Source: Mycoplasmoidaceae bacterium
GTDB lineage: Bacteria > Bacillota_I > Bacilli_A > Mycoplasmatales > Mycoplasmoidaceae
Assembly: GCA_045641165.1 (NCBI GenBank)
Contig: JAZUGL010000009.1
Coordinates: 12,845-76,844, forward strand
Length of the DNA: 64,000 bases
Reading direction: 5' to 3'
The notes below the pieces were generated by a model that was not told the DNA's origin, did no database searches, and saw only the letters and a list, made by a program, of their open reading frames with translations. Made by a program: the position numbers and the translations under genes. This document shows positions 1 to 64,000 of this stretch, piece by piece (the stretch's first letter is position 1; each line of letters begins with the position of its first letter).

Positions 1-1644
1 TTGCACAGTATATTTAGCTTTTGCCATAGTTCTTAGCATTACAATGCTAACTAAGTCCATGTTTGGGTTATCTTTGTTATTGTCCATCCATCTAGCAAAT
101 TCCTTTGGTGTAGGTTCAAGTTCACCTGATGGTAATTTAAAGTTTAACTTTTTAGCTTCGACTTTAAACGTTTCAAGCCTTTCAGCTTTTGGTTTATCGT
201 GTGTACGATAAACAAATGGTCAATCTCTCTTTTCAGCATAAATTGTTACAGCTTCATTGGCAGCCACCATAAAATCTTCAATCATTTTTTGCGCTTCACC
301 AGATTCTCTTAATTTAATTTCAATTGGCTCACATTTATCGTTTACGATAATTTTTGGCTCTGGAACTTCTAATTCAATGTAGCCTCTGTCATGTTTCATT
401 TTGGTTAAAATTTTGTGCAACTTAAATGAATCATTTAACATTGTTTTTATTTCATTAGAATCTTTTTCCAAATTATCTTTTTTAGAAAAGAAATCATTAA
501 CTTCGTCGTAACTAAATCTTCTATGACTTTTGATAATTGAAGGATATACTTGTATATCCTTAAAGTTACCTTTGTCATCAATAATCATCTCGCATGTTAA
601 AGCTAATCTTTCAAGGTTTGGATTAAGTGAACATATGTCATCAGATAAGACATGAGGTAACATTGGTATAACTCTATCAACCAAATAAATTGAGCATCCT
701 CTTTTAAGTGCTTCTTTGTCTAATGGACTATCTTTAGTCACATAGTGACTAACATCTGCTATTGATACATAAAGTTTAAACTCATGTTCATTAATTTGTT
801 TTGTATAGATAGCATCGTCAAAGTCTTTTGATTCTTTTGGGTCAATAGTAACTATCTCTAACTTTGTTAGATCTTTTCTTAAGCTTTTTTGTTTATCGTC
901 AATCTTAACAGACAAGCTATTTGCTTGGTCCAAAACTTCTTGTGGGTATTCTGGTTCAGAACCAAAATCATAAACTATAGATAGAATATCAGTCCCCACA
1001 TCAGAGATGTGGCCGATAATTTTAGCTATTGAACATATTGCTTCCTTGTTGGTAAATTTATCAACTTTAAATAAAAATTTGGTTCCGTTGGTTAATCCAG
1101 TCGTGTTTGCAAGCTTTACTGGCAAATACATTTTTTTATTATCGCATTCTACTTGATAGTTAAAACCATCTGTTTTAAATAAACCAACATAATATCCTTT
1201 TTTGTGTTCTAGAACTTTAATAACTTTTGCATCTTTTAAAGTTTTAGTAGGATCTTCTGGTATTTTTAATAAAGCAAATTCAACCTTATCACCATCTAGT
1301 GCTCCACCTAAATTTGTTTTATGTACATAAAATTTGCTTTCTTCTTCACCTTCTAAAGTAATAAAACCAGCAAAAGTTGAGTTAATTGATATGTTCCCAA
1401 CATAAATGTTGCTCATGTCAGCTTCAGCTTTTGGATAACCTAAAACTAATTTGCCACTTCTTAAAACTCTAACTTGGCTTGTAGATTTTAAAAATTGAAT
1501 ATTTGCAAAGAAAACTTTTTTATTTACTTGTTCTACTTCTTTAGACAGTTTTTTTAAAATAATACCAACTGGTATTGGTCTTTTATTTTCTTTGGAAATA
1601 ATTTCTAAAATTTGTCTAGAGTAATCTATCTTTTTGCTTTGCAT
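1..1644 (-). CDS. rnr: Ribonuclease R (RNB-family 3'-5' exoribonuclease). The C-terminal end runs off the window.
   Basis: ORF 220..1644 has an RNB-domain signature (VTIDPKESKDFDDAIY, CSIYLVDRVIPMLP). The apparent stop at 220..222 is TGA, and the frame stays open to position 1 when TGA is read as Trp. Confidence 0.85.
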
Positions 1645-1646
1645 AA

Positions 1647-1880
1647 CTACTTAGGAATGCATAACAATGCAATACCTAGTGCAATTAACACAAGCATTAA
1701 TAAAAACATAATAATTTGTAAAATTTTTACAAATCCTCTGTCTTTTGTCTTTTTGAATAGTTCAAGGTCTTGGCCTGCTTGAGCATTTAATCCTGCTCCA
1801 GTACCACTACCAGATAATAATAGCCCTACTATTAAAGCTATTCCACCAAACACAAACATTACAATTGCAATAGGAGTCAT
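1647..1880 (-). CDS. secG: Preprotein translocase subunit SecG-like small membrane protein
   Basis: 77 aa with two hydrophobic helices flanking a Gly-rich loop (SGSGTGAGLNAQAGQ). It sits immediately upstream of rnr, a common secG-rnr arrangement. Confidence 0.6.
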   Translation of the reverse strand: MTPIAIVMFVFGGIALIVGLLLSGSGTGAGLNAQAGQDLELFKKTKDRGFVKILQIIMFLLMLVLIALGIALLCIPK

Positions 1881-1903
1881 TATTATTTCTGTTCCTTATT
1901 TTC

Positions 1904-2608
1904 TTACTTATTATACTTGCTCTTAGCAAAATAAGTCCCGTTATTGTCTGATATATATTGCTTTAGGTGCTTTATCAAAATAGGAAATTGTTCTTTATAT
2001 TCATCCATCTTTTCATATTCATCTTTAAAAAGATGATAGATAAGTTTGCAAAAACGCAAATCATATTCTACACCACCATATTTTTCAAAACATTGGCCAC
2101 ATAATAAACCGTGTTTTTCAAAAGAAAAGGTTTTAATGTGGTGGTTATGACATACTACACAATCAGTTACATGTAAATCTATTCCTGTTAGCTTACAATA
2201 ATTTCTTAAAATTATTAGTTCAGCTTTAGCATCATTGATAGTGTCATCTAATGCATATGCTCTCATCTTTTTATAAAATTCATAATTCTTTTTGTTTGGA
2301 TAAATTAGCTGGTTGGTTAATGAGTTGAGAGCAATTAGACTTTGTCTAAAGTTTGGTCATTCAACCTTATCAATAGCATTAATCTTCATTAATTTAGAAA
2401 CTTTGTCTTCACCACGAGCAAGGAAAAATTGAAATTCACAAAAATTTCCTAAATCCATATTTCTGGCATTGTGGCTTTCAATCTTTTTTGTTCCTTTTGC
2501 TAAGCAAACAAATTTATTTCCATATTCATTTATAAAAGTAATGATTTCATCAAATGTTTGAAAGTCATTCTTGGCTATTAAATATCCTTTTGTTATTGTC
2601 TCACTCAT
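1904..2608 (-). CDS. recO: DNA repair protein RecO
   Basis: ORFs 2357..2608 and 1904..2266 share a frame and are joined by one TGA with no other stops. There is an N-terminal OB-fold-like region and a C-terminal Cys cluster (CVVCHN...CGQC). Confidence 0.7.
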
Positions 2609-2609
2609 T

Positions 2610-3488
2610 TTATTTTTTAAAATAACCTAACGATTCTAAAACGGTTTCATCGTTTCTTCAATCTTGTTTAACTTTAACAAATAGTTTTAAAACTATTTTG
2701 CAATCAAATATCTTTAATAATTCTAGTCTTGCTTTGGTTCCAATAAGTTTAATCATTTTACCACCAGAACCAATTACGATTGGTTTTTGGCTTTCTTTTT
2801 CAACAATTATGCTTGCGTCAATAAAAAATGTGTTTTTCTCTTTATCTCATTTTTTGTTACCAACCGTTACTGCAATAGCATGAGGCACTTCTTGTTTAAG
2901 GTTATATAGAGCTTGTTCTCTTATGATTTCTTTAATCATAAATTCATCATTTTCATTAATATCTAAGTCAATTGTATTGCCGCTAGGTGTTAAATCATAT
3001 ATGTATGAAACAACATTATTAATGTCTTGTTTGCTATTGTTGCTTATAAACATATGTTTAGTTTTTTCTAAACCATACATTTCTAGTTTTCTAACTAAGT
3101 TAACATCGCCAGCTAAATCTTTTTTAGTAAATAACACTAGTAAATCTTTTATCTTGTAGGAATTGATTACATCAATTAGAATCTTATTCTCTTCAATTTG
3201 ATCTTTACAAGCATCTATTAATAGAAGAACAATATCAGATTGCTTAAAAGTTTGTTTCACTTGAGAGTTTAGAAAACTATCAAGTTTATTCTTTGGTTTG
3301 TGAAAACCGGGTGTATCACAAAACAAAATTTTAATTCGTTTGTCTTGATAAATGGCTTTAATTTGGTTTCTTGTTGTTTGTGGTTTATAGCTAGTTATAG
3401 CTACTTTTTTATTTAAAACATTATTTAGGAATGTGGATTTACCAGCGTTTGGCAAACCAACTATGCAAACTGTACATTGTTTAGTCAT
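2610..3488 (-). CDS. era: GTPase Era
   Basis: G1 motif GLPNAGKST, DTPG and TKKD motifs. The C-terminal KH region is reached by reading through TGA at 2847 and one further TGA. The ATG at 3488 is preferred over the upstream TTG at 3497. Confidence 0.9.
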
Positions 3489-3489
3489 A

Positions 3490-3897
3490 TTAGACAATAA
3501 CTTGAAGAACTCTTAAAAGAGCCATTATTAAAATTGTTAAGCTAGAGATGATTGCCATAACACTTAAAACTAGTGCGGCTCCAGCAGATATGTCTTTTAT
3601 CTTTTTAGCATTGTAGCTAAACTTGAACGAAACCATGTCTACTAGATTTTCAATAGCAGTATTTAAAAGTTCAACACCGATTAGTAGCAGCATAGAGATT
3701 ATTAAAATAATCCAGTCGTAATAATACATTCCTTCATGTAAAATTCCACCAACAACCAAAACAACAGCGGTACATATAAAATGTACTACTAATGATAGTT
3801 CTTCTCTTAAAGCAGAACCAATGCCTCTAAAGGCATAAGCAAACTTCCTAAAGAATGCTCCTTTTTGTTTTCGTTTTGTTACACTTGGTGTTGACAT
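3490..3897 (-). CDS. dgkA: Diacylglycerol/undecaprenol kinase family membrane protein (DgkA-like)
   Basis: 135 aa, three TM helices, and a conserved ELLNTAIENLVD motif typical of the DgkA family. Confidence 0.75.
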   Translation of the reverse strand: MSTPSVTKRKQKGAFFRKFAYAFRGIGSALREELSLVVHFICTAVVLVVGGILHEGMYYYDWIILIISMLLLIGVELLNTAIENLVDMVSFKFSYNAKKIKDISAGAALVLSVMAIISSLTILIMALLRVLQVIV

Positions 3898-3899
3898 AT

Positions 3900-4352
3900 T
3901 TATTTAATTATATATTTACTAGTTATTTGTGCTTTGTTAATTATTCTATTAGTTAAAGCATTTAATGCTTTAGTTTGTTTTTTTGTTTTATGATCGTAGC
4001 CTAATAAATGTAATAGCCCGTGTGTGAATAAGAATATTAATTCACGTTGTAAGCTGTGTTCATATAGTTTAGCTTGTTGTTTTGCTTTTTCTATACATAT
4101 GTATATTTCTCCAAGAAGAGAAATATGAACATTACCATTATCTCTATTAGCAAAGCTAAGAACATCTGTTGGTTTATTTATGTTTCTATATTTTTTATTG
4201 AGCGCGCGTATCTTGTTTAAGTGCACGATGTTGACATCAAATTCAAGATTGCTAGATAGTTTTAGTTGTTTGTTTGTCGAAACACAAATGGCATTAAATG
4301 CCTTTTTTATGCCTTGCAAACGCAAATTACCATATAACCTATATCTAATCAT
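3900..4352 (-). CDS. ybeY: rRNA maturation endoribonuclease YbeY
   Basis: Metal-binding motif HGLLHLLGYDH near the C-terminus. Conserved ybeY-dgkA-era neighbourhood. Confidence 0.9.
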   Translation of the reverse strand: MIRYRLYGNLRLQGIKKAFNAICVSTNKQLKLSSNLEFDVNIVHLNKIRALNKKYRNINKPTDVLSFANRDNGNVHISLLGEIYICIEKAKQQAKLYEHSLQRELIFLFTHGLLHLLGYDHKTKKQTKALNALTNRIINKAQITSKYIIK

Positions 4353-5200
4353 TACTTAACCTTTTTGTTGGCAACCACGGCGTTGTAAATTAAAGATGCT
4401 TGAACACCACTTGTGATAGAAACTTCTTTGCAAGCTTTTTTTAAATTTAAACCATTTTTAACCATTTGGTTAACTTCTTTAATAAGATCTTTTAGATTGT
4501 AATCGTGTTTTTTTACTTGTTGTTTGTTAACAACAATAACAAACTCTCCTCTTTCATCAATCTCATTTATGATTTCATCATATCTGCCACGATAAATTGT
4601 TTCGTTAAGTTTTGTTAACTCACGACAAACTACTATATATGGATCATTAAAAATATCTTTAATATCTTTTAGTGATTCTTTTATACGATAAACAGATTCA
4701 AAGAAAATAATGGGCACGTTAATATTTATTAGTTGTTTAAGTCTTTCTTTTCTTTGACTACCACTATGTGGTAAAAAGCCATTAAAGTAAAAGTTGTTTA
4801 AATTTAAACCAGACGCAACAGCTGAGTGAATAATAGAACTTGGTCCGTTTAACACTTCAACAGCAATACCTTGTTCATAGCACTTATTAACAAGTGCATA
4901 TCCTGGGTCTGAAACGCATGGATAACCAGCGTCAGAAACTAAAATAGTTTTTTTGTTTTTAATTTTATTAAGTGCTAAGTCAACTTTTTGTTTTTCATTA
5001 AATTTTTGGTAACTAATTAATTCTTTGTTATGAATGTCTAACTTAGCAAGTAACTTACTAGTTACTCTTGTGTCTTCACATAAAATGCACTCGCATTCCT
5101 TTAGAGCTTTTATTGCTCTAAAAGTTAATTCCTCCAGGTTTCCTATCGGTGTAGCCAAAATTTGTAATTTCAGTTTTGCTTGAGCGACTTTAACTAGCAT
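4352..5200 (-). CDS. rsmI: 16S rRNA (cytidine1402-2'-O)-methyltransferase RsmI
   Basis: N-terminal LATPIGNLEELTFRA and SDAGYPCVSDPG motifs of the tetrapyrrole-methylase-fold RsmI family. Confidence 0.85.
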   Translation of the reverse strand: MLVKVAQAKLKLQILATPIGNLEELTFRAIKALKECECILCEDTRVTSKLLAKLDIHNKELISYQKFNEKQKVDLALNKIKNKKTILVSDAGYPCVSDPGYALVNKCYEQGIAVEVLNGPSSIIHSAVASGLNLNNFYFNGFLPHSGSQRKERLKQLININVPIIFFESVYRIKESLKDIKDIFNDPYIVVCRELTKLNETIYRGRYDEIINEIDERGEFVIVVNKQQVKKHDYNLKDLIKEVNQMVKNGLNLKKACKEVSITSGVQASLIYNAVVANKKVK

Positions 5201-5261
5201 AACATTTAATATTATTTTATAATATTAACACTATAAATTATTAAATATTGGAGCCTTATAT

Positions 5262-5567
5262 ATGAACTTTCAAGCAATGGCTGCTCAAGCTCAAAAACTT
5301 CAAAAAGAGATTCAAAAAAAGCAAGAGGAATTCTATAAAAAAGAATTCGAGGTTGATTATAAGAACGGCTCTATAGTTATTACTATACTAGGTGATGGAA
5401 CAATTAAAGGAATGAAAATTAATCCTACTTTAATTGATCCAAAGGATCCTATTATGCTTGAGGAAATGGTTTCTGAAGCTGTAAATAATGCTACTACTTT
5501 AGTAAAAGAACAATTAGATGAAATAACTAACTCTATGATGCCTTCAGGCATGGGTGGTTTGTTTTAA
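5262..5567 (+). CDS. ybaB: Nucleoid-associated protein YbaB/EbfC
   Basis: 101 aa with the conserved pattern AQKLQKE...GGLF, directly upstream of recR as in most bacteria. Confidence 0.85.
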   Translation: MNFQAMAAQAQKLQKEIQKKQEEFYKKEFEVDYKNGSIVITILGDGTIKGMKINPTLIDPKDPIMLEEMVSEAVNNATTLVKEQLDEITNSMMPSGMGGLF

Positions 5568-6166
5568 TGAAACCAAGAGAATTTGAATATCTTGTTGATG
5601 CAATCAAATCTCTTCCGTCTATAGGTGCTAAGGCGGCAGAACGGATAGCTTTTTATTTAATAAAACAAGATGATAAATACATCCATGAGTTTGTCGATAG
5701 AATAACTAAGGCTAAGGCTAATATCCACTATTGCAAACAATGCGGTAACTTTGCTGTCGATGAACTTTGTCCTATATGTGCTAATAATGCTAGAGACAAT
5801 GCAAAACTTTGCATTGTTAACACCATTGATGAACTGAATAAAATAGAATCTACTGGATGTTTTGATGGTATTTATTTTGTTTTGAACGACGAAATTAACA
5901 TCAAGACAAAAACCAACCTAGATTCTGGAATCATTAATAAATTAATGAACTATTGTTTAAAAAAGAACTTCAAAGAAGTTATTATTGCAACCAACTTTAC
6001 AATTAATGGTGAAGCAACAAATATTTATTTAAATAAATTAATCAAGTCTGTTCTTCCTAGTTGTATTACATACAAGCTTGCTATAGGTTTGCCGGTTAAT
6101 TCTGCTCTTGACTATGCAGATGAATACACTTTAAAGTATGCTTTAAAGAACAAGACTAGAATTTAA
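5567..6166 (+). CDS. recR: Recombination protein RecR
   Basis: N-terminal helix-hairpin-helix (LPSIGAKAAERIAFYL), a C4 zinc finger (CKQCGN...CPIC) and a Toprim region. Confidence 0.9.
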   Translation: MKPREFEYLVDAIKSLPSIGAKAAERIAFYLIKQDDKYIHEFVDRITKAKANIHYCKQCGNFAVDELCPICANNARDNAKLCIVNTIDELNKIESTGCFDGIYFVLNDEINIKTKTNLDSGIINKLMNYCLKKNFKEVIIATNFTINGEATNIYLNKLIKSVLPSCITYKLAIGLPVNSALDYADEYTLKYALKNKTRI

Positions 6167-6167
6167 A

Positions 6168-6245
6168 AAGCACCACACACACGCTTTAACTTAGTGCTGC
6201 TCTATTTCTAGCCTGACACGATTTGTACCACGTGTTGTGATGCTT
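6168..6245 (-). terminator. Long imperfect hairpin in the convergent recR/dnaG gap. Probable dnaG terminator.
   Basis: aagcaccacacacacg (6168..6183) pairs with cgtgttgtgatgctt (6231..6245), about 14 bp with one mismatch and one bulge. On the minus strand the hairpin is followed by TTTTT. Confidence 0.35.
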
Positions 6246-6257
6246 AAATATTATATA

Positions 6258-8171
6258 TTATTTGGAAAACCTATGAGCTTTGCTACTAGCAAACTCTCTA
6301 ATGTCTTGTCTAATTTTATTTAAGCTTATTTCTAATTTCTTTTTTTCTGCATCTGATAATTTAGAATTATTAAGTTGTTTTAATATTCTGTTCTTTTCAA
6401 TGACATTACAATAGTAATCGATGTGTTGTATTTGAATCTTAACACTAGACTTGCTTATCTTTAAAGGTAAATTACTTGATAATCTTACCTTTTGCTCGTC
6501 AACTAATTTTATTAGTGCTTTGGAACCTGCATCAGAAATCTTTTTGTTTTGAAACAATTGCACAATTGTTTTTTCTACAATGTCTAGATGTTGTTTTTCA
6601 TCAAGACTTTCTAAAGAAAGTGTTTTTATTAAATATAAATAATCATTAATGATTGGGTGATTACTTTCTTTGTGAACTAAGTTATCATAAACTGTTTCAG
6701 CTAAAGATGGTTGATAAACAACTGATTTCATCAAGTTGTTGAACGCATCAATTAAATTTTTGTAAATTGGATCTTTAATACTTGGCTTAGGAGTTTTGGT
6801 TTTGTTTCAGTCATAGTTTCTATTAGCTACAAACCTATTAGAACTTATTCTTCTATAAGAAGAGTTTATGTCTTCTAAATCTAGGTTTGTAAGTTTAGCG
6901 ATTAGAGTGGAATATTGCTTTCATTGTAATGGATTACCAAACTTGCTTATCAAAGCTAATACTTCTTCAACTAATGAATTGATGTTTGTGGTGTTAATGT
7001 TTACTAATCTTTTACTAATATAGTAAGAAATGAAATTTTGTTTGTTTGGGTCAAGCAATAAGTCCAAAACTTTTTGTTTAGATTCTTTTACCATAATTTC
7101 ATTAACATCTTTATATTTGGTGTTGTTATTAACTACAACCACATTCAAACCCGTTTTCAAAAATTGCAAACCATTAGTAATGGTGCTTTTAGCACCAGCT
7201 TCATCATTATCAAATCATAAAACTATATTTTTAATAAATCCAGAATTGGAAATCATCTTAATGTGGTTTTGTGTTAGAGCTGTTCCCATTAAAGCAACTG
7301 CACCAAACTTTGTTTCATCCATACCTGATTCGTATAAAGAAATTAGATCAATGTTTCCCTCTAACACTATTAGTGTTTCTGGTTTGTCCATAAACACTCT
7401 ATCCATGTTATATAAAGTGTTTGATTTGCTAAACAAACTTGTTTCTCTTGAACTTAAATACTTAAGTTCAGAATTTAAATTCATGTCTCTAGCAATAAAG
7501 CCGGTGATAAAACCGTTTTTGTCTTTAATTGGAAAAGTAATTCTGTTGTAAAAATAATCAGTTACTTCAAAAGTCTTTTCATTAATGTTTATTAATGAAG
7601 TCTTTAATAAATCATCTTCATTTCATTGAGCGTTAGGGTTTACATTTTTATTAGCAAGCAAATCATAACAAATTTGTTTTTCATTGTTTTTGCCGCAAAA
7701 ACCTATTTCAAATTTTTTAATAATTTCTGGTGATAGCCTCCTATCAAGAAGATATTGTAAATACTTCTTGTTGTCGTCATCAAATAATAATTGTTTGAAT
7801 AATTCATTAGCTTCTGAGTTAAGAGTAAATAATCTTCAGTTTGTTTGAGAATAGTTTTTATTTTGTCTGTTAAAGTATTCATTAACAGCATCTTGACTAA
7901 AACCAGCTAACTTAGCGGCTTCTTTTATGGCTTCGCCATAAGATATCTTTTTATAACGTTGCAAAAAGGTAATAACGTTTCCACTAGCGCCGCATGAGAA
8001 ACATTTAAAAATCTTTTTCTTGGGTGAAACAGACATTGAAGGGTTTGAGTCAGGATGAAAAGGACATAAACCAAAATAGTTGGCACCAGATTTATGTAAA
8101 GATACAAACTTGCCAATGATATCTACGATATCTGCCCTATTAATAATTTCTTCAACTAAGTTCATTGCCAT
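6258..8171 (-). CDS. dnaG: DNA primase DnaG
   Basis: Zinc-ribbon N-terminus (CPFHPDSNPSMSVSPKKKIFKCFSCGASGN) and a Toprim core (LIVLEGNIDLISL, WFDNDEAG). Fragments 7836..8171, 7215..7484, 6921..7169 and 6258..6734 are all in one frame, interrupted only by TGA. Confidence 0.9.
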
Positions 8172-8185
8172 AGGTCTTCATTTAG

Positions 8186-9559
8186 TTATCTACATAAAAA
8201 TTTGAAAATGTCAGAAATTTTTATTCTTTCTTGTTTCATTGTGTCTCTATTTCTAATAGTTACACAATTATCTTTTAGACTGTCAAAGTCATATGTAATA
8301 CAGTAATAAGTACCGATTGCATCTTGTCTTCTGTATCTTTTACCTATAGAACCAGTTGTATCATATACAGCAGGTATGTGATGTGCAATTAAACTATCAA
8401 AAACTTTTTTAGCTTCATTGTTTAGTTTAGGACTTAATGGTAATACAGCAGCCTTGTATGGACAAAGATTGTAATCTAATGTTAATACTTCTCTAGTTTC
8501 ACCATCTTTAAGATTTTCAATCTTATAGTTGTCACAAATAATAGCATAGAAAAGTCTTTCTACACCAACTGATGGTTCTATAACAAATGGAATAAACCTT
8601 TTGTTTGTTTCAGGATCAAGATATGCTAGTGTTGAACCAGAAATATTTTCATGATTTTTCAAATCAAAGTCTGTTCTATTAGCTAAACCTCATAATTCTG
8701 CTCAACCGTGTGGGAAGTTATATTGAAAGTCAACTGTTCTAGCAGAATAGTGACTTAATTCATCTTTGTCGTGTTCTCTTAATTTAATGTTTCCACTTTT
8801 AAGTTTCAAAACATTGGTTAAGAAATTTCGGATAGACTTAACATATTCTTCAAATTTTTCTGCTGCTTTGTTTGGATAAACAAAGTGTTCTATTTCCATT
8901 TGTTCAAACTCTCTAGTTCTAAAAATAAAGTTTCCTGGTGTAATCTCATTTCTAAAAGCTTTTCCAATTTGGCCAACACCAAAAGGAACTTTTAATCTTA
9001 ATGCTCTTTGAATATTAGCAAAGTTAATAAAAATACCTTGGGCTGTTTCTGGTCTTAAATACAATTGGTTGCTTTTATCTTCGATAACAGATTGAGATGT
9101 TTTAAACATTAAATTAAAACTTCTAATGTTTGTTCAATCAAATTTACCACAATTAGGACATTTAATTTTTTTATCTTTAATTATTTTTAATAGTTCATCT
9201 TGTGATGTATTTTCAGATATCTTAATATCTGGATATTGTGCTTCAATAAGTTTATCGGCTCTAAATCTTTGTTTACATGATTTGCAATCAATTAATGGGT
9301 CAGCAAAATTAGTAAGATGTCCAGAAGCTTTTCAAACAGAAGGATTTAAAAGTATAGATGAATCTAAGCCAACCATTGATGGTTGAGAAGTAATAAAGTA
9401 ATTTCATCATAAAGATTTAATGTTATTTTTTAAGGCAACACCTAGTGGTCCATAGTCTCAAGCGTTAGCTAGACCACCATATATTTCAGAACTAGCAAAA
9501 ACAAAACCATAGTTTTTAAGATAATTTACAATTGTTGTTTGATCAAGTTTATTTGCCAT
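8186..9559 (-). CDS. glyQS: Glycine--tRNA ligase (class II, alpha2 type)
   Basis: N-terminus [40 protein letters not shown] plus class II motifs. Same-frame fragments are joined through TGA codons. Total length is 1374 nt, a multiple of 3. Confidence 0.9.
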
Positions 9560-9603
9560 ATTGTAATAATTATAAAAATAATAATATAAAAGAAAATAAA
9601 AAA

Positions 9604-9618
9604 AGAGACATAGTCTCT
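9604..9618. terminator. Rho-independent terminator hairpin, symmetric A-run/T-run
   Basis: agagac-ata-gtctct flanked by A7 upstream and T7 downstream. It lies just after the stop of the 9641..10189 gene. Confidence 0.6.
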
Positions 9619-9640
9619 TTTTTTATCTCACTACAGTGAA

Positions 9641-10189
9641 TTATCCAATTTGGATTATAGAACTTGTAGCGTCTTCTGCTTCCTTTTCATATCTAGCAGT
9701 TGTTTTTCCAGAATTTGTAAATTCCTTAGTAACATCTCTAGAAGAAGGAGCTGGTCTTGAAACTTTTACACGTGGAGAAATGATTGCGTAGATAGACATT
9801 ACCATAGCTGCAACTAGTGCAAGAGTGATAACTACTCTACCAGCATTTCCACCTACGTTTAGGAAGAATGTAATTATTCCAGCAATGAATAGAACAAATA
9901 CTAAACCAAATAGAATTGATATGAATCTGTTTCTTCTTTCTGGTTGCATTGCACCTAACGTAATTCAAAGAAGGATAGCGCAAGCTAATACACCACTGAA
10001 GAATGTTGTAACAACAGATGCACTTGCATTAAGGCTTCCGTCTTTTTGAACAGCATATCATACAGCGATGATAACTAATACACTTAAACCAATTATTCCA
10101 AGGCTCAATCCAAAGAATACTTTAGCTGGGAACTTGTAATAATGTCTAGGTTTTGCTTCTCCTTTAAGACCTTTTCTTGATTTTTCCAT
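9641..10189 (-). CDS. Hypothetical membrane protein (about 4 TM helices)
   Basis: 182 aa after read-through of two TGA codons. ATG at 10189 is preceded by a GAGG SD. Hydrophobic helices throughout, with no recognisable family motif. Confidence 0.6.
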
Positions 10190-10208
10190 ATTTTACCTCG
10201 TTTGCTCT

Positions 10209-10214
10209 ATTATA
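10209..10214 (-). promoter_or_regulatory. Candidate -10 box (TATAAT) for the 9641..10189 gene
   Basis: The reverse complement of attata is TATAAT, about 20 nt upstream of the ATG. It overlaps a triple ATGTATA/TATACAT repeat at 10213..10237. Confidence 0.35.
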
Positions 10215-10244
10215 TACATTTATGTATAAAATGTATATTTTTTT

Positions 10245-12368
10245 TTATTTTTTATTTTTCTCGTGTAAAAGTGCTTTTTTCTTGTCAATTGCTTCGGGTG
10301 GTAATTGATGTTTTGTGTGAATGTAATCAATTTGTTCTTTTACTATTGTTTCTAATAGTAATAATGTCTCAACAATCAAGTCTAATTCTTTACCATTTTT
10401 CTTGATTATTTCCTTAGCTTTTGCATATTCAGATCGAATAATATCTTCAATTTCTTTATCAATTTTTTGATTTGTTACTTCACTAAATGATTTTTGAGCA
10501 TAAGCTGGAACATTACCTTCAGTAGGTATAAATTGTGTCATACCTACATCAGACATACCAAGTTGTGCAACCATTGATCTAACAATGTTTGTTACTTTAT
10601 ATAAGTCGTTGCTTGCACCTGTTGAGATTGCGTCTTTACCATAAGTAACTTCTTCAGCAGCTCTACCACCTAATGTAGTTCTAACAATTGCTAGCAAGTC
10701 AGATTTCTTTTGAATTGCTAATTCTTGTTTTTCGGGTGTAGCCAAAGTATAGCCTGCAGCGTTACCACGTGGAATAATAGTAATCTTTTCAACTACATCT
10801 CCACCTTTAGTATGTAAACCTACTAATGCATGGCCTGCTTCGTGGTATGCAATTTGTTTCTTTTCTTCTTCAGTAATCACTCTTGAGTGTTTAGCTGGAC
10901 CAGCTATAACACGATCAATTGCTTCATCTATTTCAGACATTCCAATTGCTGTCTTACCAAGTCTTACAGCTAAAAGCGTAGCTTCGTTTAAAACGTTTTC
11001 AAGTTGAGCACCACTAAATCCTGGTGTTCTTCTTGCAACATCACCTAAGTTAACTTTAGAAGAAAGGTTTTTGTTTCTTGCATGAATCTTTAAAATAGCT
11101 TCACGTTCTTTAATATCAGGAAGGTTAACTTGAATGTGTCTATCAAATCTTCCTGGTCTTAAAATAGCTTCATCTAATGAATCTAAACGGTTTGTTGCCG
11201 CCATAATAACAACACCAGTTCTTGTGTTGAACCCATCCATTTCAGCTAACAATTGGTTAATTGTTTGGTCAGCAATTCCACCCGCACCAGCAATATCATT
11301 TCTTCCTCTTTTACCAGCAACTGAATCAATTTCATCAATGAAGATAATTGAAGGAGCAGCTTTTTTAGCTCTTGTAAATAAGTCTCTTACTCTTTTTGCA
11401 CCAACACCAACTAACATGTCATCAAAGCTAGAACCGCTAGCTTGGAAGAATGGAACTGATGCTTCACCAGCAACAGCTTTAGCAAGTAATGTTTTACCAG
11501 TTCCTGGAGGTCCATAAAGAATTACACCTCTAGGTGTTCTTGCTCCCATAGCTGCATATTTTTCTGGATTTTTCAAGTAATCAACGATTTCAATTAATTC
11601 GTTCTTTTCTTCTTCAATACCAGCAACATCACTAAATCTGACAGATGATTTTGCAATTCTTGCTTGTGCTTTACCAATACCAAAAATTGATTCTTCGCCT
11701 TGGCCCATAGCGCCCATCTTAGTTAATTTACTAAAGTATCAAACTAAAATTACAATGAAAATAATTGATGGAAGTAATTGCAATAGGATGTATCCTATTG
11801 AGTTGTTCGTTGCAGGGATTAATGCATTAACATCAAGTCTGTCTGCTCAACGATACATATTTCCGCTAGAATCATCAGAAGTAATAAATGTTTTGCCAGT
11901 ACCAAAGCTGATTTTAAATTCACCTTCTTCAGAAGATGTTCTTTCTAAAATTACTCTAAATTGAACAACGCCGAGACCGGCAGCATTAACCCTAATATCA
12001 AAGGTGTGGGTGTCAGTATTTACATAGTAAGCTTGCGCTGGTGAATTGAATTCAACAACATATGGATTTGTTTGTTCATCAGATAATTTAATTTCTCATC
12101 CAGTAGTTGTTTCTCCTGTTTGGTGTTCTTTAACGTCGACTGGATTTATTACTTTGTATTTAGGAATACAACTTCAAAGTATTAGACCAAAAAATAAACC
12201 AAAAATAAGAAGAACAATAACTCATCTTATTGCGGTCTTTTTTCTTTTAGCACTAGTTTCGGGATCAACAGATTGTTTTTTGTAAACAACTTTGTCGTCT
12301 GGTGATACGTTTGATGATTTTTTATCATCATTTGTTGCCAAATTTATGTGTATTTTTTCTTTTGCCAT
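10245..12368 (-). CDS. ftsH: ATP-dependent zinc metalloprotease FtsH
   Basis: Walker A GPPGTGKTLLAKA, the AAA second region of homology, and zinc motif HEAGHAL. The N-terminal TM/extracytoplasmic part is reached through TGA codons. 2124 nt in one frame. Confidence 0.95.
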
Positions 12369-12437
12369 GTCAAATACCTTTTATGTTTTATTTATTATTA
12401 TACTTTTTTTTATATATATTTTTTTAAAGAGCCAAGT

Positions 12438-12458
12438 TAAGGCAAGGAACTTGCCTTA
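12438..12458 (-). terminator. Hairpin downstream of ispF, with a weak U-tract
   Basis: taaggcaag-gaa-cttgcctta, a perfect 9-bp stem between the ispF stop and the ftsH promoter region. Confidence 0.45.
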
Positions 12459-12484
12459 CTTATTAATATTTTTATCATTTTTAA

Positions 12485-12949
12485 CTATTTATTAGTCTTT
12501 TCTAATAGAACAATTGCTTCTACAGCGATAAGTTTTTTGTTTTGTTCAAAGCGCGTTGCTTTAACATTAACCAAGTTAATTTTTAATAGTTTTTTTAAAC
12601 TATTTGTAATTTGTTTTCTTAGCGGATCAATCGTGATTTTGTCACAGATAATTGTTAAATCAACATTTACTAATTTACACTTTTTACTATGAGCTAAAGC
12701 TAAAGCTTTAGAAAGAATTTTTTTAGAATCTAAATTTTTATTTCTAATGCATGTGTCACTAAAGTACATACCGATGTCACCAGATTGACAAGCGCCCAAG
12801 ATTGCATCAGATAATGCGTGCAAAACAACATCACCATCAGACACAGCAATAATTCCATAATTAGAATTAAATTTACAACCACCTAAAACAATCCTTGTTT
12901 TAGTTTTTTTTATTTTGTGAATGTCTCTGCCAAATCCAATTAAGTTCAT
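12485..12949 (-). CDS. ispF: 2-C-methyl-D-erythritol 2,4-cyclodiphosphate synthase (IspF family)
   Basis: GFGRDIHK...VSDGDVVLHALSDAILGA...GDIGMYF matches the IspF metal/substrate-binding signature. 154 aa is the typical size. Confidence 0.8.
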   Translation of the reverse strand: MNLIGFGRDIHKIKKTKTRIVLGGCKFNSNYGIIAVSDGDVVLHALSDAILGACQSGDIGMYFSDTCIRNKNLDSKKILSKALALAHSKKCKLVNVDLTIICDKITIDPLRKQITNSLKKLLKINLVNVKATRFEQNKKLIAVEAIVLLEKTNK

Positions 12950-12951
12950 AT

Positions 12952-13485
12952 TTAAAATTTTAATAAAGAGTGAACTTTGATTCCTGCTTGTTCAATTTTT
13001 TTAGGACCTTGTGGTAGTTCTTCAAGACAACCTAACACTAATAAGTGTTTCGCTTTGGCTTTTAACTTTGTTAAAAGTTCATTTGCAGCTAAAATAGTTC
13101 CACCAGTTGCAACTATGTCATCAACAATTAAAATATTTGATTTAGGACGAATATCGTCTCTGTGAATTTGAATATAGTCTTTCCCGTATTCAAGTTCAAA
13201 AGCTGCTTCAACGGTTGCTCTAGGTAATTTTCCTTTTTTCCTTATAGGAATAAAAGGAAGATTTAATTTTTGAGCAATTGCTATACCAAATAAAAAACCT
13301 CTTGCTTCTAAAGCTACAACAGCATCGAACTTAATCCCTTTAACTAGTTTTAGCATTTCATCAATAGTAGTTTTGAATATTTTAGCATTAGCTAATATCG
13401 GTGTAATGTCTTTAAAACTAATTCCTGGTTTAGGAAAATCAGGAATAACTTTTATTGTGTTTTTAATTAATTCTTTATTTTTCAT
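12952..13485 (-). CDS. apt: Adenine phosphoribosyltransferase
   Basis: PRPP-binding loop ILIVDDIVATGGT and N-terminal FPKPGISFKDITP. Confidence 0.9.
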   Translation of the reverse strand: MKNKELIKNTIKVIPDFPKPGISFKDITPILANAKIFKTTIDEMLKLVKGIKFDAVVALEARGFLFGIAIAQKLNLPFIPIRKKGKLPRATVEAAFELEYGKDYIQIHRDDIRPKSNILIVDDIVATGGTILAANELLTKLKAKAKHLLVLGCLEELPQGPKKIEQAGIKVHSLLKF

Positions 13486-16400
13486 TTACAACTTCTTGTT
13501 TTGTTTCAATTTTAGGAATAGCTTTGTGTTTAGTAAACTTGTTAATTCCTTCAATTGATTGTTCATCAATATCATCAAGGTTGATAACAACTTTACCTTT
13601 ATTTCTTTCAGCCCTATAGCCAAGAAGATTATTTCTTATGCATAAGAAATAGTATTGCAAATATGAAATAGTAAATGGTAAAACAAACAATGTTACAAGA
13701 CCACCAATAAAAAGTAAGATAACAATGTATTCACAACCATAAGGTGCAAAGATACCAAAGCAAATTATGAATAGAGCATAGCCTATTGCATATACCCAAA
13801 TATATTGTCAACAATTTTTAAGTGCTGTTGAAGTTATAAATCTAAACTCTTCTCTAGTAAATGCTTCATTTCTACTTCAAGAATCTTGAATAGATGACAT
13901 TATGTTTAATGTCATTGCACAGTTAACAATTGATGTAAGAATTAATCCTAAAACAATAATTTGGTCAAACTTAATAAGTGTAAAGCTAGCTAAAGCTAAC
14001 ATCATTACTGGCATAATAACTGAACCAACTAATAAAGGTACAAAGCTTACAAAGTTTGTTCTGATTCCACCATAAATAGATGTTAAAGCAGAAGCAACAA
14101 CAATAGATATTAAGGCATATTGTAGTGCATCTAAATTGCTTGAACCAGCAAATTCAGCAATACTAATGTCAACTCCAATTTGTTCTGGTTCGAAGTGACC
14201 TAACAATATGTTAATTGCCGCTTGCTGGCTAGCGACTGATTCAATTGAAAATCTTCAATAACCACCAAAATGTGTATATGACAATCATTGTAGGTTTGCC
14301 GCAGTGAATCAGTCTTGTGTTAATAAGTCATCACCCCATTTAATAACAATAGTTGCTGGTGTGTGGAACAATCTTTGTGTTACAAACCCAAAGATACTAA
14401 ACAAGACGATGCCGCCAATTAAAATTGCTAATAAAACAAGCAACATAATAAATGTTTGTTTGCTAAACAATTTAATGTTTTTCTTAGACATTGAACTGTA
14501 GTAACTAAACTCTAGTTTACTTGTGTCTAAACTTGAAGGAACGAGGTTGTTTCCTTGATACAATGCTTGGTTGGCTTCGTTTGAATTTTGACCCAAGAGT
14601 TTGAATGAATTCCGGTTAATTTTATTATTAAAGAATAATAGATGAAGTCCTCCATTTAGCATATACATGATCAAGAAGATCATGAATGCGCCAGCAATCA
14701 AAACTAAACCTAATATATTTAGGTTTGTTGGTGCAATATATGTGAAACAAATACCAAATAATAAAGAAACAATACTTAAATCAAGTGTTGGAAATAAACT
14801 CTTTTTGAAGGTCTTATTAACAATAAGGTTTGTGTCTTCATTAGACTTTAATCTCCGTTTCATCCGTTCACAAATGCCTAAGGCGGTCATAAATCCTAAT
14901 AGGGATAATGTAAACATACCAAACAAGAATGTCATTGATATAGTAAATGTTGCAAGACTAGCTATCAACATAGACATTGAAAGCATGAACATTAAACATA
15001 TTCAGCTTATAACACCTGTAGTTCTATATAAGGCTGCTAAAATGACTGCTAAACCAATTAAATAAATTAAGAAACCAAGAGAAAGTCAACCAACTAGTGC
15101 ATTGCCACCAAATAATGAATCAATAAATCTTGGTTGCATTTCTTGTGAAACAAAAGTTTGTTTAAATGTAGCTAGGTTGATACTAGCGCCAGGTTTTCCT
15201 TCTCCTTCTTTAGTTAATTCAATTTGTTTAACTTTCACTGGAAGACTATATGAAATAAAGTCTTGTAGTTTTGCTGTAGCTGATGTTTTGCTATCATATG
15301 GGTGTCAGAAAAATTTAAGATTTGTTGCATCTTCGTCATCTCATGTTGATGCAACTTCTTGTTTATATACATCTGTTAACTTAGCAGGGAAATACGTTTT
15401 TCAATTTTCACTATCATATGTAATGATGTCGTCAACATACTTATTAAAAATAGAATATTTAACTGTACCAGGAGTTGGATCAATTCATCTCAACACGTCC
15501 ATATTTTTAGCAGGCAGACCATGACCTTGGGAATGGTCATGGTAATCTTCTAATACATTAGCTTCAATTAAAGCAGAACATTGGCTTCTTTTTGATTCAC
15601 TTTTGTCATCTGGTTGAGTAATGTATTCATTAGCAAAAAGTCTTTGGTCTGAGTTTTCATAAATAGCACGATAGTCGTGATCATTACCATCATCATTGGC
15701 TCTATAGTTCATTAAATGATAGTTTGCTTCATTAACCATTTCTTCGAAATTGTTAATAACATAAAGACGTGGTTTTTGTCAATCTGAAATTGTAGGTGGA
15801 TCATCATTTGATGATGACTTTTTTTGACTGTCTTCATAAGCATGAAGCATGTCATTATAAATGGTGTTTAAAAGGTTTTGATTAAATTCATCTTTGTAAT
15901 CAATGGTGTACATTACACCCCATTTACCATCAAGATTGGATAAAACTTTAGTTTTTGTATCATCTAAACCTTTAGGCAAGTGAAAGCAATCATTAAAATT
16001 AATGATTGTGTATTCTGGATCAAGAGTTTGTTGTTCACTAGTTATATATCAACGATAAACAAGTGTTTTGTTGTTTGTATTAAAGCCGTCTTTTCCAAAG
16101 AATGATAAGTATTCGTCGTTATCATATTCTTTATCTTCTTCTCAACTAAGATGTGATTTGACTTTGTCAATATTGAATTGGGCGTTTAAATATCCTTTAA
16201 GCCCACCTTCACTATCACCATATGTTTCGTAAGAAACATCATACATGTCCTGGCCATTGTCTCTTAGTCAATTAGAAAGACGTCTTGCGGCTTCTTTCAT
16301 ATTTTGTTCAGCAACTTCTTTAGTTTTTTCTTCATCAAAAGCAACTGGGTCAACTTCGACCTTGCCCATTACAGATTTAGAAAATTCAGCACTAGGCTGA

Positions 16401-16537
16401 TAGTTTCTAGCCATATGTCATATGCTAGTAACAGAACCAGCTATAGCACCTGCACCAATTAATGCAGACAATGCTATAGGTAGAATAGAAAATCTACTTT
16501 TTTTCTTACTTCAGGGTTCTTTTGCGAACTTAGACAT
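13475..16537 (-). CDS. secDF: SecDF-like (RND-type) protein-export membrane protein with a large extracytoplasmic N-terminal domain
   Basis: 3063 nt in one frame, joined through many TGA codons. There are two 6-TM-like blocks. The first resembles the SecD C-terminus (LYRTTG...ERMKRRL) and the second resembles SecF. secDF-apt adjacency is conserved in Firmicutes. Confidence 0.6.
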
Positions 16538-16627
16538 AGTGGATAAATTATATAAATAATTTATAAAAATATAGACAAATATTTATATTATTTTTATTTA
16601 TAATAATTTAACATATCGGGTGCTAGT

Positions 16628-17911
16628 ATGAACATAACAAAACCTAGAGGAACACAAGATTACATATTTGAATTAGAACCTAGTTTTGACATAGTATGTC
16701 AAGTTTGCGACATGGTCGCAAAATTAAATGGGTTCTATCAAATTAAAACTCCTATGTTTGAAAACAAGGAGCTATTTGTAAGAGCTGTCGGTGACACTTC
16801 TGATATAGTTAACAAAGAATTCTATGAATTCAAAGATAAATCTGATCGTGATTTAGTTTTAAGACCCGAGCTAACTGCAAGTGTTTGTAGAGCTGTTGTT
16901 GAAAACAAACTGCTAAATAAAATGTCTTTACCAATAAAGTTTTTCTATATCGAACCTATGTTCAGATATGAAAGACCACAAAGTGGTAGATTAAGAATGT
17001 TTTACCAGTTTGGTGTTGAATTAATTGGCACTAATTCATACTATGATGATGTCGAGCTAATTTTATTAGCTACATCTATCTTGGCCGCTTTTAAATATCA
17101 AGATTATGTTTTAAAAATCAATAATATTTGTTCTGCAAAAACTAGAGCAAAATGAATTGAAGCTTTGAAAAAATATTTCAAGCCATATGCTAAAGACTTA
17201 ACAGAAGATAGTCAAAAAAGATTAAGTAAAAATCCTTTGAGGATTTTAGATGACAAAGTTGATGGTAAGAAAGACTTTGTCAAGAAAGCACCTAAAGTAG
17301 AAGATTTTGCAACCAAAGAAGAAATCGAATATTTTAAAAATATTACTGAAGCTTTAGACAAACTAAACATTAAATATGTTATTGATAAAACTCTAGTTAG
17401 GGGATTGGATTACTATTGTAATTTCATCTTTGAAATAGAATCTACTTCTAAAAAATTAATTGGACAACCAACTTTAGTTGGTGGTGGCAGATACAACACC
17501 TTAACTAAAGACTTGGGTGGTGCTGATACAAACTGTTGTGGTTTTGCATTAGGTATTGAAAGATTGATTATTGCTTTATCAGATAACGAAGTTATGAAGC
17601 AACAAATTAAAAACTATAAGAGTATAGATGTTGTAGTTGCTAACTTATCTGAAAAGACAACTATGTTGTCAACAATTCTTTGTAACATGCTAAGAATGTC
17701 TGGTTTTAGTTGCTTATTAAATAGAAACACAACAAAGTTGGACAAACATTTCAAATATGCTCAAAATCAAAATGCTAGATTTGTAATGATTCTTGGGCCA
17801 AAAGAATGAGAAAAGAATATAGTTCTTATAAAAGATCAAAAAACTATGAAACAAGAGGAAGTTAAGGTTGATAAGATAGTTGACTATCTTGCAGCGAGGA
17901 CAAATAAATAA
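16628..17911 (+). CDS. hisS: Histidine--tRNA ligase
   Basis: PRGTQD, LRPELTASVCR, FRYERPQSGRLR and GGGRY motifs. Two TGA read-throughs. Confidence 0.9.
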
Positions 17912-17913
17912 TT

Positions 17914-19644
17914 ATGGCGAAGAGATATTATTGTGGACAACCAAACGAAAAATTAGTTAAACAAACTATTTGTATAAAAGGTTGAGTTAAAAAAATTAGA
18001 AAAATGGGTTCTATCACATTTTTAGATGTGGCAGACAGATATGGTGTTGTTCAAGTCATAGCTAATGAAGATATTAATCTTCAAAATTTAACTAGAGAGT
18101 CTGTTGTTTCAATTGAAGGTGTTGTTGTTTTAAGAAAAACACCAAATACTAAACTTAAAACTGGAAAAGTTGAAATCCAATGTAAGAAATTGGAAGTTTT
18201 GTCTTATGCTAAGACAACACCTTTGATTGTTGAAGATGAAACAGATGCATTAGAGGATGTTAGATTAAAATACCGTTATCTTGATTTACGTAGAGATTGT
18301 GTGAGAAATAAAATTATTTTTAGATCTAAATTTATTGCTGCACTACGTGAAATATTAATTAAGAACGATTTTATCGACGTAGAAACACCAAGTTTGGCTA
18401 AGCCAACTCCAGAAGGAGCAAGAGATTATATTGTTCCTACCAGAACCGCACCAAACCATTTCTTTGCTTTGCCACAAAGTCCGCAAATCTTCAAACAATT
18501 ATTAATGGTTGCTGGTTTTAACAAATACTTCCAAATAGCTAAATGCTATAGAGACGAAGATTTAAGAGCAGATAGACAACCAGAATTTACTCAATTAGAC
18601 ATTGAAATGTCTTTTGTTAAAGAAAAAGATGTAATGAAAATGCTTGAAAATCTTTTCAAGAAAGCTATTAAAAAAACTTTAGGCAAAGACATCAAAACAC
18701 CTTTTAGAGTAATGAAATATGATGACTGTATGAATAAGTATGGTGTTGACAAGCCAGACTTAAGATATGACTTAATCATAAATGATTTATCTGCATATTT
18801 CAAGGGAACAAACTTTAAAATTTTTGCTAACATTTTAAAACAAAAAGGTGTTGTTAAAGGTTTTGCCATCAACAAAATTTTAACAAGTAAAAATGAGTTT
18901 AATACTCTATTAAAATATGCTACTGACAAAGGTTTACAAATAGCTTATTTGACATTTGAAAACGGCAATGTAATTGATGGATCAATTAAAAATGTAATTG
19001 AACTTGAAAAAGCAAATAATGCATTTAGAAGTTTTGGTTTTAAAAATGGAACTCTTATCTTGTGTGCTGGCAAGCCAACACAAGTAAACGAAACATTGGG
19101 TGCAGCTAGAATAGCTGCTAACAACATTTACAAATTAGCAAAACCAAATGAATTAATTTTTACTTGAGTAACTGATTGACCATTATTTGAATATGATTCT
19201 GAAACAGGAAAATACCAAGCAGCTCATCACCCATTTACTTCTCCTGCAGAAAAAAGTCTAAAAGACTTTGATACTAAAAAAGATAAAGCAAGAGCAAGAG
19301 CTTATGACATTGTTCTAAATGGTTATGAAGTTGGTGGTGGTTCTATTAGAATTACAAATCCTCAAACTCAAAAACGTATGTTCAAAGCAATTGGTTTGGA
19401 TGAAAAACAAGTACAAAATAAATTTGGTTACTTACTAAATGCGTTTGAATATGGTGTTCCACCACATGGTGGAATTGCAATAGGATTAGATCGTTTAATC
19501 ATGATTCTAACTAAAGCAGAAACAATTAGAGATGTAATTGCTTTCCCAAAAAATTCGCATGGTATTGATTTAATGTTAGATGCGCCAAGCGCAGCTAGCC
19601 CTGAAGGACTAAAAGAGTTGTTCTTAACAGTAAAAGAAAAGTAG
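17914..19644 (+). CDS. aspS: Aspartate--tRNA ligase
   Basis: FLDVADRYGVVQV (OB domain), FRDEDLRADRQPEFTQLD, GGGSIR and PPHGGIAIGLDR motifs. All fragments are in the frame of the ATG at 17914. Confidence 0.9.
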
Positions 19645-19661
19645 AAAAATCTACTTTTTTT
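19641..19661 (+). terminator. Rho-independent terminator after aspS
   Basis: gtaga-aaaa-tctac followed by T7. It overlaps the aspS stop codon. Confidence 0.65.
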
Positions 19662-19702
19662 ATTTTGCAAAGCAAAATAAAAGTATTAAAATATTAATAA
19701 GT

Positions 19703-22700
19703 ATGAAGAACTTATTTAAGAATATAGTCCGTTCATTCAAAAATAATAAAATCTCCTTAATTGGTTTAAGTTTTTTAGTCTTCTTTGGTGTTGGTTCTTT
19801 TTGTGTTTTGCAAAACACAACATCAAACATTACTAACGAATATAACACTGTGGCTAGTGAGGGTGCAATACATGATCTTACAATTTCTGAATTGTATGAT
19901 GTTGGTAATCCTGGATTTAAAGTAAACAATGCTGGTGTTTTGTTTAAATACCCACAAAGTGATCCTACTAGTTTTGAAAAATACGACGATTTTTCTACTG
20001 CTGGTACAACAATCCAAAATTTAACAACTGTTAATTATCAAGATATTGGTGCAGGCCAGTTCGGCGATTATTATTTCCCAATACCAAATCAAATAGAAAC
20101 TGAAAACAATACTTTCATAAGAACGTACCATGCAACACTTGATGTCGCAACATCCACTGGTTTATATCAATCTTTTGCTGAGTCTGGCGACCCAACGATT
20201 ACATCGTTTGATATCGTAATTAGTGAAACATACGAAGAAGGGCAAATCCCACCAGAAGTTCAGACTTTGCAGGATATGTTGCCTTCTTTTGCAAGTTGAT
20301 CAGATGATGACATTAAATCTGTAATCAACACAAACGTCTTTGCTCGCGATTACAAAGCATTTACAGATTTGGTAAATAACCAAACAAGCGTTATTTATAA
20401 CGCTATGACTAGTAGCAACACACCAATGGCTAATTATCTAAACGATGAAGAAGACCAAATGAAAGATAGAGTTGAGTTTAGACGTTTTCAATCTCTAAAT
20501 ATCACTGCAACTAAAGATAAAATATTTTATAAAGTTATAAAATCTGATCCAACCGATTCTATTGACAAAATGGTTCTATTTAAAGACGTAAATGATAGAA
20601 CGGGGAATGCTTTGTTCAATCAAGATGATTGAGCCCCTTATAATTCAAAAATTGAATTTTTCAATAGTTCTGGTGAATTATATACACCAGGACAAACTGT
20701 CGGTTCATTGGTTGTTCCTGCATCATTCAATGATGTAGCAACACAAAAATTATCTAAGTTTGAAACGTTTACAAGTGATGATGAAAAGTTTTTGTATTCT
20801 CAAATATTACAAATCCGCTTTAAGCGAATGTTAGCTGCTAACACAACCCACCCAGATTATGTTAGTTTGTTTAAGGCTTTAGCTCAAATAGATTTATCAC
20901 GAAGTGATTATTATACTTACATTACCACTCAAGGACTTGCAACATTTAATTTATATTTACATGACTACTATGACGGTTGCCATGAAACAGTTGCTTTGTC
21001 AAGCAACGGTAATGTTGTTTTCACTTGAACTGAAGTTGCTGGGACTATTCAAACTTGTACTATAAGTAACTGAACAAATCGTTTTTCTATTGTTAACCCG
21101 CAATATTTAAAAAACTCAGGAAAAAGTGTTTTAGCTTCAAACCGCTTTTCTCAATTTGAACCATTTAGTCAATGATATTTGCAACAATATGAAAAAGAAT
21201 TTAGTGGTAACATCTTACAAGAAGAAGCCATTTCATGGCTTAATACCTTAAATTATGAACAGTTTGCGTTTTGAATTGATCCGGCAGCTATAGGCCATGA
21301 TGTAACTTATACAGTTGGATTAGACCACGAAATTACAGTTAGTCCAGATGAATGAGATGGAATAAGACAAGAAAATATTGTTAGTTGTGGTAGCTTTAAT
21401 CAAATAGTTTGGGGGTGTGGTTTAACGCCTGACTTTATGTATCCAGTTGTAGATATATCAAGGCCTACACCAAACACAAGCACAGAGTGCTTAACATATT
21501 GCAATACATCAGGTTACCAAACTATTAAATTAGCATATATCAATGCTCCTGTGGAAGAATATTTGGTTGGTAAATTTAAAGGTGGTTTTAGTCATAAAGA
21601 AACACTTGATTTAATTAATGCTAAAGCTAGAGAAATAATGATTTTCCCAGAAACAACTAGAGCTGCATATTTGGCAACAGATGTATCTAATGTCTTAAAT
21701 GCTTCAGCATTTAGAATTGCATATATTCCTAGTCTAGTAAATGTTATTCATGTTGTAACTGTTATCATGTCTATCTTCATTGGTATTCTTTGTATTTTAA
21801 TCTGTGGAATCATTATTAAGAGATATGTAGAAAATAACAGAATCAGTATTGGTATTATGCGTGCTAATGGAATTAGCAAATTTAAAATTGTTCTTTCTTT
21901 AATACCATTTGCATTGTTACCTGCTTTAGTTGGAGGAATTGGTGCATATTTAATTGGTTTCTTCTTACAAGCACCAGCATTATTACTATTTAGTAATTAT
22001 TGGATGTTACCAACACCATTACTATCATTTAGTGTGTGGCCTTTAGTTGCTTGTGTAATTGTTCCATTTGTTCTATTTGTTGCAATCAGTGCTTTTTCTA
22101 CTTTAACTGTGTTAAGACAAAAAGCAGTTGATTTAATGAAGGCTGGTTCTGAATTTAAAACCAACGCTTTCTCTCGTATTGTTAAAAAACCATTTAAACA
22201 TTTTGGTATTTTAACTAGATTTAGAGTTTCACTAGCATTCAACTCATTGTTAAGATTAACAATGCTAGCATTAATGTCAACGCTAACTATGTCGTCATTA
22301 GTGTTTGCGATGACAACATTTGATAGACTATCTCAAAGCCAAGTAATTAACTCTAGTCAATTTGATTACAACTTCAATATTGAATTAACTACACCTACAT
22401 CAACTGGTGGACCTTATTCATATTTTGATGTATCAAAAACAAGTTCACAACCAACCGATGAAGTAAAGGGGCTTGGTGAAACCAATACATCTCAATATAT
22501 CTATAACACACAGTGAGATTTATCTACATCTGGTTATGAATGAACTGATCCTAACTATAAAGTTCAATTAACTAAACCTTATCAACGCACAGAATATCAA
22601 ATGATGCAAGATCTATGAAACCTTTCAGGAACGGGATATTATTCTCCAACAGGGTATTATGATATTTCTGCTAAAAAGGGGCAATTGCAGTTTCCAAACG

Positions 22701-24751
22701 CAGCTGATGCAGATGGACAAGTAAGTGATTTAACATACTTACAAAATAGAATTAACAGTAGATTGTTGTTGGATTACAACATTGGTATTGGAACTTTAAG
22801 TTCCAACCCATGAGAAATTGCCTTAGCTCTAATGCCTGCAAACTCAAGAAATCTTGCTGCCGATTCTTATAACTATATCATTAATGAAGTTGGAAGGCTT
22901 GTTTATGAAGCAAACCACATCTTCTTTGACACGCTCAAAAAAGAAGAGGTACCGCAAACTGCCTATAACGAAGAAGAGGGTTGAGTTAATAAGGCGCACC
23001 CTGCTGCGGTTGCTAAAGCAAGAGTCGCCGCTGGAAAGTGGGCAAATTTTAAAACAATCGAATCTGATACTAGAATTTACAACGTTTTCTTGCCTTTCTT
23101 TACTAAACAGGTTAAGGGTGAAGAAACAACTTTCATTTTAAACACTGATATATCTGTAGTTGGTTATTTATGAAGTCAATTTAGGCCAGCATATATTGAA
23201 TTGTTAGAAGCAATTTATTCTGATGCACCATTGATTCGTAGTGAATATCCTATTTCTTATGGCATGGTACCTATTAATTTTGATTTAGAAGATGGTGGGG
23301 TTGCTGATGAATTCTATACATATATAGATGCCACTATAGAAAGCGTTTCTTCAGGAAAAAGAATAGATCCTTTACATCAAATCAAAATTGAAGGTATTAA
23401 ATCTGATTCTAACTTTATTAAGTTAACTGATAATAGAAACCATAACTTAAATTATGTCTTATACCAAGAAGAACCTAGATTGGCAAGAGATGGACAACAC
23501 GCCATTGTTATTAATGCTTATGCCGCTCATAAATATGGAATAGGTGTTGGTTCTACATTTAGTATTGAAGCAAAAAATACAGTTGATAGATTTGAAAGAA
23601 AAATTCACCCAAATCGTTTTGTTGGTGATATTTCTAATAAAACAACCTTTAAGGTTGTTGGTGTTTCAAGGGGAACAAATGATGAAGCATTCTATATTAC
23701 ACAAGGTGCTGCTAATGATATTTTGGGTCTGCCAAATTCAAATAAAAGAACTTGAAATAAAACTCACAAGTTTATGCTTTGAACACCAGGAAGCACGCTT
23801 GAACCTTGGTCTAAGACCAACACAATACAGTTGGCTGATTTATCAGGAATTGGTTGCGAACCAAATATGTTTGCTGTTTATAGTTTTGATTCAAACACAG
23901 GGGCTCCGATAGCAACTCAACTACCTAAATTTAATTTCAATATACCTAATGGTTTTAATGGAATATACACTAAAAACGATTCGGGAAAACCAATTACGTC
24001 TATGATGTCTCTTTATTCATACACAGGTTTATACCCAGGAAGTTCTGTTTATAGAACATCGGGTCAAGGCCAAAACAAAATGGTTACTTTATTAAAGTGT
24101 GCTAATAACTTAGCTATAGCTAACTTAATGACTGGAATAGATGATGTTAATGAAGGAAAATATTATGAAGCATGTAATGCTTGAGTCAAAAATTTAGATC
24201 CATCACCAGATGATGAAAAAGCATATGAAGGCAAAATTAGTTCTTTCATTAATGAATTAGTTACATACTATGGAGAAACAACTATGATTACAGCTATTTG
24301 CGGAGCAATGGATGTCGCAGCTAGTGATCAAGTTTATCAAAACTTAATATCTACATTTAACTTAGCTGAAGCAGCAGCTATTTCCATTATTATTCCTATA
24401 ACTATCATTATTGTTGCTGTTATCTCTAACTTAATTATTAATGATAGTAAAAAAATGGCTGCAATGCTAAAAGCATTAGGATATGCTGATAGAAAGAACG
24501 CAATGAGTATTCTAGCATTATTTGTACCAACCATCTTCTTTGGTTTATTATTGGCTATACCAGTAAGCTTTGGTTTAGTTGCTGCCTACCAATCTTTAAT
24601 CTTTACTTCAGCTAACATTTTAGTAGATGTATCACAAAAATGGTGATACTACGTGGTTGCTGTCTTGGGTATAGGATCAATTCTTGTTGGTACATATGCA
24701 ATTGGTTATGTATCATTAAAGAGAGATAGATTAGTTAACCAAATCAAATAA
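19703..24751 (+). CDS. Very large ABC transporter permease (1682 aa) with two FtsX/MacB-type TM modules separated by large extracytoplasmic domains
   Basis: Fragments starting at 19703, 20369, 20708, 21437, 23201, 23831 and 24284 are all in one frame, interrupted only by TGA. The N-terminal TM is followed by TM clusters at about 21720..22300 and 24290..24740 with FtsX-like loops (IGIMRANGISKFKI, MLKALGYADRK). Confidence 0.75.
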
Positions 24752-24755
24752 AATT

Positions 24756-26177
24756 ATGGCAAAGAAATTATTTAGAAATTTAAATGAACTAAAAGATCTT
24801 AGTGCAATACCTGAAAGTAAAAAGAAAAAGGTAATGCAACATAATGTTGCACAGCTTGAAAAAGTACAAGCTGATTATGCAATTATTTGAGATAACTTTA
24901 ATAAGATTAAAACTATCTATCAAAGAAATGTTGATATAGTTGATGAGGCAACATATAAACTAAGAAGAGAAGTAACTAAGCAATATATTGATGCTCAAGC
25001 TGATATTACTATCTGCAGATCTAGATTGTCTAAATATATCAATGCTTTGCTTTATGACCGTAACTGTGCAAGCGGAAAACATAATAAATTAACTACTGAA
25101 GAACTTTATGTTCTTGTTAATGCTTATGAAAATAATGAATTTAAAGATAATTATTTCCCAAGAAAGAGATTGAGAGCAATTAATAAGAATACTGCTAACC
25201 TATATAAAGCTAAATTTCAGTTAGAAGTGGCTAAAAGTGCTCTTGATGGTAAATATAATCCTGGTGGAAAGGACACAATGTTCTGAAAGAAGCTATCTGC
25301 TTCTTTAAAAAAGAAAATTGAGTTGTGTTCTGACCGTAAAAAAGCACTAGATGATACTTTTAGAAATATGCAATATGCTAAATTGATCAAGCAATTTGAT
25401 TTATTAACAAAAAAGATTGATAAAAAAGACTCATCATATAAAAACATTCCATCAGAATATGTAATAGATTTTGAAAACATTACTAAATACTATTACAACA
25501 AGTGAATAGCCAACAAAATCCTAAAAGGATTTGATTTAAAAATCAAACAAGGTGAATTTGTTGTAATCCTTGGTCCTTCTGGTTCTGGAAAGACAACATT
25601 ATTAAACATTATGTCTGGAATGGACAAGGCAACATATGGTTCAACTGTTGTTAATGGAAATAACTTAATTAAAATGTCTGATACAGAATTAACTAATTTT
25701 AGAAGAGATAACATTGGTTATATTTTCCAACAATATGGTTTGTTACCAAATTTAAATGTAAGAGAAAACATTGAAATAGGTTGAAACTTACAAAAAGATA
25801 AAACAAAGCGTTTAGATATAGATGAACTTTTAAAAACCGTTGGTATGCATGAACACGCAGAAAAATTCCCACATGAGTTGTCCGGAGGACAACAACAACG
25901 TGTTTCTGTTGCTAGAAGTATGGCAAAAAACCCTGCTATAGTTTTTGGGGATGAACCAACTGGTGCTGTTGATGAAGAAATGTCTAAACAAATATTACAG
26001 TTGTTTGTTGACATTAATAAAAAGTTTAACACTACAGTTATTATTGTTACTCACAACCCAATATTTGCTGATCTTGCAACTAGAGTTATTAAGGTTAACT
26101 CTGGCTTAATTGCGCAAAACTACGAAAATAAAGAAAGAAAATCTGTTGAAGAACTAGATTGGTCTTCTACTCATTAG
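24756..26177 (+). CDS. ABC transporter ATP-binding protein (MacB/LolD-like) with a ~245-aa N-terminal charged, coiled-coil-like extension
   Basis: Walker A GPSGSGKTT, Q-loop, signature LSGGQQQRVSVAR and Walker B AIVFGDEPTG, all in the C-terminal 225 aa. The frame is continuous from the ATG at 24756 through three TGA codons. Confidence 0.85.
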
Positions 26178-26178
26178 T

Positions 26179-27009
26179 CTATTTAGCTTGACAAGAAGGA
26201 CAAAAATATGTTCCTCTACCGTTAACTGTTATTTTTTTAACTTTTGTTTTACAAACTCTACATGGTTGGTTTGTTCTAGAATAGACATTCAAATATTTTT
26301 GGTATGAACCTGCATGGTTTGGTGCAAAAGCAAATGAAGAAACTGTTGTTCCAGAATGTTTAACTGCTTCTTTCATAACAATAGCACAATACTTAATAAT
26401 GTTTTTGCAATCTTTTGAATCTAAAAGCTTCGCTTTTCTTAATGGATTAATTTTGCATCTAAATAAAATTTCGTCGGCATAAATGTTGCCGATGCCTGCA
26501 ATTATGCTTTGATCTAACAAAGTAGTTTTTATTGCTTGGTTTTTATTTTTAAACTTATTTAATAAATAGTTTGCTGTCAAATTCTTGTCAAATGGTTGCA
26601 AACCCATCTTTTTAATTTCATTAGAATTATCAAATTCTTTTTTAGATTTATAAATGTAGAAAGTTCCAAACTTTCTAAAGTCAATGTAAACTAACTTTTT
26701 AGATGAACAAAACATTTCTAACATTGTGTAAGGTGATGGTTTAATGTTTTTGTTAATAAAAAATAATTTTCCTTCCATTCTTAAATGGATTGTTAGATAT
26801 TTATCATTAGTCAAACTAATAACTATTAGTTTCCCTATTTGATCTATATCTTTAACTTTCTCATTAACTAAAAATTTAGTAAATGTTTTTTGATTAGAAT
26901 TTTTTAATACTTTATCATCAATAAAATTAACACCAGTAAATTTTTGGTTAATAATATTTTGTTTCTTAAGATGATTTATAAAAGTTCTAACTTCAGGAAA
27001 TTCAGGCAT
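26179..27009 (-). CDS. mutM: Formamidopyrimidine-DNA glycosylase
   Basis: N-terminal MPEFPEV (catalytic Pro2/Glu3), H2TH region, and a C-terminal zinc finger CRVC...CPSCQ. Confidence 0.9.
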   Translation of the reverse strand: MPEFPEVRTFINHLKKQNIINQKFTGVNFIDDKVLKNSNQKTFTKFLVNEKVKDIDQIGKLIVISLTNDKYLTIHLRMEGKLFFINKNIKPSPYTMLEMFCSSKKLVYIDFRKFGTFYIYKSKKEFDNSNEIKKMGLQPFDKNLTANYLLNKFKNKNQAIKTTLLDQSIIAGIGNIYADEILFRCKINPLRKAKLLDSKDCKNIIKYCAIVMKEAVKHSGTTVSSFAFAPNHAGSYQKYLNVYSRTNQPCRVCKTKVKKITVNGRGTYFCPSCQAK

Positions 27010-27449
27010 TACTTTTTCTTCTTTGCGTCTTTCAAAAATCTTAAAGCTGTAGAAGATAAATTAACTAAGTTTGCCTTGGGCAACATTAACATTGTTTCAA
27101 TGTTTTTATTTAAACAATGATTAACTTTTGCCATGTCAATTTCATATGTTGCATCTTTAGCATTTCTAATGCTTCTAATAATGATAGAGACATTATGTTT
27201 TTTAGCAAAACTAACAGTTAAACCAGTATTTCCAACTACTTTAACATTTTTTAAATGTAATTTAGCAACGGCTTTTTTAGCTCTGTTAAGCCTTTCTTTA
27301 CAACTAACGGTTTGTTTTTTATAACGATTAATAGAAACTACAACATAGACTAGATCAAATAGTCTACTTGCTCTTTTAATAATATCAATATGTCCCTCAT
27401 GAATTGGGTTAAAAGATCCAGGGAACATTGCCTTTATTTTTTTAGTCAT
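27009..27449 (-). CDS. coaD: Phosphopantetheine adenylyltransferase
   Basis: FPGSFNPIHEGHIDII nucleotidyltransferase motif. 146 aa. Confidence 0.9.
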   Translation of the reverse strand: MTKKIKAMFPGSFNPIHEGHIDIIKRASRLFDLVYVVVSINRYKKQTVSCKERLNRAKKAVAKLHLKNVKVVGNTGLTVSFAKKHNVSIIIRSIRNAKDATYEIDMAKVNHCLNKNIETMLMLPKANLVNLSSTALRFLKDAKKKK

Positions 27450-27519
27450 AAGATACCTAATAATATATTTTAATATATTATTGGAATATGTTAAAATTTA
27501 TATTAATAGGAGAGAAACT

Positions 27520-28113
27520 ATGAAAGATTTTATTGTAGAAACTAGTGCTAGACACGTTCATGTAACGCAAGAAACCTTAGAAGTTCTTTTTGGTGCAGGC
27601 GCTAAACTAAATGCTAAGAAAATGTTATCACAACCAGGTGAATTTGCTAGTGATAGTAAAGTAGATTTAGTTGGACCGGTTAATCCAAAAACAGGAAAAA
27701 ATACTATGTTAAAAGGTGTTTCTATTCTTGGCCCAGTTAGGGATCACAACCAAGTTGAAGTATCTGCTACTGATGCAAGAAGTTTAAAAGTTCCTGTAAT
27801 GATTAGAGAATCAGGACATATTCAAGGTTCAGCACCAATTACTATTATCGGCCCTGCTGGTAAAGTAGATTTAAAAGAGGGTTTAATTGTGGCTAAAAGA
27901 CATATTCATATGACTCCACAAGATGCTCAAGAAATGGGAGTTAACAATGGTGATGTTGTTAATGTGGAAGTTAATACTCAAGATAGAAAATTAATTTTTG
28001 GTGATACTGTTGTTAGAGTTAAACCAACCTATAAATTAGCAATGCATATTGATACAGATGAATCAAATGCTGCAAATTGCTCTGGCCAAGTAATGGGTCA
28101 TATAGTTAAATAA
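27520..28113 (+). CDS. pduL: PduL-type phosphate acyltransferase (phosphate propanoyl/acetyltransferase)
   Basis: The duplicated PduL signature is present (ETSARHVHV... and AKRHIHMTP...). The ATG at 27520 follows a TAGGAGAG SD. The track's upstream TTG start is less likely. Confidence 0.75.
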   Translation: MKDFIVETSARHVHVTQETLEVLFGAGAKLNAKKMLSQPGEFASDSKVDLVGPVNPKTGKNTMLKGVSILGPVRDHNQVEVSATDARSLKVPVMIRESGHIQGSAPITIIGPAGKVDLKEGLIVAKRHIHMTPQDAQEMGVNNGDVVNVEVNTQDRKLIFGDTVVRVKPTYKLAMHIDTDESNAANCSGQVMGHIVK

Positions 28114-28116
28114 AAA

Positions 28117-28131
28117 AGAGGTAAAACCTCT
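28117..28131. terminator. Bidirectional terminator between convergent pduL and the UPF0371 gene
   Basis: agagg-taaaa-cctct flanked by A6 and T5. Confidence 0.6.
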
Positions 28132-28133
28132 TT

Positions 28134-29615
28134 TTATTTTTTAATTTCTTGCGTTGAAATATATGAAGCGGCTTGTTCAGTTATATTTACACCAAGCTTT
28201 TTAAATACTTGTTGTTCTGCTTGCATCAATATACAACTAGAGTGTGCTTCCGCCCCTCTTAATAATGGTAATTGTTTCAAAGCTATAGCAGCTAGCGGAT
28301 TAGTTAAAGATTGAATAGCTAAAGCTATTAAAGCTTCAGAAAGATTTAATCTTCCTTTATAACCAAATGAATCGTGTTTCATTTTTTTAATAGGATCCAA
28401 AACATATGGAGACATTAAATAAATATCATCTTTAATCTTTCCTAAAGTTTTTAAAGCATTAATAATTGCTGCAGCGGAAGCAGTTAAATCATTAGATTTG
28501 CGCCCTGTAACAATTAATCCTTTTCTAATTTCAATTGCAACAGCATGTGTTTTTGCTTTAGCTTGTCTGTCTAAACATGCTTTAACACACGTTCTGTTTT
28601 CTGCTTTAACACCAGCATCATGCATTAAATATTCTGCTTTTGTAACAATAGAATCATCATATTTCCCTAAGAATACATCTTTTAAAGCATGATAGTATCT
28701 TCTAACAATTTCATATCTTGCTGCTTCTTGGCAAACTTTATCATTAACTATAGCAAAACCAACTTTATTAACCCCCATGTCTGTTGGTGAGTGATATGGA
28801 CTACGTCCATATAATTTTTCAAAAATTGCTTTTAGCAACGGAAAACTTGCAATATCTCTGTTGTAATTTGTTGCGGTTGTTTTATAGTGCTTTAAATGAT
28901 ATGGATCAATCATATTTCCATCATTTAATTCTAATGTAGCTGCTTCATAAGCAATATTTACTGGATGTTTAAGTGGCAAATTCCAAACAGGGAATGTTTC
29001 GTATTTAGCATAACCAGCTTTTTTACCTTTTAAATGCTCATGATATAGTTGACTTAAACAAGTAGCCATTTTTCCCGAACCCGGTCCTGGTGCAGTAACA
29101 ATAACTAATTTCTTATGTGTTTCTACATATTGGTTTTTACCTAAACCGTCTTTAGACATAATCTTAGGTAAATCCGAAGGATAACCTTCAATTTTATAAT
29201 GCTTGTAAACTTTAACATTTAAGTGTTTTAACAAACGAACAAACTCTTTTGTTTGTTGTGATTCTTCATACATTGAAACAACAACACCACAAATATGAAT
29301 ACCTATTGTTGTATAAACACCAATTAATCTTTCAACTTCGGCTTGATAAGATAAATTAGAATCTCCTCTAGCCTTGTTATTAACAAGGTCTTGAGCGTTT
29401 ACAACAATAATAACTTCTGCGTCTTTTTTAAATTCAAGTAATAGTTTAAGTTTGGAGTCAGCATCAAATCCAGGCAAAACTCTTGCAGCATGAAAATCAT
29501 CAATTAGTTTGCCACCAAATTCTAGATAAAGTTTGGAATTAAATTTTTTGATTCTATCTAGAATCGCCTTTTTTTGGATTTTTAAATATTTCTTAGTGTC
29601 TACTCCAACCTTCAT
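28134..29615 (-). CDS. UPF0371/DUF1846 family protein (function unknown)
   Basis: 493 aa uninterrupted ORF. The N-terminus (YLKIQKKAILDRI...LYLEFGGKLIDDFHAARVLPGFD) matches my recollection of the Firmicutes UPF0371 family. Confidence 0.6.
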   Translation of the reverse strand: MKVGVDTKKYLKIQKKAILDRIKKFNSKLYLEFGGKLIDDFHAARVLPGFDADSKLKLLLEFKKDAEVIIVVNAQDLVNNKARGDSNLSYQAEVERLIGVYTTIGIHICGVVVSMYEESQQTKEFVRLLKHLNVKVYKHYKIEGYPSDLPKIMSKDGLGKNQYVETHKKLVIVTAPGPGSGKMATCLSQLYHEHLKGKKAGYAKYETFPVWNLPLKHPVNIAYEAATLELNDGNMIDPYHLKHYKTTATNYNRDIASFPLLKAIFEKLYGRSPYHSPTDMGVNKVGFAIVNDKVCQEAARYEIVRRYYHALKDVFLGKYDDSIVTKAEYLMHDAGVKAENRTCVKACLDRQAKAKTHAVAIEIRKGLIVTGRKSNDLTASAAAIINALKTLGKIKDDIYLMSPYVLDPIKKMKHDSFGYKGRLNLSEALIALAIQSLTNPLAAIALKQLPLLRGAEAHSSCILMQAEQQVFKKLGVNITEQAASYISTQEIKK

Positions 29616-29659
29616 AAATAAATAACATTATAAATAAAAACGATAAATATTAATAATAT

Positions 29660-30376
29660 TTATTTAACTAAACCAATTTCTCTTAAAACTTTGTCAACTA
29701 CTTCCATTGTTTGTTCTACTTCTTTATCAGTAACATCAATGATTGTGTATGGTATTCTGTATGCTGAACAAATATTAGTTAAATATTGAATGTAACCAGT
29801 ATTTAGTAATCTAAAATATGTTTCGTTTTTCTTGAAGTTTTTAATTTCAACAGCTCTGTTTCTTTTATAAAGTCTTTCTAGGAATTTTTCTCAAGTGATA
29901 GATAAAATGAAATACATTTTAGGTGTTCCAACATTATAAATAAGTTCGTTAACTTGATCTCTTCAAAGCTTTTCATAATATTCATAAACTGTTGGTTGAC
30001 TTAATAAGTTATGGAAAGCAAAAAGTCTATCTTCAAAAATAGTTCTATCGTAAACTTTTGTTACTTCGGGGTTTCTAGTTAATCCTTCTTTATATTTTTT
30101 ATGTCTATCAAGTAGGAATTGCAATTGACAAACACTTTCAGCAATCACTTCTCTTTGATACATTTTGTCTAACAAAATGTTCATCAAATCTTCTGGATCG
30201 TTAGAAAGTTCATAAACTGGTTCAAACTTGTATCTTTTAACTATCGCTTCAACAATAGTAGACTTGCCGGCAGAAATCATACCACCAACAGCAATACAGT
30301 TGGCTTCTTTTTGTTTTTTGTAATCTTTAAGTAAGCAACGCTCTTCAAAACGTTTTTGATAGTCTTCGTTTGCCAT
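29660..30376 (-). CDS. Deoxynucleoside kinase (dAK/dGK family)
   Basis: P-loop GGMISAGKST, ERS-like DRTIFEDRLF and LID-region arginines. Two TGA read-throughs. 717 nt in frame. Confidence 0.8.
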
Positions 30377-30377
30377 A

Positions 30378-31019
30378 TTACTTATATTCTAAATTATTAT
30401 TTAATAATTTAGACAATAAAAATTTTGCTTCTTTTATATCAGAAGGAATTGTAATCTTGAAATTAAATTGTTTGTTAGAAGAAGTTATTAAATTCTGCTT
30501 AGTGTATTTCAAATTTAGATAGCTAAATAAATCTCTGCCTTTGGGATTTTTTTTGGCTTTTAAGTATTGTTTATATGAGCAATATTGAGGTGTTTGAATA
30601 TGATAATTTTTTCATCTCAAATCTAAACCAAAATTAATTCTTTTGTGTTTATAACACAATGTAGCACATTCTTGTTTGCATTTAGTTAGCTTAATAATGT
30701 CTCTCATTTTAGTAAACATTCTTGCTCCATCATGGACAAAAATACGATCATTTTTATTTAGTTTACCTAGCGCTTTCATTCCTTTTTCGAAAGATTGGTT
30801 TCTAGTCTTTCCACCAGAGACAATTTTTACACCTTGAATTTTAGTTTTATGGTTGGGTGGTAAAACTAAAACTATCTTCTTAAATTTCTTACTTACAATG
30901 AATTTTTTTAAAGAAAACCAATAAATTGGTTTAGTTCCAAATTTATAGAAAGCTTTTGGTTTATTTTTATTTAGTCTTATGCCTTTTCCGGCAGCTAAAA
31001 CGATTGCATATAAACTCAT
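30378..31019 (-). CDS. ispD: IspD/TarI-family cytidylyltransferase (2-C-methyl-D-erythritol 4-phosphate cytidylyltransferase-like)
   Basis: N-terminus YAIVLAAGKGIRL...KPKAF, the GT-A nucleotidyltransferase signature of IspD/TarI. One TGA read-through at 30612. 213 aa. Confidence 0.65.
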
Positions 31020-31178
31020 GTTTTTATTATAAACAAAAACATAGCGTTAAATATCTCTATAAAATATTCATTTTTGTATTAGAATAATAAAGCATAATTA
31101 CTTTTATGCATTTAGCGTGTGGGAGAGATTCATTTTAGATTCATACCACGTAGAGAATACTTATAGGAGGTGTTGCTT

Positions 31179-31640
31179 GTGGCTAAAGAAAAGAAAATAA
31201 CGAGAATTGCTATCGTTCATTTAATAGGTGGACAAGCCAAGCCAGGAACTACATTGGCTAGTTATGGTATTAATATGGCTGAATTTACTAGACAATTCAA
31301 CGATAAAACCAAAGATAGGATGGGTGAAGTTGTTCCTGTAGAGATCACTGCATTTAGTGATAAATCATTTACATTTAGAATTAAAACTTCTCCAGTTTCT
31401 GTTTTATTAAAGAAAGCAGCTAAAATTGATAAAGCTGGTAAAAACCAATTAACTGATAAAGTAGCAAAAATTTCTAAAGAAAAAGCTTTAGAAATAGCAA
31501 AATATAAAATGCCTGACTTGGCTGTTTATGATGAAGAGGCAGCTTTAAGATGTGTAGCTGGTACTGCTAAACAAATGGGTATTGAAATAGAAGGTATAGA
31601 TTTATCACCTAATAAAACTGCTAAGCAAGGGGCAAAATAA
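31179..31640 (+). CDS. rplK: 50S ribosomal protein L11
   Basis: L11 pattern (GGQAKPG..LAS.GINM.EF...FN) and the C-terminal rRNA-binding domain. GTG at 31179 lies 8 nt after the AGGAGG at 31165..31170. Confidence 0.9.
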
Positions 31641-32314
31641 TGATTAGAGGAAAAAAATACGCTGCTTCTGCTAAATTAGTAGATAGATCTAAATTTTATA
31701 GTGTTAATGATGCTGTAGAATTAGCAAAGAAAACTAGTACCACTAAATTTGATGCAGGAATTGATATTGCTATCAAATTAAATCTTGATACAACAAAAGC
31801 TGATCAACAATTAAGAGGAACAATTGCTTTGCCTCATTACTTTGGTAAACAAATTAGAATAGTAGCTATTTGTGATACTATTTCTGATGCAGATGCTAAG
31901 AAATTGGGAATTAAGGTTGGAACAACTGACTTAATTAATGAAATTAAGGGTGGTTGATTAGATTTTGATCTAATCATTACTACACCAAAATTCATGCCAC
32001 CATTATCTAGATTAGGTAAGGTTTTGGGACCAAAAGGCTTAATGCCTAACCCTAAATTGGGAACAGTTACTGCTAACCCATTAGCTGCTGTAAAAGAATT
32101 TAAACAAGGTAAATACAATTACCGTACTGACACATATGGAAACATTCATATGAAAATAGGTAAGGTTTCAGCTCCAACTAAAGATGTTGTAGAAAATATT
32201 AATGCTTTATTAGATTTCATTAAGTCTAAACGCCCGGCCACTGTTAAGGGAGATTACATTCAAAACATTTCTATCTCCTCAACAATGGGACCAAGTATTA
32301 AGATAATTAAATAG
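31640..32314 (+). CDS. rplA: 50S ribosomal protein L1
   Basis: Two same-frame fragments joined by TGA at 31955. Conserved L1 motifs (LGPKGLMPNPKLGTVT). Confidence 0.9.
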
Positions 32315-32337
32315 CGAGCAAATCGCTATTTTTTTTA
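32311..32337 (+). terminator. Rho-independent terminator after rplA
   Basis: atagcga-gcaaa-tcgctat followed by T8. Confidence 0.8.
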
Positions 32338-32411
32338 TGTTTTAGAAGACAAATGTTTAAAATAAATTACATTTATTTTAAATCTTTTATATTTCTATAT
32401 AATATTTTTTA

Positions 32412-32975
32412 ATGAAGCTTATAGTTGGTTTGGGAAATATTGGTGAAGCATATAAAAACACGAGACATAACGTGGGTTTTTTAGCTCTCGATGCAGTCTT
32501 AAAAGATTTAAATTTACAAATTGAAAACCACGATTATGATGGTGATTTAGTTGTAGCAAACATTAATGATCAAAAAGTTATGTTTATTAAACCAACCACT
32601 TTAATGAATCTTTCTGGCAAGTGTGTTGCAGCAGCAGCTAGATTCTACAAAATTAAACCAGAAGACATTATTGTAATTCATGATGATTTAGATTTACCTG
32701 TTGGCGAATTTAAAATCAGAACCTCTGGTTCTGCTGGTGGACATAATGGTTTAAAATCTATCATAAGTTGTTTGGGAAATGACAACTTTGTTAGATTTAA
32801 AATTGGTATTAGTCATCCAACAGACAAAGATGTTATTGGGCATGTGTTAGGCAAGATATCTTCACAAGAAATGAAATTATTAAAAAAACCAATTGATAAA
32901 TGTATTGAATTTATTAAATTGTCTTTATGTTGTCCTATTAATCAAGCAATTAGCAAAGTAAACCAAGAGAGGTAA
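32412..32975 (+). CDS. pth: Peptidyl-tRNA hydrolase
   Basis: LIVGLGNIG..Y..TRHNVGF and GSAGGHNGLKSI motifs. Confidence 0.9.
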   Translation: MKLIVGLGNIGEAYKNTRHNVGFLALDAVLKDLNLQIENHDYDGDLVVANINDQKVMFIKPTTLMNLSGKCVAAAARFYKIKPEDIIVIHDDLDLPVGEFKIRTSGSAGGHNGLKSIISCLGNDNFVRFKIGISHPTDKDVIGHVLGKISSQEMKLLKKPIDKCIEFIKLSLCCPINQAISKVNQER

Positions 32976-32980
32976 CTTTT

Positions 32981-34924
32981 ATGTTTGTTATCAAGAGAGA
33001 TGGAAGAAAAGTTAAGTTCAGTGAAAAGAAAATTCATGATGCATTAATTGCTGCTGCTATTGGTAATAATGTTGCTTTATCTCAAGAAGAAATTGAAAAA
33101 ATAACAGCTAAAGTTCTTAAGTGTATTGACGAAAAACACGAAGAAGAAGTACATGTTGAAGAAATTCAAGACTATGTTGTTGCTTCTTTAAGTGAACTTG
33201 GCTATATCAAACTTTCTAAGCAATACTCTGCATATAGAAAAGAAAGAAGTAAGGCAAGAGAGCGTGGTAGTAAATTAATGGAAACAGTTTACAAGATTGG
33301 TGTTGAAACAGATAGAGACAACGCCAATGTTGGAAACAACTTCTCAGCTAAGTTATTAAGAATTGCTTCTGAAGCAAATAAATGACATATGCTTCTAAAG
33401 CATCTACCATCTGAAATTGCTGAAAAACATGAATCTGGTGATTATTATATTCACGACCTTGATAGTTATAATTTAGCAACAAATTGTTTGCATTTACCTA
33501 CAAGAAAACTTTTAACAGAAGGGTTCAACCCAGGATATGGAACAATAAACCCACCAACAACAATTGAAACAGCTGCTTCAATTTTGTGTGTTGCTTTGCA
33601 AGCAAGCCAAAATGATATGTTTGGTGGACAATCTCATCCTAATTTTGACAACGACATTGCTATTACTATTCCTAGCACAAGAAAAAAAATTATTGCTGAT
33701 ATTAAAATGTCTGGTGGTAATTGAAAAGACAAAAAAATTGTAGATAAAATTTTAAAAAGAAGAGTACACCAAGCTATGCAAGAAGTTGTTTACAACTTAA
33801 ATACTCTTCACTCAAGAGCCGGAAGCCAAGTTCCTTTTAGTTCTATTAATATCGGTGTTCCTGAAAATAAAGATGCTGCATTGGTGTGTGAATGTTTCTT
33901 AGAAGAATATGAAAAGGGTTTAGGAAAGGGAGAACAACCAATTTTCCCAAATATTATCTTTAGAGTTAAGGCCGGAGTTAATAGAGACCCTAAAGATAAA
34001 TATTTCTATTTATTCAAGCTAGCGTGTAGGGTGGCTTCAAAACGAATGAATCCAACATTTATGAATTTAGATGCTACCTTTAATAAAAAGTACTATGACA
34101 TGGGTGTTTTGCCAGCCACTATGGGTTGTAGAACATATTTGTTGCCCGACATTAATGGTGTGCCAAGAGTTGAGGGAAGAGGAAACAATGCTCCTGTAAC
34201 AATGAATTTACCTAGATTAGCTATGCTAGCTAATAAAAACCTTGAAACATTCTTTAACTCTCTTGACAAATTGTGCGAAGATTGTAAAGATCAATTATTA
34301 CACAGATATTCAACATTAAAGAAGTTAAAAGTAAAGGATATGCCTTTTGTTTGCGGTGAAGGTTTAATTTATGGAACAGCAGGTTTAAAAAGAACTGATT
34401 CTATAGAACCAATATTAAAACATGGAACTTGGGGTATAGGATTCATTGGTTTAGCTGAAACACTTAAGTTGTTAGTTGGCAAACACCATGGAGAATCTCA
34501 AGAAGCAAGAGAATTGGGTTACACTATTGTAAAAAGAATTAGAGACAATTGCGATAAGTTTAAAAATAAATATAAACTTAACTTTAGTTGCTATGCAACT
34601 CCTGCTGAAGGTTTGAGTGGAAAATTCTTCCCATTAGATGAAGCCCAATTTGGAAAGATTGATTGAGTTACAACTAAAGGATATTACACAAATAGTTTTC
34701 ATGTTCCTGTAGATTATCCAATCTCTATTGCTAAAAAACTGGCAATTGAAGCACCATATCATGAACTATGTAATGCCGGACACATCTCATATGTTGAATT
34801 TGATAATTATCCAACACCAGAAGATGTGATGAATGTTATTACATATGCTTACACTAAAACAAATATCAACTATGTGGGAATTAACTTCCATATTAGATAT
34901 TGTTTAGATTGTAGAAACAATTAA
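32981..34924 (+). CDS. nrdD: Anaerobic ribonucleoside-triphosphate reductase (class III) large body. It lacks the C-terminal glycyl-radical segment.
   Basis: N-terminal ATP-cone (VIKRDGRKVKFSEKKI) and the class III core, across fragments 32981, 33389, 33776 and onward in one frame via TGA. It ends ...GINFHIRYCLDCRNN-TAA, directly after the first CxxC of the C-terminal zinc site. No G-Y-L radical motif is present. Confidence 0.85.
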
Positions 34925-34926
34925 CT

Positions 34927-35436
34927 ATGCAAATTAGATTAGCAGGAATATTACCAAACTCTAATGCCAATGGGCCAGGTTTGAGAAAAACTTTTTTCTC
35001 ACAAGGTTGTAGTCATGCTTGCCCTGATTGTTTCAATAAACACACTTGATCATTTTCGGGTGGTGCTTTAAAAGATTGTGATGAATTAATAAAAGAAACG
35101 CTAGAAGAATCATATCTAGCTGGCGTTACTTTTAGTGGTGGTGATCCTTTCGACCAACCAGAACCTTTTGCTTATTTAGCTAGAGCTTTTAAAAAAGCAA
35201 ATATTAATATTTGATCTTATACAGGTTATACATGAGAACAATTAATTAAATTGTCTAAAACAAACATTCATGTCAAGAGTTTGTTAAATAATATTGATGT
35301 CTTAGTTGATGGTCCTTTTATTAAGAAAAAATTCTCTGATCAAATTGAATTTAGAGGTTCAACAAACCAAAGAATAATTGATGTGACTAAATCTTTAAAA
35401 GAAAATAAAGTTTGTGTTATTAAAAAATATAAATAA
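34927..35436 (+). CDS. nrdG: Anaerobic ribonucleotide reductase activating protein (radical SAM)
   Basis: Radical-SAM cluster CSHACPDCFN, a GGDP motif and 169 aa length. Three TGA read-throughs in one frame from the ATG at 34927. Confidence 0.85.
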
Positions 35437-35506
35437 ATTGGTTTATGTTTGAATTACGAGAGTATAATTCAAACAAAGAAACTTTAAATAAAGAAAAGAA
35501 TTTGAA

Positions 35507-35707
35507 ATGGGAAAAGTAACATATTTAAAGCCTGGCGAAACTAAATGTCCTGTTTGTGGTTCTACACATATTTGCGAAATATCTAGAATCACAGGCTACT
35601 TATCTTTTGATGAAAGATTTTGTGAATCAAAAACTAAAGAAAGATCTTCAAGGGTTGACCACAATAATCTACATGAAGAAAACTACACAAAACAGATTAA
35701 AGCTTAA
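35507..35707 (+). CDS. 66-aa stand-alone NrdD C-terminal module (second zinc-ribbon Cys pair plus glycyl-radical motif)
   Basis: MGKVTYLKPGETKCPVCGS...SRITGYLSFDERF...KERSSRVDH matches the canonical NrdD C-terminus (CPxCG ... RxxGYL ... K.E...R..H). An in-frame TAA lies 18 nt upstream, so it cannot be fused to nrdG. Confidence 0.7.
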   Translation: MGKVTYLKPGETKCPVCGSTHICEISRITGYLSFDERFCESKTKERSSRVDHNNLHEENYTKQIKA

Positions 35708-35714
35708 TTAAAAA

Positions 35715-35737
35715 ACACCCATAGGGTGTTTTTTTTA
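35715..35737. terminator. Bidirectional rho-independent terminator
   Basis: acaccc-ata-gggtgt flanked by A6 and T8. It sits between the nrd cluster (+) and the convergent membrane-protein gene (-). Confidence 0.8.
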
Positions 35738-35738
35738 T

Positions 35739-36947
35739 TTAAATTGTTGGGTCTGGTGTAAAGAAGTCGTCAGGCATACCAGGATATAAGAATATGATGC
35801 TTATGATGTCTTTCATACAGTTTTTAACATCATCTGGGTTAACATCGGTTGCTTTAATTTCAATTAAATCATAAAAGAAATCTGTAAAGCTGTTAAATCC
35901 TTCTTCAGTAATAGTAATTTGGTTTAGATCTCCTATTTTTATACCACCTATTTCCCCAGTTGCTTCATATTCAGCCACCAAATCTTGCATTGTGGTAATT
36001 GGATCTTCATCAACAATTTCAAATGTTTGTTCTGGCATCATTTGTTTTACTAAGTCGATAGCATTAGGTGAAGAGAAAAGGCCACTGATTTCGTTTGGAT
36101 AGTCTTCCACTAGGGTGTTTCATGTTAGAACTAAATCTTCAACCGCTTCGCCGGCTTGTTCTTTAGTTTCAGAAGAAATATTTTCCATAATTGTTTGAAT
36201 TTCAGAAGGAACTGTGGTTTCAATGTAATTAAGTAGAGTTCCACCACCAGGCACAGTAACATTTATTAGTGCTAACGCACTAAATAAAGCATCGAAGTCA
36301 TAACAAGTTTGGGGTGAATAAGCTAGTCAAGAGAATGGTCCTGTACTTATGTTTAATAAACCGTTGTATAGGCCACTAGAGAACCCATTTTTAGCTCTTG
36401 TAGAGGCAGATGTTGTTCCATTATAAATAACTTGAGTAAAAGCCATTGTAGTAGGAAGAGTTAAAATTCCTAATAAAGCAGCACCTCCAAGTTTGTTACC
36501 AACCTTATAGCCAACTGTATCAGCTTTTTTGTTTACTTTAGCGTATTGTTTAACCATACCGTTTTTAGTTTTAACTTGAATCTTTTTTAAACCAACCACT
36601 TTCTTATATCAAGCGTAGTAGTTGATAAGTAAGATTAATTCGCTTACAGCCATAAATAAGATAAATCAAACCGGTGATATAACTGAAGCAATTAATTGGT
36701 CGGTTACTGTTAGTCCTTGTACTAATGAGCTTAATAGGTTGGTAATCATTGGTTTAAGCGCAGCTGCTATAGCGTTGCCTGCTAATACTCAAATAATTAA
36801 ACCTAATATATAGAAGATAAAGTTTCCCCCACCTCAATATGCTGCTCTTTTTCAACCAGCTAATACTCCTATTAAAGGAAAAGCAACAACTAATATTACA
36901 AATATTACTGGTGCAACTATTGCTAAACTTTCTATTGGATAATTCAT
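35739..36947 (-). CDS. Hypothetical membrane protein (402 aa) with an N-terminal multi-TM region and an acidic C-terminal soluble domain
   Basis: I verified codon by codon that the frame is continuous from the ATG at 36947 (AAGGAG SD) to the stop at 35739, with about 7 in-frame TGA codons. It merges track ORFs 36327..36599 and 35739..36110. Confidence 0.6.
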
Positions 36948-36959
36948 ATGTTCTCCTTA

Positions 36960-37583
36960 TTATTGTGATTTTTTAACTTTAGGCAAATAAGCTGTCCTTT
37001 CTCTTAAATGAGAATGACATTTTCTACATTTTGCAGAATATTCTTTTTTGTCTCCAATTATTATATTGTTTTTTGCGTCTCTCTTACCTGTATGATCAGA
37101 AAAGGCTGCATTAGCTCCGCATTCCATGCATATAGCTTTTAGTTTAGTTACTCTTTCGGCAGTAGCTAATAACTTAGCTATTTGATCAAAAGGTTTGCCA
37201 AATGAGTCCATGTCAAGACCAGCAACCATAACAATGTATCCGTTGTTGGCTAAGTGATTACATACATCACATAACTCATCATCAAAGAATTGTGCTTCGT
37301 CAATAGCAATTAATTGAATATGTTTGTTAGATTTGTTAATATGTTCAATGATTTCTCTAGATTGATAAACAGTAATAGTAGAAATGATTCTTCCATCTCT
37401 ACTTTTAGCAATCTTAGCTCCTGAACGCGTGTCAGCGGCTGGAGTAAATACTAAATACTCAACTTCAGAATATTTAAGAAGATTTATTCTTCTTAATAAT
37501 TCTTCAGATTTGCCTGAGAACATTGGTCCGCAGATAACTTCTATCCATCCTCTTTGTATATTAAACGCATTAATTTTTGGCAT
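36960..37583 (-). CDS. tdk: Thymidine kinase
   Basis: P-loop GPMFSGKSEEL, IDEAQFF, and a C-terminal zinc site (CMECG...CRKCH). Confidence 0.9.
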   Translation of the reverse strand: MPKINAFNIQRGWIEVICGPMFSGKSEELLRRINLLKYSEVEYLVFTPAADTRSGAKIAKSRDGRIISTITVYQSREIIEHINKSNKHIQLIAIDEAQFFDDELCDVCNHLANNGYIVMVAGLDMDSFGKPFDQIAKLLATAERVTKLKAICMECGANAAFSDHTGKRDAKNNIIIGDKKEYSAKCRKCHSHLRERTAYLPKVKKSQ

Positions 37584-37591
37584 AATTCCTC

Positions 37592-38689
37592 CTAAACGTT
37601 AAATCTGAAGTAAACAACATCTCCATCTTTAATCGAATAGTCTTTCCCTTCAACTCTTAACAATCCTTTTGCTTTAACTTCTTGTTCTGTTTTAAATTCA
37701 ATTAAATCTTTAGCGTTCATCACTTCTGCTCGTATGAAACCTTTTTGAATATCACTATGGATTAGACCTGCACATTCTGGTGCACTCATCCCATTGATAA
37801 AGGTTCATGCTTTTACCTCATCTTTACCAAAGGTAAAGAAAGAAGAAAGATTTAATAACTTGTACGCTTCTATTATAACTCTTGAAAGCCCGGTTTCTTT
37901 TAAACCTAAATCATCCATAAATGGTTTCTTATCTGATTCAGGTAATTTAGATATTTCACACTCTATTTGTGCAGATATAGGAATAATAATGTCGTTGGGT
38001 TTGCAACACTCTTTTAAAGCTTTAAGGTACGGGTTATTTTCTGGATGACTAATAGATGCTTCATCTACATTAGCAACAAATAAAGTTGGTTTAAAGGTTA
38101 AAAAATTATCTAATTTAATTTGTTTTAACTCTTCATCACTAAAACTCATGTCTTTAATTAACTTGTTATTAGTAAGTTGTTGTTTAACTCTTACATAAAG
38201 ATTATCTAAAAATTGTGATGTTTTATCACCTGATAAAGCTTTGCGGTGTACTTTTTCAATTTTCTTATTAACAACATCAAGATCTGCAACTATTAACTCT
38301 AAGTTAATAATTTCAATGTCTCTTTTAGGATCAACACTATTGTAAACATGTGTAATGTTTTTGTTTTCAAAACATCTAACAACATGGCAAATTGCGTCAG
38401 CTTCTCTTATGTTTGCTAAAAATTGATTCCCTAAACCTTCACCTTTAGATGCGCCTTTAACTAAACCAGCAATATCAACAAATTGACAAATTGCTGGTGT
38501 TGTTTTATTTGGATTAATTAAGGATGAAAGACTTCATAATCTTTTATCAGGAACTGCAACAATACCAACATTTGGTTCAATTGTTGCAAAAGGATAATTG
38601 GCTGCTTCAACTTGGGAATTAGTTATAGCATTAAATAAAGTAGATTTTCCTACATTGGGTAGACCAACAATACCAACAAATAAATTCAT
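37592..38689 (-). CDS. ychF: Ribosome-binding ATPase YchF
   Basis: [33 protein letters not shown], and the C-terminal TGS-like segment (GFIRAEV...). 1098 nt in one frame with TGA read-throughs. Confidence 0.9.
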
Positions 38690-39591
38690 TAGGCTTTATT
38701 TTTTGAACCAAACATTGTTATTTTTTCAATAACTTTTGCTTTTATGGCTTCACACCCTGGTTTTAATAATTTTCTTGGGTCAAAGCCTTTGGCTTTCTTA
38801 TCTAAATCTTTTTTTGCTTTGATGTAATTTCTTGTAGCTTCAGCAAAAGCTAATTGACATTCTGTGTTAACGTTAATTTTGCAAATACCTAGACTAATTG
38901 ATTTTTTAACTTGATTAGAAGGAATGCCGGTTCCACCATGTAAAACTAAAGGAAGTCCCTTAACATTTTGAGAAATTTCTTTTAACTTTTTAAAATTTAA
39001 ACCTTTTCAATTTTTGGGATAAATACCGTGGATGTTTCCAATTCCGGCAGCTAAACAACATATTCCAGAGTTTGCAGCAATTGTTGCACATTCATCAACA
39101 TTGGCTATTTCACCTTGGGAAGTAACTCCATCTTCGCTTCCACCAATTCCACCAACTTCTGCTTCTACAGAAGCATGATATCTCTTTGCTAATTTAACAA
39201 TCTTTTTTGTTTTAGCTAAATTTTCAGCAAAAGGAAAGGCTGAACCATCAAACATAACTGAACTAAATCCAGCTTTCAAGGCATCTATACAAGCTTCATA
39301 TTTACCATGATCAACATGTAAAGCAACAGGAACAGTAATGTTTTTGGTTTTAATAACATTATTAACCATGTCTGCTACGTTTTTTCATCCACTCATATAT
39401 TTGGCAGCCCCAGCAGAAACGCCTAAGATGATTGGTGCTTTTGCTTCTTGAGCTCCTTCCAAAACAGCTCCAATTCATTCAAGATTGTTAATATTGATCG
39501 CAGCAACAGCATAATGCCCTTGCTTAGCTTTATTAAGCATTTGAATCATATTTACTAATCTAGAATGTTTTGTTTTTTTGAATAAGCTCAT
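38689..39591 (-). CDS. fba: Fructose-bisphosphate aldolase, class II
   Basis: [15 protein letters not shown] and LVLHGGTG motifs. 903 nt in frame through TGA codons. Confidence 0.9.
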
Positions 39592-39649
39592 AAAATACCT
39601 CGTGACGTATATATTATTTATATATTATTTTTTGTGAACAAAAAATAAA

Positions 39650-39667
39650 AAGGTGATTACTCACCTT
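39650..39667 (-). terminator. Rho-independent terminator overlapping the rpoE stop
   Basis: aaggtga-ttac-tcacctt. On the minus strand it is followed by TTTTATTTTT. Confidence 0.65.
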
Positions 39668-40109
39668 CTTGTTCCTCTTCTTCACTTTCTTCTTCAGATG
39701 GTTCATCAATATTCTCATCATCAAGATCAGCACCTTTTTGTTGAGCCATCAATTCTTCCTCTTCTTCAAGATAAAAGATTTCGTCGTATTCACTTTGTTT
39801 ATCAGATAAAGAAGCAACCCTTTTCTTTTCTTCGCTTTCTTCTTGTTTAAAGTTGTACAAAGCGTTTGCTAGGTTTTCTTGTTGAGCAAGAGTTAAGAAT
39901 TCTCTTAGTTGTCATTTATCTCCACCAACAAAGATAAATCTATGGTCTTGTAACATTGAAGTATAAACATGACCAACTTGGGCTTGTTCATCTTTATCAA
40001 GTTTTAGTTTCTTAACTAAATCTTTTCATAATTGTTCAAAAGAAAATTGTTTTTCGCCGTATTTTTCTTTTGCTAATTCATAAATGTTTGAAATGATCGC
40101 TTTGTCCAT
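39657..40109 (-). CDS. rpoE: DNA-directed RNA polymerase delta subunit
   Basis: N-terminal HARE-HTH-like domain (FSFEQLWKDL...GHVYTSMLQDHRFIFVGGDKWQLREF) followed by a long poly-acidic tail (EEESEEEEQEGE). Confidence 0.75.
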
Positions 40110-40141
40110 AATAGTCCTTTTAAGTTATATTCTATTATATA

Positions 40142-42329
<2,188 letters not shown>

Positions 42330-42355
42330 TATTTGAATGTATTATAAATTTTTTC

Positions 42356-43132
42356 TCAATCAGTATAATTTAAAACTTCTGCTCTTATATTTTCATCATA
42401 CCCTAAACTTTTTAAACAATTTATAAATGCATTTTTATTAATGTTTTTGGGTAAATTATTTAATATTTTCTTTCTTTTAAAAAGAAAGAATGGTCTCATA
42501 AATTGATAAAATTTTGGATCATATTTTTTGTTGTTTTTCTTTATTAACAAAACCATAGAAGAATCAACTTTCGGAGAAGGAACAAAACAAGTGTTTTTTA
42601 TATCTAGAATCTTTTTGAAATCAAAATAATAATTGATAATGTTTGTTGATGCATTGCGGTTACTTGTTTTCTTATAAATCCATTTATTGGCTACTTCTTT
42701 TTGCACCATAATGTAAAGTGTTTTGATTTTATTAAAAGCTAAAGCTTTTAAAATAATGGGTGTTGTTATTGAATAAGGAATGTTAGCAATAACTATAACT
42801 TTTTTAAATGATGCTAAAACTTTGTTTAAATCAAGTTGTAAGAAATCATCGTTAACAAGTTTAAGATTAGAACAGTTTTTAAATTTTTGTGTTAAGTTAT
42901 CATAGAGTCTTTTATCTAGTTCAATGCAAACAATTTGTTTTTTAAGCTGAACAAGATGCTTAGTGATGGCACCAAAACCAGGACCAATTTCTAATATACA
43001 ATCGTAAGCTTTTAAATCTGGCAAGTTATCAACAATTCCTTGTGTAATATTACTATCAACCAAAAAGTTTTGTCCCATTTTTTTAGATGGAACAAACTTT
43101 GTTTGTTTAAGTGTTGTTTTCAAATCTGCCAT
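42356..43132 (-). CDS. rsmA: 16S rRNA (adenine1518/1519-N6)-dimethyltransferase RsmA/KsgA
   Basis: KKMGQNFL, SAM motif ILEIGPGFGAIT, and NIPY. Confidence 0.9.
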   Translation of the reverse strand: MADLKTTLKQTKFVPSKKMGQNFLVDSNITQGIVDNLPDLKAYDCILEIGPGFGAITKHLVQLKKQIVCIELDKRLYDNLTQKFKNCSNLKLVNDDFLQLDLNKVLASFKKVIVIANIPYSITTPIILKALAFNKIKTLYIMVQKEVANKWIYKKTSNRNASTNIINYYFDFKKILDIKNTCFVPSPKVDSSMVLLIKKNNKKYDPKFYQFMRPFFLFKRKKILNNLPKNINKNAFINCLKSLGYDENIRAEVLNYTD

Positions 43133-44277
43133 TATAATTTCAAGTTTGTTATACGAGCAGTAGCGGATTTATCTTTAGTTTTACGATGAACAATAATTTT
43201 GTGTAGTATAAGTGCCTGTGCAAGAGTAAATAGTGAGTTTAAGAACCAATAAACACCTACACCTACAGCAGAGAAAGCAACGATGACACACATTACAACC
43301 ATGAAGATGATTTGTGTTCTTTGTGTTTTCTTTGCTTGTTGTTGCCCTGCTTGAGAAGCAGAAGAAGCCATTCTAGATCTAGTTCTTGCAAGTTTTTGAG
43401 GAATCATCATAGATGCTACTTGACTACCAGCAACTAGAATTAAGAAGAACAAGTATGGTCAACCACCATTAACAAAATCACTAAATATTCTATTTAATGG
43501 GCTGGCTGCGAAATTTCAAATGTTGAATAAAACTGTAACTTTAATAGGTCTAACTATTGTTACCACACGGAAAATAATTAAGAAAATTGGCAATGTTAAA
43601 AACATTTGTTCAAAGGCAGCAAATGGTTTGATGTTGTATTTTTGATATAGCGCCATAGTCTCTTGCTGTTTCATTTGGCGAGACTGCATATCTTTCATAT
43701 CTTTATATTTAGCATTGATTTCAGCAATTTGACCTTGCACTTCGTTCATTCTTTCGGTTTGCAGTGTTGATTTTAAAGAAATAGCTAATGTTAATAATCT
43801 AATAAATAGTAGCAATATGAATATTGCTAATAGTGTATTCATACCACCTCATCAAGAATTTGTTGCTCACATAAAGCGTGTGATTAACCATGCGGCTGGT
43901 CAAACAAAAAAACCATAGAATGGCCCATATAGTAATGATCAATTAGTAAAAGTATTATATTGATATGCGCCCGCAGACATTTGTAAGTCAAATCTATAGT
44001 CTCCTGTTGTTCCAAAAGGGAAACCAAACTCTAGACCAACGCCAATTGCAGAGTTTTGTGATACTGTTTTATCAAACATTGATTGAAAACAACCTCATAA
44101 ACCCATAAGCATCATAAATAAGAAAATGGCCATTTTGCTTCATTTCCAAATTTGAGCTCAAACTTTTTTACTTTTTTGTTTCTTGCTTGTTGCTTCTCAA
44201 AAAGGTGCGCTGGTTTGCGCAGCTGAGTTTTCAATAGTATTGAAATCAGATATGTTAAGTGCGGATTTATTTCCCAT
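43132..44277 (-). CDS. yidC: Membrane protein insertase YidC
   Basis: Conserved rpmH-rnpA-yidC order. Multi-TM protein with a basic C-terminal tail. 1146 nt in frame through many TGA codons. Confidence 0.8.
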
Positions 44278-44614
44278 GATTGTTGTTTAGTGTTTGATAA
44301 ATTAATTGTTGAATTTCTTTATATTCTTTTTTTAGATAAAGACTGTTTGGTTTAAATAAAATTTTTACTCCACCATTGAAATTACTGTTTTGTAAGATAC
44401 TTCTTAGTTGCCTTTTAATTTTATTTCTAGTAACTGAAAGTTTAAATTGTGATTTATTAACTAATAAGGCATATTCAATAAGAGAGTGGTTGTTGCTTTT
44501 CCCTACAAAAATTGTCATAAAGGGAAGATTGGTTTTTTTATTTTTTTTAAGTACTTCTAAAATCTTTTTATTCTCTTTAATTGATTTTAGTTGAACACCA
44601 ATTTTATTTTTCAT
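44267..44614 (-). CDS. rnpA: Ribonuclease P protein component
   Basis: 115 aa basic protein with an RNR-like motif ([11 protein letters not shown]), directly downstream of rpmH. Confidence 0.85.
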
Positions 44615-44750
44615 CTGAAACTGTAAGTTTCTTTCTTCCTTTTGCTCTTCTTGCTTTTAAGACTTTACGGCCTTGAGCTGTTTTAGATCTAACTAAAAAA
44701 CCATGTGTTTTAGCTCTTTTAGCTTTATTGGGCTGATATGTTCTATGCAT
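44604..44750 (-). CDS. rpmH: 50S ribosomal protein L34
   Basis: [37 protein letters not shown] is the L34 signature. This ORF is below the length cutoff of the supplied track. Confidence 0.9.
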
Positions 44751-44823
44751 TTTCCGCTCCTGTCTTTATTATTATTTTCTTAATTATAGTATATATTTAT
44801 ATATAATCAAAAAATAGTCAAAT

Positions 44824-46179
44824 ATGGCATCCGGAAGCAGCGAAAAAATTGAAAAAAGTTTCCTTAATGTTTTAAATAATTTAAAGGAAAAAAACACTAA
44901 CAAAGAATTTTTTGATAAATTCGTTGGCTCTTTAAGAATTAAAGAGATTTCTGACAATACCATCTATCTTATAGCAAAAAACAATTTCGCAAAACAAGTT
45001 GTTATTAATGACTTTTTGGGACTTATAAGCGACGCGTTTAATCAAGCAGAAGAAAGTAAGTATATTTTTAAAGTTATTAGTGAAAATGAAAATAAAATTA
45101 TCGCATCAAAAGTTGGATATGAACCAACTGGAAAAGTTGTTGGTTTAAACAAAGACTATACTTTTGAAAATTTGGTAATTGGTGATTTCAATAATGCTGC
45201 TTATTTAGCTGGTAAGTCAATTGTTTCAGAAAATTTTATAAACCCTTTATTTATAAGTGCTAATGTTGGCTTAGGAAAAACGCATTTTTTACATGCTATC
45301 GGTAATGAATTTAGAAAAGCATTTCCAAATAAATCTATTAAATATATTTCAGCTGATGACTTTTCTAGACAAGTTTATAAAGCTTTAATGGCAGAGGACA
45401 AAACCTTAATTGAAGAAATCAAAGATGAATACGCATCTTATGATTTACTACTTTTAGATGACATACAAATTTTGAGTAATAGAACTAAAATTAATGATGT
45501 TTTGTTTGGCATTTTTAATAACAATTTACGTAGTAAAAAACTAATTGTTTTTACGAGTGATAAAAATATCGACTTACTTGTTGGTTTTGAAGATAGACTA
45601 AAATCTAGGTTCCATTCAGGTATTACTTTGACCATTCAAAAACCAGATTTGGAAACAATAGCTGAAATTATTGATAAAAAAGTCAAAGAAGGAAATAATG
45701 TGTATACACTTTCGCCTGATGCAATTAAATATATTGCTAGAAGAAACACAGGCGATATAAGAAGATTGGGTGGAGATATTAACCAAATTTTCTTCTATGC
45801 AATTAACAATCTTCCTAAATACACAAACATTAGCCTAGAAGTTGTTAAATCTGTCCTTGCACCGAGCAACATTGATGAAATCAATCTTTTTGGTTATGAT
45901 ATTGACCCAAACATTATCATCGAACAAGTTTGCAGTAGTTATGGGGTTAAATCAGATATGGTTAAATCTAAATCTAAATTAGGATCATTAATAACCCCAA
46001 GATGTATTTGTATGTATGTGTTAAGACAAAAATTTAATATGACATACTCACAAATAGGACATTTTTTCTCCGGAAGAGACCATTCAACTGTAATGAGCGC
46101 TATAGAAAAAATTGAAAAAATTATTAAGTCGGATCCTAATTTAAAATCAACAATTGAGAATATTTACAAAAAAATCTAA
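44824..46179 (+). CDS. dnaA: Chromosomal replication initiator protein DnaA
   Basis: Walker A GLGKTHFLHAIG, LLLDDIQ, and C-terminal DNA-binding domain (GRDHSTVMSAIEKIE). Confidence 0.95.
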   Translation: MASGSSEKIEKSFLNVLNNLKEKNTNKEFFDKFVGSLRIKEISDNTIYLIAKNNFAKQVVINDFLGLISDAFNQAEESKYIFKVISENENKIIASKVGYEPTGKVVGLNKDYTFENLVIGDFNNAAYLAGKSIVSENFINPLFISANVGLGKTHFLHAIGNEFRKAFPNKSIKYISADDFSRQVYKALMAEDKTLIEEIKDEYASYDLLLLDDIQILSNRTKINDVLFGIFNNNLRSKKLIVFTSDKNIDLLVGFEDRLKSRFHSGITLTIQKPDLETIAEIIDKKVKEGNNVYTLSPDAIKYIARRNTGDIRRLGGDINQIFFYAINNLPKYTNISLEVVKSVLAPSNIDEINLFGYDIDPNIIIEQVCSSYGVKSDMVKSKSKLGSLITPRCICMYVLRQKFNMTYSQIGHFFSGRDHSTVMSAIEKIEKIIKSDPNLKSTIENIYKKI

Positions 46180-46284
46180 TGTGGATAACTTTGTGGAAAT
46201 CTATATATTATATATAAATGTTAAAAATGTACTTTTCCACTACTATAATAATAAATATAAAATAAATAAAATAGAAGTAAAATT
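46180..46284. other. Candidate oriC segment: a DnaA-box cluster plus AT-rich unwinding stretch in the dnaA-dnaN spacer
   Basis: tgtggataa (46180..46188) is the exact complement of TTATCCACA. tgtggaaat (46192..46200) and ttttccact (46233..46241, opposite orientation) are near-consensus. They flank ctatatattatatataaatgttaaaaatg. Confidence 0.6.
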
Positions 46285-47400
46285 ATGAAGTTTACAATCA
46301 AAAAAACTATTTTAAATAATGCATTAAAAAACATTAATAACATTATTGATCAAAACAACACAAATCCTGTTTTAACTGGTGTTCAAATTAAAGTTATTGA
46401 TAATAAAATATTTTTAACTTGCAACAATGGATCAACTAGATATCAACAAATAATTTCTGATGTCAAAATTGAAAAGCCCGGCGAAATTCTTGTTAAAGCT
46501 CGTGTTCTTTATGAAATCATCACTTCTTTAAAACAAGATGAAATAACTTTTACGCAAATTGATGAATCAATTTTACACATTCAAACTTCAAGTTATTCAA
46601 GTGATATTAACTTACTAGATAATTTTTCTTTCCCTGTTTTGAAATTTGAATTCCAAAACTGGCCTAAAATTACAATTAACGCCGATACTATTTTTAATAT
46701 TCATTCTAAAATTAAACCATTTGTTTCACAAATGAGCTCGAGTCAATACACAATTACAAAAGGAATTTTATTTAATCCAATTGACGAAAAAAATATGGAA
46801 TGTGTTGCTTCAGATGGTGTAAGAATTGCTTACCATAAATTTGATTACACTGGCGCTAATTTAAAATTTGTTGCTGACCCTGAAGTAATTGATTTTGCTA
46901 ATAGTCTTTTGCAAACAACTAAAAACAAAACAATTGATTTCTTTATTGAAAATAAATCATGTGCTCTTAATGTTGGTGATACAACAATTATTTTCATTTT
47001 GTATGATAACAACTACCCTAATATCACTAAAACATTATTTGCTGATTACAAAAATTCATTTTCTGTTAAAACAGCTGATTTATATTCTGCCTTAACTCGT
47101 GGGCATCCATTTGTTTCTAATGACAGAAACCCAGCAGCAAATTTAAAAATTGAAAATAATAAGCTTACGCTTAAATTTATTTCTGCTGAAGTTGGAAACT
47201 CTTTTGAAGAAATTGAAATTTTAAATTCTAATACTAACGAATTTGACTTTAAATTAAATCAAAAATTATTAGCTGAACTTGTGGCTTCTATTGATTCTGA
47301 AATAATTACTTTTAATTTTTCTAGCGCTCAAAGTCCAATTTTAATTTCTTCTAATAACCCTTACTTCTTAAATTTAATTGTTCCTTTAAGAAACGCTTAA
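46285..47400 (+). CDS. dnaN: DNA polymerase III beta sliding clamp
   Basis: 371 aa uninterrupted ORF directly after dnaA, with a three-domain clamp length and pattern. Confidence 0.85.
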   Translation: MKFTIKKTILNNALKNINNIIDQNNTNPVLTGVQIKVIDNKIFLTCNNGSTRYQQIISDVKIEKPGEILVKARVLYEIITSLKQDEITFTQIDESILHIQTSSYSSDINLLDNFSFPVLKFEFQNWPKITINADTIFNIHSKIKPFVSQMSSSQYTITKGILFNPIDEKNMECVASDGVRIAYHKFDYTGANLKFVADPEVIDFANSLLQTTKNKTIDFFIENKSCALNVGDTTIIFILYDNNYPNITKTLFADYKNSFSVKTADLYSALTRGHPFVSNDRNPAANLKIENNKLTLKFISAEVGNSFEEIEILNSNTNEFDFKLNQKLLAELVASIDSEIITFNFSSAQSPILISSNNPYFLNLIVPLRNA

Positions 47401-48014
47401 AGTTTATAAATTTTTTCGCCCACTTTTTTTATTAATCTAAATAAATTTTTAACTTCACTTAGATTAATTTTTGTCTTTTTGCTTATATCTTTCAAAGAAA
47501 AACCTAATGATCTTCAATAGATAATTTTTTTAATCTTTTTTACACTATATTTGCTCATTTTTTGCGAGATCTCTAACACAATTTCATCTACTTTCTCTTG
47601 TTTTGTTTGAAATACTGGTTGTGTGGCGTTTTTTTCTCAAACATATTTATTTGAATAAATTATTTCTTCTAAAGAAGAAGCACGGTTTAACATTATCTGA
47701 CCGTTAGTTAAAAACTTCATAGCCTCGCGCAAACCTTTCTGGTAACTTTTTTGAACAAAATAATTAAAAAGAGACACACCTTTTGTTTCATCAAATTCTA
47801 ATAAGGCTTGTTTGATACCATTTCAAACTAAATAACACAAATCATTTCTTTCAATAGGTATGGAAGAGAATTTGTTGTTGATTCTGTAATAAATAATGTT
47901 GACTAAATCTTTTGAAAATTTTTTGTAAAAATACAAAGCAATTTTATTATCTTGTTTAAGCTGGTATTCTTTAACTAATTTTATTTCATTTTCACTTATA
48001 TTTTCTCTACTCAT
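47397..48014 (-). CDS. Small sigma-70-family-like protein (region 2 plus region 4 HTH), putative alternative sigma factor
   Basis: 205 aa after three TGA read-throughs. The N-terminal half resembles sigma region 2 (LVKEYQ...DLVNIIYYRI...ERNDLCYLVW..). The C-terminal KKIIYWRSLGFSLKDISKKTKINLSEVKNLFRLIKK looks like a region 4.2 HTH. This is pattern recognition only. Confidence 0.45.
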
Positions 48015-48129
48015 GATGGTCGTTTATTAAAAAATTTATAAACAAACAATCACTTGCTTAAAAATAAGTTAAATTTTACTTATATAAAATTAAAAAAATA
48101 TATAATTAAAAGACAAAAGGACAGAAAAA

Positions 48130-48453
48130 ATGCCGCTTTATTTAGAAATTTTAATTGTAATTTTAGTGTGTTTAGCAATAGTTTTATGTATCTATATGAT
48201 TATTGCTTTTAGAAAAGTTCGTATTGCCGCTAAAAAACTAGATTATCTAATTGAAGACATAACATACAAAGTTGAAGTTTTAACCCCAACTGTTGATTCA
48301 TTAGCTAAATTAGGTAAATTTATAGATATATTTGATTCTATCTTGAAAGATAGAACACAAAAAGCTATCAAGTATAGATCAGGCAACAAAGAATCAATTT
48401 ATAAAGTTTCTCAAGAAATTAAGAAAGCACTTAAGAAAACTAAAAATAAATAA
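48130..48453 (+). CDS. Small single-TM protein, DUF948-like
   Basis: 107 aa with an N-terminal TM helix followed by a coiled, charged region. Confidence 0.4.
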   Translation: MPLYLEILIVILVCLAIVLCIYMIIAFRKVRIAAKKLDYLIEDITYKVEVLTPTVDSLAKLGKFIDIFDSILKDRTQKAIKYRSGNKESIYKVSQEIKKALKKTKNK

Positions 48454-48455
48454 AA

Positions 48456-51098
48456 ATGCAAAAACGCTTTAATGTATTTACACCAAGAGGTCGGGAACTT
48501 CGTCATGCTTATAAAGTAGCTAAACAAGTAGATGACCTTAAAGATATTTATAGAAAAATGTCCAATGAAGAACTATCTTCTAGAACAAATTTCTTTTTAT
48601 CTGAACTTAAAAGAGGTATTACATTAGATGAAATATTGCCTGAGGCAATAGCGACAGCTAGAGAAGCAATTTATCGTGTTCACGGTTTATATGCATATTT
48701 TGTACAAATAGTTGGAGCAATTATTATCCATAAAGGTAACCTTGCTGAAATGTATACTGGTGAAGGTAAAACCCTTACCATTATTTTGACTGCGTATTTA
48801 AATGCTCTTGAAAAGAAAGGTGTTCATGTTGTTACAGTTAACGAATATCTAGTTAAACGTGACGCACAATTTTGTGCGCAAGCACTTAATCCATTAGGTA
48901 TTACTGTTGGTTATAACATCACAGACATGGATGCGGACCAAAAAAGGCACATGTTCGCTTGTGATATTACTTACACAACAAACTCTGAACTTGGCTTTGA
49001 TTATCTTCGTGACAACATGGTTAAAGAATATTCTGAAAAAGTTATTCGTGAACTTAATATGGCCATTGTTGACGAAGTCGACTCGGTTTTGATTGATGAA
49101 TCTAGAACACCATTAATTATTTCTGGTCAACCAAGAAAAGACGTTTCTTTATACATTAACGTTGATAGATTTGTTAAAACCCTTGCTAAAGATGATTATG
49201 TTATTGATGCTGAAACAAACACCATAGCTTTAACTGACACAGGTGTTGATAAAGCACAAAAATGATTTAAATTAAAAAACTTATATAACATCGAAAACTC
49301 AGATGTTGTTCACAAAATTAGAAATGCCCTAATGGCCAACTATGTTTTTAGATATGGTGTTGAATATATCGTCAAAGACAACAAGATATTACTAGTTGAT
49401 CACTTTACTGGACGTATTCTTGAAGGACGTAGTTATAATGCAGGTTTGCACCAAGCTATTCAAGCTAAAGAAATGGTTAAGATTGAGCCTGAAAATGTAA
49501 TTGTTGCTACAATTACATATCAAGCATTTTTCCGTTTGTATAAAAAATTATCAGGTGTAACTGGTACAGCTTTAACTGAAGCAGAAGAATTTATTAATAT
49601 TTACAACATGATAGTTGTTCCTGTTCCAACAAACAGAAAAGTAATTAGAAAAGACTTAACTGATTATGTGTTTGAAAAGAAGACTGCCAAATGAGCCCAT
49701 GTAGCTGCCGAGATTGAAAGATTACATGCTAAAGGACAACCAGTTCTTGTTGGTACTGCTTCAGTTGAAGACTCTGAAGAATTAGCAGCCTTATTAAAGA
49801 ATAAAGGTCTTAAATTTGAATTATTAAACGCTAAAAATCACGCTCGTGAAGCGGAAATTGTTGCCTTAGCTGGACAAAGAGGAGCAATTACTATTTCAAC
49901 TAACATGGCTGGTAGAGGTACTGATATTAAGTTAGGACCTGGAGTTAAAGAGTTGGGTGGATTATTTGTTATTGGAACAAATAGACACGAATCTAGACGT
50001 GTTGATAACCAATTATGTGGTAGATCTGGTAGACAAGGTGACCCAGGAATGACTAGATTCTTCATTTCTCTTGAAGACCCTTTATTCAAACGTTTTATTG
50101 ATGATAAAGAAGAAAAAGCGACTAAAAAAGTTAACGATAATAAATTTTACGACTCTTGATTCTTTAATAGAACAATTAAAAATTTACAAAAGAAAGTCGA
50201 AGGACTTAACTACGACGTAAGAAAAAATCTAACAGACTATGACGTTGTTTTATCTAATCAACGTGAAGTAGTTTATAAACAAAGAGACCAAATTCTTTTA
50301 AATGAAAGAAACATTCCTATTGTTAGAAACATGGTTTCTATTGTAGCAAATGACATAGTTAAATTATTTTTGAATAAAGAAAATCCAAATTATGTTGATG
50401 CTGATAAACTTGCACTTTCTTTAAACACAAGATTATTAGGTTTTAATGCTATTGAAAAAACTTTATTTGAAAAGAAACCAGTTGCAACAGTTGTTGGATT
50501 AGTTTCAAGAATTATTTGAGGTTCAGTAGAAGCTAGAATTGCTAGCTACGATCAAAATCAAATTCAAAGAGTAGTAAGAAGCATTATTATTCAAAACTTT
50601 GATGCAGAATGAACACACCACCTAGACATAATGTCTAAAATACGCGAAGGTGTTACATTACGTTCCCTTGAACAAAAATCCCCTTTAAATATTTATGTTG
50701 AAGAAGCCGATCAACACTTTGAAACATTAAAAAAGAATGTTGCACACAAAGTTATTATTTCTATTCACAGACTTTACATTCCTAAAATTGTGGGTGTGTT
50801 AGCTGAAAGATTACACGATAGTCAATTAATATCTGATGCTCATTTTAATGAATTAAAATCTAAAATTGACACACAAGCCAACAAACAAATCAGAATTGAC
50901 TTTGCAGATTTAATGAAACAAAAACAAAAAGCAGCAACTTCTAATAACAAACCTTGGGCTGCGCAAGAAAAACTAATTAAAGCGCAAGAAATTGCACAAG
51001 ATTCTAACCAAAAAGTACAAATGGTTGTTAATAAAAAAGAAAACGGCGACCAAACTGTTAATTTTAAAGTTGTTCCAGACGACCAAAAAAGCAAATAG
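48456..51098 (+). CDS. secA: Preprotein translocase ATPase SecA
   Basis: [43 protein letters not shown] and [10 protein letters not shown]. Fragments at 48456, 49332, 49905, 50331 and 50631 are all in one frame via TGA. Confidence 0.95.
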
Positions 51099-51103
51099 TT
51101 AGT

Positions 51104-53098
51104 ATGAAAGTACATACACCAAAAAACCAATTTGAATTAACAACCGAGATGACACCTAAGGGTGATCAACAACAAGCTATTAATAAACTTGTTAAAGGTA
51201 TTAAAAGTGGTAAGAAACACCAAGTACTACTTGGTGCAACCGGAACTGGCAAAACTTTTACTATTGCTAATGTAATTGCTCAAACACAAAAGAAAACACT
51301 AGTAATTGTTCACAACAAAACATTAGCCGGTCAGCTTTATTCTGAATTTAAAGAACTTTTTAAAAACAATAAAGTTGAATATTACATTTCATACTTTGAC
51401 TTTTATCAACCAGAGGCATATCTTCCAACATCAGATACATACATTGAAAAATCTTCTAAAGTAAATCAAGAGATTGAAATGTTAAGATTGTCAACAATCC
51501 AATCATTAGCAACAGAGAAAAAAGTAATTGTTGTTGCTTCTGTTGCGGCAATTTATCCTGCGGTTGATCCTAAAGTATTTAATCAATTTAGAATCATTCT
51601 AAATACAAACGGAACATATAGTCCTAAACAACTTCAATATGACTTAGTAAGAATGGCTTACAAAAGAAATGATGTTGAATTGCAACCCGGAACTTTTAAA
51701 GCTAAGGGTGATGTTGTTGAAATTATGGAAGGAAGTAACGACCAGGAAAAGATAAGAATATCTTTTTTTGGTAACGAAATTGAACAAATTGCCAAGCTTA
51801 ATGCCCTAAATAATACCGTTAAAGAAATTTGGAAAACATATGTTATTTATCCTGCTAATGAATATGTTGCTGACAGTTTTAGATTTGATCAATCGCTAGT
51901 TAACATCAAAAAAGAATTAAAGCAAAGACAAACATATTTTAAAAAGCAAAACAAATTAGTTGAATTGCAAAGAATTACCGAAAGAACAAATAGAGATGTA
52001 GAAACTCTTGCTGAGACAGGATTTTGCCCTGGTGTTGAAAACTATGCTATGCATCTTGAATTGAGAAAACCAGGCTCAACACCATATACAATCTTTGATT
52101 ATTTAGGTGACGATTGATTATTAGTTATAGATGAATCACATATGACAATTCCACAAATTCGTGGTATGTATGAAGGCGATAGATCTAGAAAACAAACTCT
52201 AGTTGATTTTGGGTTTAGATTACCTTCAGCTCTAGATAATAGACCACTAAACTTTAAAGAATTTGAATCACGCGTTAAACAAGCTATTTATGTTTCAGCA
52301 ACACCTGCTGCTTATGAAAAAAGTAAAGCCAATAATGAAGTGATAGAACAAATTGTTAGACCTACTGGTCTAGTTGATCCTATTATTGAAGTTAAACCAA
52401 CCAAAAATCAAATTCTTACCCTTTGTGAAGAATTAGATAAACAAATTGCCAAAAAAGAAAGAACAATAATTACCGTTTTAACTATTAAAATGGCTGAAAA
52501 CCTAACAAAGTTCTTAAAAGAAAAAAAATATAAAGTTGCTTATTTACATAACGAATTGAAAACGCTTGAAAGAGATCAAGTTATTAATGCCTTAAGAAGA
52601 GGTGTTTATGATGTGATAGTAGGTATTAACCTACTAAGAGAAGGATTAGACGTTCCTGAAGTATCTTCGGCTGTTATTTTTGATGCGAACAAACCCGGAA
52701 TTTTTAGATCAAGAGACGCTTTAATTCAAACATTTGGTAGAACAGCCAGAAACAAAAATGCGCATGTTATTTTATTCGCCGATTCAGTTAATGATGCGCT
52801 TTTAGAAGCAATTAATGAAACCAATCGTAGAAGAAAAATTCAACTTGAGTTTAATAAGAAACATAACATAACACCAAAAACAATTGTTAAACCTATTAGA
52901 AATGATTTGCATGGCAAAGCTGATGCTAAAGCATTAGAAGCAATTTTTAATAAAAATGCTAAAGTGTCTGAAAAATCTGGTTCAAGAGCAATCAAAACTC
53001 TTAAAAAGAAAATGCAAGAAGCTGCCAAAAACCAAGAATACGAAGTGGCTGCACACTATCGTGACATGATCATTGATCTTGAAAGCAAGCTTAAATAA
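51104..53098 (+). CDS. uvrB: Excinuclease ABC subunit B
   Basis: [28 protein letters not shown], and the C-terminal UVR motif ([16 protein letters not shown]). One TGA join at 52117. Confidence 0.95.
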
Positions 53099-54280
53099 TT
53101 ATTTATCTGTGTAATTTTTAAAATAGTTTTGAATTAAGATAACAGGAGTTCCTTTGTCACCACTGCCAGATGTTAAATCTGACAAACTACCCAATAAATC
53201 CGTTAATTGTCTTGGTGTTGTACCCAAAGAATTATCCTTGCCAACAAGATTTTTATCTTTATTTTTGATGTTAGAAGATATTTCTTTTAACATCTTATTT
53301 TTATCATTTTGGTACTTTGAGTTATCAATATACATTTTTAGTTTTAATTCATTAGGAGTACCAATTAAACCATCAGTGTATCCTGGGGAAACAACAGGGT
53401 CAGATAATTCTCAAATTTTGCCAACTGGATCTTTAAACGCACCATCACCATAAACCATTACTTCAATTTTTATGCCAGTAGCTTTTTTAATCATTGTTTG
53501 AACTTTTTTAACAAAGTTAAAGCAATCCCTAGGGAAAAGTTTTAGTTTTGTTTCTGTAGCGAAATTTGAACCAAGTACACCATAATCTTTATTAAAACCA
53601 GAACCCTTATTAGGTTTTGTTAGAATATCACTTAACAATGTTACTTTCGCACTTGGGCACTTTTTAAGAATAACAGCTTTTGTAATAAAACGTTCGTGGA
53701 TATTTGACACAACTATATTTTTTGTGTATCTTAATAATTCTGTAGGATTATTACTAAGAATTATTTCACACTTTTTGCCAACAGTTTTTTTGTATAAGTC
53801 TATATAGTCTATTCCTGTAAATTCGTGTCTAATTACGGGGAAGATTTTTCTAAACTCTTTTTCTGTATAGCATTTTCCCATATCAACATTTTTGTTAAAA
53901 ATGTCTTGCTTTGAAACAAAATGGTTTCCAGTTTCATCATCAGGAAAATTAAATTGGATATAAACCTTTTTAGCGTTTTTTGTTATTCCCTTAAGAATAT
54001 TTAAAAACCTATTTCTTGATGTTGTTGGCATACAAACACCAATTGTTTCATTACCATATTTTTTATAAATACAGTCAGCTATATCATTAACTGTAACATA
54101 GTTACCTTGTGTTCTTGCAAGTATGGATTCAGTAATAGCCAAAACATCTTTAGTTTGTAATTTAATTTTTTTAGTTTTATGAAGGAGAATTACTTTTTTA
54201 CTTACAATACTTGCTAAATCATCGCCTTCTTGCAAAAGAGGCATCACAAGGCCTCTTGCTATAACACCAAAATCTTTCAT
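53099..54280 (-). CDS. F420-0:gamma-glutamyl ligase (CofE/PF01996)-like family protein
   Basis: 393 aa after joining 53411..54280 and 53099..53335 (same frame, one TGA). GDGAFKDP and C-terminal SGSGDKGTPVILI resemble CofE-family motifs as I recall them. Confidence 0.4.
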
Positions 54281-54363
54281 ATTTTTTCTTTCTAGAACTT
54301 ATATTTCTTATCTACTTCAGCAATATAAGGGATAGTTCTGCCCAATTCCCTTGCGTCTAATCC

Positions 54364-54855
54364 TCAACCAACCAAGAAAGGTTTACCTTTCAAAGTAAAA
54401 CAAGAATAATCTGGTTCGAATTCAACCTTTCTTCCATCAGGTTTATCAATTAAAACCATAGTTTTAATAGATTTCGGTTTTCTCTTTTTTAAATATCTAA
54501 TTAATACTGATAAAGTTTTTGCCGAGTCAACTATATCATCAATTAATAAAACATCTCTGCCTTTAATATTGCTAACCAAGTCGGTAACAATGTCTGGTTT
54601 TGCATTAGGCCTAAACTTGCCGCGGTAAGATTGAACAATAAGGCAATCAAACTCCACATCCATTTCTAAATTAGTAACTAAATTTCCATAAAAAGGAATA
54701 ACACCCTTTAAAATAGCGACCAAAATAGGGGGCCTTTTACAATTTTGGTATGTCTTTTTTATTCAATATGCCGCTTTTAAAGTTTCTTTTTCAATTTTAT
54801 TTTTAGAAAATAAAATACGCTTTACATATTTAGGTTTAAATAATTTATTTGCCAC
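54364..54855 (-). CDS. hpt: Hypoxanthine(-guanine) phosphoribosyltransferase
   Basis: PRPP loop VLLIDDIVDSAKTL. There is no in-frame ATG upstream, so the GTG at 54855 is the best start. One TGA read-through. Confidence 0.8.
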
Positions 54856-54858
54856 AGA

Positions 54859-57384
54859 CTACCTGCTTTCTGGCGACACTTCAACAGTTTCTTGTCCTTC
54901 TGGAGTTGAAGCTGAAGGTTCATTTAATGAAGTTTCATCATTTTTGAAGATAGCAATTGATGCAATACGGTCTTCTTCATCAAGTTTAATTAACTTAACA
55001 CCTTGTGTTGCACGACCAATATCTCTTACTTCTGATAATGACATACGAATAATCATATTTTTCTTTGTCATAATCAAAGCATCTTCATTTCCTTCAACAG
55101 CAGCAGCAAATACCAACTTACCTGTTTTAGGAGTTACCTTAAGGGTTGTAACACCCTTAGCACCACGTTTTGTTTCACGATATTCTTCAACATCAGTAAC
55201 TTTTCCAACACCACGTGTACCAATAGATAGGATTTTATTACCGGCCATACTAGTAGAGAAACCAACAACTGTTCCACCATCAATGTTAATTCCCTTAACA
55301 CCGGCAGCTGTTCTACCCATAGTTCTAACATCAGACACTTTGAATCTTACTAATTTACCAGTAGAGTTACCAATAAAGACATTATTGTCTTCTGCAACAA
55401 TCTTAACATCAAATAGTTTGTCGCCTTCTTTTAGACCTAAAGCAATCTTACCATTTCTATTAATGTGTTCATATTCAATTAAAGATGTTCTTTTTACAAT
55501 ACCATTTGCTGAACAGAAAATCAAAGATTTTGCTTCTTCATAATCATCAATTGGTAGCATAGTAATAATCTTTTCATCTTTTTGAATTTGAATAAAGTTA
55601 ATAGCTGGAATCCCCTTAGATTGTTTAGAACCAACAGGAATTTCATGCCCTCTTAATCTATAAACTTTACCATAATCTGTAAAGATTAAAATGTCTGTGT
55701 GTGTATTAGCTACAACAATCTTAGCAACATTATCATCATTGTGTGTTGCAGTTCCTGTAACACCAACACCACCACGGTGTTGTGATCTATATTCGTCAAT
55801 AGGAAGACGCTTTAAATATCCTCTTGTTGACATTGTAATAACAATGTCTTCAATTGGAATAAGGTCTTCATCATCAATAGAAGAAGAAAGGTTGTAAGCA
55901 ATTTCTGTTCTTCTTTCATCACCGAATCTATCAACAAGCTTTTTCAAAGCTGCAAGAATTATTTCTACTTGTTTATTTTTGTCTTTTAAAGTATTTTCAT
56001 AATCTTTGCAAGCAGTTTCAAGTTCTTTAATTTCATTAGTTATCTTAGCTTGTTCCATACTAGATAAAGAACGAAGTCTCATTTCTAGAATAGCTTTAGC
56101 TTGAACTTCAGACAATTTATATTTTTTCATTAAATCATCTTGAAGAATCTTGTCATCTTTAGCTTTTTTAATTAAATTGATGATTTCATCAATATGTTGG
56201 CTAGCAATGTGTAAACCCTCCAAAATATGAAGTCTAGCTTTTGCTTTTTTCAAATCAAAATTAGTTTTTCTAATTAGAACTTCAATTTGGTGGTTGATAT
56301 AAATTTGAAGCGCTTGCTTCATATTTAAAATTCTTGGTTCATTGTTTACCAATGCAAGCATATTAACTGAGAAGTTAGTTTGTAGTTGAGTCATTTTGTA
56401 AAGTTGATTTAGAATAACTTCTGGCACAACATCTCTTCTTAATTCAATAACTATTCTGATACCTAATCTGTTAGATTCATCTCTTAAGTCAGTAATACCA
56501 TTAATCTTGCCATCTTTAACTAATTGCGTAATCTTCTCAATTAATTGAGCCTTGTTAACAACATATGGAATTTCATGAACAATAATTCTTGGTTTTCCAT
56601 TGTCCATGTAATCTATATCAGTTTTAGATCTAATTGTTACAGAACCATGCCCAGTTTCAAAATATTCTCTAATTCCGCCAGCACCAACTATAGTTGCACC
56701 CGTAGGAAAGTCTGGTCCTTTTAATACTTGCATTAATTCATCAACACTGCAGTCTGGCTTTTTAGCAACCATTTCTACACCAGCAGCGATTTCACACAAA
56801 TTGTGTGGAGGCATGTTTGTAGCCATACCTACCGCAATACCACTAGCACCATTAGCTAACATGTTAGGGAAAATTGAAGGAAGAACTACAGGTTCTTGCT
56901 CTGAACCATCATAGTTATCAATTAAATCAACTGTATCTTTTTCAATGTTTTCTAACATTGTGTCAGCTAATTTAGACATTTTAGCTTCGGTATATCTCAT
57001 GGCAGCAGCCCCGTCGCCATCGATAGAACCAAAGTTACCATGACCATCAATTAATGGATATCTCATAGAGAAGTCTTGTGCAAGTCTTACCATTGTTTCA
57101 TAAACAGCGGTATCACCATGTGGGTGGAACTTACCAATTACTTCACCAACAAGTCTTGCAGACTTCTTGTATTGAGAACCAGATGTCATACCTAAGTTTC
57201 AAGCAGCATATAAAACTCTTCTATGTACTGGCTTGAAACCATCTCTAGCATCTGGAAGTGCACGAGCGACGATAACACTCATTGCATATTCAAGGAAAGA
57301 ATTTTGTAATTCTTTAGCTATTTCTTTTTCTTCAATATTAGATTTTTCTAATTGTTCACGAATAGTATTTTCATTATTTGCCAT
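54859..57384 (-). CDS. gyrA: DNA gyrase subunit A
   Basis: [27 protein letters not shown], the KYHPHGD-type motif (GKFHPHGD), catalytic AAMRYTE, and C-terminal beta-pinwheel repeats. One TGA at 57199. Confidence 0.95.
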
Positions 57385-57399
57385 AATCTTTCCTCCTTC

Positions 57400-59364
57400 C
57401 TAAGCATCAATGTTTTTAACAAACTTAGCGTTTGTTTTAATAAAGTCTTTTCTTGGCGCAACATCATCACCCATCAAGAAACTAAATTGTCTATCAGCTT
57501 CAATTGCATCTGCAATTGTAACTCTAACTAATGTTCTATTAGTTGGGTCCATTGTAGTTTCTCAAAGTTGTTCTGGGTTCATTTCACCAAGACCCTTATA
57601 TCTTTGAATAGTAAATTTACTATTGCCGCCCTCTGTTTTAAAGTCTTCAAGTTCTTGATCAGAGTAAGCATATTTAACTGTTTTACCAGATTGGTATTTA
57701 AATAAAGGTGGTCTAGCGAAGAATACATGTCCTTGTTCTACAAGTGGTTTCATGTATCTAAAGAAGAATGTTAACATTAAGATACGAATGTGAGCACCGT
57801 CGACATCAGCATCTGTCATAATAATAACTTTGTTATATCTGATCTTTTCCATATTAATTTCAGGCATAACACCAATTCCTATAGCAGTAATTAGGGCTTG
57901 GATTTCTTGGTTATCAAAAATTTTGTTTGTATTAGCTTTTTCTACGTTTAGAATCTTACCACGTAGTGGTAGGATAGCTTGGAATTCTCTATTTCTACCT
58001 AATTTAGCTGACCCACCAGCAGAATCACCTTCGACAATGTAAAGTTCACAGATAGATGCATCTCTAGAAGAGCAGTCAGCTAACTTTCCAGGCAAACCTC
58101 CGGTTTCAAAAGGAGATTTTCTTCTTGTAATTTCTCTAGCTTCTTGTGATTTCTTTCTAGCTTCAGCGGCCAACATAATCTTTTTGATTATGGTAATAGC
58201 TTCGTTAGGGTTTTCTTGTAAGTATTTTTCAAATATTCTTGTGGTTACACTATTAACCAATTGTCTAACTTCAGTATTACCCAATTTACGTTTTGTTTGA
58301 CCTTCATATTGAGGGTTAGGGTGTTTGATTGATAAGATAGCAACTAAACCTTCGGTTACGTCGTCCTTTGTTAACTTATCATCAGTTTCTTTCATTAGTT
58401 TTCTGTCAACAGCGGCTTTGTTTAGAACTTTTGTTAAAGCAAACCTAAAACCTTCTTCATGAGTACCACCTTCAGTGGTATTGATGTTATTACAGAATGA
58501 GTACAATGAATTTGTATACCCTTTGTTGTATTGGAACGCAACTTCAACATTTATGTCATAGAATGTTTCTTCTAAAACATTCGGTACTTTAACTTTTTCT
58601 CTAATTTCCCCATAAATGATTTCAGGAACAAGCGGTTCTTTATCTCTATTTAGCTCTGCTACATATTCATTTAGACCACCTTCGTAGTATCATTTGTATT
58701 CTTGACCAGTCTTTTCATTCTTATATATAAGTCTGATACCTTTATTCAAGAAAGCAAGCTGTTTCATTCTTGCAATAATACGTTCATCTTCATAAGGTAG
58801 GTTTTCCATAATGGAAAAATCTGGGACAAATTCAATAGTTGTACCATGTTCTTTATCTTTTGACTTTCCAATTACTGACAATGGTTTAACAGCGTGACCA
58901 CCATCTCTAAATTCCACGTAGTGGATATCATAATGACGGTTTACTCAAACCTTCATGTATTTAGATAAACCGTTAACACACGATGCACCTACACCGTGCA
59001 AACCACCAGAGATTTTATAAGATGTATTGTCAAACTTACCACCAGCGTGTAAAACAGTTAAAACTGTTTCAACTGTGGATTTACCTGTTTTTGGGTGAAC
59101 ATCTACCGGAATACCTCTACCGTCATCGTCTACGACGATAGCTCCATCTTTCTTTTGCGTTACGATAACTCTTGTAGCATAACCACCCATGCATTCGTCG
59201 ATTGAGTTATCAACGATTTCCCAGATTAATTGATGTAAACCATCAATACCTGTAGATCCAATATACATTCCAGGTCTTTTTCTTACTGCTTCTAGACCTT
59301 CTAGAATCTTAATATTGGACGCATCATATTCTTCTTTTTTTATTTGCTCTGCCATATTAGACAC
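57400..59364 (-). CDS. gyrB: DNA gyrase subunit B
   Basis: GHKL ATPase N-terminus ([23 protein letters not shown]), Toprim EGDSAGG, and [12 protein letters not shown]. 1965 nt in one frame via TGA. Confidence 0.95.
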
Positions 59365-59366
59365 CC

Positions 59367-59588
59367 TTATTTTTTATTTACAGTTAAACAAAATTCTTTA
59401 TTTATAGTGACAACATCACCATCAAACAGTTTTTTGCCACGTCGGTTGTCTATTACACCGTTAATATCTATGATATTTTGTGACAAAAAAGACTTAACTT
59501 GGCCGCCAGAAGAAATTACATCAGCCAACTTTAAAAGTTGTTGTAAAGTTATAAATGGCGTAGTTATAGTAATTTTTTTGTTTAACAT
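59367..59588 (-). CDS. yaaA: S4-domain RNA-binding protein (YaaA-like)
   Basis: 73 aa. [23 protein letters not shown]...[18 protein letters not shown] is the S4-fold pattern of B. subtilis YaaA, which also lies upstream of gyrB. Confidence 0.7.
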
Positions 59589-59749
59589 ACACAAATTATA
59601 ACTTAATAAATTTTTTTATATTAATATATTTATATATTAATATAAGTCCAAACATTACCTATTTATTTAAAAATATAAAAAATCTGATTATCGCTTAAAA
59701 AATTTGTTCAAACTTTGTTTGATATAATTAAAAAATAAGGAACCAAAAA

Positions 59750-60199
59750 ATGGAAAAACAAATTAATTCCAAAGCTAGTTTTAACAAACTCCTAAAAGGT
59801 ATAATTGCATGTACATCAATTTCATTAGGACTTGTTGTGGTTACCACAATTTTAGTGTTTGCGTTTGGAGCAAGCATCGCTTTTATTCCTGATCCAGACC
59901 CACAACCACTTTCTGACTTGATGTTTGCTTTATTTTGCGTTGTGGGCGTGTTATCTATAGTTGAACTAGCTAACGACATAGCATTAGCTATATTTGCGAT
60001 TATTTCGATGGTACGTGTTGGTGAAGTTAAACAAATCAACGCTAACAACTTTAGGTTAACCTTTGGTTTATTGCTTGGTTTCTTTGTTTTATTCATGATT
60101 TTGAGTAATTTCTTTAATGTGTTTTCCTTCTTTCAACTAATAACTATCATCTTGCTTTTAGTCTTTGCCGTAGTCTATAAAAACAAGCTAAAACAATAA
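59750..60199 (+). CDS. Hypothetical membrane protein (4 TM)
   Basis: 149 aa uninterrupted ORF, strongly hydrophobic, with no recognisable family. Confidence 0.5.
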   Translation: MEKQINSKASFNKLLKGIIACTSISLGLVVVTTILVFAFGASIAFIPDPDPQPLSDLMFALFCVVGVLSIVELANDIALAIFAIISMVRVGEVKQINANNFRLTFGLLLGFFVLFMILSNFFNVFSFFQLITIILLLVFAVVYKNKLKQ

Positions 60200-60200
60200 A

Positions 60201-60220
60201 ACAGGGATTAACCTGTTTTT
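60201..60220 (+). terminator. Terminator hairpin after the 59750..60199 gene
   Basis: acagg-gattaa-cctgt followed by TTTTTATTTTT. Confidence 0.5.
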
Positions 60221-60253
60221 ATTTTTGCTATATAATAAGTTGACCACGTAAAT

Positions 60254-60649
60254 GGGGATGTATCGTGGATTCGACGTTTATCATATCCGATTTAAGTGGC
60301 AGTGGGGTTTGCCCCTTATAGCTCAAGACTGTCAACGTGCAGATTCAGAACAAGCTAACGTAGAAAAAGCTTTCTACGCTAACAAACTTCAACAAATTAA
60401 CTACAACCTAGCATTAGCTTAGTTTAGTTAAGCAGTAATAAACAATTTGTTGTTTCTAGTCTATTACTTAATGTAAAGCAACATATCTATTGATGCTAAT
60501 AAAGTAGACGTATTCCCCAAATTAGCTATTGCTATACCGTGTTGTTTTGATACACAAGAGTATAGTTGAAGCTCAAAATCAAAACTAAACTGTAGAAACT
60601 TATTTTGGGTGATAGATGGAAGTGGGTTCGATTCCCACCATCTCCACCA
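60254..60649 (+). ncRNA. ssrA: tmRNA (SsrA)
   Basis: The 5' GGGGATGTATCGTGGATTCGACG and the 3' GGTTCGATTCCCACCATCTCCACCA form the tRNA-like acceptor/T-arm. The internal tag reading frame is 60339..60422, encoding (A)DSEQANVEKAFYANKLQQINYNLALA followed by TAG. Confidence 0.9.
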
Positions 60650-60659
60650 TGTTAACAAA

Positions 60660-60688
60660 GTCAACCAAATGGTTGGCTTTTTGTTTTT
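60660..60688 (+). terminator. Rho-independent terminator after ssrA
   Basis: gtcaacc-aaat-ggttggc (7-bp stem including one G-U pair) followed by TTTTTGTTTTT. Confidence 0.6.
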
Positions 60689-60699
60689 ATAATATATGT

Positions 60700-62466
60700 A
60701 TGTTTCAATCCGGGTTAACAATTAACAACTTTTATGCTTTTCTTATAGAACTAGCACTTAGTGGTTTATTTTTGGTGTTATTTGGATCAATCCATTACAA
60801 CGTATCCAAAAATAAAAAGATTGAAGTTAAACTTGAAAGTAAAAAAAACTTTAAATTTATTTACTTTCTTATTTTTGGGGTCTTGTTGTCTTCCTTTGCC
60901 TTTTTGCTTTCCCAATTATTAACCGTTACTATAGACACAAACATAGGTTTACCTATGGTGATTTTGGGCTTAGTTTTTGCTATGAGTTTCTTTTATAGCA
61001 GCGCGGTTCAGGTGGGGGCAATCATTCCCTCTATCTTTTGGGTTTTGATTGAATCTGGAGCATTTAAATCACTAAATACGGCATGTTTGGTTCGTTTGAT
61101 TGCTGTTTGTGTTCTTGCTTTGATCTCACTAATAGTTGGGCTTTTTAAAGAAAAGAAGTGGTTAATATTTATATTAGGCGTTATTGCGTTCTTGGGTGCA
61201 TACATAATTTTAATAGTTTGAACAGGCATAGATAACCCAGAGGTGTATATTGTTGAGGCATTTGTTGGTGCATTAGTATCAGCTTTGTTCTTTGCTATAT
61301 GCAAATCTTTCAATAAAATGCTTTTGAATATTTCTAAAATATCTAGCCGAGCTACATATATGGATAAGCACTTTTTGGTGCCTTCATTAATTAATGAAAT
61401 GTTTACTCATTTTGCTAGGAAAAACCCTTCTCAGCAAATTCTTGTTTGTACAATAGACGATTCAAAAATAAGAAACCCTCAAGTTAAAGCAAAGCTTGGT
61501 GACTATCTATATAACGTACTACGTAGAGAAAAAACCCTACTATTTAAAACACCTGAAAACTATTTTGCCTTTGCTTTAGCAAATGAACAATATTTTATTT
61601 CTGATCTTAACTTTTCTTATAAAGGAAATTTGCTAACTAGAAGAAACACAAAAGATAGTCTTTCTAATTTAGAAAAGCTTTTATTAGAATTGCCAAGCGA
61701 AGTGGCAAATAACATAAAATGTTACACTAGTGTTTATGGTGTTCACAGTTATGATGTAAATGAACTAATTTGATTTAATCAGTTCATGATTAAAAACGAA
61801 GACCTATTGCGCTCTAATATTATTAAACTTTTCAATAGCAATATGATAAATCATATTAAAAATGACAGAATCAGTTATGCTGCACTTGTTAGCCAAGCCA
61901 ACCTAGAAGAGTTTGATGTTGAATTAGAAAAAATTCGATTTAACAACGATAAAGAAATATATATTTGTCCACGCTTTTATTGGACTAAAAAATTAACATG
62001 TGACTTTCATAGAATTATGGCACACTTTGACAATCAAACCGCTAATACACTTTTAAGACACTTAGCAATTAAATCTATTGAACTATATGAAAGTTCTGAG
62101 TATAAAGGGCAATATAAATTATTAATTTATTACCCCATTGGTGAGCTAACTTCTGCTTTCTTTTCTATTAATAACATTATTAATAAGCTTAGGCTTTATG
62201 GCCTAAATACTAGTGATGTAATTTTTGGTTTTAGTTGTAGACAAGTTAGCACTTGGCAACCAAGCGTTATAAGACACTTAAAGAAATTTGAAGAAAGAAA
62301 TATGCAATATTTCCTCACAGATTTAGTTAGTGTTTCAGCGTTATCAATTTTAAAACCAAAAATAGTTATTTTTGATCAATCAGTCTTGCCAAGTAAAACC
62401 CAACTTAAAAAATTCTTACAATTTGCTAAGCAACACAACCAAAACGTTTTAGTTAGTAGTAGATAA
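60700..62466 (+). CDS. Membrane protein (588 aa) with an N-terminal ~6-TM domain and a cytoplasmic region resembling a degenerate GGDEF-like plus EAL-like tandem
   Basis: Track ORFs 60616.., 61243.. and 61786.. share one frame and are joined by TGA. The start is set at the ATG at 60700, after the ssrA terminator. The middle region has a GGDEF-like layout without GGDEF (LVCTIDDSK...LGDYLYNVL...ENYFAFAL). The C-terminal region has an EAL-like layout with most catalytic residues replaced (VELEKIRF, YFLTDLVSVSALSILKPKIVIFDQSV). Confidence 0.3.
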
Positions 62467-62508
62467 TACATAAAACATTAATTTATAAGTTAAAATAATA
62501 TTACTTGT

Positions 62509-62598
62509 GGAAACGTACTCAAGAGGTTAAGAGGACACCCTGCTAAGGTGTTAGATCGGGTTTCCGGTGCATGGGTTCGATTCCCATCGTTTCCGCCA
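62509..62598 (+). tRNA. tRNA-Ser (anticodon GCU), CCA encoded
   Basis: Acceptor stem ggaaacg/cgtttcc, anticodon loop ctGCTaa, a long variable arm, a T-arm ggttcgattcc, and a 3' gcca. Confidence 0.9.
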
Positions 62599-62608
62599 TT
62601 AAAAAAAA

Positions 62609-62630
62609 CAGACTCAAATGAGTCTGCTTT
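62609..62630. terminator. Bidirectional terminator
   Basis: cagactc-aaat-gagtctg flanked by A8 and T5. It lies between the tRNA-Ser (+) and the convergent membrane-protein gene (-). Confidence 0.8.
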
Positions 62631-63362
62631 TTATTTTAAGAAACTTGTTAATACAAGTAGCTTATCTCCACCCCATTGCATTCATTCAGATATTGGGTAG
62701 ATCATTACTACTATTCCAATAATGAAACACAAAAGAGAAAAAGCAGCAGAGATTCAAAAGAAATAGTGGAACATCTTTGATGAATATACTTGGTTAATAC
62801 CAATAAATCATGTGGTTAATAAATATATTAATGGTATAAAACAAGGGAACAAACTAATTCAATGGAAGACAATTCCAGCTTTTAAACATCTTTGGAATGC
62901 AGGAAAACACATTGGCCCTTCTAAAGTTCAACCAATATATTTACTAAATTTACCAATTACAACAGCTGAAGCAGCTATGATTATGAACATAAATACTATT
63001 TCTAGTATTCAAGTAATAGTTAAACCCTTCTTATTTCTAAGCAACAAACCAACTTTTTCACCAAATTTAGTTTTAGATTTATCTCAGTCTTTTCTTGTTT
63101 TGCTAAAACGTTCAAAATCAACTTTTTCTTTAGAAGCCTGTTCAACAACTTGAGCATTAACATCTAATCTAACTTGGTTAAGTTGTTCTTGGGAATTAAC
63201 TGTATTTGCAAAAGAACCAAGGTTCTTGTTGATGTCATCAACACCAGCAGAACCAAAATCCTTTAAAAGGTCTTTGGTTTCTTGTTTTATTTGTTCTTTT
63301 GTTGTTCCATCAGAAACAGCACCAGAACTATTTTCTTGGTTGTTATCTTTTTGATCAGCCAT
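62631..63362 (-). CDS. Hypothetical membrane protein (243 aa) with a polar, low-complexity N-terminus and about 4 TM helices
   Basis: The frame is continuous from the ATG at 63362 to the TAA at 62631 through about 7 TGA codons. Confidence 0.55.
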
Positions 63363-63382
63363 ATATAGTTAAAATATTATAT

Positions 63383-63736
63383 TTATTTATTGTCTTTTTT
63401 ATGAATTTCTTTAATAAGTTTTTCTACTTCTATAGATTGATCTATAGACCTGTCTTTTTCAAAGATTAATTCAGGGATTTTTCTGATTGCAAGTTGTTTT
63501 GCTAAAGCTGTTTTGAAAACACCCTGTGCTTTTTTACACATTTCAACAACTTCATCAATTTTACTACGATCATAAGTGTCAACAAATATTGTTGCTTGTG
63601 AATAATCATTAGTTAACCTAATATCTGTAAAAGTAGCTAATTTAACTACAGGGTCATAAATCTCTTCTTTTAGAGTATTACATAATATGATTAACATATT
63701 TTGTTGTGTTCTGTCGTGATGAAAATTATTATGCAT
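63383..63736 (-). CDS. rbfA: Ribosome-binding factor A
   Basis: 117 aa. A KH-like RbfA pattern (TDIRLTNDYSQATIFVD, ...LAIRKIPEL.F..D). Confidence 0.85.
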   Translation of the reverse strand: MHNNFHHDRTQQNMLIILCNTLKEEIYDPVVKLATFTDIRLTNDYSQATIFVDTYDRSKIDEVVEMCKKAQGVFKTALAKQLAIRKIPELIFEKDRSIDQSIEVEKLIKEIHKKDNK

Positions 63737-63826
63737 TTGTTTCTACTTTATACACATTATATGTGTAAAATTATGTCTTGATATATTAGCGATCCAATAT
63801 ATAATTTTATAGAAAGGAAAAAATAA

Positions 63827-64000
63827 ATGAAAAATAAAAAATCGTTAAATAAACTACTATCCGGAATCGGAATGATTGGTGCAGTTATGGTACTATTATA
63901 TGGATTCTGTGTTATGATCCAATTATCAACAGGAGATCCAGCTCATTTCTGAGAGGGTGAAATTAATTGGAGCGCAGCAGGCATAATTCTAGCCTTTGCA
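63827..64000 (+). CDS. Hypothetical membrane/secreted protein, 5' part only (continues beyond the window)
   Basis: ATG at 63827 follows a GGAAAAAATAA spacer. MKNKKSLNKLLSGIGMIGAVMVLLYGF is a signal/TM-like N-terminus. Confidence 0.4.

Follow-up and report, generated by a model that had tools for sequence, protein, structure and literature searches.

A putative two-chain class III ribonucleotide reductase with a detached glycyl-radical module in mycoplasma-like bacteria

Glycyl radical enzymes swing a buried radical domain out to their activase and then back in, and how they do so has long been asked but is difficult to study within a single chain. A mycoplasma-like gut bacterium and its relatives encode an oxygen-sensitive enzyme for the synthesis of DNA building blocks as two pieces, the radical-bearing segment being set apart from the catalytic body. 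Does such a locus specify a working enzyme made of two chains, or the remains of a broken gene?

Organization of the locus

The locus lies in a 64-kb window (the whole stretch of DNA that was analysed), and its region was translated with genetic code 4 (table 4; TGA = Trp). Positions are those of the window, and the genes, motifs and hairpins located below are all on the + strand. The nrdD gene (32981-34924) codes for a body of 647 aa comprising an ATP-cone and a catalytic barrel, as judged by the table-4 translation, Pfam and TIGR02487. Starting 2 nt past its stop codon, nrdG (34927-35436) encodes a radical-SAM activase of 169 aa recognized by TIGR02491 and by Pfam Fer4_12 and Radical_SAM. 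A spacer of exactly 70 nt (35437-35506) then leads to a separate 66-aa ORF (35507-35707), the mini-ORF, which TIGR02487 and Pfam NRDD matches identify as a detached glycyl-radical module. The coordinates thus bear out the original prediction of an activase gene 2 nt downstream, a 70-nt spacer and a separate small ORF.

Upstream, the ORF list shows the peptidyl-tRNA hydrolase gene pth (32412-32975), 5 nt ahead of nrdD and probably co-transcribed with it; this linkage is kept in L020, L022 and L023, where Pfam Pept_tRNA_hydro is on record. A consensus scan placed terminators only ahead of pth and after the mini-ORF, and none between nrdG and the mini-ORF, indicating that pth-nrdD-nrdG-mini is one unit. 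The upstream boundary of this transcription unit is a terminator-like hairpin after rplA (32309-32331), and its end is an intrinsic-terminator-like hairpin with a T-run (35710-35734; 11-bp stem, T-rich tail), 3 nt past the mini-ORF stop. The nrdG-mini spacer contains a stem-loop (35447-35474) with a 10-bp stem and an 8-nt loop (RNA fold -11.8 kcal/mol, z -2.7), which is not followed by a T-run and recurs in the closest relative (L021; z -3.1), where a compensatory change has turned A:U into G:C. Promoter-like matches numbered 18, against 29.6 for shuffled sequence, and no internal promoter is therefore claimed for the mini-ORF. Deoxynucleoside kinase and thymidine kinase genes are found near the nrdD locus (ORF at 36960-37583).

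One catalytic subunit divided between two ORFs

The nrdD body ends with ...GINFHIRYCLDCRNN-TAA; of the C-terminal zinc site it contains the first CxxC, and the stop follows 3 residues later. This first zinc knuckle (Cys641-x2-Cys644, 34901-34912), at the extreme C-terminus, aligns with C543/C546 of T4 NrdD. Pfam assigns residues 1-90 to an ATP-cone and 113-645 to NRDD (E 5e-160), the latter covering positions 1-515 of the 562 in the profile. TIGR02487 is matched from position 2 to 534 of 581 (E 1e-157) with 525.9 bits, above its cut-off of 326.35, and PRK07111 with 892.5, above a cut-off of 764, the profile being reached to position 695 of 746. The chain is 61-63% identical to Clostridium NrdD and aligns with residues 9-687 of P. 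copri NrdD (8p23) and 20-547 of T4 NrdD. In the HMMER alignment to 1h78, C169, C383 and N402 fall on T4 C79, C290 and N311, which we take to be the second Cys, the finger-loop Cys and the active-site Asn, respectively (Logan et al.). The 647-aa chain lacks the glycyl-radical loop R-x-x-G-Y, which was found only in the 66-aa ORF; this placement of the radical loop off the polypeptide of the barrel is the defining departure from the NrdD of class III RNRs. The activase expected of a class III RNR is present, its gene adjoining that of the body: the nrdG product scores 147.4 bits against TIGR02491, above the curated cut-off of 126.1, and contains CxxxCxxC.

The mini-ORF translates as MGKVTYLKPGETKCPVCGSTHICEISRITGYLSFDERFCESKTKERSSRVDHNNLHEENYTKQIKA. 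An in-frame stop 5 codons upstream of its ATG makes a longer ORF impossible. The product comprises the inter-knuckle strand TYL, the second zinc knuckle (CPVCGS), the radical loop RITGYL and the C-terminal helix motif ER..R..H. The cysteines of the knuckle, Cys14-Pro-Val-Cys17 (35546-35557), are invariant in 81 aligned modules, and Gly30 (codon at 35594-35596), the predicted radical site, corresponds in the alignment to Gly711, which in P. copri NrdD likewise lies within RITGYL (PMC11226230). The module covers profile positions 535-581 of 581 in TIGR02487 (E 6e-11), 696-744 in PRK07111 and 519-562 of 562 in Pfam NRDD, and aligns with residues 698-738 of P. copri NrdD 8p23. In the nearest fused enzyme, Clostridium P0046, the 57 C-terminal residues (647-703) align with module residues 5-61 without gaps and with 53% identity. 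Profile coordinates of body and module are therefore contiguous and non-overlapping, with nothing lost and nothing duplicated, and the two ORFs jointly cover one canonical catalytic subunit without loss, as in split RNRs, an analogy that is architectural only. The four-Cys zinc site is complete across the two chains (C641/C644 in the body, C14/C17 in the module) and conserved clade-wide. Searched against Pfam Gly_radical (PF01228) and GrcA, the module gave no match at E <= 0.1; its matches were to NRDD and, weakly, to zinc ribbons. AF2 modelled the module alone with low confidence (pLDDT 64, pTM 0.25). In the sub-lineage of the window the module has two extra cysteines (C23 and C39), so a metal might be bound within the module itself instead of between the chains. 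Taken with the table-4 translation, these alignments agree with what had been proposed from the DNA: a body ending just past the first CxxC, a small ORF supplying the remainder of NrdD, and a second polypeptide that bears the radical Gly together with half of the zinc site.

Conservation of the split in relatives

The 57 closest database homologs of the body are all truncated (644-670 aa), each ending just past YCxxC, and the database search turned up no fused NrdD of the mollicute type. In a neighbour-joining tree, a single bipartition separates these 57 from 62 fused Clostridium-type bodies, and identity inside the split clade goes down to 60%. YCxxC is retained in all genuinely truncated bodies, while the tails beyond CxxC are variable (2-22 aa). 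Standalone modules of 55-108 aa, collected from NCBI, ENA, JGI and Logan, form >115 clusters at 90% identity, mostly from MAGs of Mycoplasmataceae and Mycoplasmoidaceae. Across the 81 aligned modules there is no variation at C14, P15, C17, R27, G30, Y31, R37, F38, K42, E45, R49 or H52; R-x-x-G-Y was present in 149/149 short homologs and CxxC in 148/149. Outside mollicutes, many of the short NrdD-like matches are plain fragments of full-length NrdD. Another of these short matches, P0307, was set aside as uninformative, its contig being only 517 nt long.

The mini-ORF is under purifying selection as strong as that on the body: in the same four genome pairs, dN/dS was 0.083, 0.13, 0.13 and 0.073 for the former and 0.074, 0.090, 0.136 and 0.035 for the latter, with similar values for nrdG. 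Body and module distances are correlated (r = 0.87, Mantel p = 0.001), and the two co-evolve and are co-inherited, usually in one operon with nrdG across relatives. The nrdD-nrdG-mini order expected in relatives recurs in many of them and is broken in others. In L022 and L023, an opposite-strand 416-aa gene and a 723-aa gene lie between nrdG and an intact mini-ORF. In Ca. Malacoplasma girerdii (L015), CP091280 (L016) and L017, a regex and an unfiltered HMM scan over ±4 kb gave no module within 4 kb of nrdD, and the best 120 profile matches include none from these three genomes. Their module is either elsewhere or unannotated, or their bodies function without one, and the latter would weaken the model of an obligate partner. 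We found no literature on girerdii and ribonucleotide reductase. The named relatives belong to the Mycoplasmoidaceae, not to Mycoplasmopsis or Metamycoplasma as had been guessed. A PFL gene adjoins the locus in L023.

The same architecture is seen in independent NCBI, ENA, JGI and Logan assemblies, closed genomes included, a recurrence far beyond chance. On a phage-like contig (L027), a body ending 6 aa past knuckle 1 is separated by four unrelated ORFs from a 59-aa module that starts 10 aa before knuckle 2, so that here too the chain is broken between the knuckles, in a split that arose independently. On other phage-like contigs, NrdD-type radical proteins occur on their own, without an NrdD body in the vicinity (P0408 family, L024).

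Alternative explanations

Several other readings of the locus have to be weighed. A source that is probably a MAG or a draft contig could have produced an assembly or sequencing artefact; recurrence of the architecture in independent assemblies from four sources, including closed genomes, excludes this, and the chance that remains is negligible. Decay is a more serious thought: a nonsense mutation or rearrangement would have killed nrdD, leaving another RNR or nucleoside salvage to supply dNTPs. Mollicutes are prone to gene loss, which would suit this fate, as would the deoxynucleoside kinase and thymidine kinase genes nearby and the relatives with no module near nrdD. M. penetrans, moreover, has been reported to hold both RNR classes, including class I (PMC8566771). 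Yet in dozens of independent genomes, with identity as low as 60%, all three ORFs remain intact, dN/dS being 0.07-0.13 for the mini-ORF and similar for body and nrdG; all catalytic, Zn-ligand and radical-motif residues are kept, and the break falls at one exact boundary without loss. A pseudogene is thus strongly disfavoured, and we regard it as very improbable. The clean split originally proposed is supported by this single boundary, its clade-wide distribution (57 vs 62), the dN/dS values, the co-evolution of the parts and the kept Cys and radical motif. Equally slight is the probability that one chain is restored from the parts, whether through a split intein, a group I/II intron or translational bypass, on the pattern of T4 nrdD or the Jug phages. 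Group I introns and homing endonucleases are classically found in phage nrdD (PMC2988022), a gene that is fragmented in 95/104 Jug phage genomes (PMC12880540). Here the intervening DNA consists of a complete nrdG with only 2 nt and 70 nt besides, the gene in between in L022 runs in the opposite direction, and both parts have a conserved stop or start of their own. Permissive Rfam scans (E-value mode) revealed no intron at the phage locus and neither an intron family nor a riboswitch in 32300-36200, where the best match (E 0.29) fell on the terminator. Neither body nor mini-ORF matched HNH, GIY-YIG, LAGLIDADG or Hint domains, and the intervening ORF is NrdG. Body tails of 2-22 aa, and a module with only about 4 residues before its homologous region, leave no room for intein halves.

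It is also conceivable, if unlikely, that the module is a spare part which rescues a full-length NrdD encoded elsewhere, the truncated body being inactive or having another role. GrcA/YfiD and T4 Y06I act in this way for PFL (PMC8683613), phage-like contigs bear standalone NrdD-type radical proteins away from any body, and the view of the genome is limited to 64 kb. The sole NrdD of this window is without a radical domain; a second, full-length NrdD or a class I RNR might lie elsewhere in the genome. Against a spare part stand the truncation of 57/57 closest body homologs with no fused mollicute-type NrdD among them, the kept active site of the body and the purifying selection on it, the co-evolution of body and module, usually in one operon with nrdG, and the retention in the body of exactly the zinc half-site that the module is missing. 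A role of the module in a glycyl radical enzyme other than NrdD, pyruvate formate-lyase for example, is favoured by the PFL gene beside the locus in L023. It seems extremely improbable: the module matches NrdD profiles only, not Pfam Gly_radical (PF01228) or GrcA, and has an NrdD-specific zinc knuckle and ER..R..H tail.

A proposed two-chain enzyme

The locus most probably encodes a functional two-chain class III (anaerobic) RNR, with a module that looks like an obligate subunit rather than a spare, since the body itself lacks a radical domain. We infer docking of the chains, a shared zinc site, activation in trans and enzyme activity. The large chain would provide the ATP-cone, the alpha/beta barrel, in which the thiyl-radical cysteine lies, and from the zinc ribbon the first CxxC knuckle, and the small chain the rest of the glycyl-radical domain, that is, the inter-knuckle strand, the CPxC knuckle, the RITGYL loop and the ER..R..H helix. 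One Zn2+ held by two Cys per chain would rebuild the zinc ribbon between the chains and anchor the module where the last barrel strand ends. NrdG and SAM would abstract the Gly30 hydrogen, on the free or the tethered module, and the radical loop would enter the barrel beside Cys383, catalysis then proceeding as in single-chain NrdD. In P. copri NrdD, the part beyond residue 676 is largely a mobile rigid body able to leave the barrel (PMC11226230), which makes the two-chain arrangement structurally plausible.

It is tempting, if rather doubtful, to see the 66-aa chain as a consumable, exchangeable radical subunit, replaced after oxygen cleavage at Gly30. A radical chain that is small and separately made could conceivably be swapped without remaking the 647-aa body: NrdG would charge free modules, and a charged module would clip on the barrel through the shared zinc ribbon. 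If so, class III RNR would be cheaply repairable in microaerobic animal-associated niches, the phage NrdD-type radical proteins would be spare parts for host NrdD, and the GrcA principle would extend beyond formate lyases. Spare-part repair beyond PFL has been speculated on in the field (PMC8683613), and a June 2026 review of glycyl radical enzymes knows such proteins only for formate lyases (PMC13450708); the question becomes directly testable at this locus.

A separate 66-residue radical domain would let activation, docking, radical transfer and oxygen damage be titrated individually, and a zinc ribbon built from two polypeptides would be a subunit clasp, a new kind of interface. Hundreds of 'hypothetical' mollicute proteins of 60-70 aa could be named, and the truncated NrdDs of these genomes should not be counted as pseudogenes in metabolic reconstructions. 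A conserved two-piece class III RNR appears not to have been described in the literature searched, in agreement with the original prediction.

Comparison with known systems

With canonical class III RNRs (T4, E. coli, P. copri, Clostridium), the proposed enzyme has in common the ATP-cone, the barrel, the active-site Cys and Asn, the four-Cys zinc site, the RxxGY radical loop and the adjacent NrdG activase. The canonical enzymes are one chain, whereas here the chain is cut between the zinc-ribbon knuckles and the radical domain is encoded downstream of nrdG.

The likeness to GrcA/YfiD, suggested from the outset, holds in part. GrcA/YfiD and T4 Y06I, which serve PFL (PMC8683613), are likewise small standalone glycyl-radical-loop proteins docking into a barrel in trans, presumably activated, as the module would be, by the activase of the parent enzyme. 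GrcA belongs to another family of glycyl radical enzymes, reflected in the lack of Pfam Gly_radical or GrcA matches in the module, and it has no half zinc site. It occurs alongside a full-length PFL and comes into play only once oxygen has cleaved that enzyme; the body described here is without a radical domain, and the module looks obligatory rather than spare.

Two-ORF catalytic subunits that reassemble non-covalently are known from NrdJa/NrdJb, the class II enzyme of Pseudomonas aeruginosa, whose C-terminal piece bears a zinc-finger region (PMC9669993), and from NrdA of the Aeromonas phage Aeh1 (PMC2988022). Both differ from the split in the window in RNR class and break site. The Aeh1 split was caused by a homing endonuclease at the break, whereas the interposed gene here is the activase and the radical cofactor is on the detached piece.

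Phage nrdD is interrupted too, by a group I intron in T4, and it is fragmented in the Jug jumbo phages, where a 91-aa terminal fragment occurs without evidence of splicing (PMC12880540); L027 is split at the same inter-knuckle site. The phage nrdD cases have been put down to introns, inteins and endonucleases, that is, to gene fragmentation with no model of a two-subunit enzyme, whereas the split described here is cellular, ancient and clade-wide, and bears no mobile-element signatures.

The split nrdD locus and its surroundings

The window has a G+C content of 30.7% and reads TGA as tryptophan: a standard ORF list cuts nrdD into fragments at TGA codons, and translation with table 4 makes the gene whole. 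The nrdD body (nrdD', 32981-34924) then encodes 647 aa with the C-terminal end ...GINFHIRYCLDCRNN and a TAA stop just after the first CxxC pair, nrdG (34927-35436, 169 aa) starts after a gap of 2 nt, and a spacer of 70 nt leads to a separate ORF of 66 aa (mini, or the module; 35507-35707; MGKVTYLKPGETKCPVCGSTHICEISRITGYLSFDERFCESKTKERSSRVDHNNLHEENYTKQIKA), all as the original prediction had it. The N-terminus of the module is fixed, because an in-frame stop lies 5 codons upstream of its ATG. Terminator-like hairpins are present before pth (32309-32331) and 3 nt past the module (35710-35734) and none was found between nrdG and the module in the window, so the transcription unit is probably pth-nrdD'-nrdG-mini.

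The pth gene (peptidyl-tRNA hydrolase, 32412-32975) lies 5 nt ahead of the nrdD start, with rplK-rplA directly upstream. This pth-nrdD linkage is kept in three relatives (loci L020, L022 and L023); girerdii-type genomes carry pheS-pheT-dCMP deaminase upstream instead. The nrdG-mini spacer contains a stem-loop (35447-35474; stem of 10 bp, loop of 8 nt, no T-run behind), which is kept in the closest relative, L021, where an A:U pair has become G:C by compensatory change; the fold has a z-score of -2.7 in the window and -3.1 in L021, and more distant genomes could not be aligned here. An RNA element for processing or stability would be one possible role, an operator setting the module:body ratio another. 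The RNR locus has nucleotide-salvage genes on either side: one encodes a deoxynucleoside kinase (29660-30376; Pfam dNK), the other a thymidine kinase (36960-37583; assigned by visual inspection and with the help of the L023 annotation). A predicted membrane protein of 402 aa with no Pfam match is encoded immediately downstream on the minus strand, convergent with the module (35739-36947). The window also encodes a PduL-type phosphate propanoyltransferase (27520-28113), a DUF1846 protein (28134-29615) and an F420-0:gamma-glutamyl-ligase-like protein (53099-54280), unusual for a mollicute.

The two ORFs as complementary parts of NrdD

The 66-aa ORF had been predicted to cover the remainder of NrdD, and the profiles bear this out, with contiguous positions in two of them. 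On NCBIfam TIGR02487 (581 positions), the body covers 2-534 (E 1e-157) and the module 535-581 (E 6e-11); on PRK07111 (746 positions), the body reaches 695 and the module covers 696-744; on Pfam NRDD (562 positions), they cover 1-515 and 519-562. The profile search also placed an ATP-cone at the body N-terminus, and NrdG scores above the curated TIGR02491 cut-off. Residues 5-61 of the module align without gaps, at 53% identity, to the extreme end (647-703) of the closest fused enzyme, a Clostridium NrdD (P0046). Against solved structures, the body matches T4 NrdD residues 20-547 and P. copri NrdD residues 9-687, and the module matches P. copri residues 698-738, RITGYL with Gly711 included. Body C169, C383 and N402 correspond to the T4 active-site residues C79, C290 and N311, which leaves the active site intact. 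Body C641 and C644 correspond to T4 C543 and C546. These alignments place the break precisely at the boundary that separates the first from the second CxxC knuckle of the C-terminal zinc ribbon. This point lies within the glycyl-radical domain, which in P. copri starts after residue 676 (PMC11226230). The four zinc-ligand cysteines are conserved, now two on each chain, and nothing else would account for the conservation of a Cys pair at the extreme C-terminus of the body. Taken together, the chains include every element of canonical NrdD.

Distribution of the split

With the body as query, a protein search recovered the same protein, without any difference, from a 148-kb NCBI contig. The best 120 matches also include about 57 NrdDs truncated at lengths of 644-670 aa, all of them stopping right after YCxxC, where the remaining tail varies from 2 to 22 aa. 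Those with a name are mollicutes, Ca. Malacoplasma girerdii among them. The nearest full-length NrdDs in these 120 matches are clostridial (702-706 aa, 61-63% identity) and run on past the split point (...CGTYL-x6-CPxCGS...SRVTGYLSLDERF...); in clostridial loci, the fused nrdD is followed by nrdG. A neighbor-joining tree of the best matches separates 57/57 truncated from 62/62 fused sequences by a single bipartition, and identity within the split clade is as low as 60%. This comparison marks the split as a clade-wide, ancient trait. Five truncated bodies have a second Cys pair in the tail (L001 5920-5995; P0037, P0040, P0043), e.g. ...CRECARRRNAEQIEKRQKQLCDC, so in some lineages the full set of four Cys might come from the body alone.

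The module profile matched 447 proteins at E <= 1. Nearly all of the top 120 stand alone as proteins of 55-108 aa and come from MAGs assigned to Mycoplasmataceae or Mycoplasmoidaceae. Their sources label them "hypothetical protein" or, by automatic naming, "ribonucleoside-triphosphate reductase"; a cluster-mate that does have a name comes from Ca. Hennigella equi, a member of the Mycoplasmoidaceae.

The order nrdD'-nrdG-mini holds in L001-L003, L014, L018, L020 and L021 but is not universal. Unrelated genes separate nrdG from an intact module in L022 (416 aa, 3134-4384, opposite, minus strand) and L023 (723 aa, 5491-7662), whose bodies are 79% and 73% identical to that of the window; in L023 the module adjoins thymidine kinase, and a pyruvate formate-lyase (PFL) gene lies upstream. 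No module was found within 4 kb of nrdD in L015 (Ca. M. girerdii CP007711), L016 (CP091280) and L017 (BTIC01000038), all with a truncated NrdD, nor an adjacent nrdG in L017. Comparison of L015 with L016 still gives a dN/dS of 0.11 for the body and 0.19 for nrdG, a sign of purifying selection on both, and L018 has the same upstream synteny as the girerdii-type genomes with the module present. The simplest reading is relocation of the module in these three genomes, since L022 and L023 show it to be separable from nrdG. NrdG of this group is 188-194 aa long, with a C-terminal extension.

Selection on the module

Twelve residues are invariant in 81 aligned modules (C14, P15, C17, R27, G30, Y31, R37, F38, K42, E45, R49 and H52); among short homologs, R-x-x-G-Y and E-R-x2-R-x2-H occur in 149/149 and CxxC in 148/149. 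By the Nei-Gojobori method with table 4, four pairs of genomes gave dN/dS ratios of 0.083, 0.13, 0.13 and 0.073 for the module, 0.074, 0.090, 0.136 and 0.035 for the body, and 0.058, 0.16, 0.28 and 0.063 for nrdG. Pairwise distances of body and module are correlated (r = 0.87, Mantel p = 0.001), as expected for co-inheritance. Together with its intactness in L022 and L023, this marks the module as a real, selected and autonomous gene. It has two extra cysteines at -7 and +9 of the radical glycine, Cys23 (35573-35575) and Cys39 (35621-35623); 26 of 149 standalone modules have both, 6 have one and 117 neither (a raw count, uncorrected for phylogeny), and in 60/60 fused NrdDs the corresponding residues are Q/G. 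The two cysteines form a derived co-varying pair that possibly staples the radical hairpin, as a disulfide or as extra metal ligands.

Alternative explanations and proposed mechanism

Rejoining of the two parts by an intron, intein or bypass is very improbable: permissive Rfam scans of the locus gave no intron, no Hint or endonuclease domain was found, all that intervenes is nrdG with 2 nt ahead of it and 70 nt behind, and neither the body tail nor the module leader is long or constant enough to be half of an intein. A pseudogene is just as improbable given the clade-wide distribution (57 truncated bodies, standalone modules), the conserved motifs, low dN/dS, co-inheritance and intactness of the module despite insertions, which support the clean split, rather than decay, of the original prediction. 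Recurrence of the arrangement in independent assemblies leaves an assembly artefact practically negligible. The module matches NrdD models only, and service to PFL is more improbable still than rejoining. Somewhat less remote, though unlikely, is a module that serves as accessory spare part to a different, full-length NrdD, given that only 64 kb of the genome is in view; against this, no fused NrdD of the mollicute type turned up, and the zinc-site half retained by the body is precisely the one missing from the module.

The locus is best filed as a putative class III RNR whose glycyl-radical subunit is obligately a separate chain and whose zinc ribbon is split across both chains, and a functional two-chain enzyme is likely on this comparative evidence. 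Zn2+ would bridge body C641/C644 and module C14/C17 and so tether the module; NrdG would make the radical on module Gly30, and the radical loop would insert beside body C383. That the chains share such a zinc clasp is favored with less assurance, and swapping of damaged modules for fresh ones, as exchange or repair, is a doubtful conjecture. The NrdD radical domain is a mobile unit that must exit the barrel for activation and is invisible in dATP-bound P. copri NrdD (PMC11226230). The AF2 model of the module alone was poor (pLDDT 64), which would fit a segment folding only upon docking and proves nothing. A truncated PFL can be complemented by a small separate protein that the activase is able to activate (PMC8683613).

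Cases outside mollicutes and comparison with known systems

Searched exhaustively with the profile, 1.84 billion representatives yielded 671 matches at E <= 0.001; many short ones among the best 150 of the 671, which were examined, are fragments of full-length NrdD. A 129-kb phage-like contig (L027, JGI 3300028610; Rad52, DnaB, primase, SSB) has a split nrdD at 4732-8658, in which no intron or endonuclease signal was found. Its 657-aa body (terminal ...AECRQCGTLVRE) ends six residues past knuckle 1 and is followed by four unrelated ORFs (one a methyltransferase), a 59-aa module and, last, nrdG; the module starts with MIVTEQKAIECPSCKS..., ten residues ahead of knuckle 2, and has a RITGYL radical motif. 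L027 represents a different NrdD subtype (module identity 46%), so the same inter-knuckle break point arose twice, in L027 independently.

Split RNRs are known in class II (NrdJa/NrdJb) and in class Ia (NrdA of phage Aeh1) (PMC9669993, PMC2988022). Phage nrdD is often fragmented by introns, endonucleases or inteins, and Jug phages have a 91-aa nrdD fragment without splicing evidence (PMC12880540). The split had been predicted to be undescribed for class III RNR, and our searches agree: they returned no description of a split or truncated NrdD, with thin coverage of subscription journals that leaves novelty unproven. M. penetrans NrdD and NrdG are listed without comment (PMC8566771), the only mention of mollicute nrdD and nrdG found in the searchable literature. 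The chemistry is not new in kind; the architecture would surprise RNR and glycyl radical enzyme specialists, and the locus offers a direct way into the dynamics and repair of the radical domain.

A review of June 2026 (PMC13450708) gives formate lyases as the only enzymes with known spare-part radical proteins. The profile search also returned a family of standalone proteins of ~115-150 aa (P0303, P0365, P0394, P0403, P0406-P0408, P0415) with three or four CxxC knuckles, then ...CPxCGSHDV.QISRVTGYL, their radical motif (SRVTGYL..GWN.GK.QELKDR) being NrdD-type. P0408 is encoded in a phage-like array of small ORFs (L024/L025 6001-6348; 49-kb contig, Logan SRR31357140), with no NrdD body within 6 kb. 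By analogy, P0408-type proteins are candidate phage-borne spare parts for a host NrdD, a role like that of T4 Y06I for PFL.
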